A DNA stretch of 64,000 bases from Escherichia coli (GTDB lineage Bacteria > Pseudomonadota > Gammaproteobacteria > Enterobacterales > Enterobacteriaceae). Positions within the stretch are counted from its first letter, which is position 1. Each line of letters opens with the position of its first letter. The stretch lies in the NCBI RefSeq assembly GCF_046105845.1, contig NZ_CP151004.1; one strand, 5' to 3'. The position numbers and the translations under genes were made by a program. The notes below the pieces were generated by a model. It was not told the origin of the DNA and did no database searches. It saw nothing but the letters and a program-made list of their open reading frames with translations. Positions 1 through 64,000 of the stretch are shown here, piece after piece.

Positions 1-574
1 TTCTACCACCAACAACGTCGAACGCCAAAAACAGGCGGCTTTCTCTGACACTATTTTCGTGGTCGGTACGCGCCTGTTGACCAAAAAGGGTGGCGATATC
101 AAAGATTTCGCCGATCTGAAAGGCAAAGCCGTAGTCGTCACTTCCGGCACTACCTCTGAAGTTTTGCTCAACAAACTGAATGAAGAGCAAAAAATGAATA
201 TGCGAATTATCAGCGCCAAAGATCACGGTGACTCTTTCCGCACCCTGGAAAGCGGTCGTGCCGTTGCCTTTATGATGGATGATGCTCTGCTGGCTGGTGA
301 ACGTGCGAAAGCGAAGAAACCAGACAACTGGGAAATCGTCGGCAAGCCGCAGTCTCAGGAAGCCTACGGTTGTATGTTGCGTAAAGACGATCCGCAGTTC
401 AAAAAGCTGATGGATGACACTATCGCTCAGGTGCAGACCTCCGGTGAAGCGGAAAAATGGTTTGATAAATGGTTCAAAAATCCCATTCCGCCGAAAAACC
501 TGAACATGAATTTCGAACTGTCGGACGAAATGAAAGCACTGTTCAAAGAACCGAATGACAAAGCACTGAACTAA
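1..574 (+). CDS. gltI: Glutamate/aspartate ABC transporter periplasmic binding protein, C-terminal part (5' end lies outside window)
   Basis: Open frame from position 2 with no stop; translation ...DTIFVVGTRLLTKKGGDIKDFADLKGK... matches GltI C-terminus; followed by gltJKL. Confidence 0.9.
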   Translation, partial: STTNNVERQKQAAFSDTIFVVGTRLLTKKGGDIKDFADLKGKAVVVTSGTTSEVLLNKLNEEQKMNMRIISAKDHGDSFRTLESGRAVAFMMDDALLAGERAKAKKPDNWEIVGKPQSQEAYGCMLRKDDPQFKKLMDDTIAQVQTSGEAEKWFDKWFKNPIPPKNLNMNFELSDEMKALFKEPNDKALN

Positions 575-730
575 TTACAAGAACCAGGGGCGGAAATTCC
601 AGCCCTCTCGATTGTTACGTAGCACGGACAGACTATACGCCTGATGGTCGTTCCCCATCGGGCCTGAAAACCGCAATACGCTGGGTAACAATCTTCGAGG
701 GTAGCAGTTAACGCTGCTACCCTCTTTTTT
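570..730 (+). ncRNA. sroC: Probable SroC sRNA locus in the gltI-gltJ spacer (ends at intrinsic terminator)
   Basis: Established knowledge that SroC is processed from the gltI-gltJ intergenic part of the gltIJKL mRNA; 169-nt spacer ends in a strong hairpin plus T-tract; exact 5' end not determinable from sequence. Confidence 0.45.
697..730 (+). terminator. Intrinsic terminator/attenuator between gltI and gltJ
   Basis: GAGGGTAGCAG-ttaacg-CTGCTACCCTC stem followed by TTTTTT. Confidence 0.75.
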
Positions 731-743
731 CTGGAGTAGATTT

Positions 744-1484
744 ATGTCTATAGACTGGAACTGGGGTATTTTTTTACAACAAGCCCCGTTCGGCAACACC
801 ACCTATCTTGGTTGGATCTGGAGTGGTTTTCAGGTCACGATCGCTTTGTCGATCTGCGCCTGGATTATCGCTTTCCTCGTCGGTTCATTTTTCGGCATTT
901 TACGTACCGTTCCAAACCGTTTTCTCTCCGGTCTGGGTACGTTGTATGTCGAACTGTTCCGCAACGTGCCGTTGATTGTGCAATTCTTTACCTGGTATCT
1001 GGTGATCCCGGAGCTGCTGCCGGAGAAAATCGGCATGTGGTTTAAGGCCGAGCTGGATCCCAATATTCAGTTTTTCCTTTCATCCATGCTCTGCCTGGGG
1101 CTGTTTACCGCCGCCCGTGTTTGCGAACAGGTACGCGCCGCGATCCAGTCGCTGCCGCGTGGGCAGAAGAATGCCGCGCTGGCGATGGGTCTGACGCTGC
1201 CGCAGGCTTACCGCTATGTACTGTTGCCTAATGCTTATCGCGTTATCGTCCCGCCGATGACCTCCGAGATGATGAACCTGGTGAAAAACTCCGCCATCGC
1301 CTCGACCATCGGTCTGGTGGATATGGCGGCGCAGGCGGGTAAATTGCTCGACTACTCGGCCCACGCCTGGGAGTCGTTTACCGCCATCACGCTGGCGTAT
1401 GTGTTGATTAACGCGGTTATCATGCTGGTAATGACGCTGGTTGAACGTAAAGTTCGCCTGCCCGGCAACATGGGGGGCAAATAA
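744..1484 (+). CDS. gltJ: Glutamate/aspartate ABC transporter permease
   Basis: 246-aa ORF, polytopic membrane protein, second gene of gltIJKL order. Confidence 0.95.
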
Positions 1485-2158
1485 TGTACGAGTTTGACTG
1501 GAGTTCCATTGTCCCTTCCCTGCCATATCTGCTCGACGGGCTGGTGATCACCCTGAAAATCACCGTCACGGCAGTCGTGATTGGTATTTTGTGGGGCACC
1601 ATGCTGGCGGTGATGCGCTTGTCCAGCTTTGCGCCCGTAGCGTGGTTTGCCAAAGCCTACGTTAACGTATTCCGCTCGATTCCTTTAGTTATGGTTTTGC
1701 TGTGGTTTTACCTGATTGTGCCGGGTTTTCTGCAAAACGTGCTGGGATTATCGCCAAAAAATGATATCCGTTTAATTTCGGCGATGGTGGCGTTTTCGAT
1801 GTTTGAAGCGGCCTACTATTCAGAGATTATCCGCGCCGGTATTCAAAGTATTTCTCGTGGTCAGTCGAGCGCCGCGCTGGCGTTGGGGATGACTCACTGG
1901 CAGTCGATGAAACTGATTATTCTGCCGCAGGCGTTCCGCGCGATGGTGCCGCTGCTGCTCACTCAGGGCATCGTACTGTTCCAGGATACCTCACTGGTGT
2001 ATGTGTTATCTCTGGCCGATTTCTTCCGTACCGCCTCAACCATTGGTGAGCGTGATGGTACGCAGGTTGAGATGATCCTGTTTGCCGGATTTGTTTATTT
2101 CGTTATTAGCCTTAGCGCATCGTTGTTGGTCAGCTACTTGAAAAGAAGGACAGCATAA
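1484..2158 (+). CDS. gltK: Glutamate/aspartate ABC transporter permease
   Basis: 224-aa ORF, start overlaps gltJ stop (ATGA-type coupling). Confidence 0.95.
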
Positions 2159-2883
2159 TGATTACCCTGAAAAATGTTTCAAAATGGTATGGTCACTTTC
2201 AGGTGCTGACCGACTGCTCAACCGAAGTGAAAAAAGGCGAAGTGGTGGTGGTTTGCGGCCCGTCTGGTTCCGGCAAATCAACGCTGATTAAAACCGTCAA
2301 CGGCCTCGAACCGGTGCAGCAAGGTGAAATCACCGTCGATGGCATCGTGGTTAACGACAAGAAAACCGATCTGGCAAAGCTGCGTTCCCGCGTCGGGATG
2401 GTGTTCCAGCATTTCGAGTTGTTCCCCCATTTGTCGATTATTGAAAACCTGACCCTGGCGCAGGTGAAAGTGCTTAAACGCGATAAAGCACCCGCTCGTG
2501 AAAAAGCATTGAAATTGCTGGAGCGCGTCGGGCTTTCCGCACATGCCAATAAGTTTCCGGCGCAGCTTTCCGGCGGTCAGCAGCAGCGTGTGGCGATCGC
2601 TCGCGCATTGTGCATGGATCCTATCGCGATGCTGTTCGACGAACCGACATCGGCGCTGGATCCGGAGATGATCAACGAAGTGCTGGACGTGATGGTGGAA
2701 CTGGCGAACGAAGGAATGACCATGATGGTGGTGACCCACGAAATGGGCTTTGCCCGTAAAGTGGCGAATCGGGTGATCTTTATGGACGAGGGTAAAATTG
2801 TCGAAGACTCGCCGAAAGACGCTTTCTTCGATGATCCGAAATCGGACCGCGCAAAAGACTTCCTCGCGAAAATCCTGCATTAA
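2158..2883 (+). CDS. gltL: Glutamate/aspartate ABC transporter ATP-binding protein
   Basis: 241-aa ORF with Walker [13 protein letters not shown] signature LSGGQQQR, Walker [12 protein letters not shown]. Confidence 0.95.
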
Positions 2884-2890
2884 TCACTCT

Positions 2891-2930
2891 GGCGCGCATA
2901 CCCAATTGCGCGCCATCTCACGCTTTATCG
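2891..2930 (+). terminator. Candidate terminator hairpin downstream of gltL
   Basis: GGCGCGCA-tacccaat-TGCGCGCC stem; weak T-tract. Confidence 0.4.
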
Positions 2931-3000
2931 TTTCGCCCCTCGTATCTGTTACATCCTGGCGTTACCCTTGTCGCAAAGAAGCACACAACAAGGAGCAACA

Positions 3001-3936
3001 ATGGCACTGCCAATTCTGTTAGATTGCGACCCAGGTCATGACGACGCTATCGCAATAGTTCTCGCCCTCGCCTCACCAGAGCTTGATGTCAAAGCAATTA
3101 CGTCTTCCGCCGGAAACCAGACACCAGAAAAAACCTTACGCAATGTTCTGCGTATGCTGACCTTGCTTAATCGCACCGATATTCCGGTAGCAGGCGGCGC
3201 GGTAAAACCGTTAATGCGTGAGTTGATTATCGCGGACAATGTGCACGGCGAAAGCGGTCTCGACGGCCCGGCATTACCGGAACCGACGTTCGCACCGCAA
3301 AACTGTACGGCGGTAGAGCTGATGGCGAAAACACTACGTGAAAGTGCGGAACCTGTCACGATTGTTTCTACCGGACCGCAAACTAACGTTGCCTTGCTGC
3401 TCAATAGCCACCCGGAACTGCATAGCAAAATTGCCCGTATCGTGATTATGGGCGGTGCAATGGGGCTTGGTAACTGGACGCCTGCGGCTGAATTTAATAT
3501 TTACGTTGACCCGGAAGCGGCAGAAATTGTCTTCCAGTCAGGGATCCCGGTGGTGATGGCCGGTCTGGATGTTACTCACAAAGCACAAATTCACGTTGAG
3601 GACACCGAGCGTTTCCGCGCCATTGGCAACCCTGTTTCAACCATTGTTGCCGAACTGCTGGATTTCTTCCTCGAATATCATAAAGACGAAAAATGGGGCT
3701 TTGTCGGCGCACCGCTGCATGACCCATGCACCATCGCCTGGCTGTTAAAACCGGAGTTGTTTACCACTGTTGAGCGCTGGGTTGGCGTGGAAACACAAGG
3801 GAAATATACCCAGGGTATGACGGTTGTTGATTATTATTATCTGACCGGCAATAAACCGAATGCTACTGTAATGGTCGATGTTGATCGTCAGGGCTTTGTT
3901 GATTTACTGGCTGATCGTCTGAAATTTTACGCTTAA
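3001..3936 (+). CDS. rihA: Pyrimidine-specific ribonucleoside hydrolase RihA
   Basis: Translation from [15 protein letters not shown] (nucleoside hydrolase DxDxxxDD motif); AAGGAG RBS just upstream; longer ORF start at 2968 rejected. Confidence 0.9.
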
Positions 3937-3940
3937 TCAC

Positions 3941-3966
3941 TCGCCGGATGACATCACGCCATCCGG
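3941..3966. terminator. Palindromic hairpin in the 44-bp convergent rihA/ybeL junction (probable bidirectional terminator)
   Basis: GCCGGATG-acatcacgc-CATCCGGC perfect 8-bp inverted repeat. Confidence 0.5.
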
Positions 3967-3980
3967 CACCACTCATTTCA

Positions 3981-4463
3981 TTAAGGCTCGAACGGGCGTC
4001 TCTGGAACTGGTCATGACCACATTTCGGGCATAGCGTCAGCACTTCCGGTGTATAGATCGGGAGATGGAAATGACATTTCTCGCAGACCAGATTTCCCAG
4101 CCCTACCACTTCTCCGCTGTGATAAACCCCGTGATGATTGAGGTCCTGGAAAACTTCGCGCCATTCAAGCTGCGTTTTATCGGTGATGTCTGCCAGCTCC
4201 TGCCACAAGCTTTCTTTAATCACCCGCATAAAGACGCTGTCAGACTCTTCTTTCAGGCTCTCTTCATAGCTCATGGCGAACTCTTCCAGGTCACGTCTGA
4301 CAGCTCGCGTCAGCTCATCGACTTCGGTTCGCGTTAACTCCCCTGTTTTTATTACGCGCTCGCGCGCCTGTTCCACCAGTGCGTCGATATCACGTTCGCC
4401 ATTGCGCAGGCGTTCGCTCAGTGACGCGACCAGTTCACGGTAATATTGAGCAACCTTGTTCAT
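3981..4463 (-). CDS. ybeL: Uncharacterized DUF1451-type protein with C-terminal CxxC...CxxC zinc-ribbon
   Basis: 160-aa ORF MNKVAQYYRELVASLSERL...; CEKCH...CPKCGH motif. Confidence 0.85.
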   Translation of the reverse strand: MNKVAQYYRELVASLSERLRNGERDIDALVEQARERVIKTGELTRTEVDELTRAVRRDLEEFAMSYEESLKEESDSVFMRVIKESLWQELADITDKTQLEWREVFQDLNHHGVYHSGEVVGLGNLVCEKCHFHLPIYTPEVLTLCPKCGHDQFQRRPFEP

Positions 4464-4698
4464 CGTTTCATCTCCCGGGTCGTTAACTGACTATAATAAT
4501 AGACGTTCTTTGTTCCTTGCTTTGCTAATACGCCCACAAACTCTGTAAATTAATGTATGAATAATCCGAGCATCATTTCAACGTCGAGTGCGCGAAAGGC
4601 TGTTTTGACGCGGACGTTTGGGCTATGCTATGCGGATCTGAAAAACCACCTCAAACGCTACTTTTGTAGCCGTAATGAAAACAGGACCACTGGCTGCC

Positions 4699-7281
4699 AT
4701 GCAAGAGCAATACCGCCCGGAAGAGATAGAATCCAAAGTACAGCTTCATTGGGATGAGAAGCGCACATTTGAAGTAACCGAAGACGAGAGCAAAGAGAAG
4801 TATTACTGCCTGTCTATGCTTCCCTATCCTTCTGGTCGACTACACATGGGCCACGTACGTAACTACACCATCGGTGACGTGATCGCCCGCTACCAGCGTA
4901 TGCTGGGCAAAAACGTCCTGCAGCCGATCGGCTGGGACGCGTTTGGTCTGCCTGCGGAAGGCGCGGCGGTGAAAAACAACACCGCACCGGCACCGTGGAC
5001 GTACGACAACATCGCGTACATGAAAAACCAGCTCAAAATGCTGGGCTTTGGTTATGACTGGAGCCGCGAGCTGGCAACCTGTACACCGGAATACTACCGT
5101 TGGGAACAGAAATTCTTCACCGAGCTGTATAAAAAAGGCCTGGTATATAAGAAGACTTCTGCAGTCAACTGGTGCCCGAACGACCAGACCGTACTGGCGA
5201 ACGAACAAGTTATCGACGGCTGCTGCTGGCGCTGCGATACCAAAGTTGAGCGTAAAGAGATCCCGCAATGGTTTATCAAAATCACTGCTTACGCTGACGA
5301 GCTGCTCAACGATCTGGATAAACTGGATCACTGGCCAGACACCGTTAAAACCATGCAGCGTAACTGGATTGGTCGTTCCGAAGGCGTAGAAATCACTTTC
5401 AACGTTAACGACTATGACAACACGCTGACCGTTTACACTACCCGTCCGGACACCTTTATGGGTTGTACCTACCTGGCGGTAGCGGCAGGTCATCCGCTGG
5501 CACAGAAAGCGGCGGAAAATAATCCTGAACTGGCCGCCTTTATTGACGAATGCCGTAACACCAAAGTTGCCGAAGCTGAAATGGCGACGATGGAGAAAAA
5601 AGGCGTCGATACTGGCTTTAAAGCGGTTCACCCATTAACGGGCGAAGAAATTCCCGTTTGGGCAGCAAACTTCGTATTGATGGAATACGGCACGGGCGCA
5701 GTTATGGCGGTTCCGGGCCACGACCAGCGCGACTACGAGTTTGCCTCTAAATACGGCCTGAATATCAAACCGGTTATCCTGGCAGCTGACGGCTCTGAGC
5801 CAGATCTTTCTCAGCAAGCCCTGACTGAAAAAGGCGTGCTGTTCAACTCTGGCGAGTTCAACGGTCTTGACCATGAAGCGGCCTTCAACGCTATCGCCGA
5901 TAAACTGACTGCGATGGGCGTTGGCGAGCGTAAAGTGAACTACCGCCTGCGCGACTGGGGTGTTTCCCGTCAACGTTACTGGGGCGCGCCGATTCCGATG
6001 GTGACGCTGGAAGACGGTACCGTAATGCCGACCCCGGACGACCAGCTGCCGGTGATCCTGCCGGAAGATGTGGTGATGGACGGCATTACCAGCCCGATTA
6101 AAGCAGATCCGGAGTGGGCAAAAACTACCGTTAACGGTATGCCAGCGCTGCGTGAAACCGACACTTTCGACACCTTTATGGAGTCCTCCTGGTACTATGC
6201 GCGCTACACTTGCCCGGAGTACAAAGAAGGTATGCTGGATTCCAAAGCGGCTAACTACTGGCTGCCGGTGGATATCTACATTGGTGGTATCGAACACGCC
6301 ATTATGCACCTGCTCTACTTCCGCTTCTTCCACAAACTGATGCGTGATGCAGGCATGGTGAACTCTGACGAACCAGCGAAACAGTTGCTGTGTCAGGGTA
6401 TGGTGCTGGCAGATGCCTTCTACTATGTTGGCGAAAACGGCGAACGTAACTGGGTTTCCCCGGTTGATGCTATCGTTGAACGTGACGAGAAAGGCCGTAT
6501 CGTGAAAGCGAAAGATGCGGCAGGCCATGAACTGGTTTATACCGGCATGAGCAAAATGTCCAAGTCGAAGAACAACGGTATCGACCCGCAGGTGATGGTT
6601 GAACGTTACGGCGCGGACACCGTTCGTCTGTTTATGATGTTTGCTTCTCCGGCTGATATGACTCTCGAATGGCAGGAATCCGGCGTGGAAGGGGCTAACC
6701 GCTTCCTGAAACGTGTCTGGAAACTGGTTTACGAGCACACAGCGAAAGGTGATGTTGCGGCACTGAACGTTGATGCGCTGACTGAAGATCAGAAAGCGCT
6801 GCGTCGCGATGTGCATAAAACGATCGCTAAAGTGACCGATGATATCGGCCGTCGTCAGACCTTCAACACCGCAATTGCGGCGATTATGGAGCTGATGAAC
6901 AAACTGGCGAAAGCACCGACCGATGGCGAGCAGGACCGCGCCCTGATGCAGGAAGCGCTGCTGGCGGTAGTCCGTATGCTTAACCCGTTCACCCCGCACA
7001 TCTGCTTCACGCTGTGGCAGGAACTGAAAGGCGAAGGCGATATCGACAACGCACCGTGGCCGGTTGCTGACGAAAAAGCGATGGTGGAAGACTCCACGCT
7101 GGTCGTGGTGCAGGTTAACGGTAAAGTCCGTGCAAAAATCACCGTTCCGGTGGACGCAACGGAAGAACAGGTTCGCGAACGTGCTGGCCAGGAACATCTG
7201 GTAGCAAAATATCTTGATGGCGTTACCGTGCGTAAAGTGATTTACGTACCCGGTAAACTCCTCAATCTGGTCGTTGGCTAA
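4699..7281 (+). CDS. leuS: Leucyl-tRNA synthetase
   Basis: 860-aa product starting [21 protein letters not shown]; class I HMGH and KMSKS motifs present. Confidence 0.97.
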
Positions 7282-7295
7282 GCGCGGGAGGAAGC

Positions 7296-7877
7296 GTGCG
7301 ATATCTGGCAACATTGTTGTTATCTCTGGCGGTGTTAATCACCGCCGGGTGTGGCTGGCATCTGCGTGATACCACGCAGGTTCCTTCCACTATGAAGGTC
7401 ATGATCCTGGACTCAGGCGATCCGAACGGGCCATTAAGCCGTGCGGTGCGTAACCAGTTACGTCTGAATGGTGTCGAGTTGCTTGATAAAGAAACCACGC
7501 GTAAGGACGTTCCATCCCTGCGTTTGGGTAAAGTGAGCATCGCGAAAGATACCGCATCGGTATTCCGTAACGGTCAAACAGCAGAGTATCAGATGATCAT
7601 GACGGTCAATGCGACCGTGTTGATCCCCGGCCGTGACATCTACCCGATTAGCGCCAAAGTCTTCCGTTCGTTCTTCGATAACCCGCAAATGGCGTTAGCG
7701 AAAGATAACGAACAAGACATGATCGTAAAAGAGATGTACGACCGTGCTGCCGAACAGCTGATTCGTAAGCTGCCAAGCATCCGTGCTGCGGATATTCGTT
7801 CCGACGAAGAACAGACGTCGACCACAACGGATACTCCGGCAACGCCTGCACGCGTCTCTACCACGCTGGGTAACTGA
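7296..7877 (+). CDS. lptE: LPS assembly lipoprotein LptE (RlpB)
   Basis: 193 aa, GTG start, lipobox LITAGC; immediately downstream of leuS. Confidence 0.9.
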
Positions 7878-8908
7878 TGATTCGGTTGTACCCGGAACAA
7901 CTCCGCGCGCAGCTCAATGAAGGGCTGCGCGCGGCGTATCTTTTACTTGGTAACGATCCTCTGTTATTGCAGGAAAGCCAGGACGCTATTCGTCAGGTAG
8001 CTACGGTACAAGGATTCGAAGAACACCACACTTTTTCCATTGATCCCAACACTGACTGGAATGCGATCTTTTCGTTATGCCAGGCCATGAGTCTGTTTGC
8101 CAGTCGACAAACGCTATTGCTGTTGTTACCAGAAAACGGACCGAATGCGGCGATCAATGAACAACTTCTCACACTCACCGGACTTCTGCATGACGACCTG
8201 CTGTTGATCGTCCGCGGTAATAAATTAAGCAAAGCGCAAGAAAATGCCGCCTGGTTTACTGCTCTTGCGAATCGCAGCGTGCAGGTGACCTGTCAGACAC
8301 CGGAGCAGGCTCAGCTTCCCCGCTGGGTTGCTGCGCGCGCAAAACAGCTCAACTTAGAACTGGATGACGCGGCGAATCAGGTGCTCTGCTACTGTTATGA
8401 AGGTAACCTGCTGGCGCTGGCTCAGGCACTGGAGCGTTTATCGCTACTCTGGCCAGACGGCAAACTGACATTACCTCGCGTTGAACAGGCGGTGAATGAT
8501 GCCGCGCATTTCACCCCTTTTCATTGGGTTGATGCTTTGTTGATGGGAAAAAGTAAGCGCGCGTTGCATATTCTTCAGCAACTGCGTCTGGAAGGCAGCG
8601 AACCGGTTATTTTGTTGCGCACATTACAACGTGAACTGTTGTTACTGGTTAACCTGAAACGCCAGTCTGCCCATACGCCACTGCGTGCGTTGTTTGATAA
8701 GCATCGGGTATGGCAGAACCGCCGGGGCATGCTGGGCGAGGCGTTAAATCGCTTAAGCCAGCCGCAGTTACGTCAGGCCGTGCAACTCCTGACACGAACG
8801 GAACTCACCCTCAAACAAGATTACGGTCAGTCAGTGTGGGCAGAGCTGGAAGGGTTATCTCTTCTGTTATGCCATAAACCCCTGGCGGACGTATTTATCG
8901 ACGGTTGA
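7877..8908 (+). CDS. holA: DNA polymerase III delta subunit
   Basis: 343 aa [17 protein letters not shown]...; start overlaps lptE stop. Confidence 0.95.
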
Positions 8909-8909
8909 T

Positions 8910-9551
8910 ATGAAATCTTTACAGGCTCTGTTTGGTGGCACCTTTGATCCGGTGCACTATGGTCATCTTAAACCCGTGGAAACGCTGGCGAATTTGATTG
9001 GTCTGACGCGGGTCACAATCATCCCTAATAATGTTCCTCCGCATCGTCCCCAGCCGGAAGCGAACAGCGTACAGCGTAAACACATGCTTGAACTGGCGAT
9101 TGCCGACAAGCCATTATTTACTCTTGATGAACGCGAGCTAAAGCGCAATGCCCCCTCTTACACTGCGCAAACACTGAAAGAGTGGCGGCAGGAACAAGGG
9201 CCGGACGTGCCGCTGGCGTTTATTATTGGTCAGGATTCACTGCTGACCTTTCCGACCTGGTACGAATACGAAACGATACTCGACAATGCACATTTGATCG
9301 TCTGTCGGCGTCCAGGTTACCCACTTGAAATGGCGCAACCGCAATACCAGCAATGGCTGGAAGATCATTTGACACATAACCCGGAAGATCTTCACCTTCA
9401 GCCTGCCGGTAAAATTTATCTGGCTGAAACGCCGTGGTTTAACATCTCCGCGACCATCATCCGCGAACGTTTGCAAAACGGTGAATCGTGTGAGGATTTA
9501 TTGCCGGAACCGGTACTGACTTACATTAACCAACAAGGCTTGTATCGCTGA
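8910..9551 (+). CDS. nadD: Nicotinate-mononucleotide adenylyltransferase
   Basis: 213 aa with [11 protein letters not shown] nucleotidyltransferase motif. Confidence 0.95.
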
Positions 9552-9574
9552 TACCTGTCGTTACGGAGGGCATG

Positions 9575-10186
9575 ATGCGACTGTGGTTAATTCGTCATGG
9601 TGAAACGCAAGCGAATATCGATGGTCTTTACAGCGGTCATGCGCCCACCCCCCTGACTGCGCGCGGTATTGAGCAAGCGCAAAATCTGCATACGCTGCTA
9701 CATGGTGTTTCCTTTGACCTGGTTTTATGCAGTGAACTGGAACGGGCACAGCATACCGCGCGACGGGTTCTCAGTGACCGCCAGCTCCCCGTGCAAATCA
9801 TCCCTGAACTCAACGAAATGTTTTTTGGCGACTGGGAGATGCGACATCATCGCGACCTCATGCAAGAAGATGCCGAAAACTATAGCGCGTGGTGCAATGA
9901 CTGGCAGCATGCTATCCCCACGAACGGTGAAGGATTTCAGGCATTTTCACAACGTGTGGAACGGTTTATCGCAAGGCTTAGTGAATTTCAGCACTATCAG
10001 AATATTTTAGTCGTCAGCCATCAGGGTGTACTGAGTCTGTTAATCGCCCGTTTAATTGGTATGCCTGCCGAAGCTATGTGGCATTTTCGCGTTGACCAGG
10101 GGTGTTGGAGCGCCATTGATATCAACCAAAAATTCGCGACGCTACGCGTCCTCAATAGCCGTGCCATCGGGGTCGAGAATGCATGA
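9575..10186 (+). CDS. cobC: Alpha-ribazole phosphatase / phosphoglycerate-mutase family phosphatase
   Basis: 203 aa from MRLWLIRHGET (RHG histidine phosphatase motif). Confidence 0.9.
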   Translation: MRLWLIRHGETQANIDGLYSGHAPTPLTARGIEQAQNLHTLLHGVSFDLVLCSELERAQHTARRVLSDRQLPVQIIPELNEMFFGDWEMRHHRDLMQEDAENYSAWCNDWQHAIPTNGEGFQAFSQRVERFIARLSEFQHYQNILVVSHQGVLSLLIARLIGMPAEAMWHFRVDQGCWSAIDINQKFATLRVLNSRAIGVENA

Positions 10187-10427
10187 CTTTTCTGTTTTTT
10201 TACGGGTAAGCCGCAACGACCATTGACAGCCCTGGGCAGGCTGATATTCTCCGCAGCCAGACTTTTTTCGCCAGACACGACTTTGTAGAAATTGTTTTAC
10301 AAAAATGGCGATGCAATCTGCGGCGCGGGGTGGGATGATAGCCCACTTTCGAAAGCCGATTCGGCGACAATTGTCCCGAAATCGCCTCTGGTTCAGGTAT
10401 ACTGACAGACCATTTTTATCTATTTGA

Positions 10428-10763
<336 letters not shown>

Positions 10764-10766
10764 TGC

Positions 10767-11234
10767 GTGAAGCTGCAACTTGTCGCCGTGGGAACGAAAA
10801 TGCCGGACTGGGTACAAACTGGTTTTACCGAGTACCTGCGTCGTTTTCCGAAAGATATGCCCTTCGAGCTGATTGAAATTCCGGCCGGAAAACGCGGCAA
10901 GAATGCGGACATCAAGCGCATACTCGACAAAGAGGGTGAGCAGATGTTGGCGGCCGCAGGCAAAAACCGCATTGTCACCCTCGATATTCCAGGCAAGCCC
11001 TGGGATACGCCGCAGTTAGCCGCTGAGCTGGAACGCTGGAAGCTGGATGGTCGCGACGTCAGTCTACTGATTGGCGGGCCTGAAGGGTTGTCGCCTGCCT
11101 GTAAAGCGGCGGCTGAGCAGAGCTGGTCGCTGTCGGCGCTTACCCTCCCCCATCCGCTGGTTCGCGTGCTGGTCGCAGAGAGTCTGTACCGGGCGTGGAG
11201 CATCACCACCAACCATCCTTATCACCGTGAGTGA
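10767..11234 (+). CDS. rlmH: 23S rRNA (pseudouridine1915-N3)-methyltransferase RlmH
   Basis: 155 aa, GTG start, SPOUT-type sequence. Confidence 0.9.
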
Positions 11235-11264
11235 TAAGGGAGCTTTGAGTAGAAAACGCAGCGG

Positions 11265-22931: not shown

Positions 22932-23519
22932 TTGTGACCATAAAACATTTATCAAAAATCTACTACTAGCATAGCAAAGCTACAATTAACATAACCTTAA
23001 TAGCCCCAACATAAAGAATAATCTGAATAGCTGCTCTATTTATTTCCGCTTGTTTAAGTTAAATATTTCCGCGCATCGATTAAAGATGATGCGTCGTTTT
23101 CTGCGATGGGAATAGTCAAAAAAGAAAAACCAAGTCTTTTTTGATGACAAAATGCAACCAAGAAAAAATTACTTTATTTTTAATAAGATACAAAAAATTC
23201 CTTAACGAAAAATATATTATATATCGTCAACCCATGATCATGGTAGATTATTTTTTGAGCGCACACCCGCGGCTAACACCATTGCAATTAACAAATTTGC
23301 ATCAATCCACCATCAATTTACACACATTATTATGTGATAATTGCCAACCGCTAAATATGCGTTTTGTTATCTATGTATAAAAACAGCAACTTCAATGTCT
23401 TAATGGCAGTTTTTCTTGATTTTAATCAGCATTCACCGCCAATTTATTGGGCATATTTTTTTCCTTAAGCTTTAGGAATTTTTTATTATTTACTTTGGGG
23501 CCTGGAGACAGGAAAAATT

Positions 23520-24905
23520 ATGCTGACATTCATTGAACTCCTTATTGGGGTTGTGGTTATTGTGGGTGTAGCTCGCTACATCATTAAAGGGTATTCCGCC
23601 ACTGGCGTGTTATTTGTCGGTGGCCTGTTATTGCTGATTATCAGTGCCATTATGGGGCACAAAGTGTTACCGTCCAGCCAGGCTTCAACAGGCTACAGCG
23701 CCACGGATATCGTTGAATACGTTAAAATATTGCTAATGAGCCGCGGCGGCGACCTCGGCATGATGATTATGATGCTGTGTGGCTTTGCCGCTTACATGAC
23801 CCATATCGGCGCGAATGATATGGTGGTCAAGCTGGCGTCAAAACCATTGCAGTATATTAACTCCCCTTACCTGCTGATGATTGCCGCCTATTTTGTCGCC
23901 TGTCTGATGTCTCTGGCCGTCTCTTCCGCGACCGGTCTGGGTGTTTTGCTGATGGCAACCCTGTTTCCGGTGATGGTAAACGTTGGTATCAGCCGTGGTG
24001 CAGCTGCTGCTATTTGTGCCTCCCCGGCGGCGATTATTCTCGCACCGACTTCAGGGGATGTGGTGCTGGCGGCGCAGGCTTCCGAAATGTCGCTGATTGA
24101 CTTCGCCTTCAAAACGACGCTGCCTATCTCAATTGCTGCAATTATCGGCATGGCGATCGCCCACTTCTTCTGGCAACGTTATCTGGATAAAAAAGAGCAC
24201 ATCTCTCATGAAATGTTAGATGTCAGTGAAATCACCACCACTGCTCCTGCGTTTTATGCCATTTTGCCGTTCACGCCGATCATCGGAGTGCTGATTTTTG
24301 ACGGCAAATGGGGTCCGCAATTACACATCATCACTATTCTGGTGATTTGTATGCTGATTGCCTCCATTCTGGAGTTCATCCGCAGCTTTAATACCCAGAA
24401 AGTTTTCTCTGGTCTGGAAGTGGCTTATCGCGGGATGGCAGATGCGTTTGCTAACGTGGTGATGCTGCTGGTTGCCGCTGGGGTATTCGCTCAGGGGCTT
24501 AGCACCATCGGCTTTATTCAAAGTCTGATTTCTATCGCCACCTCGTTTGGTTCGGCGAGTATCATCCTGATGCTGGTATTAGTGATCCTGACAATGCTGG
24601 CGGCAGTCACGACCGGTTCAGGCAATGCGCCGTTTTATGCGTTTGTTGAAATGATCCCGAAACTGGCGCACTCTTCCGGCATTAACCCGGCGTATTTGAC
24701 TATCCCAATGCTGCAGGCGTCAAACCTCGGTCGTACCCTGTCACCCGTTTCTGGCGTAGTCGTTGCGGTTGCCGGGATGGCGAAAATCTCACCATTTGAA
24801 GTCGTAAAACGCACCTCGGTGCCGGTGCTTGTTGGTTTGGTGATTGTTATCGTTGCTACAGAGCTGATGGTGCCAGGAACGGCAGCCGCGGTCACAGGCA
24901 AGTAA
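23520..24905 (+). CDS. dcuC: Anaerobic C4-dicarboxylate transporter DcuC
   Basis: 461-aa polytopic membrane protein, intact. Confidence 0.95.
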   Translation: MLTFIELLIGVVVIVGVARYIIKGYSATGVLFVGGLLLLIISAIMGHKVLPSSQASTGYSATDIVEYVKILLMSRGGDLGMMIMMLCGFAAYMTHIGANDMVVKLASKPLQYINSPYLLMIAAYFVACLMSLAVSSATGLGVLLMATLFPVMVNVGISRGAAAAICASPAAIILAPTSGDVVLAAQASEMSLIDFAFKTTLPISIAAIIGMAIAHFFWQRYLDKKEHISHEMLDVSEITTTAPAFYAILPFTPIIGVLIFDGKWGPQLHIITILVICMLIASILEFIRSFNTQKVFSGLEVAYRGMADAFANVVMLLVAAGVFAQGLSTIGFIQSLISIATSFGSASIILMLVLVILTMLAAVTTGSGNAPFYAFVEMIPKLAHSSGINPAYLTIPMLQASNLGRTLSPVSGVVVAVAGMAKISPFEVVKRTSVPVLVGLVIVIVATELMVPGTAAAVTGK

Positions 24906-24945
24906 ATAGTCATGCCGGAGGCAAGTTTCCTCCGGCTTTATCATG

Positions 24946-25626
24946 TCACCCACTGTGGTATATGCGTTGCGGTCTGCCAACTTTGCCGTGAACAATTTCA
25001 GCAATAATCAGATGGCGGCTGGCGCAATATTCAAGATAACGTCTGGCAGTGGTGCGGCTGATAGTCAGTGCCTGCGCCACCGTTTCTGCCGTATGTTGCA
25101 CACCAGGCTCTTTAAACAGTTTTCGCACTGCGTTTAGCGTCAAGGGGTCAATGCCGGTCGGCAGTTCGTCTTTGGGTTCACCGCGAGCATAGGCATTAAA
25201 CATCTCATCAATTTGCTTCTGGCTGGCGCTATCAATACTTTCCAGCATATGTTTACGCTGGCGGAAACGGGTTAGCGTTTGCCCCAGCCGTTCATAGGCA
25301 ATTGGCTTAATGAGATAATCAAATACACCACAACGTACGGCTTCAGACACCGTTTCCATATCGCTGGCTGCAGTGGTAAACACCACGTCGCCGGGATAAT
25401 GCGTCTGCACCAGTTCATGCAGTAAATTAATCCCTCTACCGTCAGGAAGATAGTTATCGAGCAAGATTAGCCCCGGCTTAAAACGCTCGATCATCATTCG
25501 GGCCTGCGCCAGGTTTCCCGCCAGTAATATCTGACTGAATCCGGGAATGTGACGAATATATTCCGCATGCATCTCTGCCAGCGGCGTTTCGTCCTCAACG
25601 ATCAATAGGGTTAATGGAGCTGTCAT
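24946..25626 (-). CDS. dpiA: Two-component response regulator DpiA (CitB)
   Basis: 226 aa, receiver domain with LLIVEDE, C-terminal HTH. Confidence 0.95.
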   Translation of the reverse strand: MTAPLTLLIVEDETPLAEMHAEYIRHIPGFSQILLAGNLAQARMMIERFKPGLILLDNYLPDGRGINLLHELVQTHYPGDVVFTTAASDMETVSEAVRCGVFDYLIKPIAYERLGQTLTRFRQRKHMLESIDSASQKQIDEMFNAYARGEPKDELPTGIDPLTLNAVRKLFKEPGVQHTAETVAQALTISRTTARRYLEYCASRHLIIAEIVHGKVGRPQRIYHSG

Positions 25627-27253
25627 TAGGTTTCACTTTCGGAATATAGATTGAAAATAAGGTACCGCAGGGCTCATTATCTTCGAGAGTGATAACACCA
25701 CCGCAGCGCGTTACGTAGCTGGCAATCAAGTACAACCCAATGCCATGTTCGCCGGGCTCGTCAGCACGCGTACTGACACCCTGCTCAAATATTTTGTCTC
25801 GTAGAGACTCTGGAACGCCGCAGCCCTGATCGGCGACTTCAATCACCACATCATCGCCTTCATCGCTGAGGAATAATTCAACGATCTTGTTTCCTTCATC
25901 GCTACGTAGGCTGGCTTCGAAGGCGTTATCAAGTAAATTGCCCACAATGGCTGCAAACTCGGTGCTGTCCAGTCCTGGCGGCAGTTGCGAAAGCTGACTT
26001 CCGGGGACGATGACCATTTTTAGCCCCAGTTCGCGGGCGCGCTGCACTTTACCAAAAAGCAGCCCCGCCACCTGGCGATCGGCAAACGCCTCGCGCAGGC
26101 TATCAATAAGCTGTTGCTGGGCCTGAGACTCCCCCTGCACCATCGCCAACACGCGATCATACTCTTTCATCTGCAACAGACCATTGAGCGTCGACATCCA
26201 ATTGAGATGCTCGTGTCGCAATGTGCGCAGGCTCTCGACGTATTGTTTAATTTGCGTCAGTTGCGCATTGAGGGTGGATATTTCGTCTTTACTACGAAAG
26301 CTGATAATGGCCCCCAGCAAATCATCACCAGAACGAATAGCTTCCCGGTTGGCAATAACGCTCAGACCGTTAAAGTTCGCCACCACATCCTGACGTTTTT
26401 CATCAATCTGTTCGGTAAAGAAATCGGCGGGCCTGACCACTTCAGCAATGGGTTTACCCAACCATTGCCGTCCGGGGGAGCTCAGCCCCAGCATCTTTCT
26501 TGCGTTACGATTGATGGCGGTAATGTAACCATGCGGATCCACCGCAATGAGCCCTTCATAAACCGAACTAAACAGCGCCTCTTGCTGACGGACCACGCGT
26601 GCGATTTGCTTTGGCTCCATGCCCATCATCTGCCGACGGATATGCGCGGCCAGGAACCACGATAGCAACATCAGAATCCCTAACAGCACGACAAACACGC
26701 CAGCCATCGGTAATAAAAACTCAGCCCGCCAGCTATCGATTTTACTCACCAGGTAGCCAATCGACACCACGCCGATGACTTTTCCATCGTCATCAAAGAT
26801 TGGCGTTTTGGCACGCATCGCCATGCCAATTGACCCTTTCCCGGTGATGAAGTAGCTCTCCCCTTTCTCCAGCGCGCCCGGTTTGGTGAACTGCATAGGA
26901 TAACCAATTTTCTCCGGATTAGGATGGTAAAGACGAATCGAGTGGCGATCGCCAATCACCACATAATCGAAATCAGTATCTCTTTGTAATTTATCAGCGA
27001 TGGTCGCCAGCCTCTTGTAGTCACGCGTTTTCACTGCGCTGATGATACTGTCATTAGAAGCAATAATTTTTGCCTGATTCATTGCCATGTCGCGCACATG
27101 AAGCGTTAAATAGTCCTCAAAACTGGCCGTAAAATATTGCGCCAGGGCTGCAATGACAAATATTGAGAACACCAGAATCAGCAAAAAGATACGCAGCGGA
27201 AATGCCAGTCTTTGGAAAAATGCAAACTGTTTATTCTCGTTAAGCTGCAACAT
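25595..27253 (-). CDS. dpiB: Citrate-sensing histidine kinase DpiB (CitA)
   Basis: 552 aa from MLQLNENKQFAFF; overlaps dpiA start by 32 bp; ORF-track start at 27313 rejected. Confidence 0.92.
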   Translation of the reverse strand: MLQLNENKQFAFFQRLAFPLRIFLLILVFSIFVIAALAQYFTASFEDYLTLHVRDMAMNQAKIIASNDSIISAVKTRDYKRLATIADKLQRDTDFDYVVIGDRHSIRLYHPNPEKIGYPMQFTKPGALEKGESYFITGKGSIGMAMRAKTPIFDDDGKVIGVVSIGYLVSKIDSWRAEFLLPMAGVFVVLLGILMLLSWFLAAHIRRQMMGMEPKQIARVVRQQEALFSSVYEGLIAVDPHGYITAINRNARKMLGLSSPGRQWLGKPIAEVVRPADFFTEQIDEKRQDVVANFNGLSVIANREAIRSGDDLLGAIISFRSKDEISTLNAQLTQIKQYVESLRTLRHEHLNWMSTLNGLLQMKEYDRVLAMVQGESQAQQQLIDSLREAFADRQVAGLLFGKVQRARELGLKMVIVPGSQLSQLPPGLDSTEFAAIVGNLLDNAFEASLRSDEGNKIVELFLSDEGDDVVIEVADQGCGVPESLRDKIFEQGVSTRADEPGEHGIGLYLIASYVTRCGGVITLEDNEPCGTLFSIYIPKVKPNDSSINPIDR

Positions 27254-27632
27254 TGTTTTCCTTGCGGGTTGTCCCGAGCCTCTTTGACGAATGTAATTAA
27301 AATGTTGAATCAAAATACATAGATATTAAATATAATCGTGGCAAATTTTATTCATTAAATCAATTAAATCACTTAAACCTGCGGGTCATTTCGTAATTAC
27401 ATTAATTAAAAAACTTAAAACCATTAAATAAATAAAAAACCACTAACTCTATGTGAAATAAATCAAAATTTCACGCTGCAATACTCCTTAGGATGTATAG
27501 CGAAAGGAGAAAAAGATATACCTCGATCGCCCCCCTTTCTCCCAAGTGAAAATAAAAGGTTATCAGTTTGCAACATCGAACAACATTCGTTGCAAATCGA
27601 TAACAACATGCACCTTCAGGATACTATTTATT

Positions 27633-28691
27633 ATGTTCGGCAATGATATTTTCACCCGTGTAAAACGTTCAGAAAATAAAAAAATGGCGGAAATTGCCCA
27701 ATTCCTGCATGAAAATGATTTGAGCGTTGACACCACAGTCGAAGTATTTATTACCGTAACCCGCGATGAAAAGCTTATCGCGTGCGGTGGAATTGCCGGA
27801 AATATTATTAAATGCGTTGCTATCAGTGAATCCGTTCGCGGTGAAGGACTGGCGCTGACATTAGCCACCGAGCTAATTAACCTCGCCTATGAGCGGCACA
27901 GCACGCATCTGTTTATTTATACCAAAACCGAATACGAGGCGCTGTTCCGCCAGTGCGGTTTTTCCACGCTGACCAGCGTACCCGGCTTGATGGTGCTGAT
28001 GGAAAACAGCGCCACGCGACTGAAACGCTATGCCGAATCGCTGAAAAAATTTCGTCATCCAGGGAACAAGATTGGCTGCATTGTGATGAACGCCAATCCC
28101 TTTACGAATGGTCACCGTTATCTGATTCAACAGGCTGCAGCACAGTGCGACTGGTTGCATCTGTTTTTAGTTAAAGAAGATTCTTCACGCTTTCCCTATG
28201 AAGACCGGCTGGATCTGGTGTTAAAAGGCACCGCCGATATTCCACGCCTGACTGTGCATCGCGGCTCCGAATACATCATCTCCCGCGCTACGTTCCCTTG
28301 CTACTTCATTAAAGAACAGAGCGTCATTAACCATTGTTACACCGAAATTGATCTGAAGATTTTCCGTCAGTACCTCGCTCCCACGCTGGGTGTAACTCAC
28401 CGCTTTGTCGGTACTGAACCCTTTTGTCGCGTTACCGCCCAGTACAACCAGGATATGCGCTACTGGCTGGAAACGCCGACTATCTCCGCACCGCCCATCG
28501 AACTGGTTGAAATTGAGCGGCTGCGTTACCAGGAGATGCCGATATCCGCTTCCCGGGTACGTCAACTGCTGGCGAAAAACGATCTCACGGCTATCGCGCC
28601 GCTGGTCCCTGCAGTCACGCTGCATTATTTGCAGAACCTGCTTGAGCACTCCCGCCAGGACGCGGCAGCTCGTCAAAAGACCCCCGCATGA
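27633..28691 (+). CDS. citC: [Citrate (pro-3S)-lyase] ligase
   Basis: 352 aa from MFGNDIFTRVKRSE. Confidence 0.9.
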   Translation: MFGNDIFTRVKRSENKKMAEIAQFLHENDLSVDTTVEVFITVTRDEKLIACGGIAGNIIKCVAISESVRGEGLALTLATELINLAYERHSTHLFIYTKTEYEALFRQCGFSTLTSVPGLMVLMENSATRLKRYAESLKKFRHPGNKIGCIVMNANPFTNGHRYLIQQAAAQCDWLHLFLVKEDSSRFPYEDRLDLVLKGTADIPRLTVHRGSEYIISRATFPCYFIKEQSVINHCYTEIDLKIFRQYLAPTLGVTHRFVGTEPFCRVTAQYNQDMRYWLETPTISAPPIELVEIERLRYQEMPISASRVRQLLAKNDLTAIAPLVPAVTLHYLQNLLEHSRQDAAARQKTPA

Positions 28692-28705
28692 GAAACAGGT
28701 GAAAA

Positions 28706-29002
28706 ATGAAAATAAACCAGCCCGCCGTTGCAGGCACCCTTGAGTCTGGGGATGTGATGATACGCATCGCCCCACTCGATACGCAGGATATCGACCTGCA
28801 AATCAACAGCAGCGTTGAGAAACAGTTTGGCGATGCCATTCGCACCACCATTCTGGACGTTCTCGCCCGCTACAACGTGCGCGGCGTACAGCTGAATGTC
28901 GATGACAAAGGCGCACTGGACTGCATTTTACGTGCACGACTGGAAGCCCTGCTGGCACGCGCCAGCGGTATCCCGGCTCTGCCATGGGAGGATTGCCAAT
29001 GA
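28706..29002 (+). CDS. citD: Citrate lyase acyl carrier protein (gamma subunit)
   Basis: 98 aa [25 protein letters not shown]... Confidence 0.95.
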
Positions 29003-29907
29003 TTTCCGCTTCGCTGCAACAACGTAAAACTCGCACCCGCCGCAGCATGTTGTTTGTGCCTGGTGCCAATGCCGCGATGGTCAGCAACTCATTCATCTAC
29101 CCGGCTGATGCCCTGATGTTTGACCTCGAAGACTCCGTGGCATTGCGTGAAAAAGACACAGCCCGCCGCATGGTTTACCACGCGCTGCAACATCCGCTGT
29201 ATCGCGATATTGAAACCATTGTGCGTGTAAACGCGCTGGATTCCGAATGGGGTGTTAACGACCTGGAAGCCGTCGTTCGCGGTGGTGCGGACGTTGTGCG
29301 TCTGCCGAAAACCGATACCGCTCAGGATGTTCTGGATATCGAAAAAGAGATCCTGCGCATCGAAAAAGCCTGTGGTCGTGAACCCGGCAGCACCGGCCTG
29401 CTGGCAGCGATTGAATCTCCGCTGGGCATTACCCGCGCGGTGGAAATCGCTCACGCTTCCGAGCGTTTGATCGGTATCGCCCTCGGTGCAGAAGACTATG
29501 TGCGCAACCTGCGTACAGAACGCTCCCCGGAAGGAACTGAACTGCTGTTCGCACGCTGTTCCATTTTGCAGGCCGCGCGCTCTGCGGGTATTCAGGCGTT
29601 CGATACCGTCTATTCCGACGCTAATAACGAAGCCGGATTCCTGCAAGAAGCCGCCCACATCAAACAGCTGGGCTTTGACGGCAAATCGCTGATCAACCCG
29701 CGTCAGATTGATCTGCTGCACAACCTCTACGCACCGACCCAGAAAGAAGTGGATCACGCCCGCCGCGTCGTAGAAGCCGCTGAAGCCGCCGCTCGCGAAG
29801 GCCTCGGCGTGGTTTCCCTGAACGGCAAGATGGTGGACGGTCCGGTTATCGATCGCGCCCGTCTGGTGCTCTCCCGTGCAGAACTTTCCGGCATCCGCGA
29901 AGAATAA
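28999..29907 (+). CDS. citE: Citrate lyase beta subunit (citryl-ACP lyase)
   Basis: 302 aa from [16 protein letters not shown] overlap with citD. Confidence 0.95.
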
Positions 29908-29917
29908 GGCAATCAAA

Positions 29918-31450
29918 ATGACGCAGAAAATTGAACAATCTCAACGACAAGAACGGGTAGCGGCCTGGAATCGTCGCGCTGAATGCGATCTTGCCGCTTT
30001 CCAGAACTCGCCAAAGCAAACCTACCAGGCTGAAAAAGCGCGCGATCGCAAACTGTGCGCCAACCTGGAAGAAGCGATTCGTCGTTCTGGTTTACAGGAC
30101 GGCATGACGGTTTCCTTCCATCACGCTTTCCGTGGCGGTGACCTGACCGTCAATATGGTGATGGACGTCATCGCGAAGATGGGCTTTAAAAACCTGACTC
30201 TGGCCTCCAGCTCCCTGAGTGATTGCCATGCGCCGCTGGTAGAACACATTCGCCAGGGCGTGGTTACCCGCATTTATACCTCCGGCCTGCGCGGTCCGCT
30301 GGCGGAAGAGATCTCCCGTGGTCTGCTGGCGGAACCGGTGCAAATCCACTCTCACGGCGGACGTGTGCATCTGGTACAGAGCGGCGAACTGAATATCGAC
30401 GTGGCTTTCCTCGGCGTCCCGTCCTGTGATGAATTCGGTAATGCCAACGGCTACACTGGTAAAGCCTGCTGCGGCTCCCTCGGCTATGCAATGGTTGATG
30501 CCGACAACGCGAAACAGGTTGTGATGCTCACTGAAGAACTGCTGCCTTATCCTCATAATCCGGCAAGCATTGAGCAAGATCAGGTTGATCTGATCGTCAA
30601 AGTTGATCGCGTTGGCGATGCCGCGAAAATCGGCGCTGGCGCGACCCGTATGACCACTAACCCGCGCGAACTGCTTATTGCCCGTAGCGCTGCGGATGTG
30701 ATTGTCAACTCTGGCTACTTCAAAGAAGGTTTCTCCATGCAAACCGGCACCGGTGGCGCATCGCTGGCGGTAACCCGTTTCCTGGAAGACAAAATGCGTA
30801 GCCGCGATATTCGCGCCGACTTCGCCCTCGGCGGTATTACCGCGACGATGGTTGACCTGCACGAAAAAGGTCTGATCCGCAAACTGCTGGATGTACAGAG
30901 CTTTGACAGCCACGCTGCGCAATCGCTGGCCCGTAACCCCAATCACATCGAAATCAGCGCCAACCAGTACGCTAACTGGGGTTCAAAAGGCGCATCGGTT
31001 GATCGTCTCGACGTGGTGGTACTGAGCGCGCTGGAAATTGACACCCAGTTCAACGTTAACGTGCTGACCGGCTCTGACGGCGTACTGCGTGGTGCTTCCG
31101 GTGGTCACTGCGATACCGCGATTGCCTCTGCACTTTCCATCATCGTCGCACCGCTGGTACGCGGTCGTATTCCGACTCTGGTGGATAACGTGCTGACCTG
31201 CATCACTCCGGGCTCCAGTGTCGATATTCTGGTCACCGACCACGGTATCGCAGTTAACCCGGCACGTCCGGAACTGGCAGAACGTCTGCAGGAAGCGGGG
31301 ATCAAAGTGGTTTCTATTGAGTGGCTGCGTGAACGTGCGCGTCTGCTGACCGGTGAACCACAGCCGATTGAATTCACCGACCGCGTCGTTGCCGTTGTGC
31401 GTTACCGCGATGGCTCGGTGATCGATGTTGTGCATCAGGTGAAGGAATAA
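29918..31450 (+). CDS. citF: Citrate lyase alpha subunit (citrate CoA-transferase)
   Basis: 510 aa from MTQKIEQSQRQ. Confidence 0.95.
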   Translation: MTQKIEQSQRQERVAAWNRRAECDLAAFQNSPKQTYQAEKARDRKLCANLEEAIRRSGLQDGMTVSFHHAFRGGDLTVNMVMDVIAKMGFKNLTLASSSLSDCHAPLVEHIRQGVVTRIYTSGLRGPLAEEISRGLLAEPVQIHSHGGRVHLVQSGELNIDVAFLGVPSCDEFGNANGYTGKACCGSLGYAMVDADNAKQVVMLTEELLPYPHNPASIEQDQVDLIVKVDRVGDAAKIGAGATRMTTNPRELLIARSAADVIVNSGYFKEGFSMQTGTGGASLAVTRFLEDKMRSRDIRADFALGGITATMVDLHEKGLIRKLLDVQSFDSHAAQSLARNPNHIEISANQYANWGSKGASVDRLDVVVLSALEIDTQFNVNVLTGSDGVLRGASGGHCDTAIASALSIIVAPLVRGRIPTLVDNVLTCITPGSSVDILVTDHGIAVNPARPELAERLQEAGIKVVSIEWLRERARLLTGEPQPIEFTDRVVAVVRYRDGSVIDVVHQVKE

Positions 31451-31453
31451 GCC

Positions 31454-32858
<1,405 letters not shown>

Positions 32859-32908
32859 TTATTTAAGCACTTGATAAATTTGGAAATATTAATTTTCGGA
32901 GAACCCGT

Positions 32909-34372
32909 ATGTCTTTAGCAAAAGATAATATATGGAAACTATTGGCCCCACTGGTGGTGATGGGCGTCATGTTTCTTATCCCTGTCCCCGACGGTATGCC
33001 ACCGCAGGCATGGCATTACTTCGCTGTGTTTGTGGCAATGATTGTCGGCATGATCCTTGAGCCAATTCCGGCAACAGCGATCAGTTTTATTGCGGTTACT
33101 ATTTGCGTTATTGGCAGTAATTACCTGCTCTTTGATGCCAAAGAATTAGCTGACCCAGCGTTTAATGCGCAAAAACAGGCGCTGAAATGGGGTCTGGCTG
33201 GTTTTTCCAGCACCACGGTATGGCTGGTATTTGGCGCATTTATTTTTGCATTAGGGTATGAAGTTTCCGGGTTAGGTCGTCGCATTGCCCTTTTCCTGGT
33301 GAAATTCATGGGCAAACGCACGCTGACGTTGGGTTATGCGATTGTCATTATCGACATTCTGCTGGCACCGTTTACACCGTCCAACACCGCGCGTACTGGC
33401 GGGACCGTTTTTCCGGTCATTAAAAACCTGCCGCCGTTATTTAAATCATTCCCCAACGATCCGTCTTCCCGTCGCATTGGTGGTTATTTGATGTGGATGA
33501 TGGTCATTAGTACCAGTCTGAGTTCTTCCATGTTTGTCACCGGTGCGGCACCAAACGTGCTGGGTCTGGAGTTCGTCAGCAAAATTGCCGGTATCCAGAT
33601 TAGCTGGTTGCAGTGGTTCCTCTGCTTCCTGCCGGTTGGGGTTATCTTGCTTATCATTGCGCCGTGGCTTTCCTACGTGCTGTACAAACCGGAAATCACA
33701 CACAGTGAAGAAGTGGCAACCTGGGCGGGTGATGAACTAAAAACCATGGGTGCGCTGACACGCAGAGAGTGGACGCTGATTGGCCTTGTATTGCTCAGCT
33801 TAGGTTTGTGGGTATTTGGCAGTGAAGTCATTAATGCTACTGCGGTAGGTCTGCTGGCAGTTTCGCTAATGCTGGCCCTGCACGTTGTGCCGTGGAAAGA
33901 CATTACCCGCTATAACAGCGCATGGAACACGCTGGTCAACCTGGCAACTCTGGTTGTGATGGCTAACGGCCTGACTCGTTCTGGTTTTATTGACTGGTTC
34001 GCTGATACCATGAGTACGCACCTGGAAGGATTCTCACCAAACGCAACGGTGATTGTACTGGTTCTGGTGTTCTACTTTGCACACTACCTGTTTGCCAGCC
34101 TGTCTGCGCACACCGCAACCATGCTGCCGGTTATTCTGGCCGTCGGTAAAGGTATTCCGGGCGTACCAATGGAACAACTGTGTATCCTGCTGGTGCTGTC
34201 TATCGGTATCATGGGCTGTCTGACGCCGTATGCAACCGGTCCTGGGGTGATTATTTACGGCTGTGGCTATGTGAAATCAAAAGATTACTGGCGACTTGGT
34301 GCAATCTTCGGGGTGATTTACATCTCTATGCTGCTGTTGGTTGGCTGGCCGATTCTCGCCATGTGGAACTAA
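32909..34372 (+). CDS. citT: Citrate/succinate antiporter
   Basis: 487-aa polytopic membrane protein. Confidence 0.95.
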   Translation: MSLAKDNIWKLLAPLVVMGVMFLIPVPDGMPPQAWHYFAVFVAMIVGMILEPIPATAISFIAVTICVIGSNYLLFDAKELADPAFNAQKQALKWGLAGFSSTTVWLVFGAFIFALGYEVSGLGRRIALFLVKFMGKRTLTLGYAIVIIDILLAPFTPSNTARTGGTVFPVIKNLPPLFKSFPNDPSSRRIGGYLMWMMVISTSLSSSMFVTGAAPNVLGLEFVSKIAGIQISWLQWFLCFLPVGVILLIIAPWLSYVLYKPEITHSEEVATWAGDELKTMGALTRREWTLIGLVLLSLGLWVFGSEVINATAVGLLAVSLMLALHVVPWKDITRYNSAWNTLVNLATLVVMANGLTRSGFIDWFADTMSTHLEGFSPNATVIVLVLVFYFAHYLFASLSAHTATMLPVILAVGKGIPGVPMEQLCILLVLSIGIMGCLTPYATGPGVIIYGCGYVKSKDYWRLGAIFGVIYISMLLLVGWPILAMWN

Positions 34373-34403
34373 TACGTTCGCCAAACGCTGAATAAATCAT
34401 CAC

Positions 34404-34437
34404 GCCCGCCAGGTAAGCCCACCTGGCGGGCTTTTTT
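34404..34437 (+). terminator. Intrinsic terminator after citT
   Basis: GCCCGCCAGGT-aagccc-ACCTGGCGGGC followed by TTTTTT. Confidence 0.8.
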
Positions 34438-34485
34438 ATGATTTAATAGATAGTATTCAGTATATGTATGAGTTCCACACCCATT

Positions 34486-35292
34486 ATGAAAGCATTCTGG
34501 CGTAACGCCGCGTTGCTCGCGGTTTCTCTGCTTCCCTTCTCTTCTGCCAACGCCGTGGCGTTGCAGGCAAAACAGTATGGCGATTTTGATCGCTATGTCC
34601 TGGCCCTCTCCTGGCAAACCGGATTTTGCCAGAGTCAACACGATCGAAATCGTAACGAACGAGATGAATGTCGCCTGCAAACCGAAACGACCAACAAAGC
34701 TGATTTTCTGACCGTACATGGTCTGTGGCCAGGATTGCCTAAATCGGTTGCTGCCCGTGGTGTTGATGAACGCCGCTGGATGCGCTTCGGTTGCGCTACT
34801 CGCCCAATCCCGAATCTGCCAGAAGCACGCGCCAGCCGGATGTGTTCATCGCCGGAAACCGGGTTATCACTGGAAACGGCAGCTAAACTAAGTGAAGTCA
34901 TGCCAGGAGCTGGCGGACGTTCCTGCCTGGAACGCTACGAATATGCCAAACACGGTGCCTGCTTTGGTTTTGATCCAGACGCATACTTCGGCACGATGGT
35001 ACGCCTGAATCAAGAAATTAAAGAGAGCGAAGCCGGAAAATTCCTTGCGGATAACTACGGTAAAACAGTGAGCCGCCGTGACTTTGACGCCGCCTTTGCC
35101 AAAAGCTGGGGAAAAGAGAACGTGAAAGCAGTTAAGCTAACATGCCAGGGTAACCCTGCGTATTTGACTGAAATTCAGATCTCGATCAAAGCTGACGCCA
35201 TCAACGCTCCGCTTTCTGCCAACTCATTCTTGCCACAACCACACCCAGGCAACTGTGGCAAAACCTTTGTGATTGATAAAGCAGGTTATTAA
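34486..35292 (+). CDS. rna: Periplasmic ribonuclease I (RNase T2 family)
   Basis: 268 aa from MKAFWRNAALLAVSLLPFSSANA signal peptide; FLTVHGLWP T2-RNase motif. Confidence 0.93.
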   Translation: MKAFWRNAALLAVSLLPFSSANAVALQAKQYGDFDRYVLALSWQTGFCQSQHDRNRNERDECRLQTETTNKADFLTVHGLWPGLPKSVAARGVDERRWMRFGCATRPIPNLPEARASRMCSSPETGLSLETAAKLSEVMPGAGGRSCLERYEYAKHGACFGFDPDAYFGTMVRLNQEIKESEAGKFLADNYGKTVSRRDFDAAFAKSWGKENVKAVKLTCQGNPAYLTEIQISIKADAINAPLSANSFLPQPHPGNCGKTFVIDKAGY

Positions 35293-35521
35293 TCCTCTGA
35301 TTTACAAAAGACGCTAATTCGTCTTCCATAAACCATGACGATTAAGATTTATACATAATGCGCTGCATTGAGGAATTCCCTGAATGTGACGCAAATCACT
35401 TCAAAGAGTGAGCAACAGTCAGTATCATCATGTGAGTTAAACCCTCGCCGCCTGACGGTGAGGGTTTTCTTTTGGGTATGTTTATCTGCGACACTCGCAG
35501 TACCGACGACATGGAGTAAAA

Positions 35522-35932
35522 ATGTCCAGACCAACTATCATCATTAACGACCTGGATGCCGAACGCATCGATATTCTGCTGGAGCAACCCGCCTATGCTG
35601 GTTTGCCAATCGCCGACGCGTTAAACGCAGAGTTGGATCGCGCCCAAATGTGTTCGCCAGAAGAGATGCCACACGACGTGGTGACAATGAACAGCCGGGT
35701 TAAATTCCGCAATCTTAGCGATGGCGAAGTGCGTGTGCGCACGCTGGTGTATCCGGCAAAAATGACCGACAGCAATACTCAGCTTTCCGTTATGGCTCCG
35801 GTAGGTGCCGCACTGCTGGGGCTGCGCGTTGGCGATTCCATTCACTGGGAACTTCCGGGCGGCGTTGCAACCCACCTTGAAGTGCTGGAACTCGAATACC
35901 AGCCAGAAGCTGCTGGCGACTACCTGCTTTAA
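35522..35932 (+). CDS. rnk: Regulator of nucleoside diphosphate kinase (GreA/GreB-like)
   Basis: 136-aa [25 protein letters not shown]... Confidence 0.9.
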
Positions 35933-35963
35933 TCCCATCTGCACAAGCGATAACTCGCTTTGC

Positions 35964-35991
35964 CCAGAGGATGCACTCGCATCCTCTTTCC
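35964..35991 (+). terminator. Candidate terminator hairpin after rnk
   Basis: GAGGATGC-actc-GCATCCTC then TTTCC. Confidence 0.5.
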
Positions 35992-36074
35992 GCTCAAATA
36001 TCAACCAGATTTATCATTTTGCTCTTAAGCGCAGCATTCTAATCTGAACTGGTTATTCATCTGCGGAACCTCAT

Positions 36075-36164
36075 ATGAGCGAAGCTCTCGGTATCACTGC
36101 ATTTTATATATTCATAGCCGCAATTATTGTTGCTGCAGTGCTATACCTTGAACAACGCTGGTAG
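36075..36164 (+). CDS. Hypothetical 29-aa single-TM hydrophobic peptide (MSEALGITAFYIFIAAIIVAAVLYLEQRW), unannotated candidate
   Basis: ATG-initiated ORF verified codon by codon; one predicted TM helix; no strong SD, so coding status is uncertain. Confidence 0.25.
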   Translation: MSEALGITAFYIFIAAIIVAAVLYLEQRW

Positions 36165-36287
36165 CGCCTGGTTTTATTTATTTTCCAGCTCAATAGCAAA
36201 TTCAGATCAAATCAGCCTCGCAAATCATAGATTCATAACCAATAATGTGCTGTTATGTATACATGCAAAAACAAGGAGAGAATGCTT

Positions 36288-36716
36288 ATGTACAAAACAA
36301 TCATCATGCCAGTTGATGTATTTGAAATGGAATTGAGCGACAAAGCGGTTCGCCACGCTGAATTCCTCGCCCAGGATGACGGAGTTATTCATCTACTTCA
36401 CGTACTACCGGGGTCAGCCAGCCTGAGCCTGCACCGTTTTGCCGCTGATGTACGTCGTTTTGAAGAGCATCTGCAACATGAAGCAGAAGAACGTTTGCAA
36501 ACGATGGTCAGCCACTTCACCATCGATCCTTCCCGCATTAAACAACATGTCCGTTTTGGTAGCGTGCGGGATGAAGTTAACGAGTTAGCGAAAGAACTTG
36601 ATGCAGATGTAGTAGTGATTGGTTCGCGTAACCCATCAATTTCAACTCATCTGTTGGGTTCTAACGCCTCGAGCGTGATCCGCCACGCCAATTTGCCGGT
36701 GCTGGTTGTGCGTTAA
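36288..36716 (+). CDS. uspG: Universal stress protein G
   Basis: 142 aa from [22 protein letters not shown] 8 nt upstream. Confidence 0.9.
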
Positions 36717-36732
36717 TTGCCAGAATAAGTAT

Positions 36733-36768
36733 CCCGCCCTGCCCGGAGCCATCCCGGCGGGGCTTTTT
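36733..36768 (+). terminator. Candidate terminator after uspG
   Basis: GC-rich hairpin CCCGCC...GGCGGGG followed by CTTTTTATT. Confidence 0.5.
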
Positions 36769-36769
36769 A

Positions 36770-36808
36770 TTGCCATAAAAAAGCCGCCAGGTTTGACCCC
36801 GGCGGCTA
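36770..36808 (-). terminator. Intrinsic terminator after ahpF
   Basis: Minus-strand hairpin AGCCGCC...GGCGGCT followed by TTTTTTATGGC. Confidence 0.6.
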
Positions 36809-36836
36809 AGCAATTGCAGGTGAATCTTACTTCTTC

Positions 36837-38402
36837 TTATGCTGTTTTGGTGCGAATCAGGTAGTCAAAAGCACTCAGAGAGGCTTTGGCACCTTCGCCA
36901 GTGGCGATGATGATCTGCTTGTACGGAACCGTTGTACAGTCACCCGCTGCGAACACGCCTTTCACGTTGGTTTCGCATTTCGCATCAATGATAATCTCGC
37001 CCATGCGGTTACGTTCGACTGCGCCTTCGAGCCAGTTGGTGTTCGGCAGCAGACCAATCTGCACGAAAATACCGGCCAGTTCGATGTTGTGAATATCGCC
37101 GCTGACACGATCTCGATATTCCAGACCAATGACTTTGCTGCCGTCGCCTTTCACTTCCGTAGTTTGCGCATTCAGAATAATGTCGACGTTTTTCAGGCTG
37201 CGCAGTTTGTCCTGCAGAACCTGGTCGGCTTTCATTTCTGGCGCAAATTCCAGCAGCGTTACGTGCTCAACGATACCCGCCAGGTCGATTGCCGCTTCCA
37301 CGCCGGAGTTACCGCCGCCGATAACCGCTACGCGTTTGCCTTTAAACAGCGGGCCGTCGCAGTGCGGGCAGTAGGTCACGCCTTTGGTGCGATACTGATC
37401 TTCGCCCGGAACGTTCATGTTGCGCCATTTTGCACCGGTCGCCACGATAATGCTGCGTGCTTTCAGTACCGCGCCAGAAGCTGTTTCAATCTGATGCAGA
37501 CCACCTTCAACCGCTGCCGGGATCAGTTTGCTGGCGCTCTGGCTGTCGATCACATCAACGTCGTATTCATCAACGTGAACTTTCAGCGCTCCTGCCAGCT
37601 TCTGCCCTTCAGTCTTCGGTACAGAAATGTAGTTTTCGATATCAACGGTATCGAGGATCTGACCACCAAAACGTTCGCCCATCAGACCAGTACGGATGCC
37701 TTTACGTGCGGAGTAAATTGCTGCCGCTGCACCCGCTGGGCCGGAACCGACGATTAATACGTCATAAGCATCACGCTTGTTCAGCTCTTCTGCCGCACGT
37801 TTTTCCGCGCCAGTATCAATTTTGGCGACGATTTCAGTCAACGTCATGCGACCCTGACCAAACTCTTTCCCGTTTACGAATACTGCCGGAACGCCCATCA
37901 CGTTGCGATCGGTGATTTCGTTCTGGAAGGTACCTCCGTCAATTGCAGTGTGCTTGATGCGCGGGTTCAGTACGCTCATCAGGTTCAGCGCCTGCACCAC
38001 ATCCGGGCAGTTGTGGCAAGAGAGCGAGTAATAGGTTTCGAATTCAAAATCACCGTCAATATGGCGAATCTGCTCCAGCAGAGACTGCGCTTCTTTCGAC
38101 GGATGACCACCGGTCCACAACAACGCCAGTACCAGCGAGGTAAACTCGTGGCCCAGCGGGGAACCTGCAAAACGTGGCCCCTGGTTAGAACCTGGGTTAG
38201 TGATCAGGAAAGACGGCTTACGCACCGGCAAGCTGTTATCTTCTTTAAAGGTGACTTTGTCTGACAGTTCTGCGATTTCAGCCAACAGTTCCTTGATTTC
38301 TGCCGATTTAGCGCTGTCATCCAGCGTGGCAATTAACTCAACAGGCTTGGTCAATTTCTCAAGGTAAGCCTTGAGTTGAGTTTTCATATTTGTGTCGAGC
38401 AT
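36837..38402 (-). CDS. ahpF: Alkyl hydroperoxide reductase subunit F (flavoprotein disulfide reductase)
   Basis: 521 aa from [21 protein letters not shown] and CPHCDG redox motifs. Confidence 0.95.
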
Positions 38403-38572
38403 GTTTATCTCCTGGGCTTTAAACATCATCATGCAAGCGGCCTCTGCGGCTACCTGGATGCAGCTTGCATCATGGTGCGGGGAAGAAAATCGGGTGCCGC
38501 AGCACCCGAAGAATTAGGTGAATTTCCGAAGTATTTCGCGCCGGAGTTGGTAGCGCGAAAGACGAAGGAAAT

Positions 38573-39136
38573 TTAGATTTTACCAACCAGGTCCAGAGAC
38601 GGAGCCAGAGTTGCTTCACCTTCTTTCCATTTAGCCGGGCAAACTTCACCTGGGTGAGAAGCTACGTACTGTGCTGCTTTGATTTTACGCAGCAGGTCAG
38701 ACGCGTCACGGCCAATGCCTTCAGCGGTAACTTCGATTGCCTGGATGATACCCTGCGGGTCAACAACGAAGGTCGCACGGTCAGCCAGACCTTCATCTTC
38801 ACGCATGTTGTCGAAGTTACGGGTCAGGGCGCCAGTCGGGTCGCCGATCATCGCATATTTGATTTTAGCGATGGTTTCAGAGCTGCTGTGCCATGCTTTG
38901 TGGGTGAAATGAGTATCGGTAGATACTGCGTATACGTCTACGCCCAGTTTCTGCAGTTCTTCGTAGTGGTCAGCAACGTCACCCAGTTCGGTCGGGCATA
39001 CGAAAGTAAAGTCAGCCGGGTAGAAGAAGAAGACGCTCCAGCGGCCTTCGGTATCTTTTTCGGTGATTTCGATGAATTCGCCGTTTTTGAATGCCTGGTT
39101 TTTAAAAGGTTTAATTTTGGTGTTAATCAAGGACAT
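38573..39136 (-). CDS. ahpC: Alkyl hydroperoxide reductase subunit C (peroxiredoxin)
   Basis: 187 aa [21 protein letters not shown]...; peroxidatic Cys in FTFVCPTEL. Confidence 0.97.
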
Positions 39137-39507
39137 CTATACTTCCTCCGTGTTTTCGATGAGATGTAAGGTAACCAATTTTTGCCGATTCGGCTAATGC
39201 GTTTCCATTATCAAATCGATAAGTTTTACCTTACAACCTTCGTAAGACAACTTTGTGAACTTTGCACCGCCAGCGGCGATAAAAAGTAAAATGGCCCCCT
39301 TTCCAGGTGACCGTGTAATCTGAACTACCCTTTGGTATCTTCAGCGCCTGCCTGCAGGCTGAGGTGTTGCCCTTACAAATGCAACAACGACATGGATTAC
39401 AACACCCTCATAAACAAAGGGCAATCACCTGATCTAAGCTCTTACCTATGACAGTGATAGGTTATGCCTTTTACTCGACTTTTGCACTGACTGAAAAGGA
39501 CAAATTA

Positions 39508-40254
39508 ATGTTAAAAAAGATACTTTTACTGGCTCTGCTTCCTGCAATCGCCTTCGCAGAGGAACTTCCTGATCCAGTAAAAGCGATTGAAAAACAGGGC
39601 ATTACAATCATCAAAACGTTCGATGCTCCCGGAGGAATGAAAGGTTATCTCGGCAAGTATCAGGATATGGGCGTCACCATCTACCTGACTCCAGATGGTA
39701 AGCACGCTATCTCTGGTTACATGTACAACGAGAAAGGTGAAAACCTGAGTAACACACTTATCGAAAAAGAAATTTACGCACCAGCCGGACGCGAAATGTG
39801 GCAACGGATGGAACAATCCCACTGGCTCCTCGACGGTAAAAAAGACGCGCCGGTCATTGTCTACGTCTTCGCCGATCCGTTCTGCCCATATTGTAAACAG
39901 TTCTGGCAGCAGGCTCGTCCGTGGGTAGATTCTGGCAAAGTGCAATTAAGAACATTGTTGGTTGGGGTTATCAAACCAGAAAGCCCGGCGACAGCAGCGG
40001 CAATTCTTGCCTCCAAAGATCCCGCAAAAACCTGGCAAGAATATGAAGCCTCTGGTGGCAAGCTTAAGCTAAACGTGCCTGCAAACGTAAGTACAGAGCA
40101 AATGAAAGTGTTAAGCGACAACGAGAAACTCATGGACGATCTGGGGGCAAATGTCACACCAGCTATCTATTACATGAGTAAGGAGAATACGCTGCAACAG
40201 GCCGTGGGGTTGCCCGATCAGAAAACGCTTAATATCATTATGGGGAATAAATAA
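39508..40254 (+). CDS. dsbG: Periplasmic disulfide isomerase DsbG
   Basis: 248 aa from [21 protein letters not shown] active site. Confidence 0.9.
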
Positions 40255-40463
40255 AAGGTAATTCATGGATGGTTGAACTATATCCCTGCTTTTCAACCAT
40301 CCTAAAAAAGCATGAATTGCTCGCTCTGCCCTAAGTGGCTGTGCTATTTTAGTAAAACTTAATCCTGAGTTAAGCAAAAAAAAATAATCAATAAAAATAT
40401 ATACGCAAAAAAACATTGATTAAGTGAATATATCATGGAAGAAAAATATAACCGGAGTAGTGT

Positions 40464-41366
40464 ATGGCCAATCTCTACGACTTGAAAAAGTTCGACTTAA
40501 ATCTTCTTGTCATATTTGAGTGTATTTATCAGCATTTAAGCATTAGCAAGGCTGCTGAATCACTATATATCACCCCGTCAGCCGTGAGCCAGTCGTTACA
40601 ACGCTTACGTGCGCAATTTAATGACCCTTTATTCATTCGCTCAGGAAAAGGTATCGCGCCGACGACGACAGGGTTAAATCTGCATCACCATCTTGAGAAA
40701 AATCTCAGAGGCCTTGAACAAACAATTAATATAGTCAATAAGTCCGAACTAAAGAAAAACTTTATTATCTACGGTCCTCAGCTCATTTCTTGCTCTAATA
40801 ATAGTATGCTGATCCGCTGCCTACGGCAAGATGCCTCTGTCGAGATTGAGTGCCATGATATCCTCATGTCAGCAGAGAATGCTGAAGAACTGTTGGTTCA
40901 CCGCAAAGCCGATCTGGTGATCACCCAAATGCCAGTGATCAGCCGTTCCGTCATTTGCATGCCATTGCATACAATTCGCAATACTCTAATTTGTAGTATT
41001 AAGCATCCGCGAATTACTGACAATAGCACTTATGAACAAATTATGGCAGAAGAGTTCACCCAATTAATATCCAAATCAGCAGGAGTTGATGATATTCAAA
41101 TGGAAATAGACGAGAAGTTTATGAATCGCAAAATTTCATTTCGTGGTTCCTCTTTGCTGACAATCATTAATAGCATTGCAGTTACAGATTTACTGGGAAT
41201 AGTCCCCTATGAACTTTATAACTCCCACCGTGACTTTCTTAATTTAAAAGAGATAAAACTAGAACATCCGTTACCTTCAATAAAGCTTTACATTTCCTAT
41301 AATAAATCTTCTTTAAACAATCTGGTGTTCTCACGATTTATTGACCGTCTAAATGAGTGTTTTTGA
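40464..41366 (+). CDS. ybdO: LysR-family transcriptional regulator, uncharacterized
   Basis: 300 aa, N-terminal HTH (LYITPSAVSQSLQRLR); AT-rich gene. Confidence 0.85.
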   Translation: MANLYDLKKFDLNLLVIFECIYQHLSISKAAESLYITPSAVSQSLQRLRAQFNDPLFIRSGKGIAPTTTGLNLHHHLEKNLRGLEQTINIVNKSELKKNFIIYGPQLISCSNNSMLIRCLRQDASVEIECHDILMSAENAEELLVHRKADLVITQMPVISRSVICMPLHTIRNTLICSIKHPRITDNSTYEQIMAEEFTQLISKSAGVDDIQMEIDEKFMNRKISFRGSSLLTIINSIAVTDLLGIVPYELYNSHRDFLNLKEIKLEHPLPSIKLYISYNKSSLNNLVFSRFIDRLNECF

Positions 41367-41512
41367 TATATAACTTCAGACAGCTACTATAACTTTCACC
41401 TATTTATTCACAGCGCGAATGAAAAATAAAACACTCTGCTTTTCAGTGTTTACTTTATAATTAACAGTCTTATCTCACTGATCACCCTGTAACGTTCAGA
41501 GAGCGTCTTCAG

Positions 41513-42733
41513 ATGTCTATTTATAAAATTCCTCTTCCGCTCAATATTCTGGAAGCTGCAAAAGAACGTATTACCTGGACACTTAACACCCTACCCCGCG
41601 TTTGTGTCTCATTTTCTGGCGGCAAAGACTCTGGTTTAATGCTGCATCTGACAGCCGAACTTGCTCGACAAATGGGCAAAAAAATCTGTGTTTTGTTTAT
41701 CGACTGGGAGGCGCAATTCTCTTGCACCATTAACTATGTTCAGTCCCTGCGCGAGTTGTACACCGATGTGATCGAAGAGTTTTACTGGGTTGCGCTCCCG
41801 CTTACGACGCAAAATTCCCTTTCACAATACCAACCCGAATGGCAGTGCTGGGAACCTGATGTCGAATGGGTACGTCAGCCCCCGCAAGATGCGATAACCG
41901 ATCCTGACTTTTTCTCCTTTTACCAGCCTGGCATGACCTTCGAACAATTTGTGCGTGAGTTTGCCGAATGGTTTTCGCAAAAACGCCCGGCGGCGATGAT
42001 GATCGGCATCCGTGCGGATGAGTCCTACAACCGTTTTGTCGCCATCGCCAGTTTAAATAAACAACGTTTTGCCGACGATAAACCCTGGACTACGGCCGCA
42101 CCAGGCGGGCATAGCTGGTACATTTACCCCATTTACGACTGGAAAGTGGCTGATATCTGGACCTGGTATGCAAATCATCAAAGTCTCTGCAACCCACTGT
42201 ATAACCTAATGTATCAGGCAGGCGTTCCTCTGCGTCATATGCGAATTTGCGAACCTTTTGGCCCGGAGCAACGACAAGGATTATGGCTCTATCACGTTAT
42301 CGAACCGGATCGCTGGGCTGCTATGTGCGCACGAGTCAGCGGGGTAAAAAGTGGCGGCATTTACGCCGGACATGACAATCATTTTTATGGTCATCGGAAA
42401 ATCCTCAAGCCCGAACATTTAGACTGGCAGGAGTATGCATTATTGCTACTCAACAGCATGCCGGAGAAAACAGCTGAGCATTATCGCAATAAAATCGCCA
42501 TTTATTTGCACTGGTATCAGAAAAAAGGCATCGAGGTTCCACAAACCCAGCAAGGGGACATTGGCGCGAAAGATATCCCCTCCTGGCGGCGAATATGCAA
42601 AGTTTTACTCAATAACGATTACTGGTGTCGGGCATTATCATTTAGCCCGACCAAAGCGAAGAACTATCAGCGTTATAACGAACGAATAAAAGGAAAACGT
42701 CAGGAATGGGGGATACTATGCAACAACGATTAA
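41513..42733 (+). CDS. ybdN: PP-loop ATPase / PAPS-reductase-like protein (IbrA-like), uncharacterized
   Basis: 406 aa; PP-loop SFSGGKDS motif visible in translation. Confidence 0.85.
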   Translation: MSIYKIPLPLNILEAAKERITWTLNTLPRVCVSFSGGKDSGLMLHLTAELARQMGKKICVLFIDWEAQFSCTINYVQSLRELYTDVIEEFYWVALPLTTQNSLSQYQPEWQCWEPDVEWVRQPPQDAITDPDFFSFYQPGMTFEQFVREFAEWFSQKRPAAMMIGIRADESYNRFVAIASLNKQRFADDKPWTTAAPGGHSWYIYPIYDWKVADIWTWYANHQSLCNPLYNLMYQAGVPLRHMRICEPFGPEQRQGLWLYHVIEPDRWAAMCARVSGVKSGGIYAGHDNHFYGHRKILKPEHLDWQEYALLLLNSMPEKTAEHYRNKIAIYLHWYQKKGIEVPQTQQGDIGAKDIPSWRRICKVLLNNDYWCRALSFSPTKAKNYQRYNERIKGKRQEWGILCNND

Positions 42734-43335
42734 CGCAGGATTTAACCCAATTTCTCGCCAGCTTGCCGGAAGACGATCGCATCAAAGCGATTAATGAAAT
42801 CCGCATGGCGATCCATCAGGTTAGCCCCTTTCGAGAAGAGCCAGTGGATTGCGTTCTGTGGGTTAAAAACAGCCAACTTATGCCTAATGATTACAACCCA
42901 AACAACGTGGCACCACCCGAAAAAAAACTGCTGAAAAAATCCATTGAAATAGATGGTTTTACCCAACCCATTGTGGTCACGCATACGGATAAAAATGCCC
43001 TGGAAATCGTGGATGGTTTTCACCGCCATGAAATTGGTAAAGGCTCATCATCGTTAAAATTACGCTTAAAAGGTTATTTGCCGGTGACCTGTCTGGAAGG
43101 TACGCGTAATCAACGCATCGCCGCGACTATTCGTCATAATCGCGCCCGTGGACGTCACCAAATCACTGCCATGTCAGAAATCGTCCGTGAACTCAGCCAG
43201 TTGGGATGGGACGATCATAAAATCGGCAAAGAGCTGGGAATGGACGGCGACGAAGTGCTGCGCCTGAAGCAAATTAACGGCCTGCAAGAACTGTTTGCCG
43301 ACCGTCAATTTTCCCGCGCCTGGACGGTTAAATAA
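42706..43335 (+). CDS. ybdM: ParB-like nuclease-domain protein (IbrB-like), uncharacterized
   Basis: 209 aa; IVDGFHRH ParB/Srx-type motif; 28-bp overlap with ybdN. Confidence 0.8.
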   Translation: MGDTMQQRLTQDLTQFLASLPEDDRIKAINEIRMAIHQVSPFREEPVDCVLWVKNSQLMPNDYNPNNVAPPEKKLLKKSIEIDGFTQPIVVTHTDKNALEIVDGFHRHEIGKGSSSLKLRLKGYLPVTCLEGTRNQRIAATIRHNRARGRHQITAMSEIVRELSQLGWDDHKIGKELGMDGDEVLRLKQINGLQELFADRQFSRAWTVK

Positions 43336-44496
43336 CTACAGCTGGCGCAGGCGTTCAGCTGCTGCCAGCAACGTCGATTCCTTCTTGGCAAAACAGAGAC
43401 GAATCAGTTTATGGGGGAAGGGATCGGCGCAAAACACCGACAGCGGAATCGCCGCTACACCGTGCTCCCGCGTCAGCCACTGGCAAAACTCAACGTCATC
43501 CAGGGTAGAAACCGCGCTGTAATCCACCAGCAAAAAGTATGTACCTTCACACGGTAAAATCTCCAGCCGGCTTTCATTTAAAGCATTCACCAGAATATCG
43601 CGTTTCTGGCGATAAAAGTCCGGTAACGCAAGATAATGCTCAGGTTCTGCACGTAGCATATCCGCAAGTGCCAGCTGTGCCGGGGTATTCACCGAAAAGG
43701 TCAGATACTGGTGTACCTTGCGAATTTCAGCGCTGATGGGCGCTGGCGCAACGCAATAACCCACTTTCCAGCCGGTCATATGATAGGTCTTGCCAAATGA
43801 AGAAACTGCCACCGCCCGCTCACGCAGCTGCGGATGCGCCAGCACGCTGGCATGGCCCTGTTGTGAAAAGTTGATGTGCTCGTAAACTTCATCGCTAATG
43901 ACAAAAATCTCGTGCCCGCCGATCGCCTGCCACAGAGCGGAGAAATCAGCCTGCTGCCAGACAGTTGCACTGGGGTTATGCGGGGTGTTGAGGATCACCA
44001 GTCGGGTGCGCTCGCTTAACAATGCGGCAAATTCCTGCCAGTCCACGCGAAAATGCGGTGGTTGCAGTGCAATACGTTTCACTATTCCCCCCGAAAGCGC
44101 GATGGCGGGCGCGTAACTGTCATAGCTGGGATCAAAGCAGATCACTTCATCACCATTGCGCACCAATGCGGTAATCGCTGCATATAACGCTTCCGTCGCC
44201 CCTGCCGTTACGGTGATATCGCTATCGGCATCCGGTTGATAGCCATACAGACGTTCCGTTTTCTGAGCAATCGCCTCGCGCAAGGCCTGCACGCCAGTCA
44301 TAGGCGCGTATTGGTTTGCCCCCTGGGCAACGTGGTACGCCAGCCGCTCTTGTAAATAGCGCGGACCATCAAAATCAGGAAAGCCTTGCGAAAGGTTAAT
44401 CGCCTGGTGTTGCTGCGCCAGCGCGCTCATCTGGGTGAAAATAGTGGTGCCAAGTTGTGGAAGTTTGCTTTGTGGAATCAGAGGGTTATTTGTCAT
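43336..44496 (-). CDS. ybdL: PLP-dependent methionine aminotransferase
   Basis: 386 aa; fold-type I aminotransferase with SFGKT PLP-lysine motif. Confidence 0.9.
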   Translation of the reverse strand: MTNNPLIPQSKLPQLGTTIFTQMSALAQQHQAINLSQGFPDFDGPRYLQERLAYHVAQGANQYAPMTGVQALREAIAQKTERLYGYQPDADSDITVTAGATEALYAAITALVRNGDEVICFDPSYDSYAPAIALSGGIVKRIALQPPHFRVDWQEFAALLSERTRLVILNTPHNPSATVWQQADFSALWQAIGGHEIFVISDEVYEHINFSQQGHASVLAHPQLRERAVAVSSFGKTYHMTGWKVGYCVAPAPISAEIRKVHQYLTFSVNTPAQLALADMLRAEPEHYLALPDFYRQKRDILVNALNESRLEILPCEGTYFLLVDYSAVSTLDDVEFCQWLTREHGVAAIPLSVFCADPFPHKLIRLCFAKKESTLLAAAERLRQL

Positions 44497-44604
44497 TTTT
44501 ATTGTACCTGACGAAGTTGCGTGTTGAAGGCACTATAACACGATGCTAGTATTTGGCAATCAAGACGTTTAGATGTCTAAATAAAACAATAAGGACAACA
44601 CAAC

Positions 44605-45693
44605 ATGCCTCACAATCCTATCCGCGTGGTCGTCGGCCCGGCTAACTACTTTTCACATCCAGGAAGTTTCAATCACCTGCACGATTTTTTCACTGATGAA
44701 CAGCTTTCTCACGCGGTGTGGATCTACGGCGAACGCGCCATTGCTGCGGCGCAAACAAAACTTCCGCCAGCGTTTGAACTGCCAAGGGCAAAGCATATTT
44801 TGTTTCGCGGCCATTGCAGCGAAAGCGATGTACAACAACTGGCGGCTGAGTCCGGTGACGATCGCAGCGTGGTGATTGGCGTCGGCGGCGGCGCACTGCT
44901 CGACACCGCGAAAGCCCTCGCCCGCCGTCTCGGTCTGCCGTTTGTTGCCGTTCCGACGATCGCCGCCACCTGCGCCGCCTGGACACCGCTCTCCGTCTGG
45001 TATAACGATGCCGGACAGGCGCTGCATTATGAGATTTTCGACGACGCCAATTTTATGGTGCTGGTGGAGCCAGAGATTATCCTCAACGCGCCGCACCAAT
45101 ATCTGCTGGCGGGGATCGGTGACACGCTGGCGAAATGGTATGAAGCGGTGGTGCTGGCTCCGCAACCAGAAACGTTGCCGCTAACCGTGCGGCTGGGGAT
45201 CAATAATGCGCAGGCCATTCGCGACGTCTTGTTAAACAGTAGCGAACAGGCGCTGAGCGATCAGCAAAAACAACAGTTAACGCAATCATTTTGCGATGTG
45301 GTGGATGCTATTATTGCTGGTGGTGGGATGGTCGGTGGTCTGGGCGATCGTTTTACGCGTGTGGCGGCGGCCCATGCCGTGCATAACGGTCTGACCGTTT
45401 TGCCGCAAACCGAGAAGTTTCTCCACGGCACCAAAGTCGCCTACGGAATTCTGGTGCAAAGCGCCTTGCTGGGTCAGGATGATGTGCTGGCGCAATTAAC
45501 AGAGGCGTATCAGCGTTTTCATCTGCCGACTACGCTGGCGGAGCTGGAAGTGGATATCAATAATCAGGTGGAGATCGACAAAATGATTGCCCACACCCTA
45601 CGTCCAGTGGAATCCATTCATTACCTGCCAGTCACGCTGACACCAGATACCTTGCGTGCAGCGTTCGAAAAAGTGGAATCGTTTAAAGCCTGA
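44605..45693 (+). CDS. ybdH: Iron-containing alcohol dehydrogenase family protein (hydroxycarboxylate dehydrogenase)
   Basis: 362 aa; GVGGGALLDTAK glycine-rich motif. Confidence 0.88.
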   Translation: MPHNPIRVVVGPANYFSHPGSFNHLHDFFTDEQLSHAVWIYGERAIAAAQTKLPPAFELPRAKHILFRGHCSESDVQQLAAESGDDRSVVIGVGGGALLDTAKALARRLGLPFVAVPTIAATCAAWTPLSVWYNDAGQALHYEIFDDANFMVLVEPEIILNAPHQYLLAGIGDTLAKWYEAVVLAPQPETLPLTVRLGINNAQAIRDVLLNSSEQALSDQQKQQLTQSFCDVVDAIIAGGGMVGGLGDRFTRVAAAHAVHNGLTVLPQTEKFLHGTKVAYGILVQSALLGQDDVLAQLTEAYQRFHLPTTLAELEVDINNQVEIDKMIAHTLRPVESIHYLPVTLTPDTLRAAFEKVESFKA

Positions 45694-45702
45694 CGTACAC
45701 AT

Positions 45703-45900
45703 TTAGCAGCAGCGCGCGCCGCCTTTTCCACCGTAGCGCGCGTCCTGCCGCTCACGGAAAAACTCCTCGTAGGTCATCGGCGTTTGATCGGGATGGTTAA
45801 CCCGCATATGTTCGACATAGTTGTCGTAATCAGGCATACCAATCATCAGCTTCGCCGCCTGACCTAAATATTTTCCGGCTTTTGCCAGTGAATCAAACAT
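45703..45900 (-). CDS. ybdD: Small DUF466 protein downstream of cstA
   Basis: 65 aa from [19 protein letters not shown]...; conserved pairing with cstA. Confidence 0.85.
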
Positions 45901-45959
45901 CAATACCTCCGGTAAACAGGTTGCTGATAGAGTGCATTAATAGCTATCAACGCGCTCGG

Positions 45960-46050
45960 TCAGTCCCCTCGCCCCACAGGAGAGAGGGTTAGGGTGAGGG
46001 GGAACCCTCGGCACCATGCCAACATTCGCCAACATCCCCCCTCACTCTGA
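45960..46050. repeat. GC-rich repeat element in the ybdD-cstA spacer
   Basis: Three copies of a CCCCTC(A/G)CC(CC) motif in direct and inverted orientation (45965-45975, 46001-46012 inverted, 46036-46047). Confidence 0.4.
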
Positions 46051-46052
46051 CT

Positions 46053-48158
46053 TTAGTGCGCGCCTTTCGCCTGCGCCACGATCTCTTCGACATTTTCCGG
46101 CATCGGCTCATACGGCGTTTCTTTCGCCGTTGGCTTCGGCTCTTTCAATGCCGCCAGTGCAGTCTTAATCGAGAACAGCGCCAGAACCACCACGACCACC
46201 ATAAAGAAGATGGTTAACCCGGCATCCAGACGGTTGTTGAACACCAGTTGCGCCAGTTGTGACTCAGTATACTGCGACGGAATATTGCCGCTGTCGATCA
46301 TTGCCTGGAACTTGTTAGCAATCGCCAGGAAGCCGACCTTCGCATCCGGGCTAAACGCTTTCTGCCAGCCAGCGGTCAGAGTACAAATCAGCAGCCAGGC
46401 CGTTGGTACCAGCGCCACCCAGGCGTAACGTTGACGTTTCATTTTGAACAGCACCACAGCACAGAGCATCAGCGCCATCCCTGCCAGCATCTGGTTGGCA
46501 ATACCAAACAGCGGCCACAAGGTGTTAATACCGCCCAGCGGATCGACCACGCCCTGATGCAGGAAGTAGCCCCACGCCAGCACGCACAGCGCCGTTGCCA
46601 GCAGGTTAGCAGGCAGTGAATCGGTCCTTTTCAGGCCCGGAGACACCACGCCCAGCAGATCCTGCAACATAAAGCGCGCAGCACGCGTACCTGCATCCAC
46701 CGCCGTCAGAATAAACAGTGCTTCAAACAGAATGGCGAAGTGATACCAGAACGCCACATCCATCATGCCGCCCAGCGCACCGTGCAGAATGTAGGCCATC
46801 CCCACCGCCAGGGTCGGCGCACCGCCCGCACGGGAAATGATCGACTGTTCACCCACTTCGCTGGCAATCTGGTTGAGCGTATCTGGTGTAATGCTAAATC
46901 CCCAGCTACTCACCACTTGCGCTGCAGAAGCGACCACATCCGCCGTCCCTGCCGGAGCCAGCACCGCCATCGGGCTGTTCATAGCGAAGTACACACCCGG
47001 ATCGATGATACAGGCGGAAACCAGCGCCATAATCGCTACGAAGGATTCCATTAACATCCCGCCGTAGCCGATAAAACACGCCTGCCCTTCGTTCGCCAGC
47101 ATCTTCGGCGTGGTACCGGAAGAGATCAGCGCATGGAAGCCAGACACCGCGCCACAAGCGATGGTGATAAACAGGAACGGGAACAGGTTACCGGTCCATA
47201 CCGGGCCAGTGCCATCAACAAATTTGGTCAGCGCAGGCATGGTCAGCGTCGGGCGCATGATCAGAATGCCTACCGCCAGACCGACGATAGTCCCGATTTT
47301 CAAGAAGGTTGAGAGGTAGTCACGCGGGGCCAGCAGCAACCACACCGGCAGCACCGCCGCCACGAAGCCGTAACCCACCAGCATCCAGGTCAGCTGCACG
47401 CCGGTAAAGTCAAAGTACGGTGCCCAGGTCGGACTTTCTGCCACCCAGCCGCCAGAGATAATGGCGAAAATCAGGAACACCAGGCCAATCACCGACACTT
47501 CGCCAATACGCCCCGGACGCAGATAACGCAGGTAGATCCCCATAAACAGCGCCAGCGGAATGGTGAACGCAACGGTATACGTTCCCCACGGGCTATGAGT
47601 CAGGGCTTTCACCACGATCATCGCCAGTACTGCAAGGATAATGACCATGATCATAAAGCAGGCCACCAGCGCTATCACCCCGGCGGTTGGCCCCATCTCT
47701 TCTTTGACCAACTCACCCAGCGAGCGACCATCGCGGCGCGTAGAAACAAACAGCACCATGAAATCCTGCACCGCACCGGCGAGAACCACCCCGGCGAGCA
47801 GCCAGATCATCCCCGGCAGGTAGCCCATTTGCGCTGCCAGCACCGGCCCAACCAGCGGACCTGCTCCGGCAATGGCCGCAAAATGGTGACCGAACAGCAC
47901 TTTCTTGTCCGTCGGCACATAGTCCAGCCCGTCGTTATGGCGCACCGCTGGCGTCATACGCGTCGGGTCAACCGCCAGCACATTTTTGGCGATATACAGA
48001 CCATAAAAACGGTAAGCGATCAGATAGATACAGACCGACGCCACCACAATCCACAGCGCGTTGATCTGTTCCCCACGATTTAAAGCAATATATCCCAGAG
48101 CAAATGCTCCCATTACAGAGAGCACTGTCCAGACGAGGTATTTCCCTGATTTGTTCAT
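46053..48158 (-). CDS. cstA: Carbon starvation protein A (peptide/pyruvate transporter)
   Basis: 701-aa polytopic membrane protein MNKSGKYLVWTVLSVMGAFALGYIALNRGEQINALWIV... Confidence 0.95.
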   Translation of the reverse strand: MNKSGKYLVWTVLSVMGAFALGYIALNRGEQINALWIVVASVCIYLIAYRFYGLYIAKNVLAVDPTRMTPAVRHNDGLDYVPTDKKVLFGHHFAAIAGAGPLVGPVLAAQMGYLPGMIWLLAGVVLAGAVQDFMVLFVSTRRDGRSLGELVKEEMGPTAGVIALVACFMIMVIILAVLAMIVVKALTHSPWGTYTVAFTIPLALFMGIYLRYLRPGRIGEVSVIGLVFLIFAIISGGWVAESPTWAPYFDFTGVQLTWMLVGYGFVAAVLPVWLLLAPRDYLSTFLKIGTIVGLAVGILIMRPTLTMPALTKFVDGTGPVWTGNLFPFLFITIACGAVSGFHALISSGTTPKMLANEGQACFIGYGGMLMESFVAIMALVSACIIDPGVYFAMNSPMAVLAPAGTADVVASAAQVVSSWGFSITPDTLNQIASEVGEQSIISRAGGAPTLAVGMAYILHGALGGMMDVAFWYHFAILFEALFILTAVDAGTRAARFMLQDLLGVVSPGLKRTDSLPANLLATALCVLAWGYFLHQGVVDPLGGINTLWPLFGIANQMLAGMALMLCAVVLFKMKRQRYAWVALVPTAWLLICTLTAGWQKAFSPDAKVGFLAIANKFQAMIDSGNIPSQYTESQLAQLVFNNRLDAGLTIFFMVVVVVLALFSIKTALAALKEPKPTAKETPYEPMPENVEEIVAQAKGAH

Positions 48159-48338
48159 AGTTGTTATCCGTGTGCGTGTCCATAGAGATGTTACATTTTG
48201 TTTCTATAACATCTTTGTACAATTTAACAACACGGCAACCATGTAAATCGGAGTTGAAACCAATATTTAACTTAACAATGTTAACTCGATCACTCCGTTA
48301 ACCGAGTTTTCCTGCAATCTCATTTAATTCTGTCGGGC

Positions 48339-49500
<1,162 letters not shown>

Positions 49501-49501
<1 letters not shown>

Positions 49502-50361
49502 TATTTCACCTCGCGGGAGAGTAGCTTCCACCAGGCGTCGATGGTCGGGTTTTTCGCCAGCATGACAAAGTCGATATCGCCATGCACTTTGCGCCAGCGC
49601 GCCGCCAGCGCCATCATGCGCACCGAATCCAGACCGTAGTCGATCAGGTTGTCATCATCGAACGGTTCATCGGACTCGTCCAGCAACGGCAGGATCACCT
49701 CACGCAGCGCCGCTTTGCTGGCGGGGATAGGTGCTGCTGGCAGCAATTCTTCGGTCATCACCACCCGGCCAGAACGTCCGGCCACATATTTCAGCGACAT
49801 CAAATGCTCGTCACGGCTGAAATCGGCCAGCGCATCTGCCACCATAAACGGTTTAATATCGCGCATAAATGCGTCCGTTGCGGTGGTCATACAGCCAATG
49901 TGGGCATATACCCCGGTAATAATCAGCTGGTTACGTCCACTCTCTTTGAGCATTTGCTCCAGCGGGGAACGATGAAACGCGCTGTAGCGCCACTTCACCA
50001 GCACCGTGTCGTCGGCATCTGGCGTCAGGCGATCCACCACCTTTTGCTGTTCCGGCGAACGGGTCAGGCCTGGCCCCCACATATCATTCAACAGCGCCCG
50101 ATCTTCATCGCTCTGCTCTTTCGGCTGGGCGGTGTAATAAACCGGGATATTGTGCTGTTTGCAGTAGTCGCGTAGTGCCGCAATATTCGCGATCACCTGC
50201 TCCATCATCGGGCAGTTCTCGCCCCAGAAGCTGACAAAATAGTCCTGCATATCATGGATTAACAACGCGGCATGTTGCGGTTCAAAGGCCCAGTCGACTT
50301 TATTCTGCGGAATATCGTGAGACTCCGGCAGTGCGTAAGCCTGTAATTTTGGAATAGCCAT
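49501..50361 (-). CDS. entB: Isochorismatase / aryl carrier protein EntB
   Basis: ORF MAIPKLQAYALPESHDIPQNK...; C-terminal carrier domain with LGLDSV phosphopantetheine site. Confidence 0.95.
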
Positions 50362-50374
50362 CGTGTTCTCTCCT

Positions 50375-51985
50375 TCAGGCTGATGCGCGTGACGCCAGCC
50401 ACTGACGTAATTGTTTTTTATCGACTTTCCCGACCGCCGTCAGCGGAAGTGAATCCACACACTCCACGCGATCCGGTAATTTAAATTCGGCAATACCCTG
50501 TTCACGCAGGAAACGACGCACCTGCACCGCGCGCAGCGGCTCTTTTACCACCAGATAAGCACAGCTTTTTTCGCCCATCAGCTCATCTTCCATGCTCACC
50601 AGTGCGGCGTAGATCACCGCCGGATGGCGCAGTAACAGGTTTTCGATCTCTTCGGCAGCGATCTTCTCGCCGCCACGGTTAATCTGATCTTTCTCGCGCC
50701 CCTGCACGGTGATGTAACCCTCTGGATCAATAGAGATCAGATCGCCAGAACAGTAAAAACCGTTGGCATCAAAGGCGCTGGCATTGTGCTGCGGGCTTTT
50801 GTAATAGCCGCGGAAGGTGTACGGACCGCGCGTCATCAGGCGTCCGACTTCCCCTTGCGGCAGTGGATTTCCTTCGGCATCGGCAACCCACACTTCATCG
50901 TCCGGACACATTGGATAGCCCTGGGTATGGATTATTTTCTCCGCGCTATCATCAAGTCGGGTGTAGTTCACCAGTCCTTCCGCCATGCCGAATACCTGCT
51001 GTAACTGGCAGCCAATCTCTGCGGGAATACGCGCCGCAAGCGTGGCAGAAAGACGTGCACCACCGACCTGTAACAGTTTCAGCGAGGCAAGCTGCGCCCG
51101 GCTTTCTCCTTCGGTCAGCGCCTGTAACCACAGGCTGACTGCGGGTGGCACCAGCGCGGTGACGTTCACCTGATGTTTTTCAATCAATGGGAAGCAGAGC
51201 GTGGCGCTGGGGTCGGCAGCCAGAACGACAGTGCCGCCAGCGAGAAATACTCCCAGCGATCCTGGCGAACTCATGGCGTAGTTATGAGCCGCCGGGATCG
51301 CGCACAGGTAGCGTGTCTGTTGTGTGAACTGACAAATCTCGACGCTACGACGCACGCTGTAGTAGTAGTCGTTATGAGTGCGCGGGATCAGTTTCGGTGT
51401 GCCGGTGGTGCCGCCGGAAAGCTGGAAATAGGCCACTTCATCAGCAGGTGACGGCGTGGCAGTAAAATCCTCAGCCGGATGGTTAATCGCATCCTGCAAA
51501 TTATGCTCACCGCTGTCGTTGTGCAGTTGCACCACGCGAATGGAGGAATGCTCTGCAACAAATGTATTGAGGAAATCATCCCCGCTAAACAGCGCATGCT
51601 GGCGATCGGCAATCAGTAACGCCGGTTCAATCTGGCTGGCATAGGCGTTCAGTTCACTACGCTGATGGCTGAACAGCGCCAGCACCGGCGCAACGCCCAG
51701 TTTCAGCAGCGCGAAAAAAGTAATGTAAAGTTCAGCGACGTTACCCAGTTGTACCAGCGCAGTTTCACCAGGTTTAATGCCCTGAAGGCGCAAACTACAC
51801 GCGAGGTTATCCGCCGCCTGATTCAGCTCCCGATAACTCAACTGCCGTTCGCCGTCGATGACCGCGATGCTGTCGCTTGCGGCATGACGGGTCAGAATGT
51901 CGGTCAGCGGCAAATCCTGCCAGTAGCCTTTTTCCCGATAGCGACGGGCAAACTCTTCCGGCCAGCGGGTGAATGGAATGCTCAT
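50375..51985 (-). CDS. entE: 2,3-dihydroxybenzoate-AMP ligase
   Basis: 536 aa from [22 protein letters not shown]; adenylation-domain motifs. Confidence 0.95.
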
Positions 51986-51994
51986 CCTCACTCC

Positions 51995-53170
51995 TTAATG
52001 CAATCCAAAAACGTTCAACATGGTAGAAAGTTTGACGCCCGTTTCGCGCCACTCACCCAACGGTGACGACGCAGGCACAATCCCCGCTCCGGCAAACAGA
52101 CGCACCTGATTTTCCCGCAGCTTCGCGCAGCGGATGGTCACCACCCATTCACCGTTACCTTCGCTGTCACACCAACCCACAATGCCGCCAAACAGTTCGC
52201 GGTCGAACGGCTCCAGTTCAGCAATAACCTGAGTCGCGGCCTGATGCGGGAAACCGCTCAGCGCGGGGGTCGGATGCAGCAGACAGGCCAGAGTCAGTGC
52301 GTTTTCTTGCGAATTCGCTTTACCTTCAAAGGGAGTTGCGAGATGCCACAGCGTCGGCGTGGTGATCAGTTGTGGAGAAGAAGGAACGTGTAACTCACTA
52401 CTGCGTTCGCGCAATACCTCTTTCATCGCCTGAGTCACCAGTTCATGTTCATGGCGATCTTTTTCTGACGCCAACAGACGATTACCCGCTTCGCGATCGA
52501 GCACTTCATCCGGCTGACGACGCGCGGAACCGGCTAACGGAATGGAGCTAAAACGCTCGCCGTCTTTACGTAGCAGCAGTTCCGGGCTGGCCCCCAGCAG
52601 AACGCCACCATCAGCCAGCGGGACATGGAAGTTGTAACTAACCGGGTTTTGCGCAATCAACCGTTCCAGCAATACGCCACTATCAATGGCGGCGTCAGTG
52701 GTGATATCAATCAACCGTGACAACACCACTTTGTCGACCTGCGGCGTGGCGGTAAGTGCGGCGGCGCGAGCAACCATCTGTTCAAACGTGGCTTGTTCCG
52801 GAATTGCCTGGCGTTCCACCACGTTCAGCGACTGGCTGCGGGTAAAACGGCGGGCTGAAGATTGTTTTTCCTGGCGGGAGAACGACTGCCAGGATTCAGG
52901 AATATACAGCGATGAAGGCTGACGTGGATCGAAGGGAATCGCCCCGACCATCACCGGATTTTTGATGCCCTGCGCTTTGGCATCGGCAAACAGCGCGGCG
53001 AGTTTTTGCTGGAAGGGACTGTCGGGTGAATCCCCGTTCACAGCGGGTTCATCGAAGCGGGCGAAACATCCTGACGTCGTAAAACTGCGGTACGGCGACA
53101 TAAAGAAAAAGCGATTGGGCGCAAGTGTTGCCATGGTCTGCTGTACTTCCTCAGCCAGTGACGTATCCAT
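51995..53170 (-). CDS. entC: Isochorismate synthase
   Basis: 391 aa from [27 protein letters not shown]. Confidence 0.95.
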
Positions 53171-53195
53171 ATCATCCTCCACAAAATGATAAAGG

Positions 53196-53216
53196 CTTTA
53201 ATAATGATTATCATTT
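53196..53216. promoter_or_regulatory. Fur box in the divergent entC/fepB promoter region
   Basis: TAATAATGATTATCATTTA closely matches Fur consensus GATAATGATAATCATTATC; a weaker second match lies at about 53315-53335. Confidence 0.6.
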
Positions 53217-53358
53217 ATATTTTCGGTCGCTAACCTAAAAGCAAACGCGCACTATGTCAACTCTTGAGGTAACGCAATCTGCAACTCGGGGTTGCATCTG
53301 GTTGTGGTTACAATGAAAATGAGAAGCATTAACTTCATTAATAACAGGAAGCTGATTT

Positions 53359-54315
53359 GTGAGACTCGCCTCGCTCTACCGCAACGCCCTTCTATTAACA
53401 GGACTTTTGCTTTCAGGAATAGTCGCAGTTCAGGCCGCCGACTGGCCGCGTCAGATTACTGACAGCCGTGGCACTCATTCCCTGGAAAGCCAGCCGCAGC
53501 GTATTGTTTCCACCAGCGTCACCCTGACCGGCTCACTGCTGGCGATTGATGCTCCGGTGATTGCCAGCGGCGCGACCACGCCAAATAACCGCGTCGCGGA
53601 TGACCAGGGCTTTTTACGCCAGTGGAGCAAGGTGGCGAAAGAACGCAAACTGCAACGGCTCTATATCGGCGAACCGAGCGCCGAAGCGGTGGCCGCGCAA
53701 ATGCCGGATCTGATTTTAATCAGCGCAACCGGCGGCGATTCGGCGCTGGCGCTGTACGATCAGCTTTCCACCATCGCCCCGACATTAATCATCAATTACG
53801 ACGACAAAAGCTGGCAGTCGCTGTTAACGCAACTTGGCGAAATTACCGGGCATGAGAAACAAGCGGCAGAGCGGATTGCGCAGTTTGATAAGCAACTGGC
53901 GGCGGCGAAAGAGCAAATCAAATTACCGCCGCAGCCGGTCACGGCCATTGTCTATACCGCCGCTGCACACAGTGCCAATCTCTGGACGCCTGAATCAGCA
54001 CAAGGGCAGATGCTGGAACAACTCGGCTTTACGCTGGCGAAGTTGCCAGAAGGGTTAAACGCCAGCCAAAGCCAGGGCAAACGCCATGACATCATTCAGC
54101 TTGGTGGGGAAAATCTGGCGACGGGATTAAATGGCGAGTCACTATTCCTGTTCGCCGGTGATCAGAAAGACGCCGATGCGATTTATGCCAATCCACTGCT
54201 CGCGCACCTGCCTGCAGTACAAAACAAGCAGGTTTATGCGCTGGGAACCGAGACGTTCCGACTGGATTACTACAGCGCCATGCAAGTGCTGGAACGACTT
54301 AAGGCGCTGTTTTAA
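53359..54315 (+). CDS. fepB: Ferric enterobactin periplasmic binding protein
   Basis: 318 aa, GTG start, signal peptide. Confidence 0.93.
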
Positions 54316-54318
54316 GCA

Positions 54319-55569
54319 TTAACTGTCGGACGCTGTCACCTGCGGCGGCGTCTGGCGAAAACGCCGCAACTCCACCAGCACCAGCAACAACAACACGCCG
54401 ATAATCAACAAACCAAAACCGCTCGCGCTTGCGGAAGCAACCGGTGTCATCATCGCTCCCAGACCGCCTAACAGCGCCGCGCCTATGGCATCGCCCGTCA
54501 CGTTTTGCGCCGTCCACAAACCGTTAATCCGCCCTAACATCGCTTCCGGGGTTTGCGTTTGCAGCATTGTGTATTGCAGCAACGAACTAACCGCGCTCAG
54601 CCAGCCGAACAGTGCCAGGCAAACCACGCCTAAAATCCACATCGGCATCAGGCCAAACAGACCAATGGCGAGGAACGATCCCAGCGTGGAGAGCAGCATC
54701 AATAACCCTGGTCGCGCGCTATGTGCCAGCTTCCCGCTGGTTAACGCGCCAATAGCCGCGCCGAGCGGGATCGCCGCATAGAGAAAACCAATCTGTGCCG
54801 CCGACATCTGCCAGTTGTCAGCCAGCGCCGGATACAGTACCCGCACCGCGCTCGCCATCGTCAATAAACCACCCAACAGCGCAATCCCTCCTACCAGCGG
54901 GCTGGCGAGCAGAAAACGAAATCCTGCCAGTAATGATTTCAACGGATGCTCACGCGGCTGAGGTGGCGGTGGCAACGCCGGAAGGCTTAATAACGGCAGC
55001 AAGGTAATAAACGTGCCCGCCGCCGCCAGCCCGTAGTTCCAGGCTACGCCGCCGGTCGCCAGCAATAAACCGCCAATCATGGGCGAAATCACCGACCCCA
55101 GGCGCACGGTCAACATGGTGATCGCCCCGGCCTGCATTAAGTTTTCACGCCCTACCAGTGCAGGTGTCGCCGCCAGTAGCGCCGTAACGCCAAGCGATGC
55201 GAAAAAACCATCCCATAATCCGAGTAAATAGATTGCCAGCAAAGATGGCTCCGGCAGCAGCGCGTTCAGGCACAGTCCAATGAAGCCAATGCCACAGGTG
55301 CCGCGCGCCAGCAAAATCACTTTTTTGCGCTCATAGCGATCCGCCAGCACACCGCCGACCATCAGGCCAACAAACATCGCGCCGCCGGTCAGCGTCACCG
55401 AAAGCCCCACCTGCCAGGTAGAATGCGTCATCATCTGGATCTGCACCGGCACCGCGACGCCGAGCAAACCCAGAGACACAATTGAGATAAAACGAGCGAG
55501 GAATACTGCGCGAAACGCCGGGTGCGTTTTCAACAGGCTGAGGTTAAGCAGCCAGGATTGTTTATTCAT
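54319..55569 (-). CDS. entS: Enterobactin exporter (MFS)
   Basis: 416-aa MFS membrane protein; tail-to-tail with fepB with a 3-bp gap. Confidence 0.93.
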
Positions 55570-55642
55570 TACAATGCCTTGCCATCAAATATTTTAAATA
55601 CCTATTCTTAGGCTGCACATGCTAACATATCCAAATAAGATC

Positions 55643-55670
55643 GATAACGATAATTAATTTCATTATCATG
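55643..55670. promoter_or_regulatory. Fur box(es) in the divergent entS/fepD promoter region
   Basis: GATAACGATAATTAATTTCATTATCATG contains overlapping Fur-box hexamer repeats. Confidence 0.65.
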
Positions 55671-55679
55671 GAAGTTCGT

Positions 55680-56684
55680 ATGTCTGGTTCTGTTGCCGTG
55701 ACACGCGCCATTGCCGTGCCCGGATTGCTGTTATTACTGATTATCGCGACGGCATTAAGCCTGCTCATTGGGGCAAAATCACTCCCCGCTTCCGTAGTGC
55801 TGGAGGCGCTCTCCGGCACCTGCCAGAGCGCCGACTGCACCATTGTGCTCGACGCCCGTCTGCCGCGCACCCTTGCCGGTTTACTGGCAGGCGGTGCGCT
55901 TGGGCTTGCCGGGGCGCTGATGCAAACCCTCACCCGAAACCCACTTGCCGACCCCGGCTTGCTTGGTGTGAACGCCGGAGCCAGCTTTGCCATTGTGCTG
56001 GGTGCGGCGCTGTTTGGTTACTCATCCGCGCAGGAACAACTGGCGATGGCCTTCGCCGGGGCGCTGGTGGCCTCATTGATTGTTGCCTTTACCGGCAGTC
56101 AGGGCGGAGGGCAGTTAAGTCCGGTGCGTTTAACCCTGGCGGGCGTGGCGCTGGCGGCGGTGCTGGAAGGGCTGACCAGCGGCATCGCCCTGCTTAATCC
56201 TGACGTCTACGATCAACTGCGTTTCTGGCAAGCCGGTTCGCTGGATATTCGTAATTTACACACCTTAAAAGTAGTGCTGATCCCGGTGCTGATCGCCGGA
56301 GTAACCGCGCTATTACTGAGCCGCGCACTGAACAGTTTAAGCCTTGGCAGTGACACCGCGACGGCGCTGGGCAGTCGCGTGGCGCGCACACAGTTGATTG
56401 GTCTGCTGGCGATTACCGTGCTTTGCGGTAGTGCAACGGCGGTAGTTGGCCCGATTGCCTTTATTGGCCTGATGATGCCGCACATGGCGCGCTGGCTGGT
56501 AGGTGCCGATCATCGCTGGTCGCTGCCCGTCACGCTACTTGCCACCCCTGCCCTGCTGCTGTTTGCCGATATCATCGGGCGGGTGATTGTGCCCGGCGAG
56601 TTGCGCGTTTCTGTGGTCAGTGCCTTTATTGGCGCACCGGTGCTGATCTTCCTCGTGCGACGTAAAACGCGAGGTGGCGCATGA
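55680..56684 (+). CDS. fepD: Ferric enterobactin ABC transporter permease
   Basis: 334 aa from MSGSVAVTRAIAVPGLLLLL. Confidence 0.93.
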   Translation: MSGSVAVTRAIAVPGLLLLLIIATALSLLIGAKSLPASVVLEALSGTCQSADCTIVLDARLPRTLAGLLAGGALGLAGALMQTLTRNPLADPGLLGVNAGASFAIVLGAALFGYSSAQEQLAMAFAGALVASLIVAFTGSQGGGQLSPVRLTLAGVALAAVLEGLTSGIALLNPDVYDQLRFWQAGSLDIRNLHTLKVVLIPVLIAGVTALLLSRALNSLSLGSDTATALGSRVARTQLIGLLAITVLCGSATAVVGPIAFIGLMMPHMARWLVGADHRWSLPVTLLATPALLLFADIIGRVIVPGELRVSVVSAFIGAPVLIFLVRRKTRGGA

Positions 56685-57673
56685 TTTACGTCTCTCGCCG
56701 ATTAATCATCACCTGTTTGCTGCTAATTACCGCCTGTGTGGTTGCAGGTATCTGGGGATTACGCAGCGGTACCGTCACGCTGGAAACCTCGCAGATATTC
56801 GCCGCGTTGATGGGCGATGCGCCGCGCAGTATGACGATGGTGGTCACCGAATGGCGTTTACCACGCGTGCTGATGGCGCTGTTAATTGGCGCGGCTCTGG
56901 GCGTCAGTGGCGCGATTTTTCAGTCGCTGATGCGTAACCCACTCGGCAGTCCTGACGTAATGGGCTTTAACACCGGGGCGTGGAGCGGCGTGCTGGTGGC
57001 GATGGTGCTGTTTGGTCAGGACCTGACGGCTATCGCCCTAGCAGCAATGGCGGGCGGCATTGTCACCTCGCTGCTGGTCTGGCTGCTCGCATGGCGTAAC
57101 GGCATCGACACCTTTCGGTTGATTATTATCGGTATCGGTGTTCGCGCCATGCTGGTGGCCTTTAATACCTGGCTGTTGCTGAAAGCGTCTTTAGAAACGG
57201 CACTAACAGCGGGTTTGTGGAATGCCGGATCGCTCAACGGCCTGACGTGGGCAAAAACCTCGCCTTCCGCACCCATCATTATATTGATGCTAATTGCCGC
57301 CGCCTTACTGGTACGCCGGATGCGCTTGCTGGAAATGGGCGATGATACCGCGTGTGCGCTGGGCGTCAGCGTCGAACGTTCGCGGCTATTAATGATGCTG
57401 GTCGCCGTAGTGCTTACCGCAGCTGCCACTGCCCTGGCGGGGCCGATTTCCTTTATTGCTTTAGTCGCGCCACACATTGCCCGGCGCATTAGCGGCACCG
57501 CTCGCTGGGGGCTGACCCAGGCGGCGCTGTGCGGGGCGTTGTTACTGCTGGCGGCCGATCTCTGCGCCCAACAACTGTTTATGCCGTATCAACTTCCGGT
57601 TGGCGTCGTTACCGTCAGCCTCGGCGGTATTTACCTTATCGTCTTGTTAATTCAGGAGTCTCGCAAAAAATGA
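56681..57673 (+). CDS. fepG: Ferric enterobactin ABC transporter permease
   Basis: 330 aa; start overlaps fepD stop. Confidence 0.95.
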   Translation: MIYVSRRLIITCLLLITACVVAGIWGLRSGTVTLETSQIFAALMGDAPRSMTMVVTEWRLPRVLMALLIGAALGVSGAIFQSLMRNPLGSPDVMGFNTGAWSGVLVAMVLFGQDLTAIALAAMAGGIVTSLLVWLLAWRNGIDTFRLIIIGIGVRAMLVAFNTWLLLKASLETALTAGLWNAGSLNGLTWAKTSPSAPIIILMLIAAALLVRRMRLLEMGDDTACALGVSVERSRLLMMLVAVVLTAAATALAGPISFIALVAPHIARRISGTARWGLTQAALCGALLLLAADLCAQQLFMPYQLPVGVVTVSLGGIYLIVLLIQESRKK

Positions 57674-58485
57674 CCGAATCAGTAGCCCGTTTGCGTGGCG
57701 AACAGTTAACCCTCGGATATGGCAAATATACCGTTGCGGAAAATCTGACTGTAGAAATTCCTGATGGTCACTTCACGGCAATTATCGGGCCAAATGGCTG
57801 CGGTAAATCCACGTTACTGCGTACCTTAAGCCGCCTGATGACGCCTGCTCACGGGCATGTCTGGCTGGATGGCGAGCACATTCAACATTACGCCAGTAAA
57901 GAGGTTGCACGCCGGATTGGCCTGTTGGCGCAAAACGCCACAACGCCGGGAGATATCACCGTGCAGGAGCTGGTGGCGCGTGGGCGTTACCCGCATCAAC
58001 CGCTGTTTACCCGCTGGCGCAAAGAAGATGAAGAAGCGGTAACGAAAGCGATGCAGGCCACGGGAATCACTCATCTGGCAGATCAAAGCGTGGATACCCT
58101 TTCTGGCGGACAACGCCAGCGAGCGTGGATAGCAATGGTGCTGGCCCAGGAAACGGCAATTATGCTGCTCGATGAACCAACGACCTGGCTGGATATCAGT
58201 CATCAGATTGATCTCCTGGAACTGTTAAGCGAACTGAACCGCGAGAAAGGCTATACCCTGGCGGCGGTGCTGCACGATCTTAATCAGGCCTGTCGTTACG
58301 CCAGCCATTTGATTGCATTGCGGGAAGGGAAAATTGTTGCTCAGGGAGCGCCGAAGGAGATTGTCACTGCTGAATTGATCGAGCGCATTTATGGTCTGCG
58401 CTGCATGATTATTGACGATCCGGTAGCCGGAACTCCGCTCGTGGTGCCGCTCGGACGAACGGCACCTTCAACTGCCAAGATTTAA
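57670..58485 (+). CDS. fepC: Ferric enterobactin ABC transporter ATP-binding protein
   Basis: 271 aa from MTESVARLRGEQ; Walker A GPNGCGKST, LSGGQRQR, Walker B MLLDEPTTWLD; ATGA overlap with fepG. Confidence 0.95.
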   Translation: MTESVARLRGEQLTLGYGKYTVAENLTVEIPDGHFTAIIGPNGCGKSTLLRTLSRLMTPAHGHVWLDGEHIQHYASKEVARRIGLLAQNATTPGDITVQELVARGRYPHQPLFTRWRKEDEEAVTKAMQATGITHLADQSVDTLSGGQRQRAWIAMVLAQETAIMLLDEPTTWLDISHQIDLLELLSELNREKGYTLAAVLHDLNQACRYASHLIALREGKIVAQGAPKEIVTAELIERIYGLRCMIIDDPVAGTPLVVPLGRTAPSTAKI

Positions 58486-59615
58486 ACTAAGTGCTCTTCC
58501 ATCACGGCATCCTGTTTTCTGGATGCCATCGCATGGCGCAACAGCACGCCACCACAAGCCACCATCCCGCCGATCATCGCAGAAAGGATCACAATAATCG
58601 CCTTACCCGGACCATCTTTTTTCACTGGCAATGACGGGCTTAACTGATATTTAAACGGCGTAAAATTCACATCGTTGATATTTGCTTTTGTTAGCTGCTC
58701 AACAAGATACTGACGATTACGTAATTCACCGTTCAGTTCCGCAACGTCAGTGACCGCTTTTTCAATTTCCAGTTTGCGTTCAATACCGTCTGCGCCGAGA
58801 GAAATAGAGAAATCGGGGTCATCTTTAACGGCCTGACCATTACTGTAAACGGGCTTTTTAATTCCTGCCGCGTTGGCAATGTCGAGTGAATAATTGAGGC
58901 GCTGAATGTTTGCATCAAGTTGATTTTTCGTTTTAATGCGATCCTGAGCCAGTTTTTCTTTTTCAAACTGGGTTTTGATCTCCAGTTTATTACGGACGTT
59001 TTCTATCGACTCTTTCACCACCAACGCAGAGATATAATCGATATACCCGCTCAAAACGGTCTGCGCCTCTTCACTGGTTGGCGCGGTAAAACTTAGCGTC
59101 CAGGAGGTATACAGTGACGGTTCATCTTTTTTCTTACTGGCATTGTCATCAACCGCTTTCATTTTTTCGCTCAATGCGACAATTGCGCGATGCAAATCCA
59201 GTTCGTCGATTTTCGCCTCTTTTAATTGGTCCATCACATAAGGTGTTGAGCGCAGGTACTCTTCCAGCAAGCTAACCGACTGAAACTTCTTGATAAACAG
59301 GTTAAATGCTTCTGTACGATCAATTTTGATATCCAGATCCAGCACACGAAGCTTAGTGAATGTTTTCTCAAGCGCCTGCCACTGAACAGGTTCTGGAGGC
59401 GTGACAACCGCCGCGCTGGTCCATTTTTGCGGCAGGATGAAAGAGATCAGTAAACCTGCGCAGGCAAATGCAAAAATGACCGCCATGACCGTTTTTTTGG
59501 CCCGCCATAAAACTGCGATTAGATTAAGTAAATCAATTTCATTATTACTGGGCGACGCCAGAGGATACTCGGGAAAATGAGTGTCACTTCCCTGTTTAAT
59601 ATTCAGTGATGACAT
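58482..59615 (-). CDS. fepE: Polysaccharide co-polymerase family protein FepE (O-antigen very-long-chain length regulator)
   Basis: 377 aa; stop codon overlaps fepC stop on opposite strand. Confidence 0.9.
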   Translation of the reverse strand: MSSLNIKQGSDTHFPEYPLASPSNNEIDLLNLIAVLWRAKKTVMAVIFAFACAGLLISFILPQKWTSAAVVTPPEPVQWQALEKTFTKLRVLDLDIKIDRTEAFNLFIKKFQSVSLLEEYLRSTPYVMDQLKEAKIDELDLHRAIVALSEKMKAVDDNASKKKDEPSLYTSWTLSFTAPTSEEAQTVLSGYIDYISALVVKESIENVRNKLEIKTQFEKEKLAQDRIKTKNQLDANIQRLNYSLDIANAAGIKKPVYSNGQAVKDDPDFSISLGADGIERKLEIEKAVTDVAELNGELRNRQYLVEQLTKANINDVNFTPFKYQLSPSLPVKKDGPGKAIIVILSAMIGGMVACGGVLLRHAMASRKQDAVMEEHLV

Positions 59616-59764
59616 GGGGTATAACCTGAAAATGAGTCCAATAGGGGGAAATCTCCACGGCGCTCACTTTACCAGTTGGTGAGAATTATCCGAAGCTGAA
59701 GTTTGTAAATTCCTTCCACTGAATGCAACATTCACTCTATTTAAGAGCAATATCCACCAAACTT

Positions 59765-59816
59765 ATAAATTAAATAAATGATAAACCCATAATCATTTCC
59801 AGTAATTATGGGTTTA
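59765..59816 (-). terminator. Intrinsic terminator after entF
   Basis: Minus-strand hairpin AAACCCATAAT...ATTATGGGTTT followed by T-rich ATCATTTATTTAATTT. Confidence 0.55.
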
Positions 59817-59830
59817 TGGATAATATTAAT

Positions 59831-62800
59831 TTACCTGTTTAGCGTAGCGCGAATAATCGGCCCAATTTTTTCAAACGCCACCGGAGAGATAATATCCACA
59901 TGCGCACAATCCTGACGATAGATATCCAGCTCAGCAATCCACGGTGCCCAGGCCTGTTCAGGACTCATACCTTCCTGAAGCGTGCGTTCGGCAACAAATA
60001 GCGTCGCTTTACCATCAAACGGTACGCTATGAGCTGTCGTCAGCAGGCGCACAGCATCAGCGTAGTTGCCTTCAATGGTGGTAAACAACTCCGTTGAAGT
60101 ACTTCCCTGCTGTGCCGCCAGGAAGGCTTCGCGCTCGCGGTTAATCTCCGCCAGCACTTCCGGGTCCAGACCATTGGCTTCTTTTTCCTGCCAGTTTTGC
60201 GTTTCTGGCGGCCAGGTATCCAGCAAGCCAAGAAATGCCACCTGTTCGCCACGGGCACGCAGCCGCGCCGCAATACCCTGCGCCAGCGTACCGCCCAGCG
60301 AATAACCCAGCAGGTAATAAGGGCCGTGCGGTTGATGCTCAAGTAACGTTGCCAGATGCGCTTCGCAGACTTCATCCAGATTTGCCGCGGTCTGCATGGG
60401 GCCATTGGGGCGCGGCGACTGAATGCCGATAATCGACCATTGTGGATCGAGATAACGCGAGAGCACGCTGAACTGCCAGGCAAAACCGGACGCAGGATGG
60501 AAACAAAACAGCGTCGGGCCATTACCTTCACGCAACGGCAGAATGGTTTCGAATCCCATGCGCTGGGTGCTGTCTTCTTCACCATCAATAATCGTTGCCA
60601 GTTTGGCGACGGTTGATGCGACCATCACCTGCCCCGGCGTCACCTGACGGGCAAAGTGTCGACTTAACTGCGCTGCCAGTTTCATTGCCAGTAGCGAATG
60701 ACCGCCAAGCGCGAAGAAATCAGCATCGGCATCCTGCACGTCACAACCCAGCAACGACGAGAATGCCGCGGCGATAATCGTTTCACTGCCCGCTTTCGGC
60801 GCACGCCCCGGCGCTTGTGCCTTCAGTTCAGGCAACGGTAAGGCTTTGCGATCCAGCTTGCCGTTGGCGCTAAGCGGCAACTGCGGAAGTTGCAGCAGAA
60901 CCACGGGCACCATATGCGGTGGCAATGTTTCGCGCAACTGCGCCTGCAATGCGCTGGTATCCAACGGCAGGCCCGATTGCGACACCAGATAGCCCACCAA
61001 CTGACGCGCATCGCCTCCCGTTGCGGCAGCCTGGTTAATGACGCAGGCGTGGGTCACGGCTTGTTCGACATCCGGCAGCGCCTGCATCACGCGATCGATT
61101 TCGCCCAGTTCGATACGCTGCCCGCGAATTTTTAGCTGATCGTCACTGCGCCCGAGGTACTCCACCGCGCCGTTATCCAGCCAGCGGGCAACGTCTCCGG
61201 TACGGTACATCCGTTCACCAGGGGCAAAAGGATCGGCAATAAAGCGGCTGGCGGTCAGATCGGGTCGTCCAAGATACCCCTGCGCCAGTTGTATGCCAGT
61301 GAGATAGAGATCTCCCGCCACACCCGGCGGCACCGGATGCATCATCGCATCAAGAATACGCAGGCCCGTATTCCACACCGGATAACCAATCGGCACACTG
61401 CTGCCGCGCACCTGTGCCAGTTCCTCGCCAAAAGCCGGATACCAGCTGACATCTACCGCCGCTTCCGTCGGGCCATATAGATTATGCAACGGCACGCTGG
61501 TTAACTGTTGCCATTCGCGGCATAAATCAGCGGGTAAGGCCTCACCACTACAGAAAACCTGTTTCAACGTCGCGCAATTCTGGCGAGCGGTTTGCGGAGT
61601 CAGCGATGCAACAAAAGCTGCCAGCATCGACGGCACAAAGTGCGTGGTCGTTACGCCATATTCGGCAAAGAATTGCTGCATAGCGAGCGGGTCGCGGTGC
61701 GCTTCCGGTTCAGCCATCACCAGTTTAGCCCCGGCAATAAACGGCCAGAAAAACTCCCACACCGAGACATCAAAACTGCACGGCGTTTTTTGGGCAACGA
61801 CATCTTCGCCTGTAAGCGGGTAGTGGTTTTGCATCCAAAGCAGGCGGTTAACGATAGCCGTCTGCCCGACCATTACCCCTTTCGGCCTGCCGGTAGAGCC
61901 AGAGGTAAAGATGATATAAGCCGTGTGGTGCGGTTGTGAAAGTTTCAGCGGCGCACTGCCCTGCGGTGTAAGCGGGGCGTTATAGCAAAGGCGGGTTAAA
62001 TCTGGAACATCGGCAAAGCGCGGCAGTTGATCGTCGGTGGTGATTAACAGCGACGGACGCGCATCTTCCAGCATCATTTTCAGGCGATCGTCCGGATAGC
62101 CGGTATCCAGCGGTAACCAGGCCGCACCAGCCTCAACAATTGCATGTAGCGCCAGAGTCAAAAAGACCGAGCGCGGTAGCGCCACCGCCACGCTGTCGCC
62201 TGGTTTAACGCCGCGCTCACGCAGCAGATTCGCCAGCGCCACCACCTGCTCGCGCATTTCCCGATAGCTAAACTGGTAACTCGCATCAACCAGCGCCGGA
62301 GCATGCGGTGTTTTTGCCGCCTGTTCCGCCACCAGCGCGCTCAGCGTGGTTTCTGGAATCTCAACCTGAGTGGCGTTGATCTGCGCCAGCTGCACATATT
62401 CACCTGGCAGCATAATATCGACATCGCCGCACAACAGCGCCGGATCCGCGGCGAACTGGGCAATCAGCATTTTCAGGCGTTCAGCGTGTTGAATTAACGT
62501 TGGCTCATCGTAACGCTGTTTATTGGCGAGGATCTCAATACTCAAATCACCGTGTTCATCCGGGAACAGTGCCAGTTCAAGGTCATTAACCGGACCGGTT
62601 GCCAGGGTATGGGTTTGCGCCTGAACACCAGGAATATCCAGTTGGTAATCAAATACCTTGATATTGAGTACCGGACCAAACAGCGGTTCATCACCTGCCG
62701 CTCGCCCGCTGTCACGGACAATTTGTTCGGCATCGTAACGTTGATGACGACGCATTTTTTTCAGTTGTGCTGCCAGTCGGGTTGCCAGTTGCGGCAGCGT

Positions 62801-63712
62801 TTCTTGCGCCTCAATATGAATACCCAACGGCAAAACGTTGAGCACGGGTCCGGTAGCCGTCAGCGCCGCCGAGCCCAGTCGACGCATAAAGATAAATCCG
62901 GCGGCGTAGTCCATGCGATTGCACAATCGCCCCAGCCATAAGGCCACCAGCGCAAGGGCTAAATCGGTACGCTGCACACCTGAAAGTTGCGTAGCCAGCT
63001 GGCGGAATTCCCCGTCAGTAAATTCCAGTTTCAGGCGAAGAATATCTGCCGAAGCGCTGCGCCCCGGTAAAGGTGCCGGAGAAAGTGACGCGGGCGGCGG
63101 CAATTGACGACGCTGTTCCGCCCAGAATGCCGCATCACGCTGCCAGGCTTCGCTTTCGCGGTATTGCTGGTACTCTTCCACTACATCAGCGAAAGGCGTA
63201 AACGGCGAAGCAGGCGTTGGTTCGCCACGCAGCCATGCGCAGTAAATATTGGCGATCTGGCGGGTAATGGCCGGGAAACTGAAGCCATCGACCAGCAAAT
63301 GGTGATAACGCTGATACCAGTACCAGCGGTTATCCGCCACCTGTATCAACTGATGAAAGACCAGTGGTTTACCGCTATCGACGCGCAGATCTTGTTGCAA
63401 ATCCGCCTGCATTAATGCCCGCGCAGTACCGTGCGGATCAATGTTGGTTCGCAGGTCGATAATTTCTGGCAGTTCGAACGTCAGCGCATCATCGACCCAC
63501 TGCCAGACTTCGCCGTTATCTTCCGTAAAACGCATCCGCAGCGTATCTGCTTGCGCTAATCCGGCAACCACCGCGCGGGCCAGTAATGGCGCATCAACCT
63601 CTCCGGTTAACTCAACGTAATGCGCCACGCTCCAGGCGGAGGGTAAATCCGACAGTTTTTCTGCCATCCAGATGCCGGGCTGTGCGGCGACCAAAGGTAA
63701 ATGCTGGCTCAT
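59831..63712 (-). CDS. entF: Enterobactin non-ribosomal peptide synthetase (C-A-PCP-TE, serine-activating)
   Basis: 1293 aa from MSQHLPLVAAQPGIWMAEKL; LGGHSL carrier motif, GYSLGG thioesterase motif; ORF-track start at 63850 rejected. Confidence 0.95.
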   Translation of the reverse strand: MSQHLPLVAAQPGIWMAEKLSDLPSAWSVAHYVELTGEVDAPLLARAVVAGLAQADTLRMRFTEDNGEVWQWVDDALTFELPEIIDLRTNIDPHGTARALMQADLQQDLRVDSGKPLVFHQLIQVADNRWYWYQRYHHLLVDGFSFPAITRQIANIYCAWLRGEPTPASPFTPFADVVEEYQQYRESEAWQRDAAFWAEQRRQLPPPASLSPAPLPGRSASADILRLKLEFTDGEFRQLATQLSGVQRTDLALALVALWLGRLCNRMDYAAGFIFMRRLGSAALTATGPVLNVLPLGIHIEAQETLPQLATRLAAQLKKMRRHQRYDAEQIVRDSGRAAGDEPLFGPVLNIKVFDYQLDIPGVQAQTHTLATGPVNDLELALFPDEHGDLSIEILANKQRYDEPTLIQHAERLKMLIAQFAADPALLCGDVDIMLPGEYVQLAQINATQVEIPETTLSALVAEQAAKTPHAPALVDASYQFSYREMREQVVALANLLRERGVKPGDSVAVALPRSVFLTLALHAIVEAGAAWLPLDTGYPDDRLKMMLEDARPSLLITTDDQLPRFADVPDLTRLCYNAPLTPQGSAPLKLSQPHHTAYIIFTSGSTGRPKGVMVGQTAIVNRLLWMQNHYPLTGEDVVAQKTPCSFDVSVWEFFWPFIAGAKLVMAEPEAHRDPLAMQQFFAEYGVTTTHFVPSMLAAFVASLTPQTARQNCATLKQVFCSGEALPADLCREWQQLTSVPLHNLYGPTEAAVDVSWYPAFGEELAQVRGSSVPIGYPVWNTGLRILDAMMHPVPPGVAGDLYLTGIQLAQGYLGRPDLTASRFIADPFAPGERMYRTGDVARWLDNGAVEYLGRSDDQLKIRGQRIELGEIDRVMQALPDVEQAVTHACVINQAAATGGDARQLVGYLVSQSGLPLDTSALQAQLRETLPPHMVPVVLLQLPQLPLSANGKLDRKALPLPELKAQAPGRAPKAGSETIIAAAFSSLLGCDVQDADADFFALGGHSLLAMKLAAQLSRHFARQVTPGQVMVASTVAKLATIIDGEEDSTQRMGFETILPLREGNGPTLFCFHPASGFAWQFSVLSRYLDPQWSIIGIQSPRPNGPMQTAANLDEVCEAHLATLLEHQPHGPYYLLGYSLGGTLAQGIAARLRARGEQVAFLGLLDTWPPETQNWQEKEANGLDPEVLAEINREREAFLAAQQGSTSTELFTTIEGNYADAVRLLTTAHSVPFDGKATLFVAERTLQEGMSPEQAWAPWIAELDIYRQDCAHVDIISPVAFEKIGPIIRATLNR

Positions 63713-63927
63713 TGCACCTCCTGCAACTGGGTGAAATTCGACGGTGTCAGAGTACGCCAGTGGGCTTCCAGCCACTGCTGGCAGGACGCCTGTGACTGCG
63801 GCTGACACACAACGTCCCAGCCTGCCGGTAAGGCGCATTGTTGCGGCCACAGACTGAATTGCCCCTGCGCATTGCGCAAAATGTAAAACGCTCCCTGCGG
63901 ATCATCGAAGGGATTACTGAATGCCAT
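63709..63927 (-). CDS. ybdZ: MbtH-like protein (NRPS adenylation-domain partner)
   Basis: 72 aa MAFSNPFDDPQGAFYILRNAQGQFSLWP...; ATGA overlap with entF start. Confidence 0.9.
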   Translation of the reverse strand: MAFSNPFDDPQGAFYILRNAQGQFSLWPQQCALPAGWDVVCQPQSQASCQQWLEAHWRTLTPSNFTQLQEVQ

Positions 63928-63929
63928 AT

Positions 63930-64000
63930 TCAACTCCTGTCATGGAAAAGTGGTTGCCAGAGGTCGATTAGCCCCTGCATCAAGCCACCGCGCCAACAAA
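63930..64000 (-). CDS. fes: Enterobactin esterase Fes, C-terminal end only (rest outside window)
   Basis: Minus-strand frame ends ...GGLMQGLIDLWQPLFHDRS-stop at 63932-63930, immediately before the ybdZ start. Confidence 0.7.
   Translation of the reverse strand, partial: CWRGGLMQGLIDLWQPLFHDRS

Follow-up and report, generated by a model that had tools for sequence, protein, structure and literature searches.

Shared and abutting stop codons at the fepC/fepE, fepB/entS and ybdM/ybdL junctions of Escherichia coli, and candidate 3′ stem-loops inside the opposing genes

Geometry of three tail-to-tail junctions

In the window, the stretch of 64,000 nucleotides of E. coli DNA that was analysed here, the gene pairs fepC/fepE, fepB/entS and ybdM/ybdL converge with little or no DNA between their stop codons (Table 1). 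In a preliminary description it had been proposed that fepC and fepE share stop-codon sequence within a 4-bp overlap, and according to both the ORF list and RefSeq this is right to the base. The stop codon of fepC is TAA at 58483-58485 of the plus strand and that of fepE is TAA (TTA on the plus strand) at 58482-58484; 4 bp (TTAA, 58482-58485) are common to both ORFs and 2 bp to both stop codons. The shared sequence was originally given as TTTAA, which does contain the TTAA tetramer with both stops, but its extra T is just flanking. Also the 3-bp gap between fepB and entS (54315/54319) agrees with the sequence and with RefSeq, and the absence of a gap between ybdM, which ends at 43335, and ybdL, which is annotated from 43336 (TAA followed directly by CTA), agrees with the sequence and with the annotation of strain GF60. 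In two E. coli genomes, fepC/fepE and fepB/entS have an identical geometry in the RefSeq/PGAP annotation, and the zero gap of ybdM/ybdL is also found in E. fergusonii and E. albertii.

The stop codons of fepE, fepB and ybdM are genuine, since the C-termini of the encoded proteins (...LV, ...LF and ...AWTVK, each followed by the stop) coincide across the other genera examined. The fepC/fepE pair consists of convergent CDSs with genuine ends and with both stops in one tetramer, which places it in the YTAR class of overlaps. Such a tetramer is present only at this junction; fepB/entS and ybdM/ybdL do not overlap.

Table 1. Positions in the window of the genes, junction elements and candidate RNA signals.
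Feature	Position	Strand	Remarks
ybdM CDS	42706..43335	+	IbrB-like, ParB_N domain
ybdL CDS	43336..44496	-	methionine-oxo-acid transaminase
Hairpin D, weaker stem-loop, weak evidence	43341..43369	+	5 nt past ybdM stop, inside ybdL
fepB CDS	53359..54315	+	
Spacer GCA between fepB and entS stop codons	54316..54318	.	3 bp
entS CDS	54319..55569	-	
Hairpin C, candidate 3′ stem-loop of fepB transcript	54327..54354	+	11-bp stem, 6-nt loop, no U-tract
Candidate rut site, fepB read-through RNA	54355..54565	+	antisense to last EntS membrane helix
fepC CDS	57670..58485	+	271 aa, last gene in fepDGC; from annotation
Hairpin A, candidate 3′ stem-loop of fepE transcript	58443..58466	-	10-bp stem, tetraloop, no U-tract
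TTAA tetramer containing both stop codons	58482..58485	.	4-bp ORF overlap, YTAR class
wzz(fepE) CDS	58482..59615	-	377 aa; C-terminus ...LV and stop at ancestral position
Hairpin B, candidate 3′ stem-loop of fepDGC transcript	58506..58527	+	7-bp stem, 8-nt loop, no U-tract
Candidate rut site, fepDGC read-through RNA	58528..58635	+	antisense to FepE C-terminal membrane segment

Frequency and origin of the tight junctions

As a background set we used 63 convergent CDS pairs from eight 50-kb stretches spread evenly over XL1-Blue, a K-12-type genome. The gap was 3 bp or less in 13 of these 63 pairs (21%; median gap of the set, 51 bp), and nine (14%) were exact 4-bp YTAR overlaps. For the nine convergent pairs of the window (whose positions 1-3978 are not colinear with GF60) the gaps measure 44, 100, 53, 40, 120, 0, 9, 3 and -4 bp, and tight junctions are not enriched in the window: the probability of finding at least three out of nine at 3 bp or less is 0.28, and enrichment is likewise rejected when a cut-off of 10 bp is applied (P=0.12). 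The gap of 9 bp belongs to hcxA/ybdD, a fourth tight junction in the window that was absent from the preliminary description.

Lillo & Krakauer (2007; PMC2174442) counted 58 convergent overlaps in E. coli, named the YTAR tetramers and proposed a model in which stop-codon mutation generates convergent overlaps. The fepC/fepE junction resembles these overlaps in its orientation, in the 4-bp overlap and in the TTAA sequence holding both stops, and the loss of a stop followed by run-on of the frame matches the extension of FepC described below, without any material difference; fepB/entS (+3) and ybdM/ybdL (0) are near-misses, not overlaps. The three junctions are thus ordinary members of a common tail-to-tail class that was described years ago. 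Since one in five convergent pairs shows such a geometry, the geometry alone cannot point to regulation.

Among 80 Enterobacteriaceae species, the -4 overlap of fepC and fepE is found only in Escherichia. At the other loci where fepE lies beside fepC the spacer measures 12-206 bp, except for one unreliable call of -20 (locus L023). Hairpins are present in the spacers that were read, those of Citrobacter, Salmonella, L006 and LD93-1, and in the spacer of L006 the scanner called a terminator. A fepC/fepE spacer of 35-36 bp is kept in 5 of 5,426 E. coli genomes; LD93-1 and NCTC9967 are strains that have retained both spacer and terminator. FepC ends in ...GRTAPSTAKI in Escherichia versus ...VVPLGR(N/Q)K in other genera, and FepE ends in ...LV everywhere. 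The last 6-7 codons of fepC (...TAPSTAKI) are an extension that is present only in Escherichia, and the frame is uninterrupted in all six Escherichia sequences inspected. All Escherichia loci have 3 bp between fepB and entS, as against 15-370 bp in most other genera, whose spacers often contain hairpins that by eye are REP-like or Box-C-like. At 11 loci outside Escherichia, independent compaction has brought the two genes to within 3 bp or less of each other (L012, L028, L034, L049, L055, L060, L061, L068, L072, L078 and L080).

Using parsimony from these outgroups, not a dated tree, we infer that the tight state is derived in Escherichia. In that lineage, the short stem-loop-bearing spacers of related genera are absent from these junctions. 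At fepC/fepE, both the spacer and the old fepC stop would have been lost, upon which the fepC frame would have run on for 6-7 codons and then halted at a TAA whose sequence interlocks with the fepE stop as read on the complementary strand (TTA+A), in what may be called a 'stop-codon trap'. Such a trap would account for the genome-wide spike of YTAR overlaps of exactly 4 bp. At fepB/entS the spacer is simply missing, and at ybdM/ybdL the ybdL-hcxA gene pair sits flush between ybdM and ybdD. The orthologous junctions of Salmonella, Citrobacter and Enterobacter, which carry bidirectional hairpins and REP elements, consist of the same genes in unchanged orientation and have a strong hairpin close to both stop codons (ΔG -18 to -19.5 kcal/mol), but there the hairpin is located in a spacer of 30-130 bp, whereas Escherichia has no spacer. 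By eye, the Salmonella hairpin has A5 and T5 at its two sides; it was not called by the terminator scanner, which marks a limit of that scanner. The Citrobacter hairpin has no T-run.

Stem-loops and C-rich tracts past the stop codons

It had further been claimed that the junctions leave no room for a terminator. Indeed, there is no intergenic space at the three junctions, and a consensus scan detected no hairpin-plus-T-run terminator within ~600 bp past any of the six stops; the few hits that the scan gave elsewhere were at or below shuffle expectation. The claim is nevertheless misleading, as the transcripts of fepE, fepC and fepB each have a stable stem-loop 11-20 nt after the stop codon, within the CDS of the partner. 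These hairpins, A, B and C, are GC-rich stem-loops that follow soon after a stop codon (ΔG -12 to -18 kcal/mol), as in intrinsic terminators, but the U run (at least 5 of 8) expected right after the stem is lacking within ~600 bp of all six stops, and the hairpin tails, which have no U-tract, read ACGAGCGG, AUCGCAUG and GCGAAAAC. No Rfam family matches any of the junctions.

Hairpins A and B flank the fepC/fepE junction at a distance of ~40 nt from each other, each being contained in one CDS. Hairpin A starts 15 nt past the fepE stop, is made of fepC codons 258-265, and is more stable on the minus strand (ΔG -18.1 kcal/mol) than on the plus strand (-13.8). Hairpin B (ΔG -12.2 kcal/mol) starts 20 nt past the fepC stop and is made of the fepE codons for A-S-R-K-Q-D-A. 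The sequence of hairpin A is invariant across six Escherichia sequences, and the segment between the two hairpins is highly variable. In silent-site tests based on six related Escherichia sequences only and made without phylogenetic correction, none of the eight third-codon positions in hairpin A varies compared to 42% gene-wide (2.7% of windows are equally invariant; empirical P=0.027), and none of the seven in hairpin B varies compared to 57% gene-wide (1.1% of windows; empirical P=0.011). The stem-loops seem to persist inside the codons of the neighbouring gene, where they would constrain silent sites.

Hairpin C, which starts 11 nt past the fepB stop within the C-terminal codons of entS, has a ΔG of -17.5 kcal/mol on the plus strand and of -10.0 on the minus strand, where it is weaker because three G.U pairs turn into C.A mismatches. 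In hairpins A and C alike, the strand that corresponds to the read-through RNA of the partner gives the more stable fold. In seven Escherichia sequences 77 of 77 cells of hairpin C are paired and every change in the stem keeps the pair. Changes affect a single side in four pairs and both sides in no pair; covariation was rejected, as the changes are one-sided only and the shuffle control was uninformative. Silent-site conservation was not found in hairpin C (P=0.57). As for hairpin D, the 120-nt flank in which it lies has a z-score of -4.1 versus dinucleotide shuffles, and its local ΔG is about -9.6 kcal/mol in the window versus -18.9 in GF60. The entS and ybdL flanks contain weak hairpins only.

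The RNA that would be transcribed past the fepC and fepB stops is C-rich and G-poor, as in rut sites. The fepC flank contains 0.37 C and 0.17-0.19 G from +1 to +150 past the stop (99.3-99.7th percentile of all 100-nt windows), and the fepB flank contains 0.36-0.40 C and 0.17-0.25 G from +1 to +250 (95.6-99.9th percentile); right after these two stops the C-minus-G skew is at the 99.3-99.9th percentile. For fepE, ybdM and ybdL the sequence past the stop falls into the 93-97th percentile; the entS flank has no such skew, and the skew is not strongly rut-like in the entS, ybdL and ybdM flanks.

Five of the six flanks of the three pairs fold better than composition-matched shuffles (z of -2.2 or below). 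For convergent pairs in general, the raw folding energy differs strongly between tight and loose pairs (p=5e-6), but tight flanks are also GC-richer (0.54 versus 0.50), which explains most of the excess in hairpin stability, and the effect that is left after correction for composition is weak (p=0.03). The generalisation that hairpins lie inside the partner gene wherever a pair is tight was dropped, because without the three pairs described here p is 0.18 (z-score). Neither is the C-minus-G skew generally higher in tight pairs (p=0.21).

How transcription may end at the junctions

The absence of intergenic space and of a canonical terminator, the latter as judged by the consensus scan, implies that RNA polymerase must enter the antisense strand of the partner gene, and to this extent the read-through proposed in the preliminary description holds. 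Together, the embedded stem-loops, the conservation of silent sites and the C>G tracts suggest that read-through is short, more likely covering tens to a few hundred nucleotides than being open-ended. The searchable Term-seq tables of Adams et al. 2021 (PMC7815308) contain no 3′ ends for fepC, fepE, entS, ybdL and ybdM, and for fepB they contain a 3′ end upstream of the gene and none at its 3′ end; if growth in that study was iron-replete, these Fur-repressed genes would have been poorly expressed.

Rho-dependent 3′ ends in E. coli are located just downstream of stable stem-loops without U-tracts, are followed by sequence enriched in C over G, and are trimmed by PNPase/RNase II (Dar & Sorek 2018; PMC6061677). 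Hairpin B of fepDGC and hairpin C of fepB are similar in that a U-less stem-loop after the stop is followed by C>G sequence, although here the stem-loop and the candidate rut site are wholly inside the opposing CDS instead of in an intergenic 3′ UTR. The explanation that we favour, and to which we give an even chance, combines ordinary junctions and derived loss of the spacers with short read-through that is ended by Rho and/or collision, followed by trimming back to the embedded hairpins; its termination part we infer from the sequence. Each transcript would run past its stop into the antisense strand of the partner, where it would meet a U-less stem-loop built of partner codons (A for fepE, B for fepDGC and C for fepB). 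In the case of fepDGC and fepB an untranslated C-rich, G-poor stretch would come next, on which Rho could load, and termination would take place within roughly 100-300 nt. Trimming by 3′-to-5′ exonucleases up to the hairpin would then generate mature 3′ ends that overlap those of the partner by tens of nucleotides. Head-on collisions of polymerases at the hairpins may contribute, since fes-ybdZ-entF-fepE, fepDGC, entS and fepB are all Fur-regulated units (PMC4145685, PMC7157518), and repression of all four by Fur (PMC4145685) means that the partners are induced together. With such co-induction, mutual termination is more plausible than a reciprocal switch.

Collision might also do the whole work. 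Co-induced polymerases would then pause at the hairpins, collide and be dislodged by trailing polymerases, with neither Rho nor a U-tract being needed. Hundreds of convergent genes in E. coli are reported to have bidirectional terminators of this kind (Ju et al. 2019 as cited in Wang et al. 2022, bioRxiv 10.1101/2022.10.23.513370). These share with our junctions a convergent pair, a non-intrinsic hairpin element and, presumably, co-expression of the partners, U-less hairpins flanking the junctions here and the partners of both fepC/fepE and fepB/entS being Fur-repressed and switched on together. The published element is, however, situated in the region of transcript overlap between the genes, and the characterised example ynaJ-uspE, as presented there, has a single intergenic element, whereas at fepC/fepE there is no intergenic DNA and two hairpins ~40 nt apart lie in two CDSs travelled by ribosomes. 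In addition, the model predicts efficient termination only at high expression (bioRxiv 10.1101/2022.10.23.513370) and has no need of strong C>G tracts, and co-expression of ybdM and ybdL is not known; we consider collision as the sole cause unlikely. The opposite reading is that compaction was neutral, spacers having been lost by drift, with diffuse ends being made via Rho and RNases and the hairpins being by-products of GC-rich coding sequence. That tight junctions are frequent (21%) and evolved more than once, in different genera, that the hairpin excess of tight pairs is mostly gone after composition correction, that the entS and ybdL flanks have no convincing elements, and that convergent overlaps have been modelled as arising from stop-codon mutation (PMC2174442) would all be in agreement with it. 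It accounts poorly, though, for five of six flanks beating composition-matched shuffles, for silent sites that are invariant in hairpins A and B amid highly variable neighbours, and for the greater strength of hairpins A and C on the read-through strand, and we judge it improbable.

The preliminary description had raised possible convergent-transcription interference. In a reading of this kind, as regulatory interference or antisense control, read-through would lower expression of the partner via polymerase occlusion or via dsRNA that is cleaved by RNase III. Transcription cannot avoid running into the antisense strand of the partner, and the mature 3′ ends predicted for fepC and fepE would be complementary over ~85 nt. 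Antisense crosstalk between convergent E. coli genes reportedly has a precedent in arfA/mscL. However, a reciprocal switch between partners that have one repressor and one pathway in common has no obvious logic, the hairpins and rut-like tracts near the stops suggest that read-through is curtailed early, and one in five convergent pairs has the same geometry. A text search of the literature found nothing relevant on antisense or overlap at fepE/fepC and gave no support for interference at these genes, and we regard this reading as very unlikely.

A more specific idea, which we put forward tentatively and hold to be rather doubtful, is that in Escherichia the intergenic hairpin terminator of fepDGC/fepE has been replaced by two CDS-embedded stem-loops, one of which would have been created by the new FepC tail, its codons for R-T-A-P pairing with the conserved codons for V-P-L-G. 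Both would have been selected at the nucleotide level for providing 3′ ends or collision sites to two co-induced iron-starvation operons.

The annotation of every E. coli genome contains tight convergent genes. They account for roughly one fifth of convergent pairs, and surveys of them go back to the 2000s; as stated, the observation matters little. Its added value is modest and consists in offering a testable case of what becomes of 3′-end signals after loss of a spacer. In practice it bears on the annotation of 3′ UTRs, on how polar effects of ent/fep mutations on enterobactin uptake are read, and on plans to recode genes of the ent/fep cluster synonymously or to delete them: with a clean deletion of fepE or entS, fepDGC or fepB, respectively, would lose its presumed 3′ stem-loop and rut site. 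If the hairpins embedded in coding sequence do act as proposed, the five E. coli genomes that keep the fepC/fepE spacer would constitute a natural control.

Position and frequency of the tight convergent junctions

The window carries the ent/fep (enterobactin) region in an orientation reversed relative to K-12, and the closest of 5,426 complete E. coli genomes is ~98.8% identical to it. The preliminary description had placed three tail-to-tail junctions here, and all three placements were exact, window coordinates and RefSeq annotation being in agreement (see table). The geometry of fepC/fepE and fepB/entS is identical in the RefSeq annotation of the E. coli genomes GF60 and XL1-Blue (K-12-type), and the zero gap of ybdM/ybdL is also found in that of GF60. 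A fourth tight junction, hcxA/ybdD (9 bp; window 44605-45900), was absent from that description; its spacing is kept in E. fergusonii and E. albertii, and the divergent ybdL/hcxA pair fits flush between its neighbours, 0 bp from ybdM and 9 bp from ybdD.

Coordinates of junctions, hairpins and Rfam matches in the window (dG in kcal/mol, read-through strand/other strand)
Feature	Position	Strand	Remarks
fepC/fepE	fepC end 58485; fepE start 58482	+/-	TTAA at 58482-58485 contains both stops
fepB/entS	fepB end 54315; entS start 54319	+/-
ybdM/ybdL	ybdM end 43335; ybdL start 43336	+/-
hcxA (ybdH)	end 45693	+
ybdD	start ~45703	-
Hairpin A	58443-58466		15 nt past fepE stop; dG -18.1/-13.8
Hairpin B	58506-58527		20 nt past fepC stop; dG -12.2/-11.6
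Hairpin C	54327-54354		11 nt past fepB stop; dG -17.5/-10.0
sroC sRNA	570-732	+	Rfam, above gathering score
cspA-type thermoregulator leader	21939-22297	-	Rfam, above gathering score; overlaps cspE gene and leader
rnk leader	35368-35476	+	Rfam, above gathering score
STnc70	39281-39374	-	Rfam, weak (44 bits, cut-off 40)

As background, RefSeq tables for eight 50-kb stretches, evenly distributed over XL1-Blue, yielded 63 convergent CDS pairs with a median gap of 51 bp. Nine of these (14%) overlap by exactly 4 bp, all through a tetramer of the YTAR class, and 13 (21%) have gaps of 3 bp or less. Tight junctions were not enriched in the window, whose nine convergent pairs have gaps of 44, 100, 53, 40, 120, 0, 9, 3 and -4 bp (3/9 at 3 bp or less; P=0.28 against the XL1-Blue sample). 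For E. coli, the survey of Lillo and Krakauer (2007; PMC2174442) put the number of convergent overlaps at 58. The observation of three such junctions is confirmed as ordinary and already known.

Origin of the junctions

A FepC scan with one genome per species gave 80 Enterobacteriaceae loci, in which orthologues were located and extended to their stop codons. Within this set, the -4 overlap of fepC/fepE was restricted to Escherichia (the window, two E. coli, E. albertii, E. whittamii and Escherichia sp. MOD1). In most Citrobacter species the two genes are separated by 30-54 bp containing a GC hairpin, and in Salmonella arizonae and diarizonae the spacer is 54 bp (GAAAAAGCCGGATAATCGCTATCCGGCTTTTT). 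FepC ends in ...VVPLGR(N/Q)K outside Escherichia but in ...VVPLGRTAPSTAKI within it, whereas FepE ends in ...LV in all genera compared, which indicates that Escherichia lost both the spacer and the earlier fepC stop. The fepC frame would then have continued as far as the complement of the fepE stop, which trapped it.

In L006, a genome carrying the E. coli label, fepC and fepE are 36 bp apart; the spacer holds a scanner-called hairpin terminator on the fepE strand, and the FepE of L006 is ~76% identical to that of the window, comparable to its distance from Citrobacter FepE. This divergent allele was matched across its length in 5 of the 5,426 complete genomes (LD93-1, H5, H6, MSB1_9D and NCTC9967); the accompanying spacer, read in LD93-1 and L006, is 35-36 bp (L006 6798-6835, L083 1652-1688). 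The allele may have been acquired from another species by recombination.

At fepB/entS neither protein is extended in the cross-genus comparison. Every Escherichia locus has a 3-bp gap here, against 15-370 bp in most other genera, often with REP-like or Box-C-like hairpins as judged by eye; 11 non-Escherichia loci were independently compacted to 3 bp or less. Across Enterobacteriaceae (L007-L082) this spacer is very variable (-28 to ~370 bp) and its repeat families differ by genus: REP-like in Citrobacter, long palindromes in Salmonella, and Box-C-like CCCTCTCCC...GGGAGAGGG in Enterobacter.

The zero gap of ybdM/ybdL is kept in E. fergusonii and E. albertii. In C. freundii (L093) ybdL-hcxA is missing from this position, and ybdM and ybdD face each other across 50 bp that include a REP-like hairpin. 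The same-strand ybdN (PAPS reductase plus DUF3440) and ybdM (ParB_N, named 'IbrB-like') overlap by 28 nt (42706-42733; window 41513-43335); Citrobacter and Intestinirhabdus also carry this pair, but without ybdL.

Hairpins and rut-like tracts inside the partner genes

The preliminary description had argued that the junctions leave no room for a terminator and imply read-through, an interpretation that is supported in part. A terminator scan found no hairpin-plus-T-run site within ~600 bp past any of the six stops, so that transcripts must read through into the partner. The flanks nevertheless carry features: hairpins and rut-like (Rho-loading) tracts lie inside the partner genes. Hairpins A, B and C are U-less stem-loops past the fepE, fepC and fepB stops, respectively. 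A and C fold less stably on the opposite strand than on the read-through strand, because their G.U pairs are replaced there by C.A mismatches, and the new FepC tail codons supply the 3' arm of A. Downstream of B and C lie C-rich, G-poor tracts in the 99.3-99.9th percentile of all 100-nt windows; these run antisense to the C-terminal membrane segments of FepE and EntS. The arrangement matches the Rho-dependent 3' ends of Dar and Sorek (PMC6061677), where a stable stem-loop lacking a U-tract precedes C>G sequence and the RNA is trimmed by PNPase and RNase II. Read-through is thus probably short, the embedded hairpins and tracts being its predicted ends.

Third-codon positions were compared in six Escherichia sequences. 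In fepC 42% vary, but 0/8 in hairpin A (2.7% of windows are equally invariant), directly after seven consecutive variable positions; in fepE 57% vary, but 0/7 in hairpin B (1.1%). The ~40 nt separating A and B are highly variable. Hairpin C showed no silent-site conservation (P=0.57); pairing is kept at 4/4 variable stem positions, with no double compensations. Median folding was -24.9 kcal/mol for 38 tight flanks versus -19.8 for 106 loose ones (p=5e-6). Tight flanks have a higher GC content, and after correction for composition the effect is weak and, without the three focal pairs, not significant (p=0.18); five of the six focal flanks have z <= -2.2.

No 3'-end data for the junction genes were found, including in the searched Term-seq tables of Adams et al. 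2021 (PMC7815308). Among the entries there is, at K-12 624680 (-), a highly abundant 'orphan' 3' end that lies 170 nt upstream of the fepB ORF. It maps to window ~53189 (+) in the entC-fepB intergenic region, inside the long leader of fepB, and could stem from attenuation or from a short leader RNA.

Predicted co-induction and other features of the window

The fes-ybdZ-entF-fepE, fepDGC, entS and fepB units are treated as Fur-repressed (PMC4145685, PMC7157518), so that each fep/ent pair would be induced together under iron limitation. Under such co-induction a reciprocal antisense switch has no evident rationale, and convergent-transcription interference, also raised previously as a possibility, is speculative. 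Co-induction would suit the collision-driven bidirectional termination of Ju, Wang and Liu, which requires dense traffic and a hairpin that causes pausing (bioRxiv 10.1101/2022.10.23.513370). We give an even chance to a joint model in which the loss of the spacer is derived and involved a stop-codon trap, U-less stem-loops are embedded in coding sequence, and termination depends on Rho, with collisions perhaps contributing; apart from the necessary read-through, we infer its steps from sequence.

None of the four Rfam matches above gathering score lies at a junction. Window 1-3978 contains gltI'-sroC-gltJKL-rihA followed directly by ybeL; ybeQ/ybeR/djlB/ybeT, which adjoin ybeL in GF60, are absent, as in some other E. 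coli, among them EFF60 and 7/2. The 44-bp rihA/ybeL spacer carries a REP-like hairpin, GCCGGATGACATCACGCCATCCGGC.

What the first reader, a model, noticed from the sequence alone, without database searches (positions are those of the whole stretch)
63709..63932. Tightly coupled fes-ybdZ-entF and entB-entA junctions
Seen in sequence: the fes stop (TGA 63932-63930) lies 2 nt before the ybdZ ATG, the ybdZ stop overlaps the entF ATG (ATGA), and the entB stop overlaps the entA ATG by 1 nt (49501). This fits stoichiometric co-translation of the MbtH-like protein with its NRPS partner. The ORF-track N-terminal extensions (entF from 63850, ybdZ from 63933) are not supported.
Basis: partly seen in the sequence, partly recalled or inferred. 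Interest (0 to 1): 0.15.

Follow-up and report, generated by a model that had tools for sequence, protein, structure and literature searches.

The report
Ordinary tight enterobactin operon gene junctions
The stop and start codons of neighbouring enterobactin genes (fes-ybdZ-entF and entB-entA) in this E. coli window touch or overlap exactly as described, but this is the commonest junction type in E. coli operons and is already annotated, so the finding is correct and ordinary.

Summary
The window is E. coli chromosome and the genes lie on the minus strand. Every coordinate in the finding checks out.

- fes stop TGA is at 63932-63930. A 2-nt spacer follows, then the ybdZ ATG at 63927.
- ybdZ stop TGA (63711-63709) overlaps the entF ATG (63712-63710) as ATGA.
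- entB stop TAA (49503-49501) overlaps the entA ATG (49501-49499).

RefSeq annotates the same geometry. The junctions are not unusual. In this window 15 of 45 same-strand gene pairs are at least as tight, and published counts put 24% of E. coli unidirectional pairs at -8 to +6 nt.

Across 39 Enterobacteriaceae species the ybdZ-entF distance is always between -8 and +10 nt. The entB-entA 1-nt overlap is kept in five other Enterobacterales. The fes-ybdZ +2 spacing is specific to Escherichia; other genera have +10 to +30.

The longer ORF-track starts are refuted. E. albertii has an in-frame stop in the entF extension, variation follows the ybdZ frame, and the Shine-Dalgarno sites sit before the annotated ATGs.

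Coupling by termination-reinitiation is likely but untested. "Stoichiometric co-translation" remains an inference, and MbtH genes elsewhere are placed variably. Verdict: already known, low interest.

The parts
63930..64000 (-). 3' end of fes (enterochelin esterase), cut by the window edge; stop TGA at 63932-63930
   Evidence: Translation gives ...GLIDLWQPLFHDRS*. It is 100% identical to residues 379-400 of Fes from strain A22. RefSeq annotates fes here.
63934..63938 (-). Shine-Dalgarno AGGAG for ybdZ, inside the last fes codons, 6 nt before the ATG
   Evidence: Sequence read. Duplex with the 16S 3' end is -6.9 kcal/mol with spacing 5. The same AGGAG abuts the alternative TTG at 63933, leaving spacing 0.
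63709..63927 (-). ybdZ, a 72-aa MbtH-like protein; ATG 63927-63925, stop TGA 63711-63709
   Evidence: Pfam MbtH PF03621, 77.1 bits against a cut-off of 27. PDB 5JA1 chain B (YbdZ) matches at E=2e-46. RefSeq annotates ybdZ.
63715..63722 (-). Shine-Dalgarno AGGAGGTG for entF, inside the last ybdZ codons, 2 nt before the ATG
   Evidence: Duplex energy is -11.6 kcal/mol. A purine-rich GGAG-like motif sits before the entF start in most of the 39 loci (alignment A1).
59831..63712 (-). entF, a 1293-aa NRPS termination module (C-A-PCP-TE); ATG 63712-63710 overlaps the ybdZ stop as ATGA
   Evidence: Pfam finds Condensation (residues 2-442), AMP-binding, PP-binding and Thioesterase domains. In 39 species the start lies 2-4 codons before the conserved PLVAAQPGIWMAE motif.
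49501..50361 (-). entB, 286 aa, isochorismatase plus aryl carrier domain; stop TAA 49503-49501
   Evidence: Pfam finds Isochorismatase and PP-binding domains. It is 100% identical to EntB of strain A22.
49507..49512 (-). Shine-Dalgarno GAGGTG for entA, inside the last entB codons, 5 nt before the ATG
   Evidence: Duplex energy is -7.2 kcal/mol with spacing 5. The GAGGTG is conserved in Klebsiella and Enterobacter.
48755..49501 (-). entA, a 248-aa short-chain dehydrogenase; ATG 49501-49499 shares A49501 with the entB stop (TAATG)
   Evidence: Pfam adh_short_C2. RefSeq annotates entB 15340-16200 and entA 16200-16946 in strain A22.

Best explanation
These are normal intra-operon junctions of the well-known E. 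coli enterobactin genes. fes-ybdZ-entF(-fepE) and entC-E-B-A-H are each read from one iron-regulated mRNA; this comes from the literature and was not tested here. Each downstream gene starts at the annotated ATG, and a Shine-Dalgarno site embedded in the last codons of the upstream gene precedes it. Because the stop and start codons overlap or nearly touch, a ribosome finishing the upstream gene can restart on the downstream one (termination-reinitiation). This links the output of YbdZ to that of its partner EntF, and of EntB to EntA. Free ribosomes can also load at the strong Shine-Dalgarno sites. Shown here: gene identities, geometry, start sites, conservation, and the absence of a sequestering RNA structure. 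Inferred: that coupling occurs and that it sets a 1:1 ratio.
For: - Geometry was read directly and matches RefSeq annotation.
- Domain identities are confirmed, and the YbdZ-EntF complex is solved.
- ybdZ-entF distances in 39 Enterobacteriaceae loci: -4 nt in 23, -8 in 7, +1 in 1, +9 or +10 in 8. None is longer.
- entB-entA is -1 nt in Klebsiella pneumoniae, K. aerogenes, Enterobacter hormaechei, Enterobacteriaceae sp. Kacie_13 and Serratia, even though the EntA N-terminus differs in length. It is -4 in Azospirillum.
- Shine-Dalgarno sites are well placed before the annotated ATGs, and are absent or misplaced before the alternative starts.
- No promoter-like or terminator-like site lies in 63400-64000.
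- Published experiments: 4 of 5 native E. coli pairs with a -4 overlap are translationally coupled (PMC6728339). Coupling collapses by about 20 nt, and short distances are enriched 4.5-fold for complex subunits (PMC10666635).
- The fes-ybdZ-entF-fepE operon is named in the literature. [quoted passage not shown]
Against: - No direct measurement of coupling or of YbdZ:EntF synthesis rates could be found. A Ribo-seq supplement had no entries for these genes, and no start-site profiling paper mentions ybdZ.
- entF has a very strong Shine-Dalgarno site of its own, so de novo initiation may dominate. One native -4 pair, bioBF, showed no coupling.
- The fes-ybdZ spacing is +10 to +30 nt outside Escherichia, so coupling to fes is not a conserved requirement.
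- I know of no stable EntB-EntA complex, so stoichiometry is not an obvious reason for that overlap.
Confidence: 0.8

Rival explanations
1. The tight junctions are a neutral by-product of operon compaction. Each gene is initiated independently at its own Shine-Dalgarno site, and the overlaps have no role in setting protein ratios.
For: - Strong Shine-Dalgarno sites precede all three starts.
- A third of same-strand pairs in this window are equally tight.
- fes-ybdZ spacing drifts from +2 to +30 nt among genera.
- ybdZ-entF switches among -8, -4, +1 and +10 nt.
- MbtH-like genes elsewhere are upstream of, downstream of, or away from their NRPS.
- bioBF is a -4 pair without coupling.
Against: - ybdZ-entF never exceeds +10 nt in 39 species.
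- The entB-entA 1-nt overlap persists while the EntA N-terminus changes length.
- Four of five native -4 pairs tested in E. coli were coupled.
Confidence: 0.2
2. EntF, YbdZ or EntA really starts at the upstream in-frame codon given by the ORF track (GTG 63850, TTG 63933, GTG 49531), producing N-terminally extended proteins.
For: - The frames are open in this window.
- GTG 63850 has a weak AGGGG 10 nt upstream (-5.7 kcal/mol).
Against: - E. albertii has a stop inside the 46-codon extension, and many genera have a stop 1-15 codons before the ATG.
- Of 45 Escherichia variants in the extension, 25 fall on ybdZ codon position 3. Thirty-five would change the extension protein, against 21 that change YbdZ.
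- The Pfam Condensation domain starts at residue 2 of the ATG-start protein.
- TTG 63933 has zero spacing to its Shine-Dalgarno site, and GTG 49531 has none.
- RefSeq uses the ATGs.
Confidence: 0.02
3. Coupling works by RNA unfolding. A structure hides the downstream ribosome-binding site until a ribosome translating the upstream gene opens it.
For: This is a classical mechanism of translational coupling (review PMC12548453). The minimum-energy fold pairs part of the entF Shine-Dalgarno site.
Against: - The folds of all three junctions are no more stable than shuffled sequence (z = -0.07, +0.94, +0.81).
- The consensus fold of 20 genera leaves the entF start region unpaired, with a covariation term of -0.05.
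Confidence: 0.05

Closest known systems
E. coli K-12 fes-ybdZ-entF-fepE and entCEBAH operons
   Same: Same genes, order, strand relations and junction geometry. RefSeq annotation of 5,400 E. coli genomes places fes, ybdZ and entF here.
   Different: Only allelic differences. YbdZ here has V71 (GTG), which lengthens the entF Shine-Dalgarno site to AGGAGGTG. EntB has one extra Ala in its linker; the comparison with K-12 is from memory.
Termination-reinitiation gene pairs with -4 or -1 nt overlaps (Huber et al. 2019, 2023: hyfHI, astDB, menDH and others)
   Same: Same strand, ATGA or TAATG overlap, and a Shine-Dalgarno site inside the upstream gene. ybdZ-entF also encodes a heteromeric complex, the class in which such overlaps are enriched.
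   Different: Coupling has not been measured for these pairs, and fes-ybdZ is a +2 spacer rather than an overlap.
MbtH-like domains fused to their NRPS (SlgN1, PDB 4GR4; ObiF1, PDB 6N8E)
   Same: The same protein-protein partnership between an MbtH-like protein and an adenylation domain.
   Different: There a gene fusion fixes the 1:1 ratio. Here the two are separate cistrons in different frames, and ybdZ contains no slippery heptamer that could fuse them.

Membership tests
MbtH-like protein (Pfam PF03621) | Match to the family profile above the curated cut-off | tested here: met
   77.1 bits against a cut-off of 27, covering residues 4-54.
MbtH-like protein (Pfam PF03621) | Signature residues: NPFDD, SxWP, PxGW and a third conserved Trp | tested here: met
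   NPFDD (5-9), SLWP (25-28), PAGW (34-37) and W57 were read in the translation. The WTDxRP motif is WRTLTP here, a deviation already noted for YbdZ.
MbtH-like protein (Pfam PF03621) | Binds an NRPS adenylation domain 1:1 | not testable with these tools
   A near-identical YbdZ is solved in complex with EntF (5JA1). 1:1 stoichiometry is cited.
NRPS termination module (EntF) | Domain order C-A-PCP-TE | tested here: met
   Condensation 2-442, AMP-binding 462-814, PP-binding 980-1040, Thioesterase 1067-1280.
Termination-reinitiation coupled gene pair | Same strand, with a stop-start distance of -8 to +10 nt | tested here: met
   +2 for fes-ybdZ, -4 for ybdZ-entF and -1 for entB-entA.
Termination-reinitiation coupled gene pair | Both genes lie on one transcript | tested here: inconclusive
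   No promoter-like or terminator-like site lies in the junction, and the operon is named in the literature. No transcript data were examined.
Termination-reinitiation coupled gene pair | Downstream translation depends on upstream translation | not testable with these tools
   This needs a reporter assay with premature stop codons.
RNA-unfolding type translational coupling | A stable, conserved structure hides the downstream ribosome-binding site | tested here: not met
   z-scores are -0.07, +0.94 and +0.81. No consensus pairing appears at the entF start.
Programmed -1 frameshift fusion | A slippery X XXY YYZ heptamer in the upstream frame | tested here: not met
   None was found in ybdZ.

The most novel reading that the evidence does not exclude
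The conserved gene order (ybdZ first, entF immediately after, never more than 10 nt apart) could promote assembly in cis. On this reading, freshly made YbdZ would bind the nascent EntF adenylation domain emerging from the same mRNA. The junction would then act as a chaperone-delivery device and not only as a ratio-setting device.
Probability: 0.15. Interest if true: 0.3.

Novelty: already known. Interest (0 to 1): 0.05.

Why it matters
It matters little. The result confirms that the standard annotation of the ybdZ, entF and entA start sites is right, and that automatic longest-ORF calls over-extend these genes. The cross-genus survey adds one small point. The YbdZ-EntF junction is kept tight throughout the Enterobacteriaceae, while the fes-ybdZ junction is not. 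That fits selection on co-production of the two binding partners, not on the whole operon.

Tried and rejected
- **Key papers not held.** I tried to read Pettis and McIntosh 1987, Felnagle 2010, Schomer and Thomas 2017, and Miller 2016. Their content is cited only through titles or through other papers.
- **Ribosome-profiling data.** I found no values for ybdZ, entF or fes in the supplement of an E. coli acid-stress Ribo-seq paper. No start-site profiling paper mentioned ybdZ.
- **Sequestering RNA structure.** None was found at any of the three junctions.
- **Frameshift fusion of YbdZ to EntF.** ybdZ contains no slippery site.
- **Internal promoter or terminator at the junction.** None was found.
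- **Poor annotation.** The K. aerogenes ybdZ locus was set aside because its annotation is fragmented by frameshifts.

Full report
**Source and observation.** The window is E. coli chromosome. The 701 bases around the finding match 5,414 of 5,426 complete E. coli genomes, best at 99.7% to strain 118UI. The entB/entA region is 100% identical to strain A22. The enterobactin genes lie on the minus strand.

Direct reading and translation confirm every coordinate in the finding:
- fes ends ...LWQPLFHDRS with TGA at 63932-63930.
- After the 2-nt spacer AT, ybdZ starts at ATG 63927 and encodes 72 aa. Its TGA is at 63711-63709.
- entF starts at ATG 63712-63710, so the two genes share ATGA. It encodes 1293 aa.
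- entB ends with TAA at 49503-49501, and entA starts at ATG 49501-49499 (TAATG).

RefSeq annotation of strains 118UI and A22 gives the same +2, -4 and -1 distances. Only the last 22 codons of fes lie inside the window. They are identical to Fes residues 379-400 of strain A22.

**Identity of the parts.** YbdZ matches Pfam MbtH (77.1 bits) and the YbdZ chain of PDB 5JA1 (E=2e-46), the solved EntF-YbdZ complex. EntF has the C-A-PCP-TE domain order, and its Condensation domain begins at residue 2. EntB is an isochorismatase with a carrier domain, and EntA is a short-chain dehydrogenase.

**Is it more than chance?** No. I mapped all genes of strain A22 onto the window. Of 45 same-strand adjacent pairs, 15 are at +2 nt or closer. 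These include gltJ/K, gltK/L and lptE/holA at -1, and citD/E, fepD/G and fepG/C at -4. Huber et al. 2023 report 707 of 2,987 unidirectional E. coli pairs at -8 to +6 nt, with -4 the commonest value.

**Start sites.** A Shine-Dalgarno site precedes each annotated ATG:

| Start | Motif | Duplex energy (kcal/mol) | Spacing (nt) |
|---|---|---|---|
| ybdZ ATG 63927 | AGGAG | -6.9 | 5 |
| entF ATG 63712 | AGGAGGTG | -11.6 | 2 |
| entA ATG 49501 | GAGGTG | -7.2 | 5 |
| ybdZ TTG 63933 (alternative) | same AGGAG | -6.2 | 0 |
| entA GTG 49531 (alternative) | none | +0.4 | - |
| entF GTG 63850 (alternative) | weak AGGGG | -5.7 | 10 |

Comparative data settle the entF case:
- In 39 Enterobacteriaceae loci the entF start always lies 2-4 codons before the conserved PLVAAQPGIWMAE motif.
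- The open stretch upstream of that start ranges from 1 to 92 codons.
- E. albertii has a stop inside the 46-codon extension.
- Of 45 Escherichia variants in that stretch, 25 fall on ybdZ codon position 3. Thirty-five would change the extension protein, against 21 that change YbdZ.

**Conservation of the geometry.** One scan of species-representative genomes returned 41 loci, of which 39 were usable.
- fes-ybdZ is +2 nt in all five Escherichia loci and +10 to +30 nt in every other genus.
- ybdZ-entF is -4 in 23 loci, -8 in 7, +1 in 1, and +9 or +10 in 8. It is never longer.
- For entB-entA I used chromosome-sized records held in the plasmid collection. Klebsiella pneumoniae, K. aerogenes, Enterobacter hormaechei, Enterobacteriaceae sp. 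Kacie_13 and Serratia proteamaculans all have a 1-nt overlap (TAATG or TGATG), although the EntA N-terminus varies in length. Azospirillum has ATGA.
- Within E. coli, the 61-mer across fes/ybdZ is identical in 5,308 of 5,413 genomes.

**Mechanism.** No promoter-like or terminator-like site lies in the junction. The fes-ybdZ-entF-fepE operon is named in the literature.

The three junctions fold no better than shuffled sequence (z = -0.07, +0.94, +0.81). An alignment of 20 genera shows no conserved pairing at the entF start. An RNA-unfolding mechanism is therefore unsupported.

The most likely mechanism is termination-reinitiation helped by the embedded Shine-Dalgarno sites. It was shown for 4 of 5 native E. 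coli pairs with a -4 overlap, and it is lost by about 20 nt of spacing. This step is inferred here, not shown. The strong Shine-Dalgarno sites also allow independent initiation.

**The stoichiometry idea.**
- For: YbdZ and EntF form a 1:1 complex. Short distances are enriched 4.5-fold for complex subunits in E. coli. The ybdZ-entF junction is the one that stays tight across genera.
- Against it as a specific explanation: the same geometry joins many pairs with no known complex, and I know of no stable EntB-EntA complex. fes-ybdZ is tight only in Escherichia.
- In nine other MbtH-like gene contexts the arrangement varies. MbtH-to-NRPS distances are +32, +40 and +147 nt. NRPS-to-MbtH distances are -4, -4 and +67 nt. 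The remaining cases are not adjacent to an NRPS.
- Non-cognate MbtH-like proteins can substitute for YbdZ.
- No synthesis-rate or start-site data for these genes could be found.

**Verdict.** The feature is an ordinary operon junction that is already annotated, and its interest is low.

Noticed in passing
window 59781-59817 (- strand): A 15-bp AT-rich hairpin followed by a T-run lies just after the entF stop, in the 215-nt entF-fepE gap. It could be a partial terminator inside the fes-ybdZ-entF-fepE operon. In one study fepE mRNA changed less than entF mRNA.
   Followed up: no
window 63715-63717 (YbdZ codon 71): YbdZ has Val71 (GTG) where strains 118UI and A22 have Ala. This lengthens the entF Shine-Dalgarno site to AGGAGGTG. 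Only 11 of 5,382 E. coli genomes match this 61-mer at 99% or better. Escherichia sp. E1V33 and E. albertii carry the same GTG.
   Followed up: partly
window 40464-63927, compared with strain A22: Protein identity to strain A22 is mosaic. cstA, entH, entA, entB and entS are 100% identical. entF is 97.4%, fepE 93.4% and citR 88.3%. Only 2 of 5,418 genomes reach 99% at entB/entA. This suggests recombination patches.
   Followed up: no
window 49501-50361: EntB is 286 aa, with LLPAAPIPAS in the linker between the isochorismatase and carrier domains. From memory, K-12 EntB is 285 aa with one Ala fewer at this point.
   Followed up: no
L045 (E. coli bR_120_Kylling, NZ_CP182374.1) 4065-4067: A natural deletion removes the fes stop, all of ybdZ and about the first 650 nt of entF. 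RefSeq marks both remnants as pseudogenes.
   Followed up: partly
L046 (K. pneumoniae CP125156.1) 1492-1501: The record annotates entA from a CTG 8 nt after the entB stop. The sequence has the overlapping TAATG start that is used in K. aerogenes. This looks like an annotation inconsistency.
   Followed up: yes
window 570-732 (+), 35368-35476 (+), 21939-22297 (-), 39281-39374 (-): Four Rfam matches reach their gathering scores: the sroC sRNA after gltI, the rnk leader, a cspA-type thermoregulator on the cspE 5' region, and a marginal STnc70 hit (44.1 bits against 40) between ahpC and dsbG.
   Followed up: no
window 35932-36288: Only the small gene yldA lies between rnk and uspG, in this window and in strain A22. 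From memory, K-12 has ybdR in this neighbourhood.
   Followed up: no
window 18106-19059: The ybeF-like ORF is intact here (317 aa). In strain A22 it is annotated as a frameshifted partial pseudogene.
   Followed up: no
L008 and L029: A 223-nt scaffold labelled Lactobacillus johnsonii ATCC 33200 encodes a 92% match to YbdZ. A contig labelled Chryseobacterium sp. 18061 carries an enterobacterial ybdZ-entF locus. Both are probably contaminated or mislabelled assemblies.
   Followed up: no
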